The notes below the pieces were generated by a model that had not been told where the DNA came from, made no database searches, and saw nothing but the letters and a program-made list of their open reading frames with translations. From Candidatus Saccharimonas aalborgensis (GTDB lineage Bacteria > Patescibacteriota > Saccharimonadia > Saccharimonadales > Saccharimonadaceae): 32,000 bases of DNA. The translations under genes and the position numbers were made by a program. The stretch lies in the NCBI RefSeq assembly GCF_000392435.1, contig NC_021219.1, forward strand, positions 660,001 through 692,000, written 5' to 3'. Below, one piece after another: positions 1 to 32,000 of this stretch. Within the stretch, counting starts at the first letter, position 1, and each line of letters begins with the position of its first letter.

Positions 1-1
1 T

Positions 2-1057
2 GGTGTCGAAGATGCCAAACGAGTCTTGCGGGCATGCCAGCAAGACTCTACCTCTGTAGCGTGTACTGCTCTCGATGCGCACAAGTGCAGCACTATCACA
101 GATGCTCAAGTCGTCAGTGGCAGTGGCGAGACGACCATTAAGACAAACGGCTCGAGCGATACTAGTCTCAACCAAGCCTATACGTGTGTCAAGATATTTC
201 GACAAACCGACGATAATATAGGGGATCTGACTGCGGGCACAAGTAAAGTTATTCGCATGAAAGCGACAGCCCCGTTTTCTTATTTCACCGTTGAGTGGAT
301 GCTAAAGGGCAAGCCAGGCGGTGAGGATTCATCTGATCTTACAGCTCCTACCTCGAGCGTCCCTGTTATATCGTTACCGCCACGCTCAGGTTGGTCATCA
401 AACTCGCCATCACTCTTGCGTGTCCAAGCTCTTCTGCCCCCAAATGCCAGTTCGGTGGATAGGGCGGCGATGGACGGAGCAATGCCAGATCCAGCAAATC
501 CAGGTAATAGTATCTATATCGCGTCAACAACATTCCTGAGGCCATCAAATGTAAGCGCCTCTCAGAATGCGCTCGGTACGACTGCTTCGATAGGCTCTCA
601 ACCACGTGCACCAGCTGATCTCAACGCTCATGTCGAATCGCTGAGTCCGATTGCGGTATCGTGCTCGAAAGCTGGCTATCTTGGCGGTGCATACGCCTGT
701 AAAGCTGCATTTAAAGTATCATATACGGTCCCCGCGGGCTCGACAGTTGCTTTTCTGCGATTAAGTAGTATCTATCGAGATACCTCATATCGAGTAGCCC
801 TTTATACATCAGAGCTTGATCAAACGCTCGTACAGTTTGATGGTGTCCAGCCTCTTGTTGACTCAACAGGTCGGGCAAATAATGTCTATCGGCGGGTTGA
901 GAGTCGTATTGAACCAGGGGTTGCTGGTACAGGAGCACTTCCGTATCCTGAAAATGCGGTCGATGTAACCGGCAGTTTTTGCAAAGATTTTTATATTACT
1001 AATACAGTGGGGAGCACGGGAGTGCCTGCCTGCTCCACCATTCCCGTCATTCCGTAG
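2..1057 (+). CDS. hypothetical Cys-containing secreted/surface protein, probably 5'-truncated by the window edge
   Basis: The frame is open from base 2, with no stop before the TTG at 26, so the gene probably starts upstream. The protein is S/T/A/G/P-rich with 8 Cys and no catalytic motif I recognise. The C-terminal stretch DSTGRANNVYRRVESRI faintly recalls PilX-like pilus-associated proteins, but this is only an impression. Confidence 0.45.
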   Translation, partial: GVEDAKRVLRACQQDSTSVACTALDAHKCSTITDAQVVSGSGETTIKTNGSSDTSLNQAYTCVKIFRQTDDNIGDLTAGTSKVIRMKATAPFSYFTVEWMLKGKPGGEDSSDLTAPTSSVPVISLPPRSGWSSNSPSLLRVQALLPPNASSVDRAAMDGAMPDPANPGNSIYIASTTFLRPSNVSASQNALGTTASIGSQPRAPADLNAHVESLSPIAVSCSKAGYLGGAYACKAAFKVSYTVPAGSTVAFLRLSSIYRDTSYRVALYTSELDQTLVQFDGVQPLVDSTGRANNVYRRVESRIEPGVAGTGALPYPENAVDVTGSFCKDFYITNTVGSTGVPACSTIPVIP

Positions 1058-1976
1058 TAGAGTTCTCGCTATGGTATTGATCGTATACCTGCTTGAGGTG
1101 GGTATCTGTCACATGGGTATACACCTGGGTAGTACTAATGTTGCTGTGGCCTAGCATGGATTGTACACTACGGATATCTGCCCCGTTCATCAGCAGGTCT
1201 GTTGCGAAACTATGACGCATAGTGTGAGGGCTGACGTGTTTTGTGATACCGGCAAGTTTTGCGTATTTACTGACGAGGCGCTCAATACTTCGAGGAGTCA
1301 GTCGTCTGTACATTCCAGATCGATCGGCGCCGCAGTTACGACTATAGTTTAAAAATAGGGGAGGCAGTGAGTCGGTTCGTGTAGACAAATAGGCCTCAAC
1401 ATGCGCAGCTGCCTCTCGACTCACAAAGACTGGTCTATCTTTTTGGCCTTTACCGCGCACCATAAATTCTCTGCGTTTGGTATTGATATGGTCCCTGTCA
1501 AGAGCGGTGAGTTCGGATATTCGTAGCCCACTTGAAAAGAGTAGTTCGATTATCGCACGGTCGCGCAGGTGCTGCTCTTTGCCGGTTGATGGGATAGATT
1601 CGATGAGGCGTTGAAGCTCCTCGAAATGGAGAAATGTGACTTGCTTGCGGTGTACCTTTGGGAGTTCAATTTTATCAGGGCTCAGCGAGGCAATGTTCCT
1701 TTTAGAAAGGTAGGATAGAAATCCTCGGAGCGCAATCAAATGATAACTCTGTGTGATGAGTGCGAGGTCCTCTCCAGAAATATCTGAAGTATAGCGATTA
1801 AGCCATAACCGATATTTTCTCATCAGCTCCGATGAGATATCTGCCACTAATATATCTCCGGCAAATTCAATAAAGCGTTCGAGATAACGGCGGTAGTTTT
1901 CGGCAGTTTTTGCTGAGCGACCACGTTCTACTTCCATGTGTTCAATAAAATCAATGATGAGCTCAGACATGTACAT
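1047..1976 (-). CDS. tyrosine site-specific recombinase, XerC/XerD family
   Basis: The N-terminal SAM-like core-binding region is MSELIIDFIEHMEVERGRSAKTAENYRRYLERF. The C-terminal catalytic region is HTMRHSFATDLLMNGADIRSVQSMLGHSNISTTQVYTHV, showing the R..H-x-x-R..H..Y signature. I trimmed the start from 2123 to ATG 1976 (alternative 1970), because the longer ORF runs across the divergent uppP start. Confidence 0.9.
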   Translation of the reverse strand: MYMSELIIDFIEHMEVERGRSAKTAENYRRYLERFIEFAGDILVADISSELMRKYRLWLNRYTSDISGEDLALITQSYHLIALRGFLSYLSKRNIASLSPDKIELPKVHRKQVTFLHFEELQRLIESIPSTGKEQHLRDRAIIELLFSSGLRISELTALDRDHINTKRREFMVRGKGQKDRPVFVSREAAAHVEAYLSTRTDSLPPLFLNYSRNCGADRSGMYRRLTPRSIERLVSKYAKLAGITKHVSPHTMRHSFATDLLMNGADIRSVQSMLGHSNISTTQVYTHVTDTHLKQVYDQYHSENSTTE

Positions 1977-1982
1977 ATACCT

Positions 1983-1988
1983 AGCATA
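1983..1988 (-). promoter_or_regulatory. -10 box (TATGCT) 6 nt upstream of the Xer ATG; implies a leaderless mRNA
   Basis: The minus strand reads TATGCT-aggtat-ATG(1976). The whole divergent intergenic region to uppP is only 46 bp. Confidence 0.45.
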
Positions 1989-2009
1989 GCGCATTATTAA
2001 GCGAAAGCG

Positions 2010-2015
2010 TATAAT
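2010..2015 (+). promoter_or_regulatory. -10 box (TATAAT) 7 nt upstream of the uppP ATG; implies a leaderless mRNA
   Basis: The sequence reads gcgTATAATaacccctATG(2023), with no Shine-Dalgarno sequence in between. Confidence 0.5.
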
Positions 2016-2022
2016 AACCCCT

Positions 2023-2817
2023 ATGGATATATTGCAGACGGTGGTAATGGGGTTGGTGCAGGGTGCAACTGAGTTTATCCCAGTAAGTAGCTCTGGCCAT
2101 CTTGTCATTGCGCAGCACTTCATGAAAATTGCTCCCGATCATCTGTTCCTCGAGTATATTAATATAGGTACCTTGCTCGCACTTATCACCTACTATAGGA
2201 GAGAGTGGAGACAGTTAGTAAAGGATATATTTGAACAAAAAAAGTATTCACTAGCAGTCAACATAGTGCTCACATCTTTGCCTGCAGGACTTATAGGATT
2301 TTTTTTGGCGGATTTTATAGATGGTTCATCCTTTTTCGTAAGCGTATATGTTGTGCTTGTCACACTGCCAACAATCGGTGTTGTCATGATTATCCTAGAG
2401 AGATTGCCCCGCGCTCGCTCGGTAATGCGTATGGAGGAGCTATCCTGGCATAGCGCGCTGACCATTGGTTTTGCTCAAGTGCTAGCGCTTATACCCGGAG
2501 TATCGCGTTCAGGATCAACTATTATCGCGGGTCGCCTTGTAGGGTTGACGAGTTCAGAAGCAGCGAGGTATAGTTTCATGGCTTCATTGCCCATAATGCT
2601 TGCAGTGAGCGTAAAACTCTTTCTAAAATCATCCGATAGACTCTATTTTATTGATCATATGCCAGCCATTGTGATTAGCAACGTTGTTGCCTTTGTAGCA
2701 GGGGTTTCAGCGATCAGTTTTTTGATGCGGTATTTGTCCGGCCATAGCTTAGCCCTTTTTGGGTGGTATCGTATTATCCTTTCGATTGCCGTTCTTAGCA
2801 TGCTTTTGATACTATAA
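2023..2817 (+). CDS. uppP: undecaprenyl-diphosphate phosphatase (BacA/UppP)
   Basis: The N-terminal motif GLVQGATEFIPVSSSGHL and the later PGVSRSGSTI motif are the two conserved UppP signatures. The protein is a polytopic membrane protein of 264 aa. Confidence 0.92.
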   Translation: MDILQTVVMGLVQGATEFIPVSSSGHLVIAQHFMKIAPDHLFLEYINIGTLLALITYYRREWRQLVKDIFEQKKYSLAVNIVLTSLPAGLIGFFLADFIDGSSFFVSVYVVLVTLPTIGVVMIILERLPRARSVMRMEELSWHSALTIGFAQVLALIPGVSRSGSTIIAGRLVGLTSSEAARYSFMASLPIMLAVSVKLFLKSSDRLYFIDHMPAIVISNVVAFVAGVSAISFLMRYLSGHSLALFGWYRIILSIAVLSMLLIL

Positions 2818-2851
2818 GTGAAGAACTAGGAAAAAAAGGAGAATGGTATTG

Positions 2852-3430
2852 ATGGAGCGTACACTTGTTGTGATGAAACCAGATGCTGTACAGCGCGGCA
2901 TAGTTGGTGAAATTATAAGCCGATTTGAAAAAGTTGGTTTGAAGATTATAGGTTCAAAAATGTTTATCCCAAGCCGGGAACTCATGGATACTCATTATCC
3001 GGGCGATCGTATGGAGTTTGTTGAAGGATTAGGCAAGAGGACACTAGAGAGCTACAAAGAGATGGGCCTTGACCCGGTTACACAATTTGGACATGATGAT
3101 CCTATAAAGATTGGTGCCGAAGTACGTCGCTGGCTTACGGAGTTTATGCGTTCTGGCCCTGTTTTTGCTTTTGTACTTGAAGGTCCTCATGCTATCGAAG
3201 TTGTCCGAAAGATTGTGGGTGCAACGCTCCCACAAAAAGCATTGCCAGGCACGATTAGGGGTGACTACTCGTTTGATTCCTCCTATTTGGCAAACAGCAA
3301 TGCGCGACCAGTGAAGAACCTTATCCATGCATCAGGGAATATCGATGAAGCAACCTTTGAGGTCGGTCTGTGGTTTGATGATGATGAATTATTTGATTAT
3401 GATACGATTCATCAAGCGCACATGAAGTAA
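2852..3430 (+). CDS. ndk: nucleoside-diphosphate kinase, long form with an internal insertion
   Basis: MERTLVVMKPDAVQRGIVGEIISRFEKVGLKIIG is the canonical NDK N-terminus, and the catalytic His lies in NLIHAS. I chose ATG 2852 over 2843 because AGGAG at 2837-2841 sits 10 nt upstream of it. Confidence 0.9.
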   Translation: MERTLVVMKPDAVQRGIVGEIISRFEKVGLKIIGSKMFIPSRELMDTHYPGDRMEFVEGLGKRTLESYKEMGLDPVTQFGHDDPIKIGAEVRRWLTEFMRSGPVFAFVLEGPHAIEVVRKIVGATLPQKALPGTIRGDYSFDSSYLANSNARPVKNLIHASGNIDEATFEVGLWFDDDELFDYDTIHQAHMK

Positions 3431-3454
3431 TGGTGTTACGGTTCGTTACTGAGG

Positions 3455-3460
3455 TATAAT
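3455..3460 (+). promoter_or_regulatory. -10 box (TATAAT) 9 nt upstream of tRNA-Arg
   Basis: The sequence reads gagGTATAATggtagctat followed by the tRNA 5' end at 3470. Confidence 0.5.
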
Positions 3461-3469
3461 GGTAGCTAT

Positions 3470-3546
3470 GCCTCGGTAGCTCAATTGGATAGAGCAGTTC
3501 CGTCCTAAGGAAAAGGTTGTAGGTTCAACTCCTGCCCGGGGTACCA
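3470..3546 (+). tRNA. tRNA-Arg (anticodon CCT), CCA encoded
   Basis: I folded the cloverleaf by hand. The acceptor is GCCTCGG/CCGGGGT (two G-U pairs) and the D arm is GCTC..GAGC. The anticodon loop is GTCCTAA and the T arm is GTAGG-TTCAACT-CCTGC. The discriminator is A followed by CCA. There is one G-A mismatch at the base of the anticodon stem. Confidence 0.85.
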
Positions 3547-3556
3547 AAGGATGAAT

Positions 3557-4093
3557 ATGAAGCAAGTACAAACGTCAGAAGTTGCATTTGAAGGCCAACG
3601 TGAGGGTGAAAAGCTGCTCTTTGTTTTTCGTCGTCATATCATCGCTATGAGGAAGGGATTTTATGGGCTTCTGATACCGTTTGCCTTAACGTCGATTCCT
3701 CCGCTTATTTGGTCCGCAAACCTTGAGTTATTTATCTTGCCGCTCGTCGGGCTAGGGATCGGATTGATCATCTTTTTTTACCACTTTATTATGTGGTATT
3801 TTACTGTTTATATTGTTTCTAATGAGCGTATACGGCAGGTGACACAACGCGGCCTGTTTGGAAAGGATGTCGTAGAGCTGCGTCTATCAAAAATTCAAAA
3901 CATTAGCTATAATGTACCTGGATTCACGGGCGAAATATTTAAATTTGGCACCATCGTCATTCAAACCTTTGTTGGCGATCTCGTTATCCATAATGTTGAG
4001 CACCCGGGAAAAATATATAATAAGCTGCAAGATGCTGTAAATCATGCAATCGAGGTAGTTCCTCAAGGAGAACATGAAGAAACTGACACTTAA
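3557..4093 (+). CDS. membrane protein with bacterial PH (YdbS/YdbT-like, bPH_2) domain
   Basis: Two TM helices are followed by RIRQVTQRGLFGKDVVELRLSKIQNISYNVPGFTGEIFKFGTIVIQT, which resembles bPH_2/DUF304 proteins. I prefer ATG 3557 (AAGGA lies 5 nt upstream), and ATG 3551 is the alternative. Confidence 0.6.
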   Translation: MKQVQTSEVAFEGQREGEKLLFVFRRHIIAMRKGFYGLLIPFALTSIPPLIWSANLELFILPLVGLGIGLIIFFYHFIMWYFTVYIVSNERIRQVTQRGLFGKDVVELRLSKIQNISYNVPGFTGEIFKFGTIVIQTFVGDLVIHNVEHPGKIYNKLQDAVNHAIEVVPQGEHEETDT

Positions 4094-5123
4094 GTCGGTG
4101 CTAAAAGGCCGAAAGAAATCAGAAGAGTCGCCATCTCGTATTACCAACGAGACAGTAGCAGAACACCGCGAAAAGATTCTTGCGGGGGGTAGGAGGTTTA
4201 AATATCCTATACAATATGCTCGGCACAAACTTGTCATCAATGCACTGATGATAGTAGTTGCATCAGTGGTTGTTCTTGCGTTGTTGGGGTGGTGGCAACT
4301 CTATTTCGTGCAAAACTCGAGCACATTTCTGTATAGAGTAACGCGTATCATACCGGTACCGGTTGCTTCTGTCGATGGCGAGTCGGTGCCTTTTGGTGAT
4401 TATTTAGTAAAATATCGTGGTTCTGAGTACTACATGAGTAAGTATAGTGAGGAGAAGCTTGATAGTGCCGATGGTAAGAAACAGCTCGATCATTTTAAGC
4501 GCGTGGCACTCAACTCTGCGATTGCTGATGCGTATGCTCAGAAATTAGCGCGCATCAATAACGTCACTATAAATGATAAAGACGTTGATGCAGTTATCGA
4601 TTTGCAGCGTAACACCGCCAATGGTCGCATTACAGAGGAAACGTTTTATGCCTCCTCAAGAATGCTCTATGATTGGTCACCTGACGATTATCGTTCACAA
4701 CTCAGCCGCAGTATTTTACGATCGAGGGTGGCATTTGCGATCGACAAGACTGCGGTAGAGCGTGAGACAAAAGCGGCAACACTCCTCGGTGAAAATAATA
4801 ATGATTTTCGTCTGGTAGCTAGCCTTATGGGCGGTGAGGGAAATGCAAAGGTGCAGGCTGGAGTATCGGGGCCAGTTGATATTACGGGAACATTCGGTGG
4901 GCTACAGGTTTCTGAGGTTGCTAAGGTGCCAAAGGGGACAGTTTCGAGTGTTCTGCTTACAAGCACTGATGGTGGCTACTATTACGTTCGAGTGCTCGAT
5001 AAAAATGAAAAACAAATTAACTTTGAATATCTTCATATCCCACTGGCCGAGTTTGCTAATCAATTAGCACGTCTCAAAGCGGATGGCAAGATTCACGAGT
5101 ATATAGCTGTTCCAAAAGAATAA
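4074..5123 (+). CDS. membrane-anchored hypothetical protein, possibly a SurA-N/PpiD-like chaperone domain
   Basis: AAGGAG lies at 4065-4070. A basic N-terminus is followed by a single TM helix (LVINALMIVVASVVVLALLGWW). The extracytoplasmic part, with DHFKRVALNSAIADAYAQKLARINNVTINDKDVDAVI, recalls SurA N-terminal-type domains. No PPIase motif is visible. The gene overlaps the upstream gene by 20 nt. Confidence 0.5.
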   Translation: MKKLTLKSVLKGRKKSEESPSRITNETVAEHREKILAGGRRFKYPIQYARHKLVINALMIVVASVVVLALLGWWQLYFVQNSSTFLYRVTRIIPVPVASVDGESVPFGDYLVKYRGSEYYMSKYSEEKLDSADGKKQLDHFKRVALNSAIADAYAQKLARINNVTINDKDVDAVIDLQRNTANGRITEETFYASSRMLYDWSPDDYRSQLSRSILRSRVAFAIDKTAVERETKAATLLGENNNDFRLVASLMGGEGNAKVQAGVSGPVDITGTFGGLQVSEVAKVPKGTVSSVLLTSTDGGYYYVRVLDKNEKQINFEYLHIPLAEFANQLARLKADGKIHEYIAVPKE

Positions 5124-5148
5124 TAGTACCGCAAAGGAGTTATCTAGA

Positions 5149-5742
5149 ATGCACATTTTACCGGATTTGCCGTATGATTACGCGGCGCTCGAACCTGTAA
5201 TAAGCGAGGAGATCATGCGTTTGCACCATCTCAAACATCATCAGACATACGTCGATAAGCTAAATGCGGCGCTTGAACAAGCAACGGAGTTTAAGGATAC
5301 TCCATTGGTTGAACTTTTGTCAGATATAGAGAAATTACCTTCGTCAATAAAAACCGCTATTCGAAACCATGGTGGTGGTCACTATAACCATAGTCTTTTC
5401 TGGAAGTGTATGCGGCCTGGAGATGGGGGCCAACCTGGGGGCGAATTGGCAGAAGCGATTACAGCAAAGTGGGGGAGTTATCACGCGTTTGTCCAAGAGT
5501 TTTCTAGTGCAGCAACTGGATTATTCGGTAGCGGATGGGTGTGGTTGACACGCGATCTTGAGATAATCCCATTGCCAAATCAAGACACTCCCATGATGCT
5601 AGGTAAGGGTGAACCGATCCTGGGACTCGATGTGTGGGAGCACGCCTACTATCTCGATTATAAGAATAAACGCGACGAATACATTAACAGTTGGTGGAAG
5701 TTAGTAAACTGGGAGTTTGTTGAGGAACGTTACAGGAGATAA
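5149..5742 (+). CDS. sodA: superoxide dismutase, Fe/Mn family (Mn-type signature)
   Basis: Diagnostic motifs are LPDLPYDYAALEP, HHLKHHQTYV, GGGHYNHSLFW and DVWEHAYYLDYKNKR. The GGHxNHSLFW motif is closer to Mn-SOD than to Fe-SOD. AAGGAG lies upstream. Confidence 0.93.
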   Translation: MHILPDLPYDYAALEPVISEEIMRLHHLKHHQTYVDKLNAALEQATEFKDTPLVELLSDIEKLPSSIKTAIRNHGGGHYNHSLFWKCMRPGDGGQPGGELAEAITAKWGSYHAFVQEFSSAATGLFGSGWVWLTRDLEIIPLPNQDTPMMLGKGEPILGLDVWEHAYYLDYKNKRDEYINSWWKLVNWEFVEERYRR

Positions 5743-5743
5743 T

Positions 5744-6160
5744 ATGGAAACAAAGGTGCTAATTGTCGCAGTCGTGGAAAATGATGGTAGTATTCTGATG
5801 CGCAAAAAACCAGACGGTTCGCCACCATACAAAGAAACCTGGTACATATTCGGTGCTACGGCGACGCCCGATACATCGGTTGATGAAGCGGTGAAGCGTG
5901 AGGTAAAAGCAAAGTCAGGCGTCGATGTAGTATTAAAGAATAAGCTCTCGTGGGACACGGAGATCAAAAATGATCTTGACGGTGTAAGAAAGTTCTTTAT
6001 CTACCTCGATGTGCTTTGCGAATACGTCGGTGGTGATCTAGTGGCTGGAGCGGACGTTGAGAAGCTCGAGTGGGTGGATAAAAGTGAACTTGCTCATTAT
6101 GATATTGTCCCGCCATCACGCGTGTTGTTTGAGAAATTAGGCTACATACGTAACGTTTAG
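5744..6160 (+). CDS. NUDIX-fold protein with a degenerate Nudix box
   Basis: I trimmed the start to ATG 5744 (CAGGAG lies 5 nt upstream, immediately after the sodA stop). The box region GATATPDTSVDEAVKREVKAKSGV follows the Gx5Ex7REUxEExGU spacing. However, the two Glu of the EE pair are replaced by Ala-Lys and the first Glu by Asp. Confidence 0.6.
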   Translation: METKVLIVAVVENDGSILMRKKPDGSPPYKETWYIFGATATPDTSVDEAVKREVKAKSGVDVVLKNKLSWDTEIKNDLDGVRKFFIYLDVLCEYVGGDLVAGADVEKLEWVDKSELAHYDIVPPSRVLFEKLGYIRNV

Positions 6161-6261
6161 TCGAACGTTGCTTTACTTTTTCGCTCGAAAGGGACACGTG
6201 CGAGCAGGAGTTTTCTTTCTCAATTCACTGAATCGCCAGCTCAAATCATACGGAACATGCC

Positions 6262-6286
6262 AAAATAAAAGATCCACCCGCGGTGG
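6262..6286 (-). terminator. intrinsic terminator downstream of tRNA-Asp
   Basis: The minus strand reads CCACC-gcg-GGTGG followed by atcTTTTATTTTgg. Confidence 0.5.
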
Positions 6287-6302
6287 GGTGAATATATTAT
6301 TT

Positions 6303-6380
6303 TGGCGCGCCCGACCGGATTCGAACCGGCGATCTCCTCCGTGACAGGGAGGCGTACTAGGCCAACTATACCACGGGCGC
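6303..6380 (-). tRNA. tRNA-Asp (anticodon GTC), CCA encoded
   Basis: The reverse complement folds as acceptor GCGCCCG/CGGGCGC, anticodon stem CCTCC/GGAGG with loop CTGTCAC, and T arm GCCGG-TTCGAAT-CCGGT. The discriminator is G followed by CCA. Confidence 0.9.
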
Positions 6381-6461
6381 ATATCGCAGTGCTCCCAGTA
6401 TTCTAGCAGTAGAAAGAGTTTTTTTCAACAGGGATAGACGATTCCTTCACCGGGCCCAGGG

Positions 6462-6470
6462 TGGTATAAT
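6462..6470 (+). promoter_or_regulatory. extended -10 (TGgTATAAT) upstream of tRNA-Thr
   Basis: The motif gTGGTATAAT lies 19 nt upstream of the tRNA 5' end. Confidence 0.5.
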
Positions 6471-6489
6471 GAAACATGTTTAGGTGTAT

Positions 6490-6565
6490 GCCGCTGTAGC
6501 TCAGTTGGTAGAGCGGCGCTTTCGTAAAGCGTAGGTCACCGGTTCAACCCCGGTCAGCGGCTCCA
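6490..6565 (+). tRNA. tRNA-Thr (anticodon CGT), CCA encoded, discriminator U
   Basis: The acceptor is GCCGCTG/CAGCGGC and the D arm is GCTC-agttggta-GAGC. The anticodon loop is TTCGTAA and the T arm is ACCGG-TTCAACC-CCGGT. The discriminator is T followed by CCA. Confidence 0.9.
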
Positions 6566-6573
6566 AGGAACGT

Positions 6574-6951
6574 ATGAGTAGAGAAGACATTAAACTATCT
6601 ATAAAACGCGTCATGACGGATCGTCCGTTTTTGCTGCTTTTAGCTGCAGTGATTGTGTCTGGTGTGGTATATACGGCAATAACTGGTTTTTCACTACAAG
6701 TTCGTGATGCACAAGTCTATTCAAGAGTGAGCGCATTTGGCGAGCAACATTTTTATAAAGACCACTGGCAATATCTGGCAGGGTTTGCACTTTTTGGAGC
6801 TGCAGTGACAACTATTCATACCATGTTAATGATTAAACTTCACAATCTTGAGCGTCGACAAACAGCGTTGCTTCTTGGATATGCAACGATAGTCATTTTT
6901 GTGATATCGCTCGGCTATGCTCTCTCAATAATGCGCTTGGCGTTCCGATAG
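6574..6951 (+). CDS. small integral membrane protein (3-4 TM), function unknown
   Basis: Hydrophobic segments include LLLLAAVIVSGVVYTAITGF, YLAGFALFGAAVTTIHTMLMI and LLLGYATIVIFVISLGYAL. The gene starts 8 nt after the tRNA-Thr CCA and ends 2 nt before the GT2 gene. Confidence 0.6.
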   Translation: MSREDIKLSIKRVMTDRPFLLLLAAVIVSGVVYTAITGFSLQVRDAQVYSRVSAFGEQHFYKDHWQYLAGFALFGAAVTTIHTMLMIKLHNLERRQTALLLGYATIVIFVISLGYALSIMRLAFR

Positions 6952-6953
6952 CC

Positions 6954-8618
6954 ATGATTGATCTTGAACTGCCTCTTAATAAGCGCACAAAACTGTATCG
7001 ATTTTTTGAGATACTGCCTGGTTTTTTGAGCTATGGTATGATAATACTTCTTTTTGTTCTAGCAATGGTAAGTCCTCTTGCTGCCGCTGTCTATTTACTT
7101 TTACTTATTATTACTATGTTCGTGAAAGCAGGCGGTATTGCGTTTCGTTCAATCATGGGTCATCGCAGACTAGTGCGCGCACAGCGTATCAATTGGCACG
7201 CTAGGCTCGCTGAGCTTGAAGATCCGGCCAAGAGCTACCACACTGTCATGGACGTGTCATCAAGTGGTTTTGAGTATGATACGCACAAGGAAAACCTTCG
7301 TTTTATGGCTGCAGACCCAAATATGTTCCCAAAGCCGTCCACGTTATATCAGATGGTTATCATTGCCGCTTATAATGAGGCTTATGATGTGCTCCAGCCA
7401 ACCATCGAGTCAGTACGACATACGCACTACAACAATCAGCAGACTATCCTTGTGCTCGCCTATGAGGAGCGTGGGGGGGTAGGAATTGCCGAAACAGCTA
7501 AGCGGCTTCGCGATGAGTATAGCGGCGTCTTTCTCTCTTTCGAGACGATCATGCATCCAGACGGTCTCTCTGACGAAATACCGTCAGGAAAAGGGCCTAA
7601 TATTACCTTTGCCGGGCACAGAATGAAGGAATGGTGTAAAAAGAGACGGATTGATTACTCAAACGTCATTATTACGACGCTTGATGCTGACAACCGTCCA
7701 CATCCCTCCTACTTTGATTATGTGGCGTATGAGCATATCGTTCATGAGGATCGAAAGCGATTGTCGTATCAACCCATCTCACTATACTTCGGTAATATAT
7801 GGGATGCTCCTGCGCCAATGAGGGTCATTGCGACCGGTAACTCATTCTGGACGATCATCAGTGCCATGAGACCGCATACACTGCGGAATTTCGCTGCCCA
7901 CTCACAGCCAATGGACGCACTGGTAGAGATGAATTTTTGGAGCAAGCGCAGCATCGTTGAGGATGGGCACCAGTATTGGCGGAGTTACTTTTACTACGGG
8001 GGAAATTATAGCGTCGTCCCCATCCATGTCCCCATTTATCAGGATGCAGTGATGTCCGATACGTACCGAAAAACGTTGGTGGCGCAGTTTAAACAACTAC
8101 GACGCTGGGGATATGGTGCCTCAGATATACCGTATGTTGCGACAAGACTCTTTACCAAAAAGCGAAACGTTCCGTTTTTCGAGGGACTTGCGCGTTTCTT
8201 GCGACTAGTAGATAGCCATGTCACCCTTGCGGGGATGGCAATACTTGTGACGTTTGGGGGGTGGGTACCACTTCTCGTCAATTCAGAAGCATCGCGAAAC
8301 TATGCTGCGCATATGCTGCCAGACGTTGTGAGCCAGATACAGAGAGTTGCAATGATCGGACTCTTCATTACCATTATATTGACGTTACGCATGCTTCCCC
8401 CGAGGCCTAGTCACCACAAGCGGCGGCGAATGGTATGGATCATACTACAGTGGATACTTATTCCAGTAACATCGATCGGCTACGGTTCGCTCGCAGCGTA
8501 TAACGCTCAAACACATCTGATGACGGGGAAATATCTTGATACCTTCGATGTCACTGAGAAGGCCACACTGGCCTCGCGCGCGCGCGCCAAAGAGCAACGG
8601 TCTTCGGCAAAAAAATAA
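6954..8618 (+). CDS. membrane-embedded family-2 glycosyltransferase, processive (cellulose/chitin-synthase-like) type
   Basis: The motif series typical of processive beta-glycosyltransferases is present: IIAAYNE (UDP-binding D/E), TLDADN (DxD, 7683-7691), VEDGHQ (ED) and QLRRWGYG (QxxRW, 8094-8108). TM helices flank the catalytic domain. Confidence 0.8.
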   Translation: MIDLELPLNKRTKLYRFFEILPGFLSYGMIILLFVLAMVSPLAAAVYLLLLIITMFVKAGGIAFRSIMGHRRLVRAQRINWHARLAELEDPAKSYHTVMDVSSSGFEYDTHKENLRFMAADPNMFPKPSTLYQMVIIAAYNEAYDVLQPTIESVRHTHYNNQQTILVLAYEERGGVGIAETAKRLRDEYSGVFLSFETIMHPDGLSDEIPSGKGPNITFAGHRMKEWCKKRRIDYSNVIITTLDADNRPHPSYFDYVAYEHIVHEDRKRLSYQPISLYFGNIWDAPAPMRVIATGNSFWTIISAMRPHTLRNFAAHSQPMDALVEMNFWSKRSIVEDGHQYWRSYFYYGGNYSVVPIHVPIYQDAVMSDTYRKTLVAQFKQLRRWGYGASDIPYVATRLFTKKRNVPFFEGLARFLRLVDSHVTLAGMAILVTFGGWVPLLVNSEASRNYAAHMLPDVVSQIQRVAMIGLFITIILTLRMLPPRPSHHKRRRMVWIILQWILIPVTSIGYGSLAAYNAQTHLMTGKYLDTFDVTEKATLASRARAKEQRSSAKK

Positions 8619-8652
8619 TTGATCACTTTTGAGGGATCAGATATCGCACAAC

Positions 8653-8676
8653 AAAGAAAGCTCCCGTAGAGGGAGC
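8653..8676 (-). terminator. intrinsic terminator for the small minus-strand unit
   Basis: The minus strand reads GCTCCC-tctac-GGGAGC followed by TTTCTTTgtt. On the plus strand no T-tract follows, so it works mainly on the minus strand. Confidence 0.55.
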
Positions 8677-8720
8677 TAGCTATTAATCAGTCACTAGCAA
8701 AAGACCAAGCAGGAGACTAA

Positions 8721-8849
8721 CTAAAGGGAACGGTTTTTAACCGATTTCCGAATGTCTGTCCAGGTTACATCGTACTCAAAAGAAAGATCGAATAGTGTAA
8801 GTGCAGAGGGTTTGAGGTTCTTTTTTGTTTGGGGAGCATCTTTACTCAT
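8721..8849 (-). CDS. candidate leaderless small ORF (42 aa): MSKDAPQTKKNLKPSALTLFDLSFEYDVTWTDIRKSVKNRSL
   Basis: I translated this by hand, since it is below the ORF-track cutoff. The ATG lies 6 nt after a consensus -10, and the ORF is followed by a hairpin plus T-tract. Coding status is unproven, and the unit could equally be a small RNA. Confidence 0.35.
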   Translation of the reverse strand: MSKDAPQTKKNLKPSALTLFDLSFEYDVTWTDIRKSVKNRSL

Positions 8850-8855
8850 GTAGAC

Positions 8856-8884
8856 ATTTTAGCATAAGCGTTCTTGTTTGTCAA
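8856..8884 (-). promoter_or_regulatory. near-consensus sigma70-type promoter TTGACA-17 nt-TAAAAT
   Basis: The minus strand reads TTGACAaacaagaacgcttatgcTAAAATgtctacATG. The spacer is exactly 17 nt. Confidence 0.6.
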
Positions 8885-8983
8885 TAGACCAATAACTTGC
8901 CCAATATATCACAGAATGAATAATTACTATCGATTATCACCACTTTGGCTAGTGGAAAACTCCCGGAAAAATGAGGATAAAAA

Positions 8984-9016
8984 GAAACACCGCTTCAGTG
9001 GTTGAAGTGGTGTTTC
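8984..9016 (-). terminator. intrinsic terminator immediately downstream of tRNA-Val
   Basis: A 14-bp stem (GAAACACCGCTTCA / TGAAGTGGTGTTTC, one G-U pair) has a 5-nt loop. On the minus strand it is followed by TTTCTTTTTATC. Confidence 0.75.
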
Positions 9017-9018
9017 TC

Positions 9019-9095
9019 TGGTGGGCGATAGAGGATTCGAACCTCTCACCTCGTCTACGTCAAAGACGCGCTCTAGCCAAATGAGCTAATCACCC
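9019..9095 (-). tRNA. tRNA-Val (anticodon GAC), CCA encoded
   Basis: The reverse complement folds as acceptor GGGTGAT/ATCGCCC, D arm GCTC-atttggcta-GAGC, anticodon stem CGTCT/AGACG with loop TTGACGT, and T arm AGAGG-TTCGAAT-CCTCT. The discriminator is A followed by CCA. Confidence 0.9.
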
Positions 9096-9129
9096 AAGAT
9101 GATACTATAATAACAAACAGAGGCGGCCG

Positions 9130-9158
9130 TTGCAATTATACTGTGTTTTTTGTAAGAT
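9130..9158 (+). promoter_or_regulatory. candidate promoter for the thrS leader (TTGCAA-17 nt-TAAGAT)
   Basis: The hexamers and the 17-nt spacing were read directly from the sequence. An alternative TATAAT lies at 9106-9111. Confidence 0.35.
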
Positions 9159-9164
9159 AAGAGA

Positions 9165-9341
9165 TAAGCAATGAAGCAGACTAACCACCTGCAGAGCACG
9201 TGGAAGCGATCGCTGGGCACACGAAAAAGCCTAGGGGTAAGAGTAACGCCAAGGTGGAACCTCCGCTTAGTAAGCGGACCGAGGCACGCGGACACGATGT
9301 GAAACATCGGCAAAACGCGTGTTTTTAATTATTATGGAGGT
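9165..9341 (+). promoter_or_regulatory. candidate T-box riboswitch leader (tRNA-Thr sensing) upstream of thrS
   Basis: A T-box-like core is visible. Helix A1 is GCCAAGG(9248-9254)/CCGAGGC(9279-9285). The 7-nt bulge is UGGAACC(9255-9261). Helix A2 is UCCGC/GCGGA with a 7-nt loop. Downstream lies a hairpin, CACGCG(9285-9290)...CGCGTG(9316-9321), followed by TTTTT. ACCUCC(9259-9264) is complementary to the thrS SD GGAGGU(9336-9341). A possible specifier ACC-A lies at 9184-9187. I could not fold Stem I convincingly by eye. Confidence 0.5.
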
Positions 9342-9346
9342 TATAT

Positions 9347-11167
9347 ATGAACCAAGAACAGCTCAATGCGATGCGTCATAGCCTTGCACACATAACCGCT
9401 CAGGCGGTTCAACGCCTGTGGCCAGAAGCGAGGTTTGGTGTTGGTCCCGTGGTAGAGAATGGCTTCTACTACGATATCGATGTACCGGGGGTTAAGATAT
9501 CCGAAGACGATTTTGCCAAAATCGAAGCCGAAATGCGCAAGGTAATTGAGGAGAATTTTTCTTTCGAGCGTAGCGAAAAACAAGTTGACGAAGCGATCCA
9601 CTGGGCCGAAAATGCAAAGCAGGTGTACAAGGTAGAGCTACTTAACGACCTTAAGCGTGCCGGCACAACAGTTGCCAAGGATCTAGATGCTTCCGAGATG
9701 GGCACGATCGCTGAGGGTGACGCCGCGGTAGAAAACGTTTCATTCTACACTGATGGTGATTTCACTGATCTTTGTCGTGGTCCGCATGCCGAAAGTACTG
9801 GCAAAGTTGGCGTCTTCAAGCTTATGCGTGTGGCGGGTGCCTACTGGCGCGGTAAAGAGACAAACCCCCAGATGCAACGGCTTTATGGAGTGGCTTTCGC
9901 TAGCCAACAAGAACTCGATACTCATCTTAAAATGCTCGAAGAAGCAAAAGCTCGTGATCACCGTAAACTAGGCAAAGAGCTCGATCTCTTTACGTTTTCT
10001 GAGCTAGTCGGACCCGGTTTGCCACTCTGGACTCCACGCGGCACAATTCTACGCAATAAACTGGATGCATTTGTGCAGACTCTGAGGGATGAAGTTGGCT
10101 TCGAGCAGGTTGCTATTCCTCACATAACCAAGAAAGACTTATATGAACGAAGCGGACACTGGGCAAAATTTTCTGACGAGTTATTCAAATCTCAATCACG
10201 TGAAGGCCATGAATTCGCCCTCAAGCCCATGAATTGTCCGCACCACACACAGATTTACGCCTCTCAACCGCGCAGCTACCGTGACCTGCCAATCCGTTAT
10301 CGTGAAACGACCACTTGTTATCGTGATGAGCAGAGTGGCGAGTTAAACGGTCTAAGTCGTGTGCGAGCATTTAACCAAGACGACGCGCATATTTTCTGTC
10401 GTGCTTCGCAGGTCGAGCATGAAGCGCTGGCTATTTGGGATATAATTGACAAATTTTATGGTGGGCTTGGATTTGGTGAGCTAAAAGTTCGTTTTTCGAC
10501 CCATGATCCCGACAATATGGCCGCTTATCTAGGTGAAGAAGCAAAGTGGCAGGAGGTGGAGTCTCAGCTGCTCAATGTTGTAAAGCATCGAGTCGGCGAT
10601 GCCTTCATGCCAGGCATTGGTGAGGCTGCCTTCTATGGGCCAAAAATTGACTTCATGGCCAAGGACGCACTTGGTCGCACGTGGCAGGTCGCAACAATCC
10701 AGCTTGATTTTAACCAGCCGGAAAACTTTGATTTAACCTGCACTGATGAGCAAGGTAACCCTGAGCGTATTGTTATGGTGCATTGTGCTATTATGGGGTC
10801 GCTCGAGCGCTTTCTTAGCATCTATATTGAACACTCGGCGGGCTGGTTCCCATTTTGGGCAGCTCCTGAGCAAATACGTATTCTTACTATTAACGACACG
10901 GTGAAAGACTATGTTGATGAAATAACATCGATTCTATCAGAGATAGTTTTGATGCAACCACTTAAATACAACGAAGTACGATTTACAACAGATGACCGAA
11001 ACGAATCGCTGGGTAAGAAGATTCGCGCTGCGACGGAGATGAAAATTCCCGTACAACTTATTGTCGGGCCAAAGGACAAGGAAGCTCGACAAGTGAGTCT
11101 TCGTACACGTAGCGGAGAAGAAAAAGTGAACCTCGACGCGTTGGCTGATTACCTAAGAGGCCTATAG
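9347..11167 (+). CDS. thrS: threonine--tRNA ligase, lacking the N-terminal TGS domain
   Basis: The N-terminus RHSLAHITAQAVQRLWPEARFGVGPVVENGFYYDID matches the editing (N2) domain HxxxH region. Also present are the class II core with MNCPHHTQIY (zinc site) and a C-terminal anticodon-binding domain. GGAGG lies 6 nt upstream of the ATG. Confidence 0.95.
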   Translation: MNQEQLNAMRHSLAHITAQAVQRLWPEARFGVGPVVENGFYYDIDVPGVKISEDDFAKIEAEMRKVIEENFSFERSEKQVDEAIHWAENAKQVYKVELLNDLKRAGTTVAKDLDASEMGTIAEGDAAVENVSFYTDGDFTDLCRGPHAESTGKVGVFKLMRVAGAYWRGKETNPQMQRLYGVAFASQQELDTHLKMLEEAKARDHRKLGKELDLFTFSELVGPGLPLWTPRGTILRNKLDAFVQTLRDEVGFEQVAIPHITKKDLYERSGHWAKFSDELFKSQSREGHEFALKPMNCPHHTQIYASQPRSYRDLPIRYRETTTCYRDEQSGELNGLSRVRAFNQDDAHIFCRASQVEHEALAIWDIIDKFYGGLGFGELKVRFSTHDPDNMAAYLGEEAKWQEVESQLLNVVKHRVGDAFMPGIGEAAFYGPKIDFMAKDALGRTWQVATIQLDFNQPENFDLTCTDEQGNPERIVMVHCAIMGSLERFLSIYIEHSAGWFPFWAAPEQIRILTINDTVKDYVDEITSILSEIVLMQPLKYNEVRFTTDDRNESLGKKIRAATEMKIPVQLIVGPKDKEARQVSLRTRSGEEKVNLDALADYLRGL

Positions 11168-11485
11168 ATGGTTAATAACGGGAACCTCCAACAGGCAGTT
11201 TACAAGCTGATGTCCATACTGCCAGCTGAAAAAGTGACAACATACGGTGACTTGGCCGTAATGGCGGGGAGCCCCGGGGCGGCGCGAATTGTCGGAGGGA
11301 TCGCGCATAGTGGTCCAGAAGAGTTACCTTGGCATCGGTTAGTAAATGTGCAGGGAGGGTTGGCTATAGGCTACCCAGGAGGGCAGGATGCACAGCGACA
11401 GTTGTTAGCCCATGATGGTATCGATTGCGACAATCAGTATCGGGTTTGTGATTTTGCTACTCGTCGCTGGAGGCCAAAATTGTGA
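11168..11485 (+). CDS. alkyltransferase-like (ATL) protein: MGMT/Ogt DNA-binding domain with Trp replacing the acceptor Cys
   Basis: TTYGDLA...GSPGAARIVGGIA...LPWHRLVN aligns with the PCHRV active-site motif of O6-alkylguanine-DNA alkyltransferases. Here it reads PWHRL (Trp codon at 11330-11332), as in the ATL proteins YbaZ and Atl1. The protein is 105 aa, and its ATG directly abuts the thrS stop. Confidence 0.75.
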   Translation: MVNNGNLQQAVYKLMSILPAEKVTTYGDLAVMAGSPGAARIVGGIAHSGPEELPWHRLVNVQGGLAIGYPGGQDAQRQLLAHDGIDCDNQYRVCDFATRRWRPKL

Positions 11486-12378
11486 CTAGGAAAGATTCTA
11501 CAAAAACCGATCTACCTCTTATTGTTATCGTGGGTCCAACGGCTAGCGGCAAGACCGCACTTGCGGTGCGCCTGGCAAAGGAATTTGCGGGTGAAATTAT
11601 CTCTGCCGATTCACGTGCAGTCTATAAGGGGCTTGATATCGGCACTGCCAAGCCGACACACGAGGAGCAGGCTACTGTACCACATTGGGGTATCGATCTG
11701 GTCGAGCCCGGTCAGCGGTTTACAGCGGCAGACTTCAAAGAGTATGCCTTGCAGAAAATCACACAGATTCGTGCACGTGGCAAAATACCCTTTCTGGTTG
11801 GCGGTACCGGACTCTATGTCGATAGTGTAGTTTATGACTATAGTTTTTGTGGTGAGTCAAATGATATGCAGAGCCGAGCTGAGCTTGAAAGGTCTACCCT
11901 AGAAGAACTTTATATATATTGCCATAAACACAACATTAGTTTACCGGAAAATTACAAGAATAAACGACATGTCATCAATGCAATTTTGCGAGATGGCCGT
12001 GCTTTACAGAGAAGTGTGACTAAATCTGACAATACAAGAATTGTGGGTATAACAACGGAAAAAGATATTTTGAGAGAGAGAATTAGCCATCGCGCCGATA
12101 GCATTTTCCGGGATGAGACTTATCTGGAGGCAAAAATAGCGGCAGGGAGGTATGGCTGGGACAACGAAGCCATGACGGGTAACGTTTACCCGCTACTCAA
12201 GCAATATTTCAATAATGAGTTGACGCTAGATGAGGCGAAAGAACGATTTACTGCACTCGATTGGCACCTTGCCAAACGACAGCTCACATGGTTTCGACGC
12301 AATCAAGAAATAGTATGGTTGTCACTCGATAACGCGTATACGTATATTGCTCAGCTACTCGTCCCCAAGAACAAATAG
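11482..12378 (+). CDS. miaA: tRNA dimethylallyltransferase
   Basis: The signature is IVGPTASGKTALAVRLAKEFAGEIISADSRAVYKGLDIGTAKPT, i.e. a P-loop plus the SxDSxQxY-like motif. The GTG start overlaps the upstream stop (GTGA). Confidence 0.92.
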   Translation: MTRKDSTKTDLPLIVIVGPTASGKTALAVRLAKEFAGEIISADSRAVYKGLDIGTAKPTHEEQATVPHWGIDLVEPGQRFTAADFKEYALQKITQIRARGKIPFLVGGTGLYVDSVVYDYSFCGESNDMQSRAELERSTLEELYIYCHKHNISLPENYKNKRHVINAILRDGRALQRSVTKSDNTRIVGITTEKDILRERISHRADSIFRDETYLEAKIAAGRYGWDNEAMTGNVYPLLKQYFNNELTLDEAKERFTALDWHLAKRQLTWFRRNQEIVWLSLDNAYTYIAQLLVPKNK

Positions 12379-12414
12379 TGATATCATGGAAACAGAAAAC
12401 AATAGGGGAGATGA

Positions 12415-13008
12415 ATGATTGACGCATTATTTGGTTCAAAGACGAGAGTGAAGTTACTTCACCTTTTTCTAAATAATCCAGGCAAAGCGTTTTATGTCCG
12501 CGAGATTACACGTCTTATTGATGAGCAGATAAATTCTGTTCGTCGTGAGCTTTCAAATATGCTCGAAGTTGGGATAATCGGGAGCTCTAGTACAGACAAC
12601 CGTCTTTATTATGAGGTAAACCAACGCTATGAGCACTACCTACCGTTTAGAAGCATGTTTGCGGATCAAAAGGCACCCCCCGTGTTAGAAAGTAAATCTG
12701 ACTCTGCTCTACCCTGGCTAAAGTATCTTCGGGAAATAAAGGGTGTGCGTCTCGCGGTGATAGCCGGTGTTCTTGTTAGCGGATCAGCAAGCAACATTGA
12801 TCTTTTGCTTGTAGGGGATGCATCTGAGAAAAAAGTTACGGCGCTTGTTAGTATAATTGAAGAATCTGTCGGACGTGAGCTAAGCTATACAGTAATGAAA
12901 TACGACGAGTTTTATTACAGACTTAGCGTTCACGACAGATTTATTACGACAATATTGGCAAATAAGCATTCGGTATTACTTGATTCCGACAACATACTGA
13001 ACGCATAA
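12415..13008 (+). CDS. winged-helix (ArsR/MarR-like) DNA-binding protein, function unknown
   Basis: The N-terminal FGSKTRVKLLHLFLNNPGKAFYVREITRLIDEQINSVRRELSNMLEVGII has the pattern of a wHTH recognition unit. I do not recognise the C-terminal half. GGGGAG lies upstream. Confidence 0.5.
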   Translation: MIDALFGSKTRVKLLHLFLNNPGKAFYVREITRLIDEQINSVRRELSNMLEVGIIGSSSTDNRLYYEVNQRYEHYLPFRSMFADQKAPPVLESKSDSALPWLKYLREIKGVRLAVIAGVLVSGSASNIDLLLVGDASEKKVTALVSIIEESVGRELSYTVMKYDEFYYRLSVHDRFITTILANKHSVLLDSDNILNA

Positions 13009-13022
13009 AGAAGGAGATACGC

Positions 13023-13658
13023 ATGTTCGAGATCGAATACAAGGGCGCTAATACAGTGGTTATATCAACGAAGAAGACAACACTTGTTGTTGATCCTCGA
13101 CTTTCAGTTGTCGGCCTCAAAGACATAAAGATAAAAGATGAGGTCCAGCTTGTTACTGAGCCACGCTTCAAGGTTGAGAACCGAGAGGCTCGTATAATTA
13201 TCGACGGCCCTGGCGAATACGAAGTCGGCGATTTCGCGATACGTGGTGCGACGGCACAACGGCATATTGATAGCGACGATAGTATAAAGCAAGGTACTAT
13301 CTATAGGATAGAATGTGGGGATGTGAGGCTTGGTATTTTTGGAAACATTTCTGCAAAACTTAGCGACGAACAACTGGAGACGATCGGTGTTGTCGATATC
13401 CTGATCTTACCAATAGGTGGTAGTGGATACACTCTTGATCCTACGGACGCTATAACGCTTATAAGGAACATTGAGCCAAAAGTGGTAATTCCTGTTCACT
13501 ATGCTGATTCTGGGCTACAGTATGAGGTACCACAAGAGACGCTCGACACGTTTACAAAGGAAATTGGGGCTCCGTGTGAAGAAGTACCACGCTATAAACT
13601 AAAAGGTGCTATAAGTATTCCTTCATCTCTGACTGTTGTCGCTATTAGCCGCACATAA
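13023..13658 (+). CDS. MBL-fold (Lactamase_B_3 / UPF0173-like) protein lacking the HxHxDH metal motif
   Basis: The overall pattern (short N-terminal strands, LVVDP, late VVIPVHYAD) resembles the small metal-dependent hydrolases. However, LVTEPRF (13149-13169) occupies the position where THxHxDH is expected. AAGGAG lies upstream. Confidence 0.5.
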   Translation: MFEIEYKGANTVVISTKKTTLVVDPRLSVVGLKDIKIKDEVQLVTEPRFKVENREARIIIDGPGEYEVGDFAIRGATAQRHIDSDDSIKQGTIYRIECGDVRLGIFGNISAKLSDEQLETIGVVDILILPIGGSGYTLDPTDAITLIRNIEPKVVIPVHYADSGLQYEVPQETLDTFTKEIGAPCEEVPRYKLKGAISIPSSLTVVAISRT

Positions 13659-13665
13659 CAACTGG

Positions 13666-13689
13666 GGGTTCCCTCGCAGGAGGGAACCC
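13666..13689. terminator. 10-bp GC-rich hairpin between convergent genes (possible bidirectional terminator)
   Basis: The hairpin is GGGTTCCCTC-gcag-GAGGGAACCC. The flanking U-tracts are weak on both strands. Confidence 0.5.
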
Positions 13690-13746
13690 ATTAAACTTTA
13701 TCGCTAGAGTCTTATTATGCGTATGTGTTTTGCGAAAAACTAGCAG

Positions 13747-13953
13747 CTACTTGCCTCCAACAGCAAGAAGGCCTTTTTTCTTTAAGATACGAATTGCTTG
13801 AGTTGATAAAGTCATCGTTACTTTCTTGCCATCAACAGTAAAAGTCTTCTTTTGCAAATTCGGTTTAAATGCGCGCTTTGTACGCCGAAGCGAGAAGCTT
13901 ACATTGTGGCCGAATTGTTTACCTTTGCCGGTGAGTTCACATCGTGACGCCAT
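13747..13953 (-). CDS. rpmB: 50S ribosomal protein L28
   Basis: MASRCELTGKGKQFGHNVSFSLRRTKRAFKPNLQKK is the canonical L28 N-terminus. GGAGAAG lies upstream. Confidence 0.93.
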   Translation of the reverse strand: MASRCELTGKGKQFGHNVSFSLRRTKRAFKPNLQKKTFTVDGKKVTMTLSTQAIRILKKKGLLAVGGK

Positions 13954-14034
13954 TTTGGTTACTTCTCCACTTGACCTATTATTATAATCCGTCTTATTCT
14001 ACTCTGTTAAGAGGTTTTAGTCAATAGTTCCGCA

Positions 14035-14043
14035 TGCTATACT
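14035..14043 (+). promoter_or_regulatory. extended -10 (TGcTATACT) 9 nt upstream of the M50 protease ATG (leaderless or near-leaderless)
   Basis: The sequence reads caTGCTATACTtaaataactATG(14053), with no SD. Confidence 0.45.
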
Positions 14044-14052
14044 TAAATAACT

Positions 14053-14685
14053 ATGGATATTGGATATATATTTGTTGTTATTGTCGTTATCCTTGTTTCG
14101 ATGACCTTGCATGAGGCAATGCATGGTATGGTGGCGTATTGGTTGGGAGATCATACGGCTAAACTGCAGGGCCGGTTGTCGTTTAATCCGCTTGTCCACA
14201 TTGATCCTTTTTTGACTCTCTTTCTTCCGGTTATACTTGCGCTGACCGGTTTGCCTATTTTTGGTGGGGCGAAGCCAGTTCCTTTCAATCCGTATGCACT
14301 TAAGTTCAAAGAGTGGGGCTCAGCTCTAGTCGCAATAGCCGGACCTCTGACAAACTTACTCTTAGCTTTTGTGTCGTACGGGTTATTTGCAGTGGTTCAT
14401 AGCTCTGGAGATTCTTTTGTCTCATCTGTTTTTGCTACTAGTGCTATTGTTAACCTTGGTTTTTTTGCATTCAATATCCTACCTTTTCCTCCACTTGATG
14501 GATCACGTGTTGCATATGCGCTTGCTCCTGATTTCGTACGTCGAGCTATGGAACGTGTGGAGCAGTATGGACTATTCCTGGTCTTTGCTATTGTTCTTAT
14601 TGCGTCTCCAATTCTGTCTGATGTCATCATGTTCATCAGCCATTTTTTCCTAAACGCATTTTCCAAGGTATTTGTCGGGATTTAG
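14053..14685 (+). CDS. site-2 protease (peptidase M50) family membrane metalloprotease
   Basis: The HExxH motif (HEAMHGMVAY) lies in the first TM region, and the second metal-ligand motif is FNILPFPPLDGSRV (NxxPxxxLDG). Confidence 0.85.
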   Translation: MDIGYIFVVIVVILVSMTLHEAMHGMVAYWLGDHTAKLQGRLSFNPLVHIDPFLTLFLPVILALTGLPIFGGAKPVPFNPYALKFKEWGSALVAIAGPLTNLLLAFVSYGLFAVVHSSGDSFVSSVFATSAIVNLGFFAFNILPFPPLDGSRVAYALAPDFVRRAMERVEQYGLFLVFAIVLIASPILSDVIMFISHFFLNAFSKVFVGI

Positions 14686-14861
14686 AGATAGGAGTATAAT
14701 AGTGATGTCCCAGGAACCATCAAGGCGTGTATGATTTTCCTAACATCATAGATATGGGATTTCAACATTTATCACTCTCGAGGGAGTGGTGTGAGAAAAC
14801 CCACCTTGCATATATGCGGGGAATATCTAGCGCCAACGATGCTGGGACTTTTATGACTTAA

Positions 14862-14938
14862 CGGGATGTGGCGCAGCCTGGTAGCGCGCACGGCTGGGGG
14901 CCGTGAGGTCGCAAGTTCAAGTCTTGTCATCCCGACCA
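14862..14938 (+). tRNA. tRNA-Pro (anticodon GGG), CCA encoded
   Basis: The acceptor is CGGGATG/CATCCCG and the D arm is GCGC-agcctggta-GCGC. The anticodon stem is CACGG/CCGTG with loop CTGGGGG (G37). The T arm is GCAAG-TTCAAGT-CTTGT. The discriminator is A followed by CCA. Confidence 0.9.
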
Positions 14939-14978
14939 GGAATCAAATAATAAATTGGCAAAAATAATAAAGAAACAC

Positions 14979-14984
14979 TATACT
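14979..14984 (+). promoter_or_regulatory. -10 box (TATACT) 8 nt upstream of RNase P RNA
   Basis: The sequence reads cacTATACTagtcagtaGCAGTTG. Confidence 0.45.
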
Positions 14985-14992
14985 AGTCAGTA

Positions 14993-15346
14993 GCAGTTGA
15001 TTAGGCAATCGCTCGCCCTCATGGGCTAGAGGAAAGTCCGGGCAGCATAGGATACAACAGTCGCTAACGGCGACCGGGGGTGACCCTAGGGAAAGTGCCA
15101 CAGAAACGATACCGCCATCTCAAACAACAACTTGTTGCGACTGATGGTAAGGGTGAAAGGAGTGGGGTAAAAGCCCACAGTCGACCGCGGTGACGCGGAA
15201 GAGAGGTAAACCCTGTTGGCTGCAAGGTGGCTGGTACACATAGGGCTATCCGTCCGTGCCAACCGATATCCGCTTGATCCGCCTGGCAACAGACGTGGCT
15301 AGATAGATGATTGTCCTCGACAGAACCCGGCTTACAAATCAACTGC
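14993..15346 (+). ncRNA. rnpB: RNase P RNA, bacterial type A
   Basis: The universally conserved P4 strands GAGGAAAGTCCGGGC (5') and ACAGAACCCGGCTTA (3') are present. The P1 helix is GCAGTTGATT (14993-15002) pairing with AATCAACTGC (15337-15346). An internal GGTAAGGGTGAAAGG element is also present. Confidence 0.9.
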
Positions 15347-15350
15347 ATAT

Positions 15351-15379
15351 AAAAATCTCCGCATAACGCGGAGATTTTT
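15351..15379. terminator. bidirectional intrinsic terminator between rnpB and rplT
   Basis: The structure is AAAAATCTCCGC-ataac-GCGGAGATTTTT, a 12-bp stem with an A-tract on one side and a T-tract on the other. Confidence 0.8.
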
Positions 15380-15400
15380 ATAGATACCACAGAAAATGTG

Positions 15401-15745
15401 TTATTTTGAGACACTTTTCACGAGCGAAGAAAACGCTTTCGGATCATTCACTGCCAATTCGGCGAGTACCTTACGGTCTAGTTCGACTCCAGAGGCTCGC
15501 AGACTGGAAATGAGTTTACCGTATGTTGTGCCGTTTTCCCTTGCGGCGGCATTGATACGAGTAATCCATAAACTACGAATAGTTCGCTTTTTGTTGCGAC
15601 GATCTCGGTAAGCGTACTGGAGCGCACGGATAACTGCTTGTTTGGCTAGGCGAAAGCTTCGAGTACGATTATGCTGCATGCCTTTTGCGGCAGCTAGGGT
15701 ACTTTTGTGACGTGCGCGTGCTGTTACACTACGTTTTACTCTCAT
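15401..15745 (-). CDS. rplT: 50S ribosomal protein L20
   Basis: The N-terminus reads [49 protein letters not shown]. Confidence 0.95.
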
Positions 15746-15749
15746 GAAA

Positions 15750-15944
15750 TCACACTCCTAGAACTCGTTTAATGTTTTTTGCCATACTACCCGATACCGT
15801 AGCAGAGGTATTAATTGTACGCTTACGCGACTTACTCTTCTTGGAGAGCATATGATTGCCGAACGCGCGTCGGCGGGTAAGTTTGCCGGTACTGGTTAGC
15901 TTGATTCGCTTAGCAGTGCCCTTATGGGTCTTTAACTTTGGCAT
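15750..15944 (-). CDS. rpmI: 50S ribosomal protein L35
   Basis: The N-terminus reads [33 protein letters not shown]. The start overlaps the infC stop (TAATG). Confidence 0.95.
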
Positions 15945-16450
15945 TATTTACTCCTTATTACGATGCTCAGGTTTCTACCTGCCATCAATGGTTTCTGTTC
16001 AAGTACAGCTTCATTTTCTAGTAGCTTGACCATGCGATCGATGAGTTCGTATCCCAGCTCACGGTGCGCCATTTCACGTCCTCGAAAAAAAATAAGAATT
16101 TTGACCTTGTGACCATCCGCGAGGAACTCGCGTATCTTGCGTAGCTTTATCTCGAGATCATTGGCTCCAATCTTGAGGCCAAATCTCATCTGCTTCAGCT
16201 CGCTTGCCTTATTGCTGCGTCGATTTCTTTGTTGTTCTTTCAGTCTTTGATACTGAAACTTACCCCAATCCACGACTTTCACGACGGGTGGTTCCGCATT
16301 TGGTGATATTTCGACCAGGTCGACCCCAGCCTCTTCGGCTAATCGTAGTGCTTCTGTGCGACTCATGACGCCCAGTTGCTCGCCGTTTGTTCCGATGACT
16401 CGTAACTCGGTTGCCCTAATCGCGTCGTTGATACGAATTGAAGTACTGAT
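15944..16450 (-). CDS. infC: translation initiation factor IF-3, non-AUG (AUC) start
   Basis: The track ORF starts at Met 16366, but the conserved IF-3 N-domain (IRINDAIRATELRVIGTNGEQLGV) is encoded in frame upstream. No ATG, GTG or TTG lies between the upstream TAG (16456-16454) and 16366. ATC at 16450 sits 7 nt after AGGAG (16462-16458), and ATT at 16438 is the alternative. Confidence 0.88.
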   Translation of the reverse strand: MSTSIRINDAIRATELRVIGTNGEQLGVMSRTEALRLAEEAGVDLVEISPNAEPPVVKVVDWGKFQYQRLKEQQRNRRSNKASELKQMRFGLKIGANDLEIKLRKIREFLADGHKVKILIFFRGREMAHRELGYELIDRMVKLLENEAVLEQKPLMAGRNLSIVIRSK

Positions 16451-16534
16451 TGCCTATCTCCTTTTTTTCGAGTGCTTAATACTATATAAAAAAGCTATAA
16501 CTCTGAGCTAGTGTAACAGATTGAGTTATTTCAA

Positions 16535-18049
16535 TCAAGCGCTTTGTCGATATTGTAAGGCTTCGGCAATATGGGGAATTGATACAGAACTACTACCCTC
16601 TAGGTCAGCAATTGTACGAGCAACTCTCAGTATCTTGAAATAGCCGCGAGCAGTTAGCCCCAATCGGTTTGCTGCAGTATCCAGAAATAGTTTTTCACTC
16701 TGCTTGAGTGGGACGTATCGTCTAATGTCACTAGTTGATAAGGAACTGTTGTTTTTATGACTACTGCCATATCTTTTAATCTGCACATTTCTTGCAGAAA
16801 TGATCGAAGATTGTGCTTCAGAATGTTGTTTACTTGACAACTCATCGGATAAGAGAAGCTTTTCTGTTGGTATTCGAGAAATGGGAATAATCATATCTAT
16901 TCTGTCCAAGAGCGGTCCGGATAGGCGCTTTCTATAGGCTAAAACTTGAGCTTGGGAGCAGGTACACTCGCGCGTCTGATCTCCGTAGAAGCCACAGGGG
17001 CATGGGTTCATTGTCGCAACTAGCATAAAATTTGCAGGGAAGGTTGCTTTAGCATTTGCCCTCGAGATTGAGATAACACGATCCTCAAGTGGTTGGCGGA
17101 GAGCTTCGAGGACGACGCGGCTATATTCGGGAATCTCATCGAGAAAAAGCACTCCTAGATGGGCTAGACTCACCTCGCCAGGCTTTATCTGACTACCGCC
17201 TCCAGTGATGGCCACCATGCTTGAACTATGGTGAGGGGAGCGAAAGGGACGTTCCGTGATGATATCTCCCTCTGTTAGACCAGCGAGTGCGTGCAGTTTC
17301 GTAACCAATAACTGTTCATCAACATCAAGCGTCGGCAGAAGGTTTGCTAATGCCTTTGCGAGCATCGTTTTACCGGCGCCGGGTAGCCCTGTAAACAAGA
17401 TATTATGATGGCCTGCAGCGGCGACAATAAGGGCGCGCTTGGCCTGCTCTTGCCCGTAGATATCATCCAAGAGTGGGGTCGAGGGCTCAGTGACACGACG
17501 ATGTACTTGGTGACGGTATTGTTGTAGAATCTTCTCACCCTTCAGATGGAGGTATATATCCTTGAGAGATGAAATGCCGATTACTTCGATCGAAGAGAGA
17601 AGCTGTGCCTGAGGAGCATTTTCGACAGGCAAATATATTCTTTTTGCTCCAACACGCTTAGCGGTCTCTGCAACAGTAATGGCGCATAGTATAGGACGAA
17701 TCGAGCCATCAAGTGCTAGCTCCCCTGCAAAGACATTGTTCTCGAGCTCTTTTTGTCGTATTTGACCACTTGAAGCGAGTATAGCGAGTGCGATGGGAAG
17801 ATCGTAGTGTGTTCCGTACTTGGGCAGCTCTGCTGGTGCAAGGTTCACCGTGATGCGTCGTGAAGGGTACTCCAAGAGAGAGTTTGCGATTGCACTTTTG
17901 ACACGTTCTTTTGCTTCCTCGATAGCCTTGTTAGCTAAGCCAACAATCTGTAGACTGGGGAGGCCTTTTGTGATGTCACTTTCAACTTCAATGATGTGGC
18001 CCTCAAATCCGACTGGCGCCACAGATAACACCTTACAAACATTTCCCAT
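16535..18049 (-). CDS. comM: YifB/ComM family Mg-chelatase-like AAA+ ATPase
   Basis: An N-terminal Lon-protease-like domain is followed by the Walker A FTGLPGAGKTMLAKAL, then VLFLDEIPEY (Walker B) and a C-terminal Mg-chelatase subunit ChlI-like region. I chose ATG 18049, and GTG 18067 is also possible. Confidence 0.85.
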   Translation of the reverse strand: MGNVCKVLSVAPVGFEGHIIEVESDITKGLPSLQIVGLANKAIEEAKERVKSAIANSLLEYPSRRITVNLAPAELPKYGTHYDLPIALAILASSGQIRQKELENNVFAGELALDGSIRPILCAITVAETAKRVGAKRIYLPVENAPQAQLLSSIEVIGISSLKDIYLHLKGEKILQQYRHQVHRRVTEPSTPLLDDIYGQEQAKRALIVAAAGHHNILFTGLPGAGKTMLAKALANLLPTLDVDEQLLVTKLHALAGLTEGDIITERPFRSPHHSSSMVAITGGGSQIKPGEVSLAHLGVLFLDEIPEYSRVVLEALRQPLEDRVISISRANAKATFPANFMLVATMNPCPCGFYGDQTRECTCSQAQVLAYRKRLSGPLLDRIDMIIPISRIPTEKLLLSDELSSKQHSEAQSSIISARNVQIKRYGSSHKNNSSLSTSDIRRYVPLKQSEKLFLDTAANRLGLTARGYFKILRVARTIADLEGSSSVSIPHIAEALQYRQSA

Positions 18050-18090
18050 ATGAATGTAGTAAACCACAGGTGGCGCCTATCTGTAAACTA

Positions 18091-18099
18091 TGTTAAAAT
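18091..18099 (+). promoter_or_regulatory. extended -10 (TGtTAAAAT) upstream of ssrA
   Basis: The motif taTGTTAAAAT lies 16 nt upstream of the GGGGCTGA 5' end. Confidence 0.5.
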
Positions 18100-18115
18100 T
18101 GTATCAGAAACACAT

Positions 18116-18499
18116 GGGGCTGACTAAGCTTTCGACGTGAGGACTTTAACAGGCTATTTCGGCATACCGACCTCTGACGTAATCAGAATCAATAATTGCA
18201 AACAATTTCTTTGCAAGGCTGTTTGCGCCCCTCAAGGCACAACCAGTACTCGCTTAACAACATGTTAAGCCACGCATTGCTTGATATCTACTGAAGCTAA
18301 TGTCGTGTTATATATCGTAGAATCGGTAGAAGCTGCTTTTACGACAGTTTCTATTTAAACTCTTCGTAAATCACCGTGTTTGCATCTGCGTCGTACTTTA
18401 AGCAAATAATGTGATTAAACAAAGTTGAGTATGACTATGTATGTAGATGAATAGCAAGTTACCTTGCGGACCCGGGGGCAGTGCCCGGCAGCTCCACCA
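18116..18499 (+). ncRNA. ssrA: tmRNA (SsrA); predicted tag ANNFFARLFAPLKAQPVLA
   Basis: The 5' GGGGCTG pairs with the 3' CAGCTCC, including the G3-U pair, followed by A and CCA. The conserved TTCGACG element lies near the 5' end. The tag frame runs from GCA at 18198 to TAA at 18255-18257. The T-arm is CCGGG-GGCAGTG-CCCGG. Confidence 0.9.
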
Positions 18500-18535
18500 A
18501 CGAAATATACCGACTAATTAGTCGGTATATTTCGT
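18500..18535 (+). terminator. 36-nt perfect palindrome / long hairpin immediately after ssrA
   Basis: ACGAAATATACCGACTAATTAGTCGGTATATTTCGT is followed by TTGAA. The first base is the one after the tmRNA CCA. Confidence 0.55.
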
Positions 18536-18546
18536 TTGAACTGTAA

Positions 18547-18577
18547 AAAACAAGCACCTGCGAGTAGTGCTTGTTTT
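18547..18577 (+). terminator. canonical intrinsic terminator (second, tandem) after ssrA
   Basis: The structure is AAAACAAGCAC-ctgcgagta-GTGCTTGTTTT followed by ATT. Confidence 0.7.
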
Positions 18578-19252
18578 ATTCGTGGAGTTTTTGCAAAATT
18601 TGTTTGTTTTTGGCTTCTGTATAATTTTTTTACTCAGAAGCTACCCCTATAATATGACGTCAAACCGCTCATGTCAATGTTTTTCTTGCAAAATAATGAG
18701 TAAAAAATACTACAATTATAATCACTTTTTTCTATAAAAATGTGTTGAGTCCGGTTGGCGCTATATGGAGGGTGTGCATTGCGGCTAATGGTAGGTCTGC
18801 TAATCAGCTTAAGGGCACTATTGTGACGAGACGGGCGGTCGCTCCGCGAATAGTGACTAGACGCATAAAATTTACGCCGTGATGATGAACTGCACGATTA
18901 CGTACAGCCCGTGCTTTTGTATAGAGCTTTCTCCATCGTGACCATCACGCAAAGAAAATCACGGAGCCACAAAATTGCAGTGTTTGAAGGCTTTGAGCTA
19001 GCTAACGAGTACACTGTGATGAATTATCTGAAGGTTATTCAAATGCGATTCGATACAATCATTTGCTATGCTCGATGCCAAAATTGATAGACGGGTAATG
19101 ATCAAAAGAGGGGTGTAATGTAAAAACAATTAATATAAAATATAGATATTATTACAACACAAGATTTATTCGATTTATAAATATCATAAGGTGTAAAAGA
19201 GAGAATATCTGAAAAAAAATAAAAAATTACAACGACTATTAACATATAAATA

Positions 19253-19281
19253 TTGACTTAATTTACTGTTTATGCTAATTT
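19253..19281 (+). promoter_or_regulatory. strong candidate promoter TTGACT-17 nt-(TGc)TAATTT at the end of a ~22% GC tract
   Basis: The sequence reads TTGACTtaatttactgtttaTGCTAATTT. The upstream 19141-19320 has 39 G+C in 180 nt by my count, so it is UP-element-like. Confidence 0.5.
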
Positions 19282-19352
19282 AAAGTCACGGTTTAAAAAA
19301 CAAAAACCTACAACCTTAACAATTAAAGAACCTCTTGTTATCCGGGCGATAA

Positions 19353-20108
19353 ATGAAGTTGACGGAAAAGCAGGTAACGGCACGCAGCCATCGCGGTGAT
19401 AAAACAGAGATGCTCTATCTCGCAGTTGAGCTGTTCTTATGGCGTTACCTATGCTCCGCCAATACGGTAGGTCCTCTATCTACTGGCGTTGTAGCGCGCG
19501 AAAAAAGTACTATCGCGCTTGGTCAATCCTTGGTACGCTGCTTTGAGCGTAATAGGGAAGCTACCAAGCGTGATGTGGAAACTGTCGCAAGGACCTATGC
19601 TCCACATAGTGGAGCGGTCAGTAGCCACGAGCGGTTAGTGCGGGCGACCCTAATAGTTGTTTATAAAGGTGATTCGCTTATTTTACGCACACCGCTCACG
19701 GCTCCAAACAACCTTACTCAGATAATAGTGTATGATAAATACATGCTAGCAAAAATTATTGCTACAGTAACACTATTGTCGCTTGTTATTCTCTCTGCTC
19801 TGTTTCAAGTTACATCGCCATCTAGCGTTCATCCGCTAGTAATATTGGTGGTGTTTATTTTGATATATTTGGTTGCGCTCGGAGCGCTGACATTTTTCTT
19901 ACACAGCATACAGTCCATTATCACATCCATAGGCTATTCTGGAACAAGGGTCAGTCTACGACGCTCTTATTATTTCGCTTCGGTGCTCGCACTCGCTCCT
20001 GTCATTCTTCTAGCGATGTGGTCGATAGGTAAACGAGATATCTACGGCATACTACTCGTGGCTTTATTTGAAGCGGTCGCTTGTTTCTATCTTGCAAAAC
20101 ACCGCTAA
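19353..20108 (+). CDS. hypothetical membrane protein: C-terminal 4-TM module (confident) with an uncertain 130-residue N-terminal extension
   Basis: From Met131 (ATG 19743) the sequence MLAKIIATVTLLSLVILSALF...LLVALFEAVACFYLAKHR is clearly four TM helices. The upstream 130 codons are open, have about 51% GC like other coding sequence here, and follow the 19253 promoter, but they lack an SD and any motif I recognise. The alternative start at 19743 has TATGAT 6 nt upstream. Confidence 0.5.
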   Translation: MKLTEKQVTARSHRGDKTEMLYLAVELFLWRYLCSANTVGPLSTGVVAREKSTIALGQSLVRCFERNREATKRDVETVARTYAPHSGAVSSHERLVRATLIVVYKGDSLILRTPLTAPNNLTQIIVYDKYMLAKIIATVTLLSLVILSALFQVTSPSSVHPLVILVVFILIYLVALGALTFFLHSIQSIITSIGYSGTRVSLRRSYYFASVLALAPVILLAMWSIGKRDIYGILLVALFEAVACFYLAKHR

Positions 20109-20133
20109 AGCCATACTCTTTTTATATTGTCTA

Positions 20134-20142
20134 TGGTATAAT
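20134..20142 (+). promoter_or_regulatory. extended -10 (TGgTATAAT) 9 nt upstream of ATG 20152 (leaderless or near-leaderless)
   Basis: The sequence reads ctaTGGTATAATttaacagatATG. Confidence 0.5.
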
Positions 20143-20151
20143 TTAACAGAT

Positions 20152-20589
20152 ATGGAACCAAAGCAAGCAGCGCCAACTGGTGGGTATGAGCGACCCCTTG
20201 TATCTCAAGAGGCCGCAGGGAGCCAACCTGTTTATGATGCCGAGCTGGGCTCACATGGCATGGTTGAACAGAGGGGTGAACGAAATCATGAAGGATTACC
20301 GTTATCTCCCGAAGCCCCGTCAGTGCCAGTACAAGCCATACCTTCTTTGCCGATTCCGCTGCCGGTAGTAGATGACACAGTACAGACGACAAATCTGACG
20401 GCGAATGACGACAGTGGCTTGGTCGCTGCAGATGATGACTTGATTGAGAAAGAATGGGTAGAAAAAGCCAAAAAGATACTCCTTCAAACGAAGGATGATC
20501 CCTATAAACGCGAGCAAGAAGTTAGTAAGCTCCAGATCGAATATATACGCAAGCGCTATGGGCGTACAATTAGCGATGCAGGACAGTAA
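20152..20589 (+). CDS. hypothetical protein: ~100-residue disordered P/A/E/D-rich N-terminus plus a conserved-looking basic C-terminal helix
   Basis: I trimmed the start from 20068 to ATG 20152, because the upstream part overlaps the previous gene's end and the promoter. The C-terminus reads DLIEKEWVEKAKKILLQTKDDPYKREQEVSKLQIEYIRKRYGR. The stop overlaps the start of the ATPase gene (TAATG). Confidence 0.6.
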   Translation: MEPKQAAPTGGYERPLVSQEAAGSQPVYDAELGSHGMVEQRGERNHEGLPLSPEAPSVPVQAIPSLPIPLPVVDDTVQTTNLTANDDSGLVAADDDLIEKEWVEKAKKILLQTKDDPYKREQEVSKLQIEYIRKRYGRTISDAGQ

Positions 20590-23417
20590 TGGGTAGTTCG
20601 TTGAATGTTTTTATAACGATGTTTGTTGTTGCAAGTTTTATTATTGCAATCTCGGCAATAGCGTTTTTGATGTATCGTAAAACTCTTCGAGAGGCAAAAA
20701 ACTATGAACGGGGACTAAAGATGGTGCCAATTATGATCCATTTGCCCCCCGCAAGTGACGATATCGAGGTAAATAGTCGGGATAAACGCGATGTTACAGA
20801 GGAAGCGCTTTCCCAGGCGAATGTTATGTACAACATAATCTCCAGTACGGCTACTAAGGGGTTTAAGAGTAAGATTTACGGCCAGCGTCACTTATCATTC
20901 GAAATAGTCGCTCGCAACGGATTAGTCTACTACTATGCCGTGGTGCCTGTCGTATTGATTGACGCGGTAAAGCAGTCAGTGGCGGCCGCCTATCCGTCGT
21001 CTCGACTCGAAGAAGTTTCGGAGCACACGGTCTTTAGCCAAGTTGGAAAATTGAGCGGCACGATTGGCGGAGAGTTCACGCTTAAAAAACATTTTTCGCA
21101 TCCAATAGCAACTTACACTGAGTCCAAGCGTGATGCTTCTCGTGCCCTTCTAAATGCTCTCTCTGCTGCGACGCGTGAAGATGGAATTGGTGTACAAATT
21201 CTGATCCGTCCTGCTCGCGAGAACTGGACATCAAGCTCGCGCAGGGCTGTAGAAAAGATAAAAAAGGATCGAGCAACTGGAAAAACGGCTCACGGTGGTT
21301 TTTTTACTCTTAGAGATATGACTGAAGCATTATGGCGTCCACCTAACCCTGCCGAAAACCACCCTACAGAGCATACGGTGAATACGCAACTTACTGCACT
21401 TGAGCAACAAGAGATTGATGCAATCGAGGAAAAAACGCGATATCCTGGCTTTGAGACGTTAGTGAGAGTGGTAGTCTCATCAAATACCGCAGCGCACGCG
21501 CAGGTACTCCTGAAAAATGTCGTATCGGCCTTTTCGCTGTTTGATTCACCAAACAATAATGGGTTCTCGTTTTCGATTTCCAAAAATATTGATGAACTTG
21601 TGTCCGCGTATGTATTTCGTTTTTTCCCCCAAACCCTATCAAGCAATATTCTGAACAGCATTGAGCTGGCCTCAGTTTTTCATTTGCCAGACCAAGATAG
21701 TATCCCTACATCCCAGGTGCAGCGGCAGATGAGCAAGCAGGTTGATGGTCCCACGCAGGTCATGGAAGAGGGGTTGTTACTGGGCTATAACGAATTCCGT
21801 GGGGTCAAAAAACCGATTAGGTTGGGCGATAAAGACAGGCGCAGGCACATACACATAATTGGTCAGACAGGTGTCGGTAAATCTGTATTACTAGAGAACC
21901 TTGCGTATCAGGACATGATGGATGGACGAGGATTCGCATTTATTGATCCTCATGGTGACTCTGTCGAGGCGCTTCTTAGCAAGGTGCCGAAAGAGCGCGT
22001 AGAAGACGTCATCTACTTTAACCCGAGCGACATGGCGAATCCGACGGGGCTTAATATGTTTGAATTTGATCACCCAGATCAAAAAGATTTCTTAGTCCAA
22101 GAGGCGATCGCTATGCTCTATGGTTTGTACGACCCGGGACACACCGGTATCGTGGGACCACGTCTCGAGCATATTTTTCGTAACTGTGCGCTACTCCTTA
22201 TGAGTGATCCAGCGGGTGGTACGTTTATTGACATTCCAAAGCTTCTTGTGGACGAGGAGTTCATGAAGAGTAAATTAAAATATGTTACTGACCAGCAAGT
22301 TCTCGACTTTTGGACAAAAGAATTTCCGGCATCGCAACGTTCGAGTGAGGCGGGTGAGGTAATAAGTTGGGTAGTATCGAAGTTTGGGCCGTTTATTAGT
22401 AATGATGCAATGCGGAATATAATTGGTCAGACAAAGAGTGGATTTAATATTGCCGAGGTGATGAACAATAAAAAAATTCTTCTCGTTAACCTATCTAAAG
22501 GGAAAATGGGTGATCTTAACTCTAAGCTGCTGGGTATTATATTCGTAATGAAGTTTCAGGCGGCTGCGATGGCTCGTGCAAATATGGCAGAAGAGGAAAG
22601 GAAAGACTTTACACTTTTCGTCGATGAGTTCCAGAACTTTGCGACCGATAGTTTCGGGACTATTTTGTCGGAAGCTCGAAAATATAGGTTGAGCTTGGTG
22701 CTTGGTAACCAGTTTATGACACAGCTAAAAGAAGATTTAAGAGAAGCTATTATTGGAAATGTCGGGACAACAGTGACTGGTCGTATTGGTATCACTGATG
22801 CGGAAATTATGGTAAAGCGCTATGCGGCCGCATTTGACGCGGAGGATCTCACTAAACTTCCAAATCACGAATCGGTGGTTGTGGCACAGATACAGGGTGT
22901 TCCGTCTGCTCCCTTTAGCATGAGCTGGATACCGGCGATGGGGCAGGCAAATCAGCAGCTAAGTGATGCACTGAAGCGACTTTCGGCGGCAAAATACGGA
23001 CGCCCAAGAGCTAAAGTTGAGCAGGAGATATTTACCAGGTTAACCGTGAAGAAATCTCTTTCACCACAAACTCCCGGAGGTTTACCTACAATGTCGGGTG
23101 CCCCCGGAGTTGCCGGTATTCCCGCAGCAACATCGGCTTCGTCCGGATCCTCATTTCTTGATGAGTGGCTGGCAAAGCGGAAACAACTTTCGACTGCACC
23201 GGCTTCACAGACTGCTGCGCAGGCAGCTTCTATCGCGAATCCCGTTACAAATACTATCGACACCACCAGCAACGGGCAGGTATTGACCGCTTCACCATCT
23301 ATACAACAAGCAAGCCAGCCGGTCATTCCCGCTACTGGCGTAGTAGAATCCGATAAGCTGACGCTCCGAGGTGGAGATGAAGTGGCGTCTAATGAGGTAT
23401 CAGTAAAGATTCGTTAG
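20589..23417 (+). CDS. membrane-anchored P-loop ATPase resembling type IV secretion coupling proteins (VirD4/TraG/TraD family)
   Basis: An N-terminal TM helix (VFITMFVVASFIIAISAIAFLMY) is followed by an unrecognised ~390-aa domain. Walker A is IIGQTGVGKS (21861-21884), followed by FAFIDPHGD. Walker B is TLFVDEFQNF (DE at 22623-22628). LSLVLGNQFMTQL...GN.GT resembles the TraG-D_C/T4CP C-terminal motif. Residues ~822-915 form a low-complexity A/S/T/Q/P tail. Confidence 0.75.
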   Translation: MGSSLNVFITMFVVASFIIAISAIAFLMYRKTLREAKNYERGLKMVPIMIHLPPASDDIEVNSRDKRDVTEEALSQANVMYNIISSTATKGFKSKIYGQRHLSFEIVARNGLVYYYAVVPVVLIDAVKQSVAAAYPSSRLEEVSEHTVFSQVGKLSGTIGGEFTLKKHFSHPIATYTESKRDASRALLNALSAATREDGIGVQILIRPARENWTSSSRRAVEKIKKDRATGKTAHGGFFTLRDMTEALWRPPNPAENHPTEHTVNTQLTALEQQEIDAIEEKTRYPGFETLVRVVVSSNTAAHAQVLLKNVVSAFSLFDSPNNNGFSFSISKNIDELVSAYVFRFFPQTLSSNILNSIELASVFHLPDQDSIPTSQVQRQMSKQVDGPTQVMEEGLLLGYNEFRGVKKPIRLGDKDRRRHIHIIGQTGVGKSVLLENLAYQDMMDGRGFAFIDPHGDSVEALLSKVPKERVEDVIYFNPSDMANPTGLNMFEFDHPDQKDFLVQEAIAMLYGLYDPGHTGIVGPRLEHIFRNCALLLMSDPAGGTFIDIPKLLVDEEFMKSKLKYVTDQQVLDFWTKEFPASQRSSEAGEVISWVVSKFGPFISNDAMRNIIGQTKSGFNIAEVMNNKKILLVNLSKGKMGDLNSKLLGIIFVMKFQAAAMARANMAEEERKDFTLFVDEFQNFATDSFGTILSEARKYRLSLVLGNQFMTQLKEDLREAIIGNVGTTVTGRIGITDAEIMVKRYAAAFDAEDLTKLPNHESVVVAQIQGVPSAPFSMSWIPAMGQANQQLSDALKRLSAAKYGRPRAKVEQEIFTRLTVKKSLSPQTPGGLPTMSGAPGVAGIPAATSASSGSSFLDEWLAKRKQLSTAPASQTAAQAASIANPVTNTIDTTSNGQVLTASPSIQQASQPVIPATGVVESDKLTLRGGDEVASNEVSVKIR

Positions 23418-23446
23418 AAAGGCGTTGCAATGAGCGCAAGCGAGCG

Positions 23447-24016
23447 CTAGCGTCTTCCTGTCACCATTGTCTTTAAGAAGTCAAATACAAGACCAACAAT
23501 CCACCCAAGCAGGAAGAACATCATCGTTTCACTACCGGAAAGAGGATAGCCATTCATTCTGCCTACAAGATAAAACCCCAGAGTGAATAAGAATGCAAAG
23601 AAGGCACCAGAAGCGACTGCGTTTGGACGCGCGACAGTTGATCCAAGTGTCTCGCTGATCTTTTCTACTGTAGGGTTATGAATAACTTTGCTAAACGTGC
23701 GGCTTGAGTTTGACATGTGTGTCCTAACATCGTCCATGGTAGACTCAAAGCTAGCTTCACGCTCTTTCTTTGAAATAGCACCGGGACGTCGTTCTACGCG
23801 AGACACTTCCTCTTTGGGTTCCTTCTCGTGAGCACTACTTGAGGCACTTTCGAGCGCTTCTTTGCGAGCGGTTTCTTGATTGCCTTCATGACCTTTCTCG
23901 GCGGATAAACGTTCTCTTTCGTGAGCTAATCTCTCGTGATGAGCTGTTTCCTCGAGTTGTGGGGCTTCATGCTTAGTTGCTTCGTATTGTTCTGGATTCT
24001 TTTCAATTTTATTCAT
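23447..24016 (-). CDS. hypothetical membrane protein: His/Glu/Lys-rich N-terminal region plus a C-terminal two-TM hairpin
   Basis: GAGGTGG lies upstream of the ATG. The N-terminus is charged and repetitive in composition (HEAPQLEETAHHERLAHERERLSAEKGHEGNQE). The C-terminus reads AVASGAFFAFLFTLGFYLVG...MMFFLLGWIVGLVFDFL. The gene lies 34 nt downstream of the LPXTG gene on the same strand. Confidence 0.6.
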   Translation of the reverse strand: MNKIEKNPEQYEATKHEAPQLEETAHHERLAHERERLSAEKGHEGNQETARKEALESASSSAHEKEPKEEVSRVERRPGAISKKEREASFESTMDDVRTHMSNSSRTFSKVIHNPTVEKISETLGSTVARPNAVASGAFFAFLFTLGFYLVGRMNGYPLSGSETMMFFLLGWIVGLVFDFLKTMVTGRR

Positions 24017-24050
24017 ACACCACCTCTAGATTTGTTTAAAGATATATTTA

Positions 24051-25709
24051 TTAGATAGTACCTGAGTTTAGCTCGCGACGAATGAGACGAACCTCTTTTT
24101 TCATCTGGCGTGAACGTGCATAGAAATAGGATACAACTGCCAGTATAGATCCGGCAAAGAGCATATTCTCCGCGGGACCAGTGTGTGGGAGCTGAGATAC
24201 TGTTTGCTCGATAATTTTTTTCTGAACAGGACAGTCAACCGAGATATCAACTGAGTTGCCAAAGGTATTTGTTATCTTACAATCGTACGATGTTTTGTCG
24301 CTGACACCTTCTCCCATCGCGGGGATGGTATTAAACACTTGGACGGTGAACATGCGAGTCTGTTTTTCTCCAGGCTTTAGGGTAATGGTCGGCCACGTCA
24401 AAACTTTATTTGACAAAGTACCACTGCCGTTATCGATGACGCTTGAATATTCGAGGACATCACTAAGTTCTTCGCGAATTGATACAGATGTGGGAGCGAG
24501 TCCCTTGTTTTCTATATTGAGGCTATACACGACTCTATCAGATGGTTTTGCGACGACACTTGTCGCGTCTTTACCCTGGGTAGTGTTTTGGGCAGTCTTT
24601 GTTTCTACCAGTGAGGCTTTGCATTTTTGATCCTTAATCCAGAGAGTTGCATCTCCCGGACATGGTTGACACTCTGGGTCACTTTTTAGCAATGACGGGT
24701 TTTGTGGACACTTTTCGGGGGCAGCAATGTGAAATGTCTTCGTACAATCATCTCCCCGCATCTCACCCAGAGAGGTTTGTACTACTAACTCAATCGTATA
24801 GTCGCCCTCTACTCCCTTTGAATCGAAGACGTATTGATTGGTGTCTGAAGTAGAAGATGCAGGATGGGTTTCCACTACTATACCGTTTCTCTTAATGACG
24901 TAGGTATATTTGGCGATAGTTGCACCATGATCAACATAGGCTTTCCCATCGAGCTGATAAAGGTTATTTGCGAGGGGAGTAACCGAAAGACGCTCACATC
25001 GTGCCACGGGCTCATACTTACATCTCGCATCATCGGCGGTGATGGTGGTTTTACCCGGTATAGTACACATCTTTGGTGGGGGTGTGCAGTTTGGATAGGT
25101 ACCTACCGTTCCGGCGGGACATTGTGGAGGTGGGGGAACTGTTTTTGTTACTAGGTTTCCACATACTTTCATTAGGCCGAACCAGCCTAACTTTGCCGAA
25201 TATCCTACGTATATATAATAGTTTGATCCTGATGGAGCACTATTCCAAAGGGTCAAGGGCCGATTATAGTAGGTACGCATTGCCCCAGACGATGTCTTAA
25301 TAGTGTATGTCCGTTCTCCCTGGGCGTAGCTAAAGTGGCTAGTTAGTCCCCAGCTGATAAGGCCATCACGTTTTGAATTAAGATATTGCAATTTTGCCGC
25401 CGCCATCTCCTGGCGGGTAATACCTAGCGTATTATAGAGGTCGCGTATATTGTTGGTATTCGCATCGTAGTGATTTAGATAGTCCTGTAGACTAGTGACG
25501 CCGCCATAAATGAAGTTTGATGGGCTGGATGCATTTGCTGATTCGGGAGGTGAAAATACCGCAAATGACTGTACAACGAGTGCGAGTACAGTAAAAATAA
25601 GCCCTATGCGTCGGGTCGTTTCTTCTTTTCGTAGCCTTTTTGCGTAAAACCCAAGCTGACCGACGAGAGCCGGGCTAAATGCGATGTTTGATATTAGTTT
25701 TCTAAACAT
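24051..25709 (-). CDS. LPXTG-type cell-wall-anchored surface protein with a Cys/Pro-rich linker and a DUF11/CARDB-like repeat region
   Basis: The C-terminal sorting signal is LPHTG (24177-24191), a hydrophobic stretch MLFAGSILAVVSYFYA, and a basic tail. The N-terminal signal anchor is RRIGLIFTVLALVVQSFAVF. The linker is PPPPQCPAGTVGTYPNCTPPPKMCTIPGK. VVYSLNIENKGLAPTSVSIREELSDVLEYS..LTWPTITLKPGEKQTRMFTVQV resembles the conserved repeat domain (DUF11). I chose ATG 25709 (AGGTGA upstream), with ATG 25745 as the alternative. The track start at 25808 was rejected. Confidence 0.75.
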   Translation of the reverse strand: MFRKLISNIAFSPALVGQLGFYAKRLRKEETTRRIGLIFTVLALVVQSFAVFSPPESANASSPSNFIYGGVTSLQDYLNHYDANTNNIRDLYNTLGITRQEMAAAKLQYLNSKRDGLISWGLTSHFSYAQGERTYTIKTSSGAMRTYYNRPLTLWNSAPSGSNYYIYVGYSAKLGWFGLMKVCGNLVTKTVPPPPQCPAGTVGTYPNCTPPPKMCTIPGKTTITADDARCKYEPVARCERLSVTPLANNLYQLDGKAYVDHGATIAKYTYVIKRNGIVVETHPASSTSDTNQYVFDSKGVEGDYTIELVVQTSLGEMRGDDCTKTFHIAAPEKCPQNPSLLKSDPECQPCPGDATLWIKDQKCKASLVETKTAQNTTQGKDATSVVAKPSDRVVYSLNIENKGLAPTSVSIREELSDVLEYSSVIDNGSGTLSNKVLTWPTITLKPGEKQTRMFTVQVFNTIPAMGEGVSDKTSYDCKITNTFGNSVDISVDCPVQKKIIEQTVSQLPHTGPAENMLFAGSILAVVSYFYARSRQMKKEVRLIRRELNSGTI

Positions 25710-25762
25710 GGCGTCACCTGTTGTATGTTTATATTTAGGAATCATATACTTCTTTCGTGTGT

Positions 25763-25771
25763 ATTTTAGCA
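25763..25771 (-). promoter_or_regulatory. extended -10 (TGcTAAAAT) for the LPXTG operon
   Basis: The minus strand reads cttaTGCTAAAATacacacg. Confidence 0.45.
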
Positions 25772-25817
25772 TAAGAAATATGTTCAAGACAATACCTTGA
25801 ATGAACAATTTTTTTTA

Positions 25818-25826
25818 TGGTATAAT
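25818..25826 (+). promoter_or_regulatory. extended -10 (TGgTATAAT) for gyrB-gyrA
   Basis: The motif ttaTGGTATAATgg lies about 44 nt upstream of the gyrB ATG. GAGGGGAG directly precedes the ATG. Confidence 0.55.
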
Positions 25827-25848
25827 GGAGCTATTGTAAAACAGCTGA

Positions 25849-27846
<1,998 letters not shown>

Positions 27847-27855
27847 AGGTGAAAT

Positions 27856-30387
27856 ATGGAAGACGACATGACGACAAATGTACCAACAAGTGACGATGAT
27901 ATGAGCCTTGATACTCCTGCTGAAGTGGCAGGCATCGAGCATCGAACTATTGAAAAGGTAATGGAGGACAGCTTCTTCCGTTACTCGATGAGCGTGATTA
28001 TTGACCGCGCACTGCCAGATGTGCGTGATGGATTAAAGCCAGTTCATCGCCGCATTCTTTATTCTATGAATGTCAATAACAACCGATCGACCGCAAAGTT
28101 CGTGAAAAGTGCGCTTATCGTCGGTGATGTTATGGGAAAATACCATCCGCATGGCGATAGCGCCATCTATAACGCGATGGTCCGCCTTGCACAACCATGG
28201 TCACTTCGCTACCCACTCATTCAGGGACAGGGAAACTTTGGTTCAATGGATGGCGACGAACCAGCAGCGATGCGTTATACAGAAGCGCGTATGGCGAAGC
28301 TTGCCGATGAGATACTCGTAGACATTGATAAAGAGACGATCGATTTTCGCGACAACTACGATGGCTCACGCCAGGAGCCAGTTGTGCTGCCCGCGAAAGT
28401 TCCGAACCTACTGCTAAATGGCCAGATTGGTATTGCCGTGGGCATGGCGACAAATATCCCTTCGCACAACCTTAGTGAGCTTGTTGATGCCACGGTTGAG
28501 CTGATCGATAATGATCAAGCTACAACAGATGATCTGCTAAAACATGTTAAAGGCCCTGATTTCCCAACTGGAGCGACAATTTATGGTGGCGCGCCTATGC
28601 GCCAAGCGTACCAGACGGGGCGAGGCAGTGTGATGATGCGCGCTGTGGCAGATATTGTCGAGACGAAAAAAGGTAGGCACCGGATAGTGGTTACAGAGGT
28701 TCCTTATGGTGTCAACAAAGCTTCTCTCATCGAAAAGATTGCTGAGCTAGTCAAAGATAAAAAGTTAAATGGAATTAGCGACCTTCGAGATGAAAGTGCT
28801 CGCGGTGCAGTGCGGGTTGTTATTGAGCTCAAGAAAGACGCTTACCCTAAGAAGTTACTCAATCAGCTTTACAAGCTAACGCCGCTCCAGACGAGTTTTA
28901 ACTTCAACATGCTTGCGTTGATCGATGGCGTACAGCCTCGCATCTTAGGCCTTAAAGAAATGCTCGAAGAGTTTGTAAAGCATCGACAGCATGTCGTGCG
29001 CCGGCGCACCGAATATGAGCTTCGTAAGGCACGTGAGCGTGCACACATTCTGGAAGGTTACAAGATAGCGCTTGACCACATAGATGAAGTGATCAAGACA
29101 ATCCGTGCTAGTAAAACTCAGGATGAGGCTGAAAAGGCCTTGATCGCCAAGTTTGAGCTAACTGAAATACAAGCTAAGGCAATACTTGCAATGCAACTCC
29201 GCCGACTCACGGGACTTGAACGAGAAGCAATTGAGAATGAACTGACAGAACTATTAACCATGATTAAGCGCTTCGAAGAAATCTTGGCTGACGAGAAAGA
29301 AATTCTCGCGATCATAAAATCAGAACTGCTTGAAATGAAAGATAAGTACGGTGATGAACGTCGTAGTAAAATTATCAACCATGAGCTTGGTAAGTTTAGT
29401 GACGAGGAATTAATCCCCGAAGAGGAAGCAGTTGTGCTTTTGACAACAGAAAACTACATTAAGCGTACACTACTCACAGAGTATCGTCGTCAGCATAGGG
29501 GCGGTAAGGGCAAGCGCGGTATGACAACAAAGGAAGAAGATGTCATTGCCCAACTCGTATCGGCAAGCACGCATGATTGGTTGTTGTTCTTCACGAACAA
29601 AGGGCGAGTATTCCGTCTTAAGGCGTATGAAGTTCCAGCAGCAAGTTTGGCGGCAAAAGGTGTAGCAGCGGTAAACTTACTCCAGCTTCAGCCGGAAGAG
29701 AAAATCACTTCAATTATCAATCATGCCAAAGATGCTCCAGATGACGGCTATCTCTTTATGGCGACGACAAAAGGTACTGTTAAGAAAACACCGCTTAAAG
29801 ACTACGCAAATATTCGCACTAACGGACTTATCACTATCAAACTGGATGATGGGGATGAACTGCGATGGATCAAACAAACATCGGGTGAGAATGATGTTGT
29901 GATATCCACATCAGCCGGGCAGGCAGTGAGGTTTAACGAGTCCGAGTGTCGACCAATGGGACGTGCCGCAAGAGGTGTACGAGGTGTCAGGCTTAGGCCA
30001 AATGACATAGTTGTAGGTATGGATGTGGTCACCGTTAGTGAACAAACGCTGCTCGTCATCAGTCAAAACGGGTACGGAAAGATTACAAAAGTGGCAAACT
30101 TTCCGAGCCATAAGCGGGGAGGGGTGGGAATAAAAGCCGCTGTTGTAACAAATAAAACGGGACCTATTATCACTGTTCAAACACTAGAAGCAGGAGCGAA
30201 TGAAGCACTACTCATTAGTCAGGGTGGACAGACGATCCGTGTTTTGTTAAGTGATATCCCGACACTTGGTCGAACTACACAGGGAGTGCGTATAATGCGC
30301 TTGTCCGAAGGGGATGCTGTTTCTTCAATCGGCATTATGCAAGAAACCGAACTGTCTCTCGATGGAGATCAAGAGGAGAAGGGATAA
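27856..30387 (+). CDS. gyrA: DNA gyrase subunit A
   Basis: The N-terminal region reads [28 protein letters not shown]. The QRDR is [20 protein letters not shown] with active-site Tyr context RYTE. The C-terminal beta-pinwheel repeats and GyrA box [10 protein letters not shown]-like ([13 protein letters not shown]) are present. GAGGTGA lies upstream. Confidence 0.97.
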
Positions 30388-30393
30388 GCCTAT

Positions 30394-30828
30394 ATGGAAC
30401 AAGTCATCTCACCATATATACTCGCCATCATCGCTGCATGGGTGCTGGCACATATCATAAAATACGGCATCGCCTGGCTTAAGGGGAAGCAGCTCGATCT
30501 AACCCACCAGCTCTTTATCTCAGGTGGTATGCCGAGTTCACATGCTGCTACTTCAGTTGCGGTTTGGACTGTTGTCCTGCTGAAGGAAGGGTACCGCTCG
30601 GCGATTTTTGGATTAGCTACGCTGGTGGTACTAATCGTATGCTATGACGCTGTAAAGGTACGGCGTTCAGTTGGTGAACAGGGGAATGCAATCCAAGAGA
30701 TCATCAAGAAAACAAATATCAAGGTAAACGTACCTCGTTCAGCTCAAGGTCATACCCCGCTTGAAGTAATCGCAGGGTCTTTGTTGGGCTGCGTTATTGG
30801 GGTGCTCGTGTTTGTCTTTACAAAATAA
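30394..30828 (+). CDS. divergent PAP2 family membrane protein (DUF212, acid phosphatase/vanadium haloperoxidase-related)
   Basis: ISGGMPSSHAATSVAV and the later HTPLEVIAGSLLG are the characteristic DUF212 motifs. The protein has about 4 TM helices. Confidence 0.75.
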   Translation: MEQVISPYILAIIAAWVLAHIIKYGIAWLKGKQLDLTHQLFISGGMPSSHAATSVAVWTVVLLKEGYRSAIFGLATLVVLIVCYDAVKVRRSVGEQGNAIQEIIKKTNIKVNVPRSAQGHTPLEVIAGSLLGCVIGVLVFVFTK

Positions 30829-30842
30829 GATATAAAACACTC

Positions 30843-30871
30843 TTGACGCGATATGCTATCTGCGATATGAT
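30843..30871 (+). promoter_or_regulatory. candidate rRNA operon promoter TTGACG-17 nt-TATGAT
   Basis: The sequence ctcTTGACGcgatatgctatctgcgaTATGATgg lies about 150 nt upstream of the 16S 5' end. Confidence 0.55.
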
Positions 30872-30930
30872 GGTTTGAGTCTGGTCGTGGGTAAGCGATA
30901 AACAACTAATGGAGTTGAACAGATGCGAGA

Positions 30931-30945
30931 GTTATTTAACAATTT
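30931..30945 (+). promoter_or_regulatory. boxA-like antitermination element in the rRNA leader
   Basis: GTTATTTAACAATTT compares with E. coli rrn boxA GCTCTTTAACAATTT, and the TTTAACAATTT core is identical. Confidence 0.55.
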
Positions 30946-31019
30946 GGTTGTGCAATAATCATCGTCAGTCTATTTTGAGTAGACGCTTCTTTTTTATCTG
31001 AGATAAAGCAGAAGCATCT

Positions 31020-32000
<981 letters not shown>

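Follow-up and report, generated by a model that had tools for sequence, protein, structure and literature searches.

A candidate minimal T-box riboswitch in the leader of thrS in Candidatus Saccharimonas aalborgensis

The window, by which we mean the whole 32,000-nucleotide stretch of DNA analysed, carries a gene for threonine--tRNA ligase, thrS (9347-11167; TIGR00418 match, 588.9 bits; cut-off 383.65), and no other aminoacyl-tRNA synthetase (aaRS) gene was found in it. This gene and all features described below lie on the forward strand. A gap of 251 nt separates the end of a tRNA-Val gene (9095) from the thrS ATG (9347-9349), which is preceded by the Shine-Dalgarno (SD) sequence GGAGGU (9336-9341). 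The thrS leader folds more stably than its shuffled versions (z = -3.45). Every sequence feature listed in an earlier reading, made from the sequence alone, was found at its coordinates. We tentatively assign a promoter, read by eye, to 9130-9158 (-35 TTGCAA, 9130-9135; 17-nt spacer; -10 TAAGAT, 9153-9158), from which transcription would start at around 9165, 3 nt 5' of the K-turn described below. The promoter scan omitted it because it agrees with the consensus at only 8 of 12 positions; the same layout is repeated in three related leaders (L002, L081 and L005).

The sequence-only reading had recognised the layout of a T-box antiterminator in this gap, and comparison with orthologous leaders confirmed it. 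The element (9248-9285) consists of helix A1 (GCCAAGG 9248-9254 / CCGAGGC 9279-9285, with 5 of 7 positions paired), the 7-nt bulge UGGAACC (9255-9261) and helix A2 (UCCGC 9262-9266 / GCGGA 9274-9278), closed by a 7-nt loop (9267-9273). The bulge and the GG that precedes it are invariant across 23 leaders of the CPR (Patescibacteria). Both helices are 94% paired, a value that none of 1000 shuffles reached for either of them in an explicit count, for which the strands of A1, A2 and the pseudoknot described below were set by eye. This recount was made because MAFFT cannot place a 1-nt register shift in A1, so that the outer A1 pairs look poor in the model-based count; in the latter, 0 of 500 shuffles matched A1 and A2. 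The nested structure as a whole is 82% paired, 11 of its 19 pairs vary on both sides, and its score of 0.552 exceeds that of shuffles (0.228) and of slid registers (0.109 at most). Against the T-box consensus AGGGUGGNACCGCG, taken from the literature, the window agrees at 10 of the 13 specified positions. A T-box sequence with its 7-nt bulge is found between covarying A1 and A2 helices, as expected of a T-box. The significance of the motif comes from its conservation across leaders and not from the window, where GGTGGNACC occurs once, in the thrS leader, against 0.46 occurrences expected, and is not beyond chance. Of 36 CPR loci, 13 have TGGAACC upstream of thrS, where chance predicts about 0.03 occurrences per locus; one of the 13 (L029) falls in coding sequence and was left out of the family count. 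At the base of A2, where a G.U wobble would sense the 3'-aminoacyl group, the window instead has the closing pair U9262-A9278. Over 19 distinct sequences, this pair is GC in eight, GU in six, UA in two, AU in two and CG in one.

With our own covariance model, R1, the window and 13 other Saccharibacteria thrS leaders scored 60-102 bits, with E-values from 1e-13 to 1e-23 across the family; L088, a member outside the seed, scored 64.5 bits (E=1.5e-13). Among the fetched loci, the R1 element was found only before thrS or a nudix-thrS operon. Two apparent second elements, an R1 match at L001:817-943 and a UGGU site at L024:1775, lie inside long ORFs and were discarded as noise. Several Saccharibacteria have lost the leader entirely (L004, L006, L027, L092 and L010-L014).

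A cmsearch with the T-box model RF00230, proposed in the sequence-only reading as a check, found no match in the window, either at the gathering score or at E<=10 on stretches of 371 and 171 nt. There was none in L022 either, nor in 11 relatives in one permissive multi-locus run, whose blank outcome is probably due to the stricter filters applied to longer input. Homology was established instead through relatives: RF00230 aligns L005 over model positions 1-219 (36.7 bits, E=4.6e-07), in an alignment that reaches from the K-turn through a IIA hairpin, AAGUG-Stem III-AA and the T-box sequence to A2 and A1, and it also matches the CPR leader L102 (38.6 bits, E=1.8e-07). No relative passes the gathering score of 93, at which RF00230 misses the whole clade, leaving a gap in annotation. 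The short-Stem-I model of TBDB has been applied only to Actinobacteria and to sequences already detected by RF00230 (PMC7778990).

The sequence-only reading could not build a canonical Stem I, and indeed there is none; what it missed is a Stem I of the kind described as 'ultrashort' (PMC7583486), which is why the attempt failed. It occupies 9168-9197 and begins with a K-turn (9168-9174 / 9194-9197; GC-AAU-GA ... GA-GC) made of the C-stem pairs G9168-C9197 and C9169-G9196, the bulge AAU (9170-9172) and the pairs G9173.A9195 and A9174.G9194. The helix 9176-9179 / 9189-9192 and the apical loop 9180-9188 follow. Throughout the Saccharibacteria-type leaders the GA dinucleotides are invariant, the C-stem covaries as GC, AU and GU, and the part above the K-turn amounts to no more than 4-5 bp and a 7-9-nt loop. 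In the RF00230 alignment of L005, the bases homologous to the window K-turn fall on the GA motif of the model, so that the base of Stem I seems to carry the K-turn typical of T-boxes. The long Stem I with a distal tRNA-elbow platform is missing from the window, and the L005 alignment has 72 Stem I positions of RF00230 deleted. In our leader alignment, six of the seven Stem I pairs vary on both sides, none of 500 shuffles reaches the score, and slid registers collapse. The covariation analysis advised in the sequence-only reading had, then, a positive outcome for A1, A2 and the specifier hairpin alike (0/500 to 0/1000 shuffles).

The loop of this hairpin (GCAG/CUGC) holds the Thr codon ACC followed by a conserved purine, A9187 (9184-9187), which had been put forward as a specifier within a reduced Stem I, a proposal that conservation and covariation bear out. 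Every Saccharibacteria-type member has a Thr codon and a purine within the apical loop: ACC serves as the codon in 13 of 14 leaders, with ACU in its place in L034, and the purine is A in all but L081, which has G. Other CPR leaders likewise have ACC-A in an apical loop, and the gene downstream of these specifier-bearing leaders is always thrS, or nudix-thrS in L088. The leader would therefore display a specifier that matches the amino acid of its regulated gene, followed by a purine. A second candidate, ACG-A (9222-9225), would suit the nearby tRNA-Thr(CGU); we rejected it, as it lies in the pseudoknot loop and reads GCG in half the family.

A structured leader related to tRNA-Thr recognition also controls thrS in E. 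coli, where ThrRS binds a mimic of the tRNA-Thr anticodon arm in its own leader and represses translation. A protein-binding operator of this type would account for the same regulated gene and for the likeness of the 7-9-nt hairpin loop (C-U-N-A-C-C-A) to an anticodon loop. Yet the conserved loop, CU(A/C)ACCA, bears the codon ACC and not a Thr anticodon (GGU, CGU or UGU), and no anticodon-loop mimic with an NGU anticodon was found in it. The complete T-box discriminator, which the E. coli operator lacks, and the RF00230 matches in relatives also argue against autoregulation by ThrRS, which we consider very improbable. Even less credible is a leader-peptide attenuator, for which one might invoke a 43-aa ORF (9171-9302) that overlaps the leader and contains five scattered Thr codons: its ATG is part of the AUGA of the K-turn and is not conserved (it is absent in L001, L082 and L087), and the ORF has neither an SD nor a run of Thr codons. 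We rejected this peptide, and the E-values and covariation exclude a chance resemblance to a T-box, which we rate as equally negligible.

Between Stem I and the discriminator, a compact middle domain (9199-9234) takes the place of Stem II plus Stem IIA/B. We infer its exact fold to comprise a hairpin (CUGGGC 9213-9218 / GCCUAG 9229-9234) with the loop ACACGAAAAA, in which CACG (9220-9223) is the proposed pseudoknot partner of CGUG (9199-9202). Most members have a hairpin with an (N)CG-N-N-A loop, as read from the sequences by eye and not tabulated with a tool. The pseudoknot stem shows compensatory changes in L002 (CGUC/GACG), L034 (CGCG/UGCG) and L088 (CGG/CCG), and is not statistically significant by itself. 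An alternative pairing, CCGU/ACGG, was discarded since it is broken by the U-to-C change in L034, which preserves pairing of the CGUG:UGCG type. RF00230 aligns the L005 counterpart of the middle domain to the IIA hairpin and leaves Stem II essentially unaligned. No S-turn Stem II could be recognised in the window, where no opposed AGUA/GAA motif was found and just 1-2 nt lie between the 3' strand of the K-turn and the pseudoknot strand CGUG. Stem II with its S-turn is optional among T-boxes and is absent in glyQS.

Downstream of this domain, the purine string AAGAG-U-AA (9239-9246) is an instance of the RRRxG...AA motif of the discriminator, which normally flanks Stem III (motif as defined in the review PMC7583486). 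The window and seven relatives have no Stem III, with 0-2 nt between the purine motifs. Stem III is present in 6 of the 14 (L003, L005, L034, L083, L007 and L088), as a 15-31-nt hairpin between AAGUG or AAGAG and AA. It is because this stem is missing that the core in the window measures only ~118 nt.

The sequence-only reading had pointed out that a tRNA-Thr in the window (6490-6565) has the U discriminator that the UGGA of the bulge calls for, and this was confirmed: the gene, a tRNA-Thr(CGU), ends in ...CAGCGGC-U-CCA, with U73 and an encoded CCA. The tRNA-Thr(CGU) of L004 also has U73-CCA, and UGGA is thus matched in two Saccharibacteria tRNA-Thr genes. Neither is the isoacceptor that would read ACC, tRNA-Thr(GGU), for which a search of the window and of 74 of the fetched loci gave no match.

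The hairpin and TTTTT (9322-9326) previously noted as a terminator-like element are present and conserved in relatives. The predicted fold is an intrinsic-terminator-like hairpin (9285-9321) followed by UUUUU (9322-9326), whose foot can be extended by pairing GAGGC (9281-9285) with GUUUU (9321-9325), removing 5 nt from A1; the element then spans 9281-9326. Its predicted energy is -15.1 kcal/mol for the core, -19.5 for the extended form and -12.5 without C9285. In Saccharibacteria-type members the hairpin and U-run adjoin A1 with zero spacer, and in 13 of 14 leaders 4-5 nt of A1 can be absorbed into the terminator foot, a gain worth 3.6-8.4 kcal/mol. The segment shared by A1 and the terminator reads GAGRC across the family. 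Exceptions in this survey are L007, with a weak hairpin (-8.6), and L002, where the hairpin picked is an artefact; in L084, L085 and L088 the terminator foot is followed by another U-rich tract. With the U-run included, the free fold of the window leader is the extended terminator without A1 (-53.8 vs -50.8 kcal/mol; A1 probability 0.001). In an RNA ending at 9321, terminator and antiterminator coexist in the predicted fold, and the terminator prevails as soon as the U-run is added. The five shared nucleotides, GAGGC, pair mostly with the U-run itself.

These elements suggest a switch in which uncharged tRNA-Thr(GGU) would pair at two places: through its anticodon with ACC (9184-9186) in the apical loop of the ultrashort Stem I, and through the unoccupied UCCA of its 3' end with UGGA (9255-9258), within the bulge between A1 and A2. 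Pairing of the 3' end would lock A1, whose GAGGC (9281-9285) would otherwise join the terminator foot beside the U-run; the terminator would then be incomplete and RNA polymerase would read through into thrS. Charged tRNA-Thr would be unable to stabilise A1, so that the terminator would form and transcription would stop at 9322-9326. tRNA binding, sensing of aminoacylation and termination as the output are what we infer from the conserved layout. The family model, the covariation, the conserved codon and the conserved bulge all support the original suggestion of a T-box-type, tRNA-Thr-sensing leader before thrS. We therefore judge that the leader (~9165-9326) is probably a tRNA-Thr-specific T-box riboswitch of a previously undescribed minimal architecture, with a proposed mechanism of read-through and termination; judging from sequence and predicted folds, a minimal T-box variant acting by transcription attenuation is the most likely reading.

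The same sensor could act on translation, or on both transcription and translation. In a leader free of tRNA, initiation would be blocked by pairing between (A)ACCUCC (9258-9264) and GGAGGU(U) (9336-9342) at the SD, and tRNA binding would engage the bulge and A2 and free the SD. The complementarity of ACCUCC (9259-9264) to the SD, which starts 10 nt past the U-run, had been noted before and is exact; the dual transcriptional and translational control built upon it did not prove to be a family feature. The complementarity is strong (-12 to -14 kcal/mol) only in the window, L001 and L082, out of 13 leaders tested, and amounts to a 7-bp duplex of -12.2 kcal/mol in the window and 9 bp and -13.7 kcal/mol in L001 and L082. 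These three leaders keep UCC at the start of A2 though the rest of A2 differs, and the short-Stem-I T-boxes known so far are translational. Against this, complementarity is weak or absent in the other 10 of the 13 Saccharibacteria-type leaders (-2.6 to -7.4 kcal/mol in nine, and an imperfect -10.3 in L003), so that it is not the mechanism of the family. In the window transcript the anti-SD pairing has a probability of ~0.08, compared with 0.92 for the A2 hairpin. Moreover, the invariance of ACC is explained by the T-box itself, and A2 mostly begins with NCC, so a match to the SD needs just one extra base and an A/U-rich spacer; and a conserved terminator-like hairpin with its U-run lies between anti-SD and SD. 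A resemblance of this anti-SD arrangement to the actinobacterial ileS type, also suggested from the sequence, does not hold either, because the actinobacterial sequestrator appears to be the counterpart of the terminator hairpin (our reading of the review PMC7583486), while the anti-SD site of the window consists of the bulge and the 5' strand of A2. A helix sequestering the SD in alternation with an antisequestrator was not found as a family trait, and we regard a translational or dual output as unlikely.

According to the review PMC7583486, transcriptional T-boxes require the Stem I platform, short-Stem-I T-boxes require Stem II, and 3'-end binding requires Stem III. In the window the platform and Stem III are absent, an S-turn Stem II is not recognisable, U-A stands in place of G.U and the overlap is 5 nt, all of which speak against a T-box. 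One could therefore see in the leader a decaying relic that inherited discriminator and codon, lost tRNA sensing after the loss of Stems II and III, and retains the hairpin as a constitutive attenuator or stabiliser. The lack of modules described as essential, the Saccharibacteria without any leader and the small overlap of the switch would fit such decay. However, the bulge is invariant, the Thr codon is kept, and Stem I, A1 and A2 have accumulated many compensatory changes among leaders whose ThrRS proteins are 57-65% identical to that of the window, which together point to continuing purifying selection on the structure. The form without Stem III is, besides, common to at least eight divergent leaders. 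A relic thus seems improbable to us, more so than a translational output, and the functional minimal T-box is the reading we retain.

The closest known systems include the translational ileS T-boxes of Actinobacteria (M. tuberculosis, M. smegmatis, N. farcinica; 'class II' of TBDB). They share with the window an apical-loop specifier, a short Stem I over a K-turn, no tRNA-elbow platform, a small element before the discriminator that in the window is proposed to be pseudoknotted, and a discriminator laid out as purine string, A1, UGGN-ACC bulge and A2. They differ in having an S-turn Stem II and a Stem III, in sensing tRNA-Ile and acting through a translational SD sequestrator, where the window has tRNA-Thr as its proposed ligand and a terminator with a U-run, and in belonging to another phylum than Patescibacteria. 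In the M. tuberculosis IIA/B pseudoknot the partner strand lies downstream, whereas the one proposed for thrS leaders lies upstream. The M. tuberculosis construct from Stem I to antisequestrator is 166 nt long, compared with the ~118-nt core of the window.

With canonical transcriptional T-boxes (RF00230; B. subtilis tyrS, glyQS) the window shares the T-box sequence, the K-turn, a specifier of codon plus purine and an aaRS gene as a typical target, and would share the terminator/antiterminator logic and the UGGN:NCCA pairing with covariation of N73; L005 and L102 align to their model end to end (E ~1e-7). In canonical members, in contrast, Stem I is long, carries its specifier in an internal loop and bears a distal platform, with 72-92 model positions deleted in thrS leaders; they also have a Stem III and the G.U pair at the base of A2, both lacking in the window. 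Their terminator 5' arm takes up ~12 nt of the 3' strands of A1 and A2 (PMC7583486), and that of the window shares only 5 nt.

A broader claim is that Patescibacteria carry a previously unrecognised clade of thrS T-boxes, and that among natural T-boxes the Saccharibacteria form is the smallest, its core measuring ~110-118 nt: an apical-loop specifier over a K-turn, one small pseudoknot for Stem II plus IIA/B, a terminator competing for only 5 nt, no G.U sensor pair and, in many cases, no Stem III. We advance it tentatively, at slightly less than even chances. Full-text searches returned no relevant report on T-boxes in CPR, Patescibacteria or Saccharibacteria, or on T-boxes without Stem III, and the thrS leader would extend T-boxes to this phylum. 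T-boxes are the model system in which recognition of the identity and charge of a tRNA by another RNA is studied, and a conserved, covarying T-box without platform, Stem II or Stem III before a terminator offers a direct test of the minimal requirements. If the reading is true and the switch co-transcriptional, current structural models would greatly overstate the amount of RNA that tRNA capture and charge sensing take, and an elbow-binding platform would no longer be a rule for transcriptional T-boxes. The minimal thrS T-box could also serve as a compact engineering part: according to a recent perspective, an inducible expression system for Patescibacteria has yet to be built, with riboswitches listed as promising candidates (PMC11665869).

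A second architecture of thrS T-box occurs in other CPR leaders (L022, L024, L026, L032, L096, L102, L114 and L025), with the same gene, the same UGGAACC bulge and the same apical-loop ACC-A. It is distinguished by a 7-nt loop, CUACCAA, by additional hairpins inside a CAGAGAUU...AAUCUG helix, by the presence of Stem III, by a near-consensus T-box sequence and by a classical terminator overlap of 9-12+ nt. R1 matches these leaders weakly, with E-values of 0.008-0.27.

The 251-nt gap between tRNA-Val(GAC) (9019-9095, minus strand) and thrS (9347-11167; TIGR00418, 588.9 bits) holds every feature that a sequence-only reading had named in proposing a T-box-like leader, and the positions agree. Helices A1 (GCCAAGG/CCGAGGC) and A2 (UCCGC/GCGGA, 7-nt loop) flank the bulge UGGAACC (9255-9261); a two-part hairpin (9285-9321, -15.1 kcal/mol) precedes five U's (9322-9326); ACCUCC (9259-9264) is complementary to the Shine-Dalgarno (SD) of thrS (9336-9341), and ACC-A (9184-9187) lies in the loop of GCAG/CUGC. 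Judging from sequence comparison, the leader is very probably a genuine, conserved T-box-type element of a new minimal architecture, predicted to sense tRNA-Thr and most likely acting by transcription attenuation. In the window alone the core motif was not above chance (one match vs 0.46 expected). A promoter-like TTGCAA-17-TAAGAT, read by eye and conserved in layout, predicts a transcription start near 9165. Its palindromic TTGCAA (9130-9135) could be the common -35 of two divergent promoters (region 9107-9158), one on the plus strand facing the leader (TTGCAA/17/TAAGAT) and one, reported by a promoter scan, on the minus strand facing tRNA-Val(GAC) (TTGCAA/17/TATTAT). Two relatives (L002 and L081) share this layout, and divergent tRNA-Val/thrS synteny is kept in most Saccharibacteria loci.

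Scanning GTDB genomes and JGI metagenomes with ThrRS gave 160 loci, the closest ThrRS relatives being Saccharibacteria (≤65-67% amino-acid identity). TGGAACC was found 5' of thrS in 13/36 CPR loci of a first set (expectation ~0.03 per locus) and in 10 further loci of a second; one of the first 13 (L029) has the site in coding sequence and was left out of the family. Conservation in orthologous leaders, a check proposed by the sequence-only reading, proved complete for GG-UGGAACC (23/23 CPR leaders), and leaders set side by side show a single module order. R1, our covariance model of 120 positions and 19 pairs seeded with the window and 12 Saccharibacteria-type leaders, scored 60-102 bits on its seed, matched the window once and picked up the non-seed leader L088 (64.5 bits, E=1.5e-13). 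Over 534 kb it gave no credible match outside the family leaders, and a motif scan that took structure into account, run on all 160 loci, revealed no additional site outside coding sequence. The helices also covary: a model-based count over 14 sequences gave 82% paired and a score of 0.552, vs 0.228 for shuffles and ≤0.109 for slid registers.

At thrS of the Saccharibacteria loci L004, L006, L027, L092, L010, L011, L012 and L014, some labelled oral, yak gut or Nanosyncoccus, the leader is absent, and in L004, L011, L012 and L014 thrS comes directly after tRNA-Val and a promoter. Some lineages appear to have lost the element. In L088 (845-1490) a 143-aa Nudix-box ORF (GGHVDPGEQPVAALEREIMEELG) follows the leader and its end overlaps the thrS start, placing the predicted T-box at the head of a nudix-thrS operon.

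Stem I of the window is a K-turn (GC-AAU-GA/GA-GC) topped by a 4-bp helix, with ACC-A in its 9-nt loop. Its covariation is strong: six of seven pairs changed on both sides among relatives, and 0/500 shuffles gave as high a score. The specifier codon is ACC in 13 and ACU in one of the 14 Saccharibacteria-type leaders, always followed by a purine. Apart from this, the leader gave a single weak Rfam match, not significant, of 9167-9218 to the C/D-box snoRNA model sR17 on AGCAAUGAAG (10.5 bits, E=2.9), consistent with K-turn-like sequence there. According to PMC7583486, T-boxes with an apical-loop specifier are the short Stem I ones of Actinobacteria, whose control is translational; the M. tuberculosis ileS construct spans 166 nt from Stem I to antisequestrator, compared with 118 nt for the window core. 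One nucleotide after Stem I comes a CGUG strand, then a hairpin (CUGGGC/GCCUAG) whose loop CACG could pair with it; this pairing has three compensatory changes (L002, L034, L088), with weak statistics. The AAGAG-U-AA that follows is a purine string of the type that normally borders Stem III (PMC7583486), and Stem III itself is absent from the window and seven relatives and present in six.

A1 and A2 are 94% paired across leaders, a value reached by 0/1000 shuffles, the A2 closing pair varying among UA, GC, GU, AU and CG, and the bulge is UGGA in every leader. The tRNA-Thr(CGU) of the window (6490-6565) ends in U73-CCA, bearing out the U discriminator attributed to it, as does the one other Saccharibacteria tRNA-Thr gene available, in L004 (2/2); the cognate isoacceptor tRNA-Thr(GGU) was not found in the window or in 74 of the fetched loci.

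The terminator-like hairpin and U-run claimed before thrS recur in Saccharibacteria-type leaders, adjoining A1 with zero spacer; the L007 hairpin is weak (-8.6 kcal/mol) and the computed pick for L002 is a long-range artefact. Watson-Crick overlap of the hairpin with A1 is only 1-2 nt. In 13/14 leaders the stem foot can be lengthened by 4-5 nt (GAGRC) from the 3' strand of A1, paired with the G/C and U's at the 3' end of the stem, for a gain of 3.6-8.4 kcal/mol (window, 6.3). A further U-rich tract lies 3' of the extended foot in L084, L085 and L088, so that the foot is part of the stem proper there. Folded up to 9321, the antiterminator coexists with a -12.5 kcal/mol hairpin; with the U-run included, an extended terminator (-19.5 kcal/mol) replaces A1 (-53.8 vs -50.8 kcal/mol). 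This displacement once the U-run is available suggests that classical antiterminator/terminator switching would operate through a much smaller common segment, and we consider transcription termination the probable output. A weak sigma-70-like site (TCGGCA/17/TATTAT, 9/12; 9307-9335) lies within the terminator 3' arm and U-run and, if active, would bypass the riboswitch.

A dual, partly translational output had also been proposed from the anti-SD complementarity. The duplex reaches -12.2 kcal/mol in the window and -13.7 kcal/mol in L001/L082, both strong, but is weak in the remaining 10 leaders, and its probability in the window fold ensemble is ~0.08. It is not the family mechanism; in one lineage it may add a further layer of control, or it may be coincidental, aided by the invariant ACC.

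The suggested search with the Rfam T-box model RF00230 failed to recover the window, either at gathering score or at E≤10 (371-nt and 171-nt stretches), and no other Rfam family matched its leader significantly. In a narrow permissive search the relative L005 (92 bits with R1) aligned with RF00230 over its full length (36.7 bits, E=4.6e-07), with the model GA motif on AAGCAUUGAAG...GGAGCUU, 72 Stem I positions reduced to 5 nt, and the IIA hairpin, AAGUG-Stem III-AA, T-box sequence, A2 and A1 all spanned. The more distant CPR leader L102 gave 38.6 bits (E=1.8e-07); L022 gave no match, nor did a multi-locus permissive run on 11 relatives, in which filters are stricter on the longer input. That RF00230 aligns L005 and L102, only far below its gathering score of 93, argues that the clade is homologous to T-boxes and practically undetected by the curated model; for the window leader we hold this homology to be very probable. 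The TBDB short-Stem-I model was applied only to Actinobacteria or to sequences already detected by RF00230 (PMC7778990), and a full-text literature search gave no paper describing T-boxes in CPR, Patescibacteria or Saccharibacteria.

Unlike the reduced Saccharibacteria-type overlap, thrS leaders of other CPR classes show the usual terminator overlap of 9-12+ nt. They form a second architecture (Parcubacteria/Paceibacterota, Doudnabacteria and others; L022:2769-2950, L024:2561-2740, L026:2656-2840, L032:2645-2820, L096, L102:1250-1450, L114, L025), with CUACCAA as the 7-nt apical loop of a covarying hairpin, additional hairpins enclosed by CAGAGAUU...AAUCUG, a Stem III, a T-box sequence close to consensus and the classical long terminator overlap. 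L102 has two hairpin loops with AUACCAA (1253-1345), the second placed by RF00230 as Stem II, which may reflect duplication or coincidence.

RNase P RNA (14993-15350, 246.7 bits), tmRNA (18116-18499, 88.8 bits) and 980 nt from the 5' end of 16S rRNA (31020-32000) all fall within the 32-kb window, as do five tRNA genes. Two large ORFs of 554 aa (6954-8618, plus strand) and 585 aa (24051-25808, minus strand) have no NCBIfam match, and a 942-aa ORF (20589-23417, plus strand) resembles VirD4/TraD-like coupling proteins only weakly (E about 1e-8).

Follow-up and report, generated by a model that had tools for sequence, protein, structure and literature searches.

In Patescibacteria, homologues of T4SS coupling proteins (T4CPs) are reported in 2,918 of 3,035 genomes and VirB4 in 2,417 of the same 3,035, so some genomes may have such an ATPase without a T4SS. 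T4CP genes often lie far from virB4, and only 148 of 5,713 Patescibacterial T4CP homologues are found near it. Southlakia epibionticum ML1 carries an essential T4SS (SEML1_0006-0019) without a recognisable coupling protein. Besides the gene discussed below, its other T4CP-like paralogue, SEML1_0293, is non-essential, and its canonical FtsK, SEML1_0096, is a separate and essential gene.

Here we describe a locus of Candidatus Saccharimonas aalborgensis whose central gene encodes a membrane-anchored, VirB4/T4CP-like ATPase. The window, by which we mean the whole stretch of 32,000 nucleotides that was analysed, belongs to the Saccharibacteria, as the first-pass annotation had recognised. The anchors that it named, tmRNA and gyrB, and the genes and motifs between them are all real. 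The locus and its borders comprise the following features.

18116-18499: tmRNA (ssrA; Rfam, 88.8 bits)
19254..19282, plus strand: putative promoter TTGACT-17-TAATTT, read from the sequence
19372..19700, plus strand: structured RNA of about 330 nt, directly 5' of the 4-TM gene
19743..20108, plus strand: orfA, 121-aa polytopic membrane protein with about four TM segments (hydropathy, orthologue alignment)
20134..20142, plus strand: TGgTATAAT, resembling an extended -10 promoter element and lying 9 nt 5' of the p145 start codon
20152..20589, plus strand: orfB (p145), 145 aa (alignment A2)
20589..23417, plus strand: 942-aa membrane-anchored VirB4/T4CP-like ATPase, whole gene (homologues, AF2 model)
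23447..24016, minus strand: p189, 189 aa, His/Glu-rich N-terminal region and two TM segments (hydropathy, alignment A3)
24051..25709, minus strand: LPXTG-type surface protein, 552 aa, with LPHTG at 24177-24191
25870-27846: gyrB
27856-30387: gyrA

This is a conserved core locus of Saccharibacteria, not an acquired island. We abandoned the earlier description of a compact island or accessory module because GC content between tmRNA and gyrB (0.40-0.49) is the same as in the flanks (0.42-0.51), inspection for island signatures revealed no integrase between ssrA and gyrB, a repeat check of the locus found no second copy of the ssrA 3' end downstream, and the gene order recurs across Saccharibacteria. 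The genes of the window outside the locus are housekeeping except for one integrase-like gene at 1047-2123. The stretch that follows the tmRNA, formerly read as empty, contains a conserved small-RNA-like unit (18545-18677, minus strand).

The structured RNA had been overlooked beneath the first ORF, a 251-aa reading frame from 19353 that had been taken as the 4-TM gene. This ORF was over-called: most relatives have orfA orthologues of about 120-135 aa, which places the true start at the ATG at 19743 and gives 121 aa. As the N-terminal half of the longer ORF, 19372-19700 was rejected, a conserved structured RNA being present there. Eight sequences yield 34 base pairs, 17 of them with compensatory changes; 97.3% of cells are paired, compared with 24-51% when partners are slid, and the observed value was reached by none of 500 shuffles. 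Invariant G-U pairs fix the plus strand, and the MFE is -141.7 kcal/mol (z = -5.4). Although Rfam returned no match at E<=1, a covariance model, R1, finds it in the window and in 11 further Saccharibacteria loci (12 sequences), in every case 5' of the 4-TM gene. Transcription of this leader RNA and of orfA would start from the putative promoter at 19254..19282, whose match is weak and which the consensus scan did not list.

Together with the ATPase, orfA and p145 form a three-gene linkage that is conserved in Saccharibacteria. Of the 33 loci with upstream flank, 32 contain orfA, whose orthologues are 50-83% identical in alignment and which has no Pfam or NCBIfam match, VirB3 included. The 145-aa ORF upstream of the ATPase, present as first annotated, has a homologue in 31 of 33 loci; in the other two a divergent disordered ORF occupies the same slot. 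Its N-terminal part is variable and of low complexity, and the C-terminal 50 aa are conserved, with the motif DDDLIEKEW...KDDPYKREQE.SKLQIEYIRKRYGRTI. The p145 stop and the ATPase start share one base (TAATG), and p145 is translationally coupled to the ATPase. The promoter-like element at 20134..20142, of which an identical TATGGTATAAT is seen again before gyrB (25816-25826), may act as a p145 promoter. If so, the p145 mRNA would be leaderless or have a very short leader.

The ATPase itself divides as follows, all on the plus strand.

20589..20717: N-terminal TM helix, residues 1-43 (hydropathy; helix 3-43 in the model)
20721..21728: DUF8128 domain (Pfam PF26449), residues 45-380, with a fold like the VirB4 N-terminal domain
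21774..23048: P-loop ATPase domain, residues 396-820 (Pfam, PDB sequence and fold matches)
21861-21884: Walker A, GQTGVGKS
22080-22466: inserted all-alpha bundle, residues 498-626
22614-22640: Walker B, LFVDEFQNF
23049..23417: C-terminal tail, disordered and of low complexity, residues 821-942 (pLDDT)

This architecture is accompanied by intact and invariant catalytic motifs. GQTGVGKS, FIDPHGD, LFVDEFQNF and LVLGNQFMTQL all lie in the 942-aa ORF, as reported, and across 30 diverse sequences K431, D679, E680 and Q708 never vary. Hydropathy bears out the membrane anchor, an N-terminal helix with a hydrophobic core at 7-28 followed by YRKTLREAK; by the positive-inside rule, the protein would be oriented N-out/C-in. 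In the profile-HMM check, TraG-D_C (26.8 bits; cut-off 22), TrwB_AAD_bind (25.8 bits; cut-off 20.5) and DUF87 (24.2 bits; cut-off 23.2) all passed, whereas FtsK_SpoIIIE, the gamma domain and FtsK 4TM went unmatched in Pfam. Among PDB sequences the ATPase matches TrwB (6e-9) and DotL (2e-6) best, and FtsK is not among the hits; in Foldseek, the ATPase half matches TrwB with E about 4e-12 and TMt 0.62. These results uphold the original view of a coupling-protein-like enzyme rather than an FtsK. There is also a weak P-loop match to the model of the archaeal DNA-import ATPase CedD.

What the first reading missed is the VirB4-like N-terminal domain. Assigned to DUF8128 through precomputed Pfam annotation of homologues, this domain of about 340 aa is modelled with pLDDT 85 and pTM 0.83, and comparison of its fold with the PDB gives 14 significant matches, all of them TrwK/VirB4 chains (E 2.8e-6 to 1e-3, TMq 0.38-0.44; next matches E>0.01). 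The full-length AF2 model (pLDDT 80.7, pTM 0.71) gives an alignment of about 910 columns with TrwK/VirB4 (E 8e-14). The N-terminal domain resembles VirB4/TrwK in fold, and the P-loop domain is most like the coupling proteins TrwB and DotL. The protein is a hybrid of a VirB4-like N-domain and a coupling-protein-like nucleotide-binding domain with an all-alpha insertion, and probably a hexameric member of the FtsK/HerA superfamily anchored by one TM helix. Beyond residue 822 pLDDT is mostly <50, except in one predicted helix (856-868); homologue matches usually stop near residue 820, and the tail varies in length among homologues, some of which have tails of up to 1,000 aa.

The ATPase gene belongs to the core set and occurs throughout Patescibacteria. 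Its homologues number more than 7,000; the nearest, at 90% identity, is named from Ca. Saccharimonas aalborgensis. The family comprises 5,219 clusters (50% identity) at E<=1e-30, and at E<=1e-3 there are 20,445 representative clusters. The best 80 genome loci span many CPR classes and lie in housekeeping neighbourhoods, beside gyrB and gyrA in Saccharibacteria and often near dnaX, DivIC and a Xer-like recombinase in other CPR classes. The small proteins encoded upstream in different classes have no detectable homology to one another (hhalign probability 0.2). As noted at the outset, no relaxase, VirB4, VirB6 or VirB8 gene is recognised in the 32-kb window, and T4SS genes adjoin the ATPase neither here nor in 86 related loci. 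The statement that it is not part of a recognisable T4SS is correct only locally; ML1 has its essential T4SS about 110-130 kb away.

ML1, a cultured relative, has a locus with the same gene order as the one described here, and counterparts were matched by identical gene order, gene lengths and annotation. The ATPase counterpart, SEML1_0142, is scored ES/ES/ES and belongs to a core, Patescibacteria-enriched family; that of p145, SEML1_0141, is GD/ES/ES, with input insertions falling from 9 to 0; that of the 4-TM protein, SEML1_0140, is NE/GD/GD, i.e., a growth defect; and those of p189 (SEML1_0143) and the LPXTG protein (SEML1_0144, which has Ig-like folds) are NE (Wang 2023, Table S1). By synteny, this published Tn-seq points to the ATPase and p145 counterparts being essential in the ML1/Actinomyces co-culture, although Tn-seq in an obligate epibiont does not separate host-interaction from cell-autonomous functions. 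Our leading but tentative reading is that the ATPase is a membrane translocation motor, perhaps supplying the coupling or energising ATPase that the essential, relaxase-less T4SS of Patescibacteria otherwise lacks. The lack of a coupling protein in the ML1 system and the dispensability of SEML1_0293 favor this; the absence of any physical or genetic link to T4SS genes in the 86 loci speaks against it.

The LPHTG-anchored protein and the His/Glu-rich protein with two hydrophobic segments are both encoded on the minus strand, as annotated. The LPXTG protein has a conserved N-terminal signal-anchor, Cys/Pro-rich linkers and a DUF11/CLIPPER Ig-like domain, and its C-terminus consists of LPHTG followed by a hydrophobic segment and a basic tail. 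Its start is most likely M34 (25709) and not 25771, orthologues aligning from M34. LPHTG and the C-terminal tail are invariant despite 42% overall identity. The p189 gene is co-transcribed with the LPXTG gene and lies downstream of it; of 26 non-redundant loci with an LPXTG gene, 25 have the two side by side. These two genes are best explained as a separate, fast-evolving, dispensable surface-protein cassette, often placed between the ATPase and gyrB, and the ATPase genes are independent of it.

That independence bears on the initial proposal that the convergent operons form one host-interaction or macromolecule-transfer module on an ssrA-gyrB island. The five genes do sit next to one another here and in 21 of the 32 related loci, and surface adhesins assist Gram-positive T4SSs in general. 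However, the pair is absent from the other 11, where the ATPase abuts gyrB, and inverted in L040 and L041; the two sets have opposite fitness in ML1, identity to L001 is 78% for the ATPase against 42% for the LPXTG protein and 43% for p189, and island signatures are lacking. We regard a single module as very unlikely. A remnant of a conjugative element, or a MADS-like or other defence system, strikes us as more improbable still: PADLOC mad8 matches residues 408-770 (67.5 bits), HerA models reach 31 bits and ssrA genes are known integration hot spots, but the adjacent genes include no further mad gene and no relaxase, integrase or T4SS gene, base composition is normal, and the recurrent gene order, phylum-wide family and essential syntenic counterpart all argue otherwise.

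Two further possibilities concern the motor itself. The ATPase, the 4-TM protein and p145 could make up a cytoplasmic-membrane machine that works apart from the VirB4 T4SS, either transporting a macromolecule (for instance host nucleic acid or protein) or assembling an envelope structure. A VirB4-like N-domain with its own membrane partner and a coupled, adaptor-like small protein would fit such an autonomous machine, as would the lack of clustering with T4SS genes, the CedD match, the surplus of genomes with T4CP-like genes over those with VirB4, and the fact that the route of host-RNA uptake in Patescibacteria is unresolved in the literature. But that surplus could reflect MAG incompleteness and two paralogues per genome, the operon has no channel-sized membrane protein, orfA being just 121 aa, and the non-homology of the upstream proteins between CPR classes means that a three-part machine is shown only within Saccharibacteria; we consider it somewhat unlikely. 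More doubtful is a cell-cycle or DNA-handling ATPase, with an FtsK/SpoIIIE-like or TraB-like role in segregation, DNA pumping or the divisome that would explain essentiality without host interaction. Membership of the FtsK/HerA superfamily and the gyrB/gyrA, dnaX, DivIC and Xer-like neighbors could hint at this, and the ATPase domain of SEML1_0142 is placed in the ECOD domain of FtsK 2iut (Wang Table S2). Yet the neighbors are in separate transcription units and simply housekeeping, the FtsK profiles and PDB sequence matches are absent, ML1 has its separate FtsK, and a Patescibacteria-enriched family is unexpected for a universal cell-cycle role.

Returning to the T4SS-ATPase reading, the enzyme, which is made together with p145 and the 121-aa protein, would be held at the membrane by its VirB4-like N-domain and by the 4-TM protein, in parallel with the docking of VirB4 by VirB3. 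ATP hydrolysis would then drive the passage of a macromolecular substrate between the epibiont and its host. Overall, the plus-strand genes are best explained as encoding a membrane motor that belongs to the Patescibacterial core and has been inherited vertically.

Five protein genes lie between the tmRNA gene and gyrB. The source lineage of this DNA is a Saccharibacterium; among organism-named homologues, the one closest to the ATPase encoded here (90% identical) is from Candidatus Saccharimonas aalborgensis.

Features from the tmRNA gene to the 16S gene, in window positions
18116-18499: tmRNA gene (ssrA)
19743-20108, plus strand: orfA, 121 aa, about four hydrophobic segments
20152-20589, plus strand: p145, a 145-aa protein
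20589-23417, plus strand: the ATPase gene, 942 aa
23447-24016, minus strand: p189, a His/Glu-rich 189-aa protein with two TM segments
24051-25709, minus strand: LPHTG surface protein
25870-27846: gyrB
27856-30387: gyrA
31020: start of the 16S gene

The first-pass annotation had described this region as an island in which an orphan coupling-protein-like ATPase operon converges on an LPXTG operon. It was largely right in its parts: the tmRNA and gyrB anchors are real, and the four motifs quoted for the ATPase (GQTGVGKS, FIDPHGD, LFVDEFQNF and LVLGNQFMTQL) are all present in the 942-aa ORF. It was wrong about the first gene, about an 'empty' spacer after the tmRNA and about the island framing. 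The first gene had been called as a 251-aa ORF from 19353; orfA orthologues are about 120-135 aa long in most relatives, and the upstream half of the longer ORF is a structured RNA.

Several lines of sequence evidence relate the ATPase to type IV coupling proteins (T4CPs). It scores above the Pfam cut-offs for TraG-D_C, TrwB_AAD_bind (25.8 bits versus 20.5) and DUF87 (24.2 bits versus 23.2), and an alignment of 30 diverse family members shows K431, D679, E680 and Q708 to be invariant. A PDB sequence search placed TrwB (6e-9, with a family profile) and DotL at the top, with HerA weaker and FtsK absent from the matches. There was no Pfam match to the FtsK_SpoIIIE motor, the gamma domain or the FtsK 4TM N-terminus, nor to PF02534. 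NCBIfam coupling-protein models match only weakly (CD1115, 34 bits versus 250; SXT_TraD, 33.6 versus 366; TOL TraD, 23 versus 648). As for VirB4 profiles, AAA_10 reached 17 bits against a cut-off of 27.5, and CagE_TrbE_VirB and TraC gave no match in Pfam or NCBIfam. As best family, FtsK was rejected, because it gave no match, and HerA is disfavoured, as it scores below the T4CPs. The N-terminal part of homologues carries a precomputed Pfam domain, PF26449/DUF8128, and a literature search found no mention of DUF8128 in any paper.

We modelled the ATPase with AlphaFold2 from 30 diverse sequences, and the model was confident (pLDDT 80.7, pTM 0.71).

Predicted architecture of the ATPase (AlphaFold2 model)
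Residues 3-43: TM helix
Residues 45-380: alpha/beta domain
Residues 396-820: P-loop domain
Residues 498-626: helical bundle inserted in the P-loop domain
C-terminal to the P-loop domain: disordered tail

When the full-length model was compared with the PDB by Foldseek, TrwK, the VirB4 of R388, came first (E 8e-14); because about 910 columns are covered, this alignment spans both domains. TrwB matched the ATPase half (E ~4e-12, TMt 0.62), followed by Cag-beta, DotL and HerA, the last (4d2i) with a TMt of 0.52-0.53, below TrwB. Modelled separately, the N-domain (pLDDT 85, pTM 0.83) had 14 significant PDB matches, all of them TrwK/VirB4 chains (E 2.8e-6 to 1e-3, at a modest TMq of 0.38-0.44); below these, matches fall to unrelated folds at E>0.01. 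This N-domain resembles VirB4 rather than a HAS barrel, and no NurA-like gene was found near the ATPase. As modelled, then, the ATPase is a hybrid of a VirB4-like N-domain and a coupling-protein-like ATPase domain with an all-alpha insertion, carrying its own membrane anchor. Because basic residues follow the TM helix, the protein sequence suggests that both domains would be cytoplasmic.

Two known classes of motor are close to the protein. Like the T4CPs (TrwB of R388, VirD4, TraD/TraG, DotL, Cag-beta), it is a membrane-anchored P-loop ATPase of the FtsK/HerA superfamily with an all-alpha domain inserted in the nucleotide-binding domain, and with TrwB it shares an aligned Walker A context, HxxxxGxTGxGKS...DPxGD, and the Walker B DEF/ARK motifs. 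Unlike them, it has one TM helix where T4CPs usually have two, a VirB4-like domain of 340 aa that separates the anchor from the nucleotide-binding domain, and scores that stay far short of the thresholds set for the curated full-length families (34 bits versus 250-650). It also differs in having no relaxase or T4SS linkage and in being chromosomal, core and, in the cultured relative Southlakia epibionticum ML1, essential. With VirB4 (TrwK of R388; PDB 7o42, 7o43, 8rtd) it shares a co-linear two-domain architecture and, as virB3 precedes virB4, the gene for a small polytopic membrane protein lies a short way upstream. However, its ATPase domain is nearer to the T4CPs, it carries a TM helix of its own, orfA does not match VirB3, and ML1 has a separate VirB4, SEML1_0008 (TraC/DUF87-type structural matches), within its essential T4SS cluster.

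The family is large. A word-indexed search with the ATPase returned more than 7,000 proteins, and an exhaustive search found 20,445 50%-identity clusters at E<=0.001, or 5,219 at E<=1e-30, the full-length matches extending to identities as low as about 30%; some representative homologues bear C-terminal extensions of 500-1,000 aa. The best 80 genome loci span Saccharibacteria, Berkelbacteria, Magasanikbacteria, Woesebacteria, Levybacteria, Daviesbacteria, Peregrinibacteria, Gracilibacteria and others. Throughout Saccharibacteria the order comM, tmRNA region, orfA, p145, ATPase, gyrB-gyrA recurs, with ATPases 42-90% identical. Elsewhere in the CPR the genes around the ATPase are housekeeping ones, among them dnaX, DivIC, a Xer-like recombinase, ribonucleotide reductase and cysS. 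Neither a relaxase/Dtr module nor T4SS genes were present in the 32-kb window or in the flanks of 86 related loci, and VirB6 and VirB8 were likewise not among the neighbours of the ATPase in related-locus flanks. Five of 41 non-Saccharibacteria loci (L048, L058, L077 and two others) have a second ATPase paralogue of the DUF8128 type, either in tandem with the first or no more than about 3 kb from it. The gene also occurs in records labelled Pristimantibacillus, Sulfotelmatobacter, Gammaproteobacteria and Bdellovibrionales; two of these loci (L019, L032) have the Saccharibacteria gene order and two (L046, L051) carry CPR-type homologues at 37-38% identity, and such records are probably mis-binned or mislabelled MAG contigs. 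In kind, the family is already known, because it has been annotated and surveyed as orphan T4CP homologues of Patescibacteria.

The two genes upstream of the ATPase are also well conserved. Among 33 Saccharibacteria loci having an upstream flank, 32 contain orfA and 31 contain p145, the two p145 exceptions holding a divergent, low-complexity ORF in the same slot. The N-terminal part of p145 is variable; its C-terminal 50 residues are strongly conserved. Neither p145 nor p189 matches any Pfam or NCBIfam family. The possibility that orfA is VirB3 was rejected, there being no VirB3/PrgI match in Pfam or NCBIfam. A small ORF likewise abuts the ATPase start in other CPR classes; these ORFs form three or more families, none of them detectably homologous to p145 or to another of the group (hhalign probability ~0.2), and by this comparison they are positional analogues only. 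For that reason, we claim the three-gene unit for Saccharibacteria only.

Within the unit, the p145 stop and ATPase start codons overlap (TAATG), which suggests that the two genes are translationally coupled. An extended -10 element, TATGGTATAAT, lies at 20132-20142, 9 nt upstream of the p145 start codon, and an identical copy is found upstream of gyrB (25816-25826). Because the element precedes p145 and recurs before gyrB, p145 and the ATPase may have their own promoter. TATGGTATAAT may be a strong promoter consensus for Ca. Saccharimonas aalborgensis; at p145, a promoter of this kind would yield a leaderless or near-leaderless mRNA.

Directly upstream of orfA, at 19372-19700 on the plus strand, some 330 nt form a conserved structured RNA. 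RNAalifold analysis of eight sequences from different Saccharibacteria gave 34 pairs, 17 of them with compensatory changes; 97.3% of cells were paired, compared with 24-51% when partners were slid, and the covariation was reached by none of 500 shuffles. The strand was assigned from invariant G-U pairs. The copy in the window folds at -141.7 kcal/mol (z = -5.4). A covariance model found the leader RNA in the window and at 11 related Saccharibacteria loci, 4 of them outside the training set, always directly upstream of orfA. It has no match in Rfam 15. This RNA may be a cis-regulatory leader or riboswitch-like element, and is a candidate new RNA class that may regulate the operon.

Other non-coding elements lie closer to the tmRNA gene. 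A perfect 37-nt palindrome, ACGAAATATACCGACTAATTAGTCGGTATATTTCGT, directly follows the tmRNA (18500-18536). In the supposedly empty spacer, just 3' of ssrA on the opposite strand, is a candidate small RNA of about 100 nt (18545-18677, minus strand). Its features are a promoter close to consensus (TTGACA-17-TATTAT), a hairpin at the 5' end, a terminator hairpin and a AACUCCAC motif that is conserved and single-stranded. Many Saccharibacteria have it at 72-84% identity, with compensatory changes in 12 of 22 pairs, and at some loci it is inverted relative to the ATPase. ACGAAATATACCGACTAATTAGTCGGTATATTTCGT is probably a bidirectional terminator common to ssrA and this minus-strand small RNA. When both RNAs were compared with Rfam, the sole match was a sub-threshold one of the small RNA to IS128 (35 bits versus 80). 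A further stretch of about 400 nt, 18715-19130, is relatively GC-rich and free of ORFs of 60 aa or more. L004, the relative at 90% identity, is the only one in which it is conserved; the stretch could be what is left of a gene that decayed, or non-coding DNA specific to the lineage. In ML1, too, the non-coding stretch that separates comM from the 4-TM gene is unusually long (PMC10633639).

The minus-strand genes present a different picture. In the LPXTG protein, a conserved N-terminal signal-anchor is combined with Cys/Pro-rich linkers and a DUF11/CLIPPER Ig-like domain. Its LPHTG is invariant and is followed by a hydrophobic segment and an unusually long, conserved basic R/K-rich tail of 24 aa that is invariant in orthologues. 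Its start is most likely the methionine at 25709, because orthologue conservation begins exactly at that residue. The protein is probably sortase-anchored; no sortase was recognised among the Pfam-annotated genes of the window, and ML1 has two, SEML1_0327 and SEML1_0711 (PMC10633639). p189 adjoins the LPXTG gene at 25 of the 26 non-redundant loci that carry it. The pair is inverted at two loci (L040 and L041). The first-pass annotation had joined this pair and the ATPase operon into a single module. That combination of ATPase and adhesin is now disfavoured: the pair is present at 21 of 32 non-redundant loci reaching gyrB and missing from the other 11, where the ATPase abuts gyrB; it evolves faster (42-43% identity to its counterparts at locus L001, versus 78% for the ATPase); and its counterparts in ML1 are non-essential (Wang et al. 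2023, PMC10633639). On balance, the pair is better described as a dispensable surface-protein cassette that stands on its own.

Nor does the region look like an island. GC content inside it (0.40-0.49) is in line with the rest of the window, there is no integrase between ssrA and gyrB, the 3' end of ssrA is not repeated downstream, a direct-repeat search gave no island signature, and the locus is kept across Saccharibacteria. Composition, repeats, integrase and distribution all therefore argue against an ssrA-integrated genomic island or ICE. At 1003-1040 on the plus strand there does occur a sequence, AGTGCCTGCCTGCTCCACCA, that repeats the 3' end of the tmRNA at 17/20 positions (by chance, 0.00 such copies are expected); it abuts the 3' end of a tyrosine-recombinase (Phage_integrase) gene (1047-2123, minus strand). 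It can fold as a GGAGCA/TGCTCC-ACCA minihelix and could be the relic of an old att site or else a tRNA-like element; because it lies 17 kb before ssrA, it is not a border of the ssrA-gyrB region. We also considered defence. The PADLOC mad8 profile gives 67.5 bits on the ATPase core, and the one MADS paper that we found contains no domain information for mad8. PADLOC found no defence-system match in the four neighbouring proteins, and a MADS system was rejected because only the ATPase core matches and no partner genes are present. An island or defence origin is thus disfavoured.

The importance of the ATPase can be judged from published transposon data. In Table S1 of Wang et al. 2023 (Cell; PMC10633639), the ML1 locus has the same order as the window and similar gene lengths: comM, 4-TM, small gene, ATPase, 2-TM (minus), DUF11 (minus), gyrB, gyrA, PAP2, 16S.

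Tn-seq calls for the ML1 locus; where three are given they are HMM calls at P0/P1/P2 (ES, essential; GD, growth defect; NE, non-essential)
SEML1_0138, minus strand, YifB/ComM: NE
SEML1_0140, 354 nt, plus strand: NE/GD/GD
SEML1_0141, 420 nt, plus strand: GD/ES/ES; 9 input insertions, none recovered
SEML1_0143, 582 nt, minus strand: NE
SEML1_0144, 1,608 nt, minus strand, DUF11: NE

SEML1_0142, the 'TraM recognition domain-containing protein' in the ATPase position, is essential (ES/ES/ES) and belongs to a core, Patescibacteria-enriched family (PMC10633639, Table S1); it is unmentioned in the main text of that paper. It tolerates 9-11 insertions, which we predict to fall in the disordered C-terminal tail. 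From synteny, gene length and annotation we infer that the window ATPase is its orthologue. The gene order is identical and the NCBI name is that of the window's close homologues, although ML1 is of another genus and its protein is longer (1,019 versus 942 aa). ML1 also has a second T4CP-like paralogue, SEML1_0293, which is non-essential, and an essential canonical FtsK, SEML1_0096 (PMC10633639). A survey by Quinonero-Coronel et al. 2025 (Microb Genom; PMC12102498) counted 5,713 VirD4-like homologues, spread over 2,918 of 3,035 Patescibacterial genomes; just 148 of the homologues lay near virB4, and VirB4 itself was present in 2,417 of the 3,035. These homologues, nearly all far from virB4, are the same kind of protein as the window ATPase, and the survey does not describe the VirB4-like N-domain or partner genes. 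It calls 'the t4cp homologue' of ML1, as a single gene, non-essential (PMC12102498), which fits SEML1_0293, not SEML1_0142. ML1 has two such paralogues, one of them essential, and the published dispensability is thereby qualified.

We propose that the protein would be a translocation ATPase belonging to the VirB4/T4CP clade, bound to the membrane and probably hexameric, which would work with the small membrane protein and the small coupled protein and be needed for epibiont growth. The essential ML1 T4SS (SEML1_0006-0019) is stated to be without a recognisable coupling protein and relaxase (PMC10633639), and we tentatively favour, at somewhat under even confidence, the reading that the ATPase supplies the coupling or energising function otherwise lacking in the essential, relaxase-less Patescibacterial T4SS. 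The main rival, an autonomous translocon, which in its boldest form would import host nucleic acid, seems to us rather unlikely. Archaeal Ced, with its CedB/CedD-type ATPases, offers a parallel: a membrane-associated VirB4/HerA-like ATPase with small TM partners, chromosomal and not conjugative. A 2026 preprint describes host RNA uptake by a Patescibacterium by a route not settled there. The NCBIfam CedD model gives only a weak P-loop match to the ATPase (22.9 bits versus a threshold of 600), the locus has no CedA-like channel protein, and we found no evidence here of DNA import.

A DNA or cell-cycle role is improbable, because a canonical FtsK exists (SEML1_0096 in ML1) and the ATPase has no FtsK features. 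The most ambitious proposal is a long shot: the orfA-p145-ATPase trio would be a cytoplasmic-membrane motor importing host RNA or DNA, working by itself or at the T4SS pilus base, a bacterial counterpart of Ced whose expression is set by the leader RNA as a metabolite or nucleotide sensor. If true, nucleic-acid import would explain a near-universal, essential coupling-protein-like ATPase in a phylum unable to make nucleotides.

Overall, this analysis adds a VirB4-like N-domain and conserved partner genes to the picture of the ATPase, separates it from the LPXTG cassette, links it to a gene that is essential in the only Saccharibacterial Tn-seq so far published, and brings in an unannotated structured RNA upstream. 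Patescibacteria account for a large share of bacterial diversity and live by extracting material from host bacteria; to our knowledge, the machinery that moves this material into them is not known, and ML1 is the one genetically tractable Saccharibacterium of which we are aware. As a near-universal hybrid ATPase with two conserved partners in Saccharibacteria and a syntenic counterpart that is essential in ML1, the protein is a concrete, testable candidate for the missing motor of Patescibacteria.
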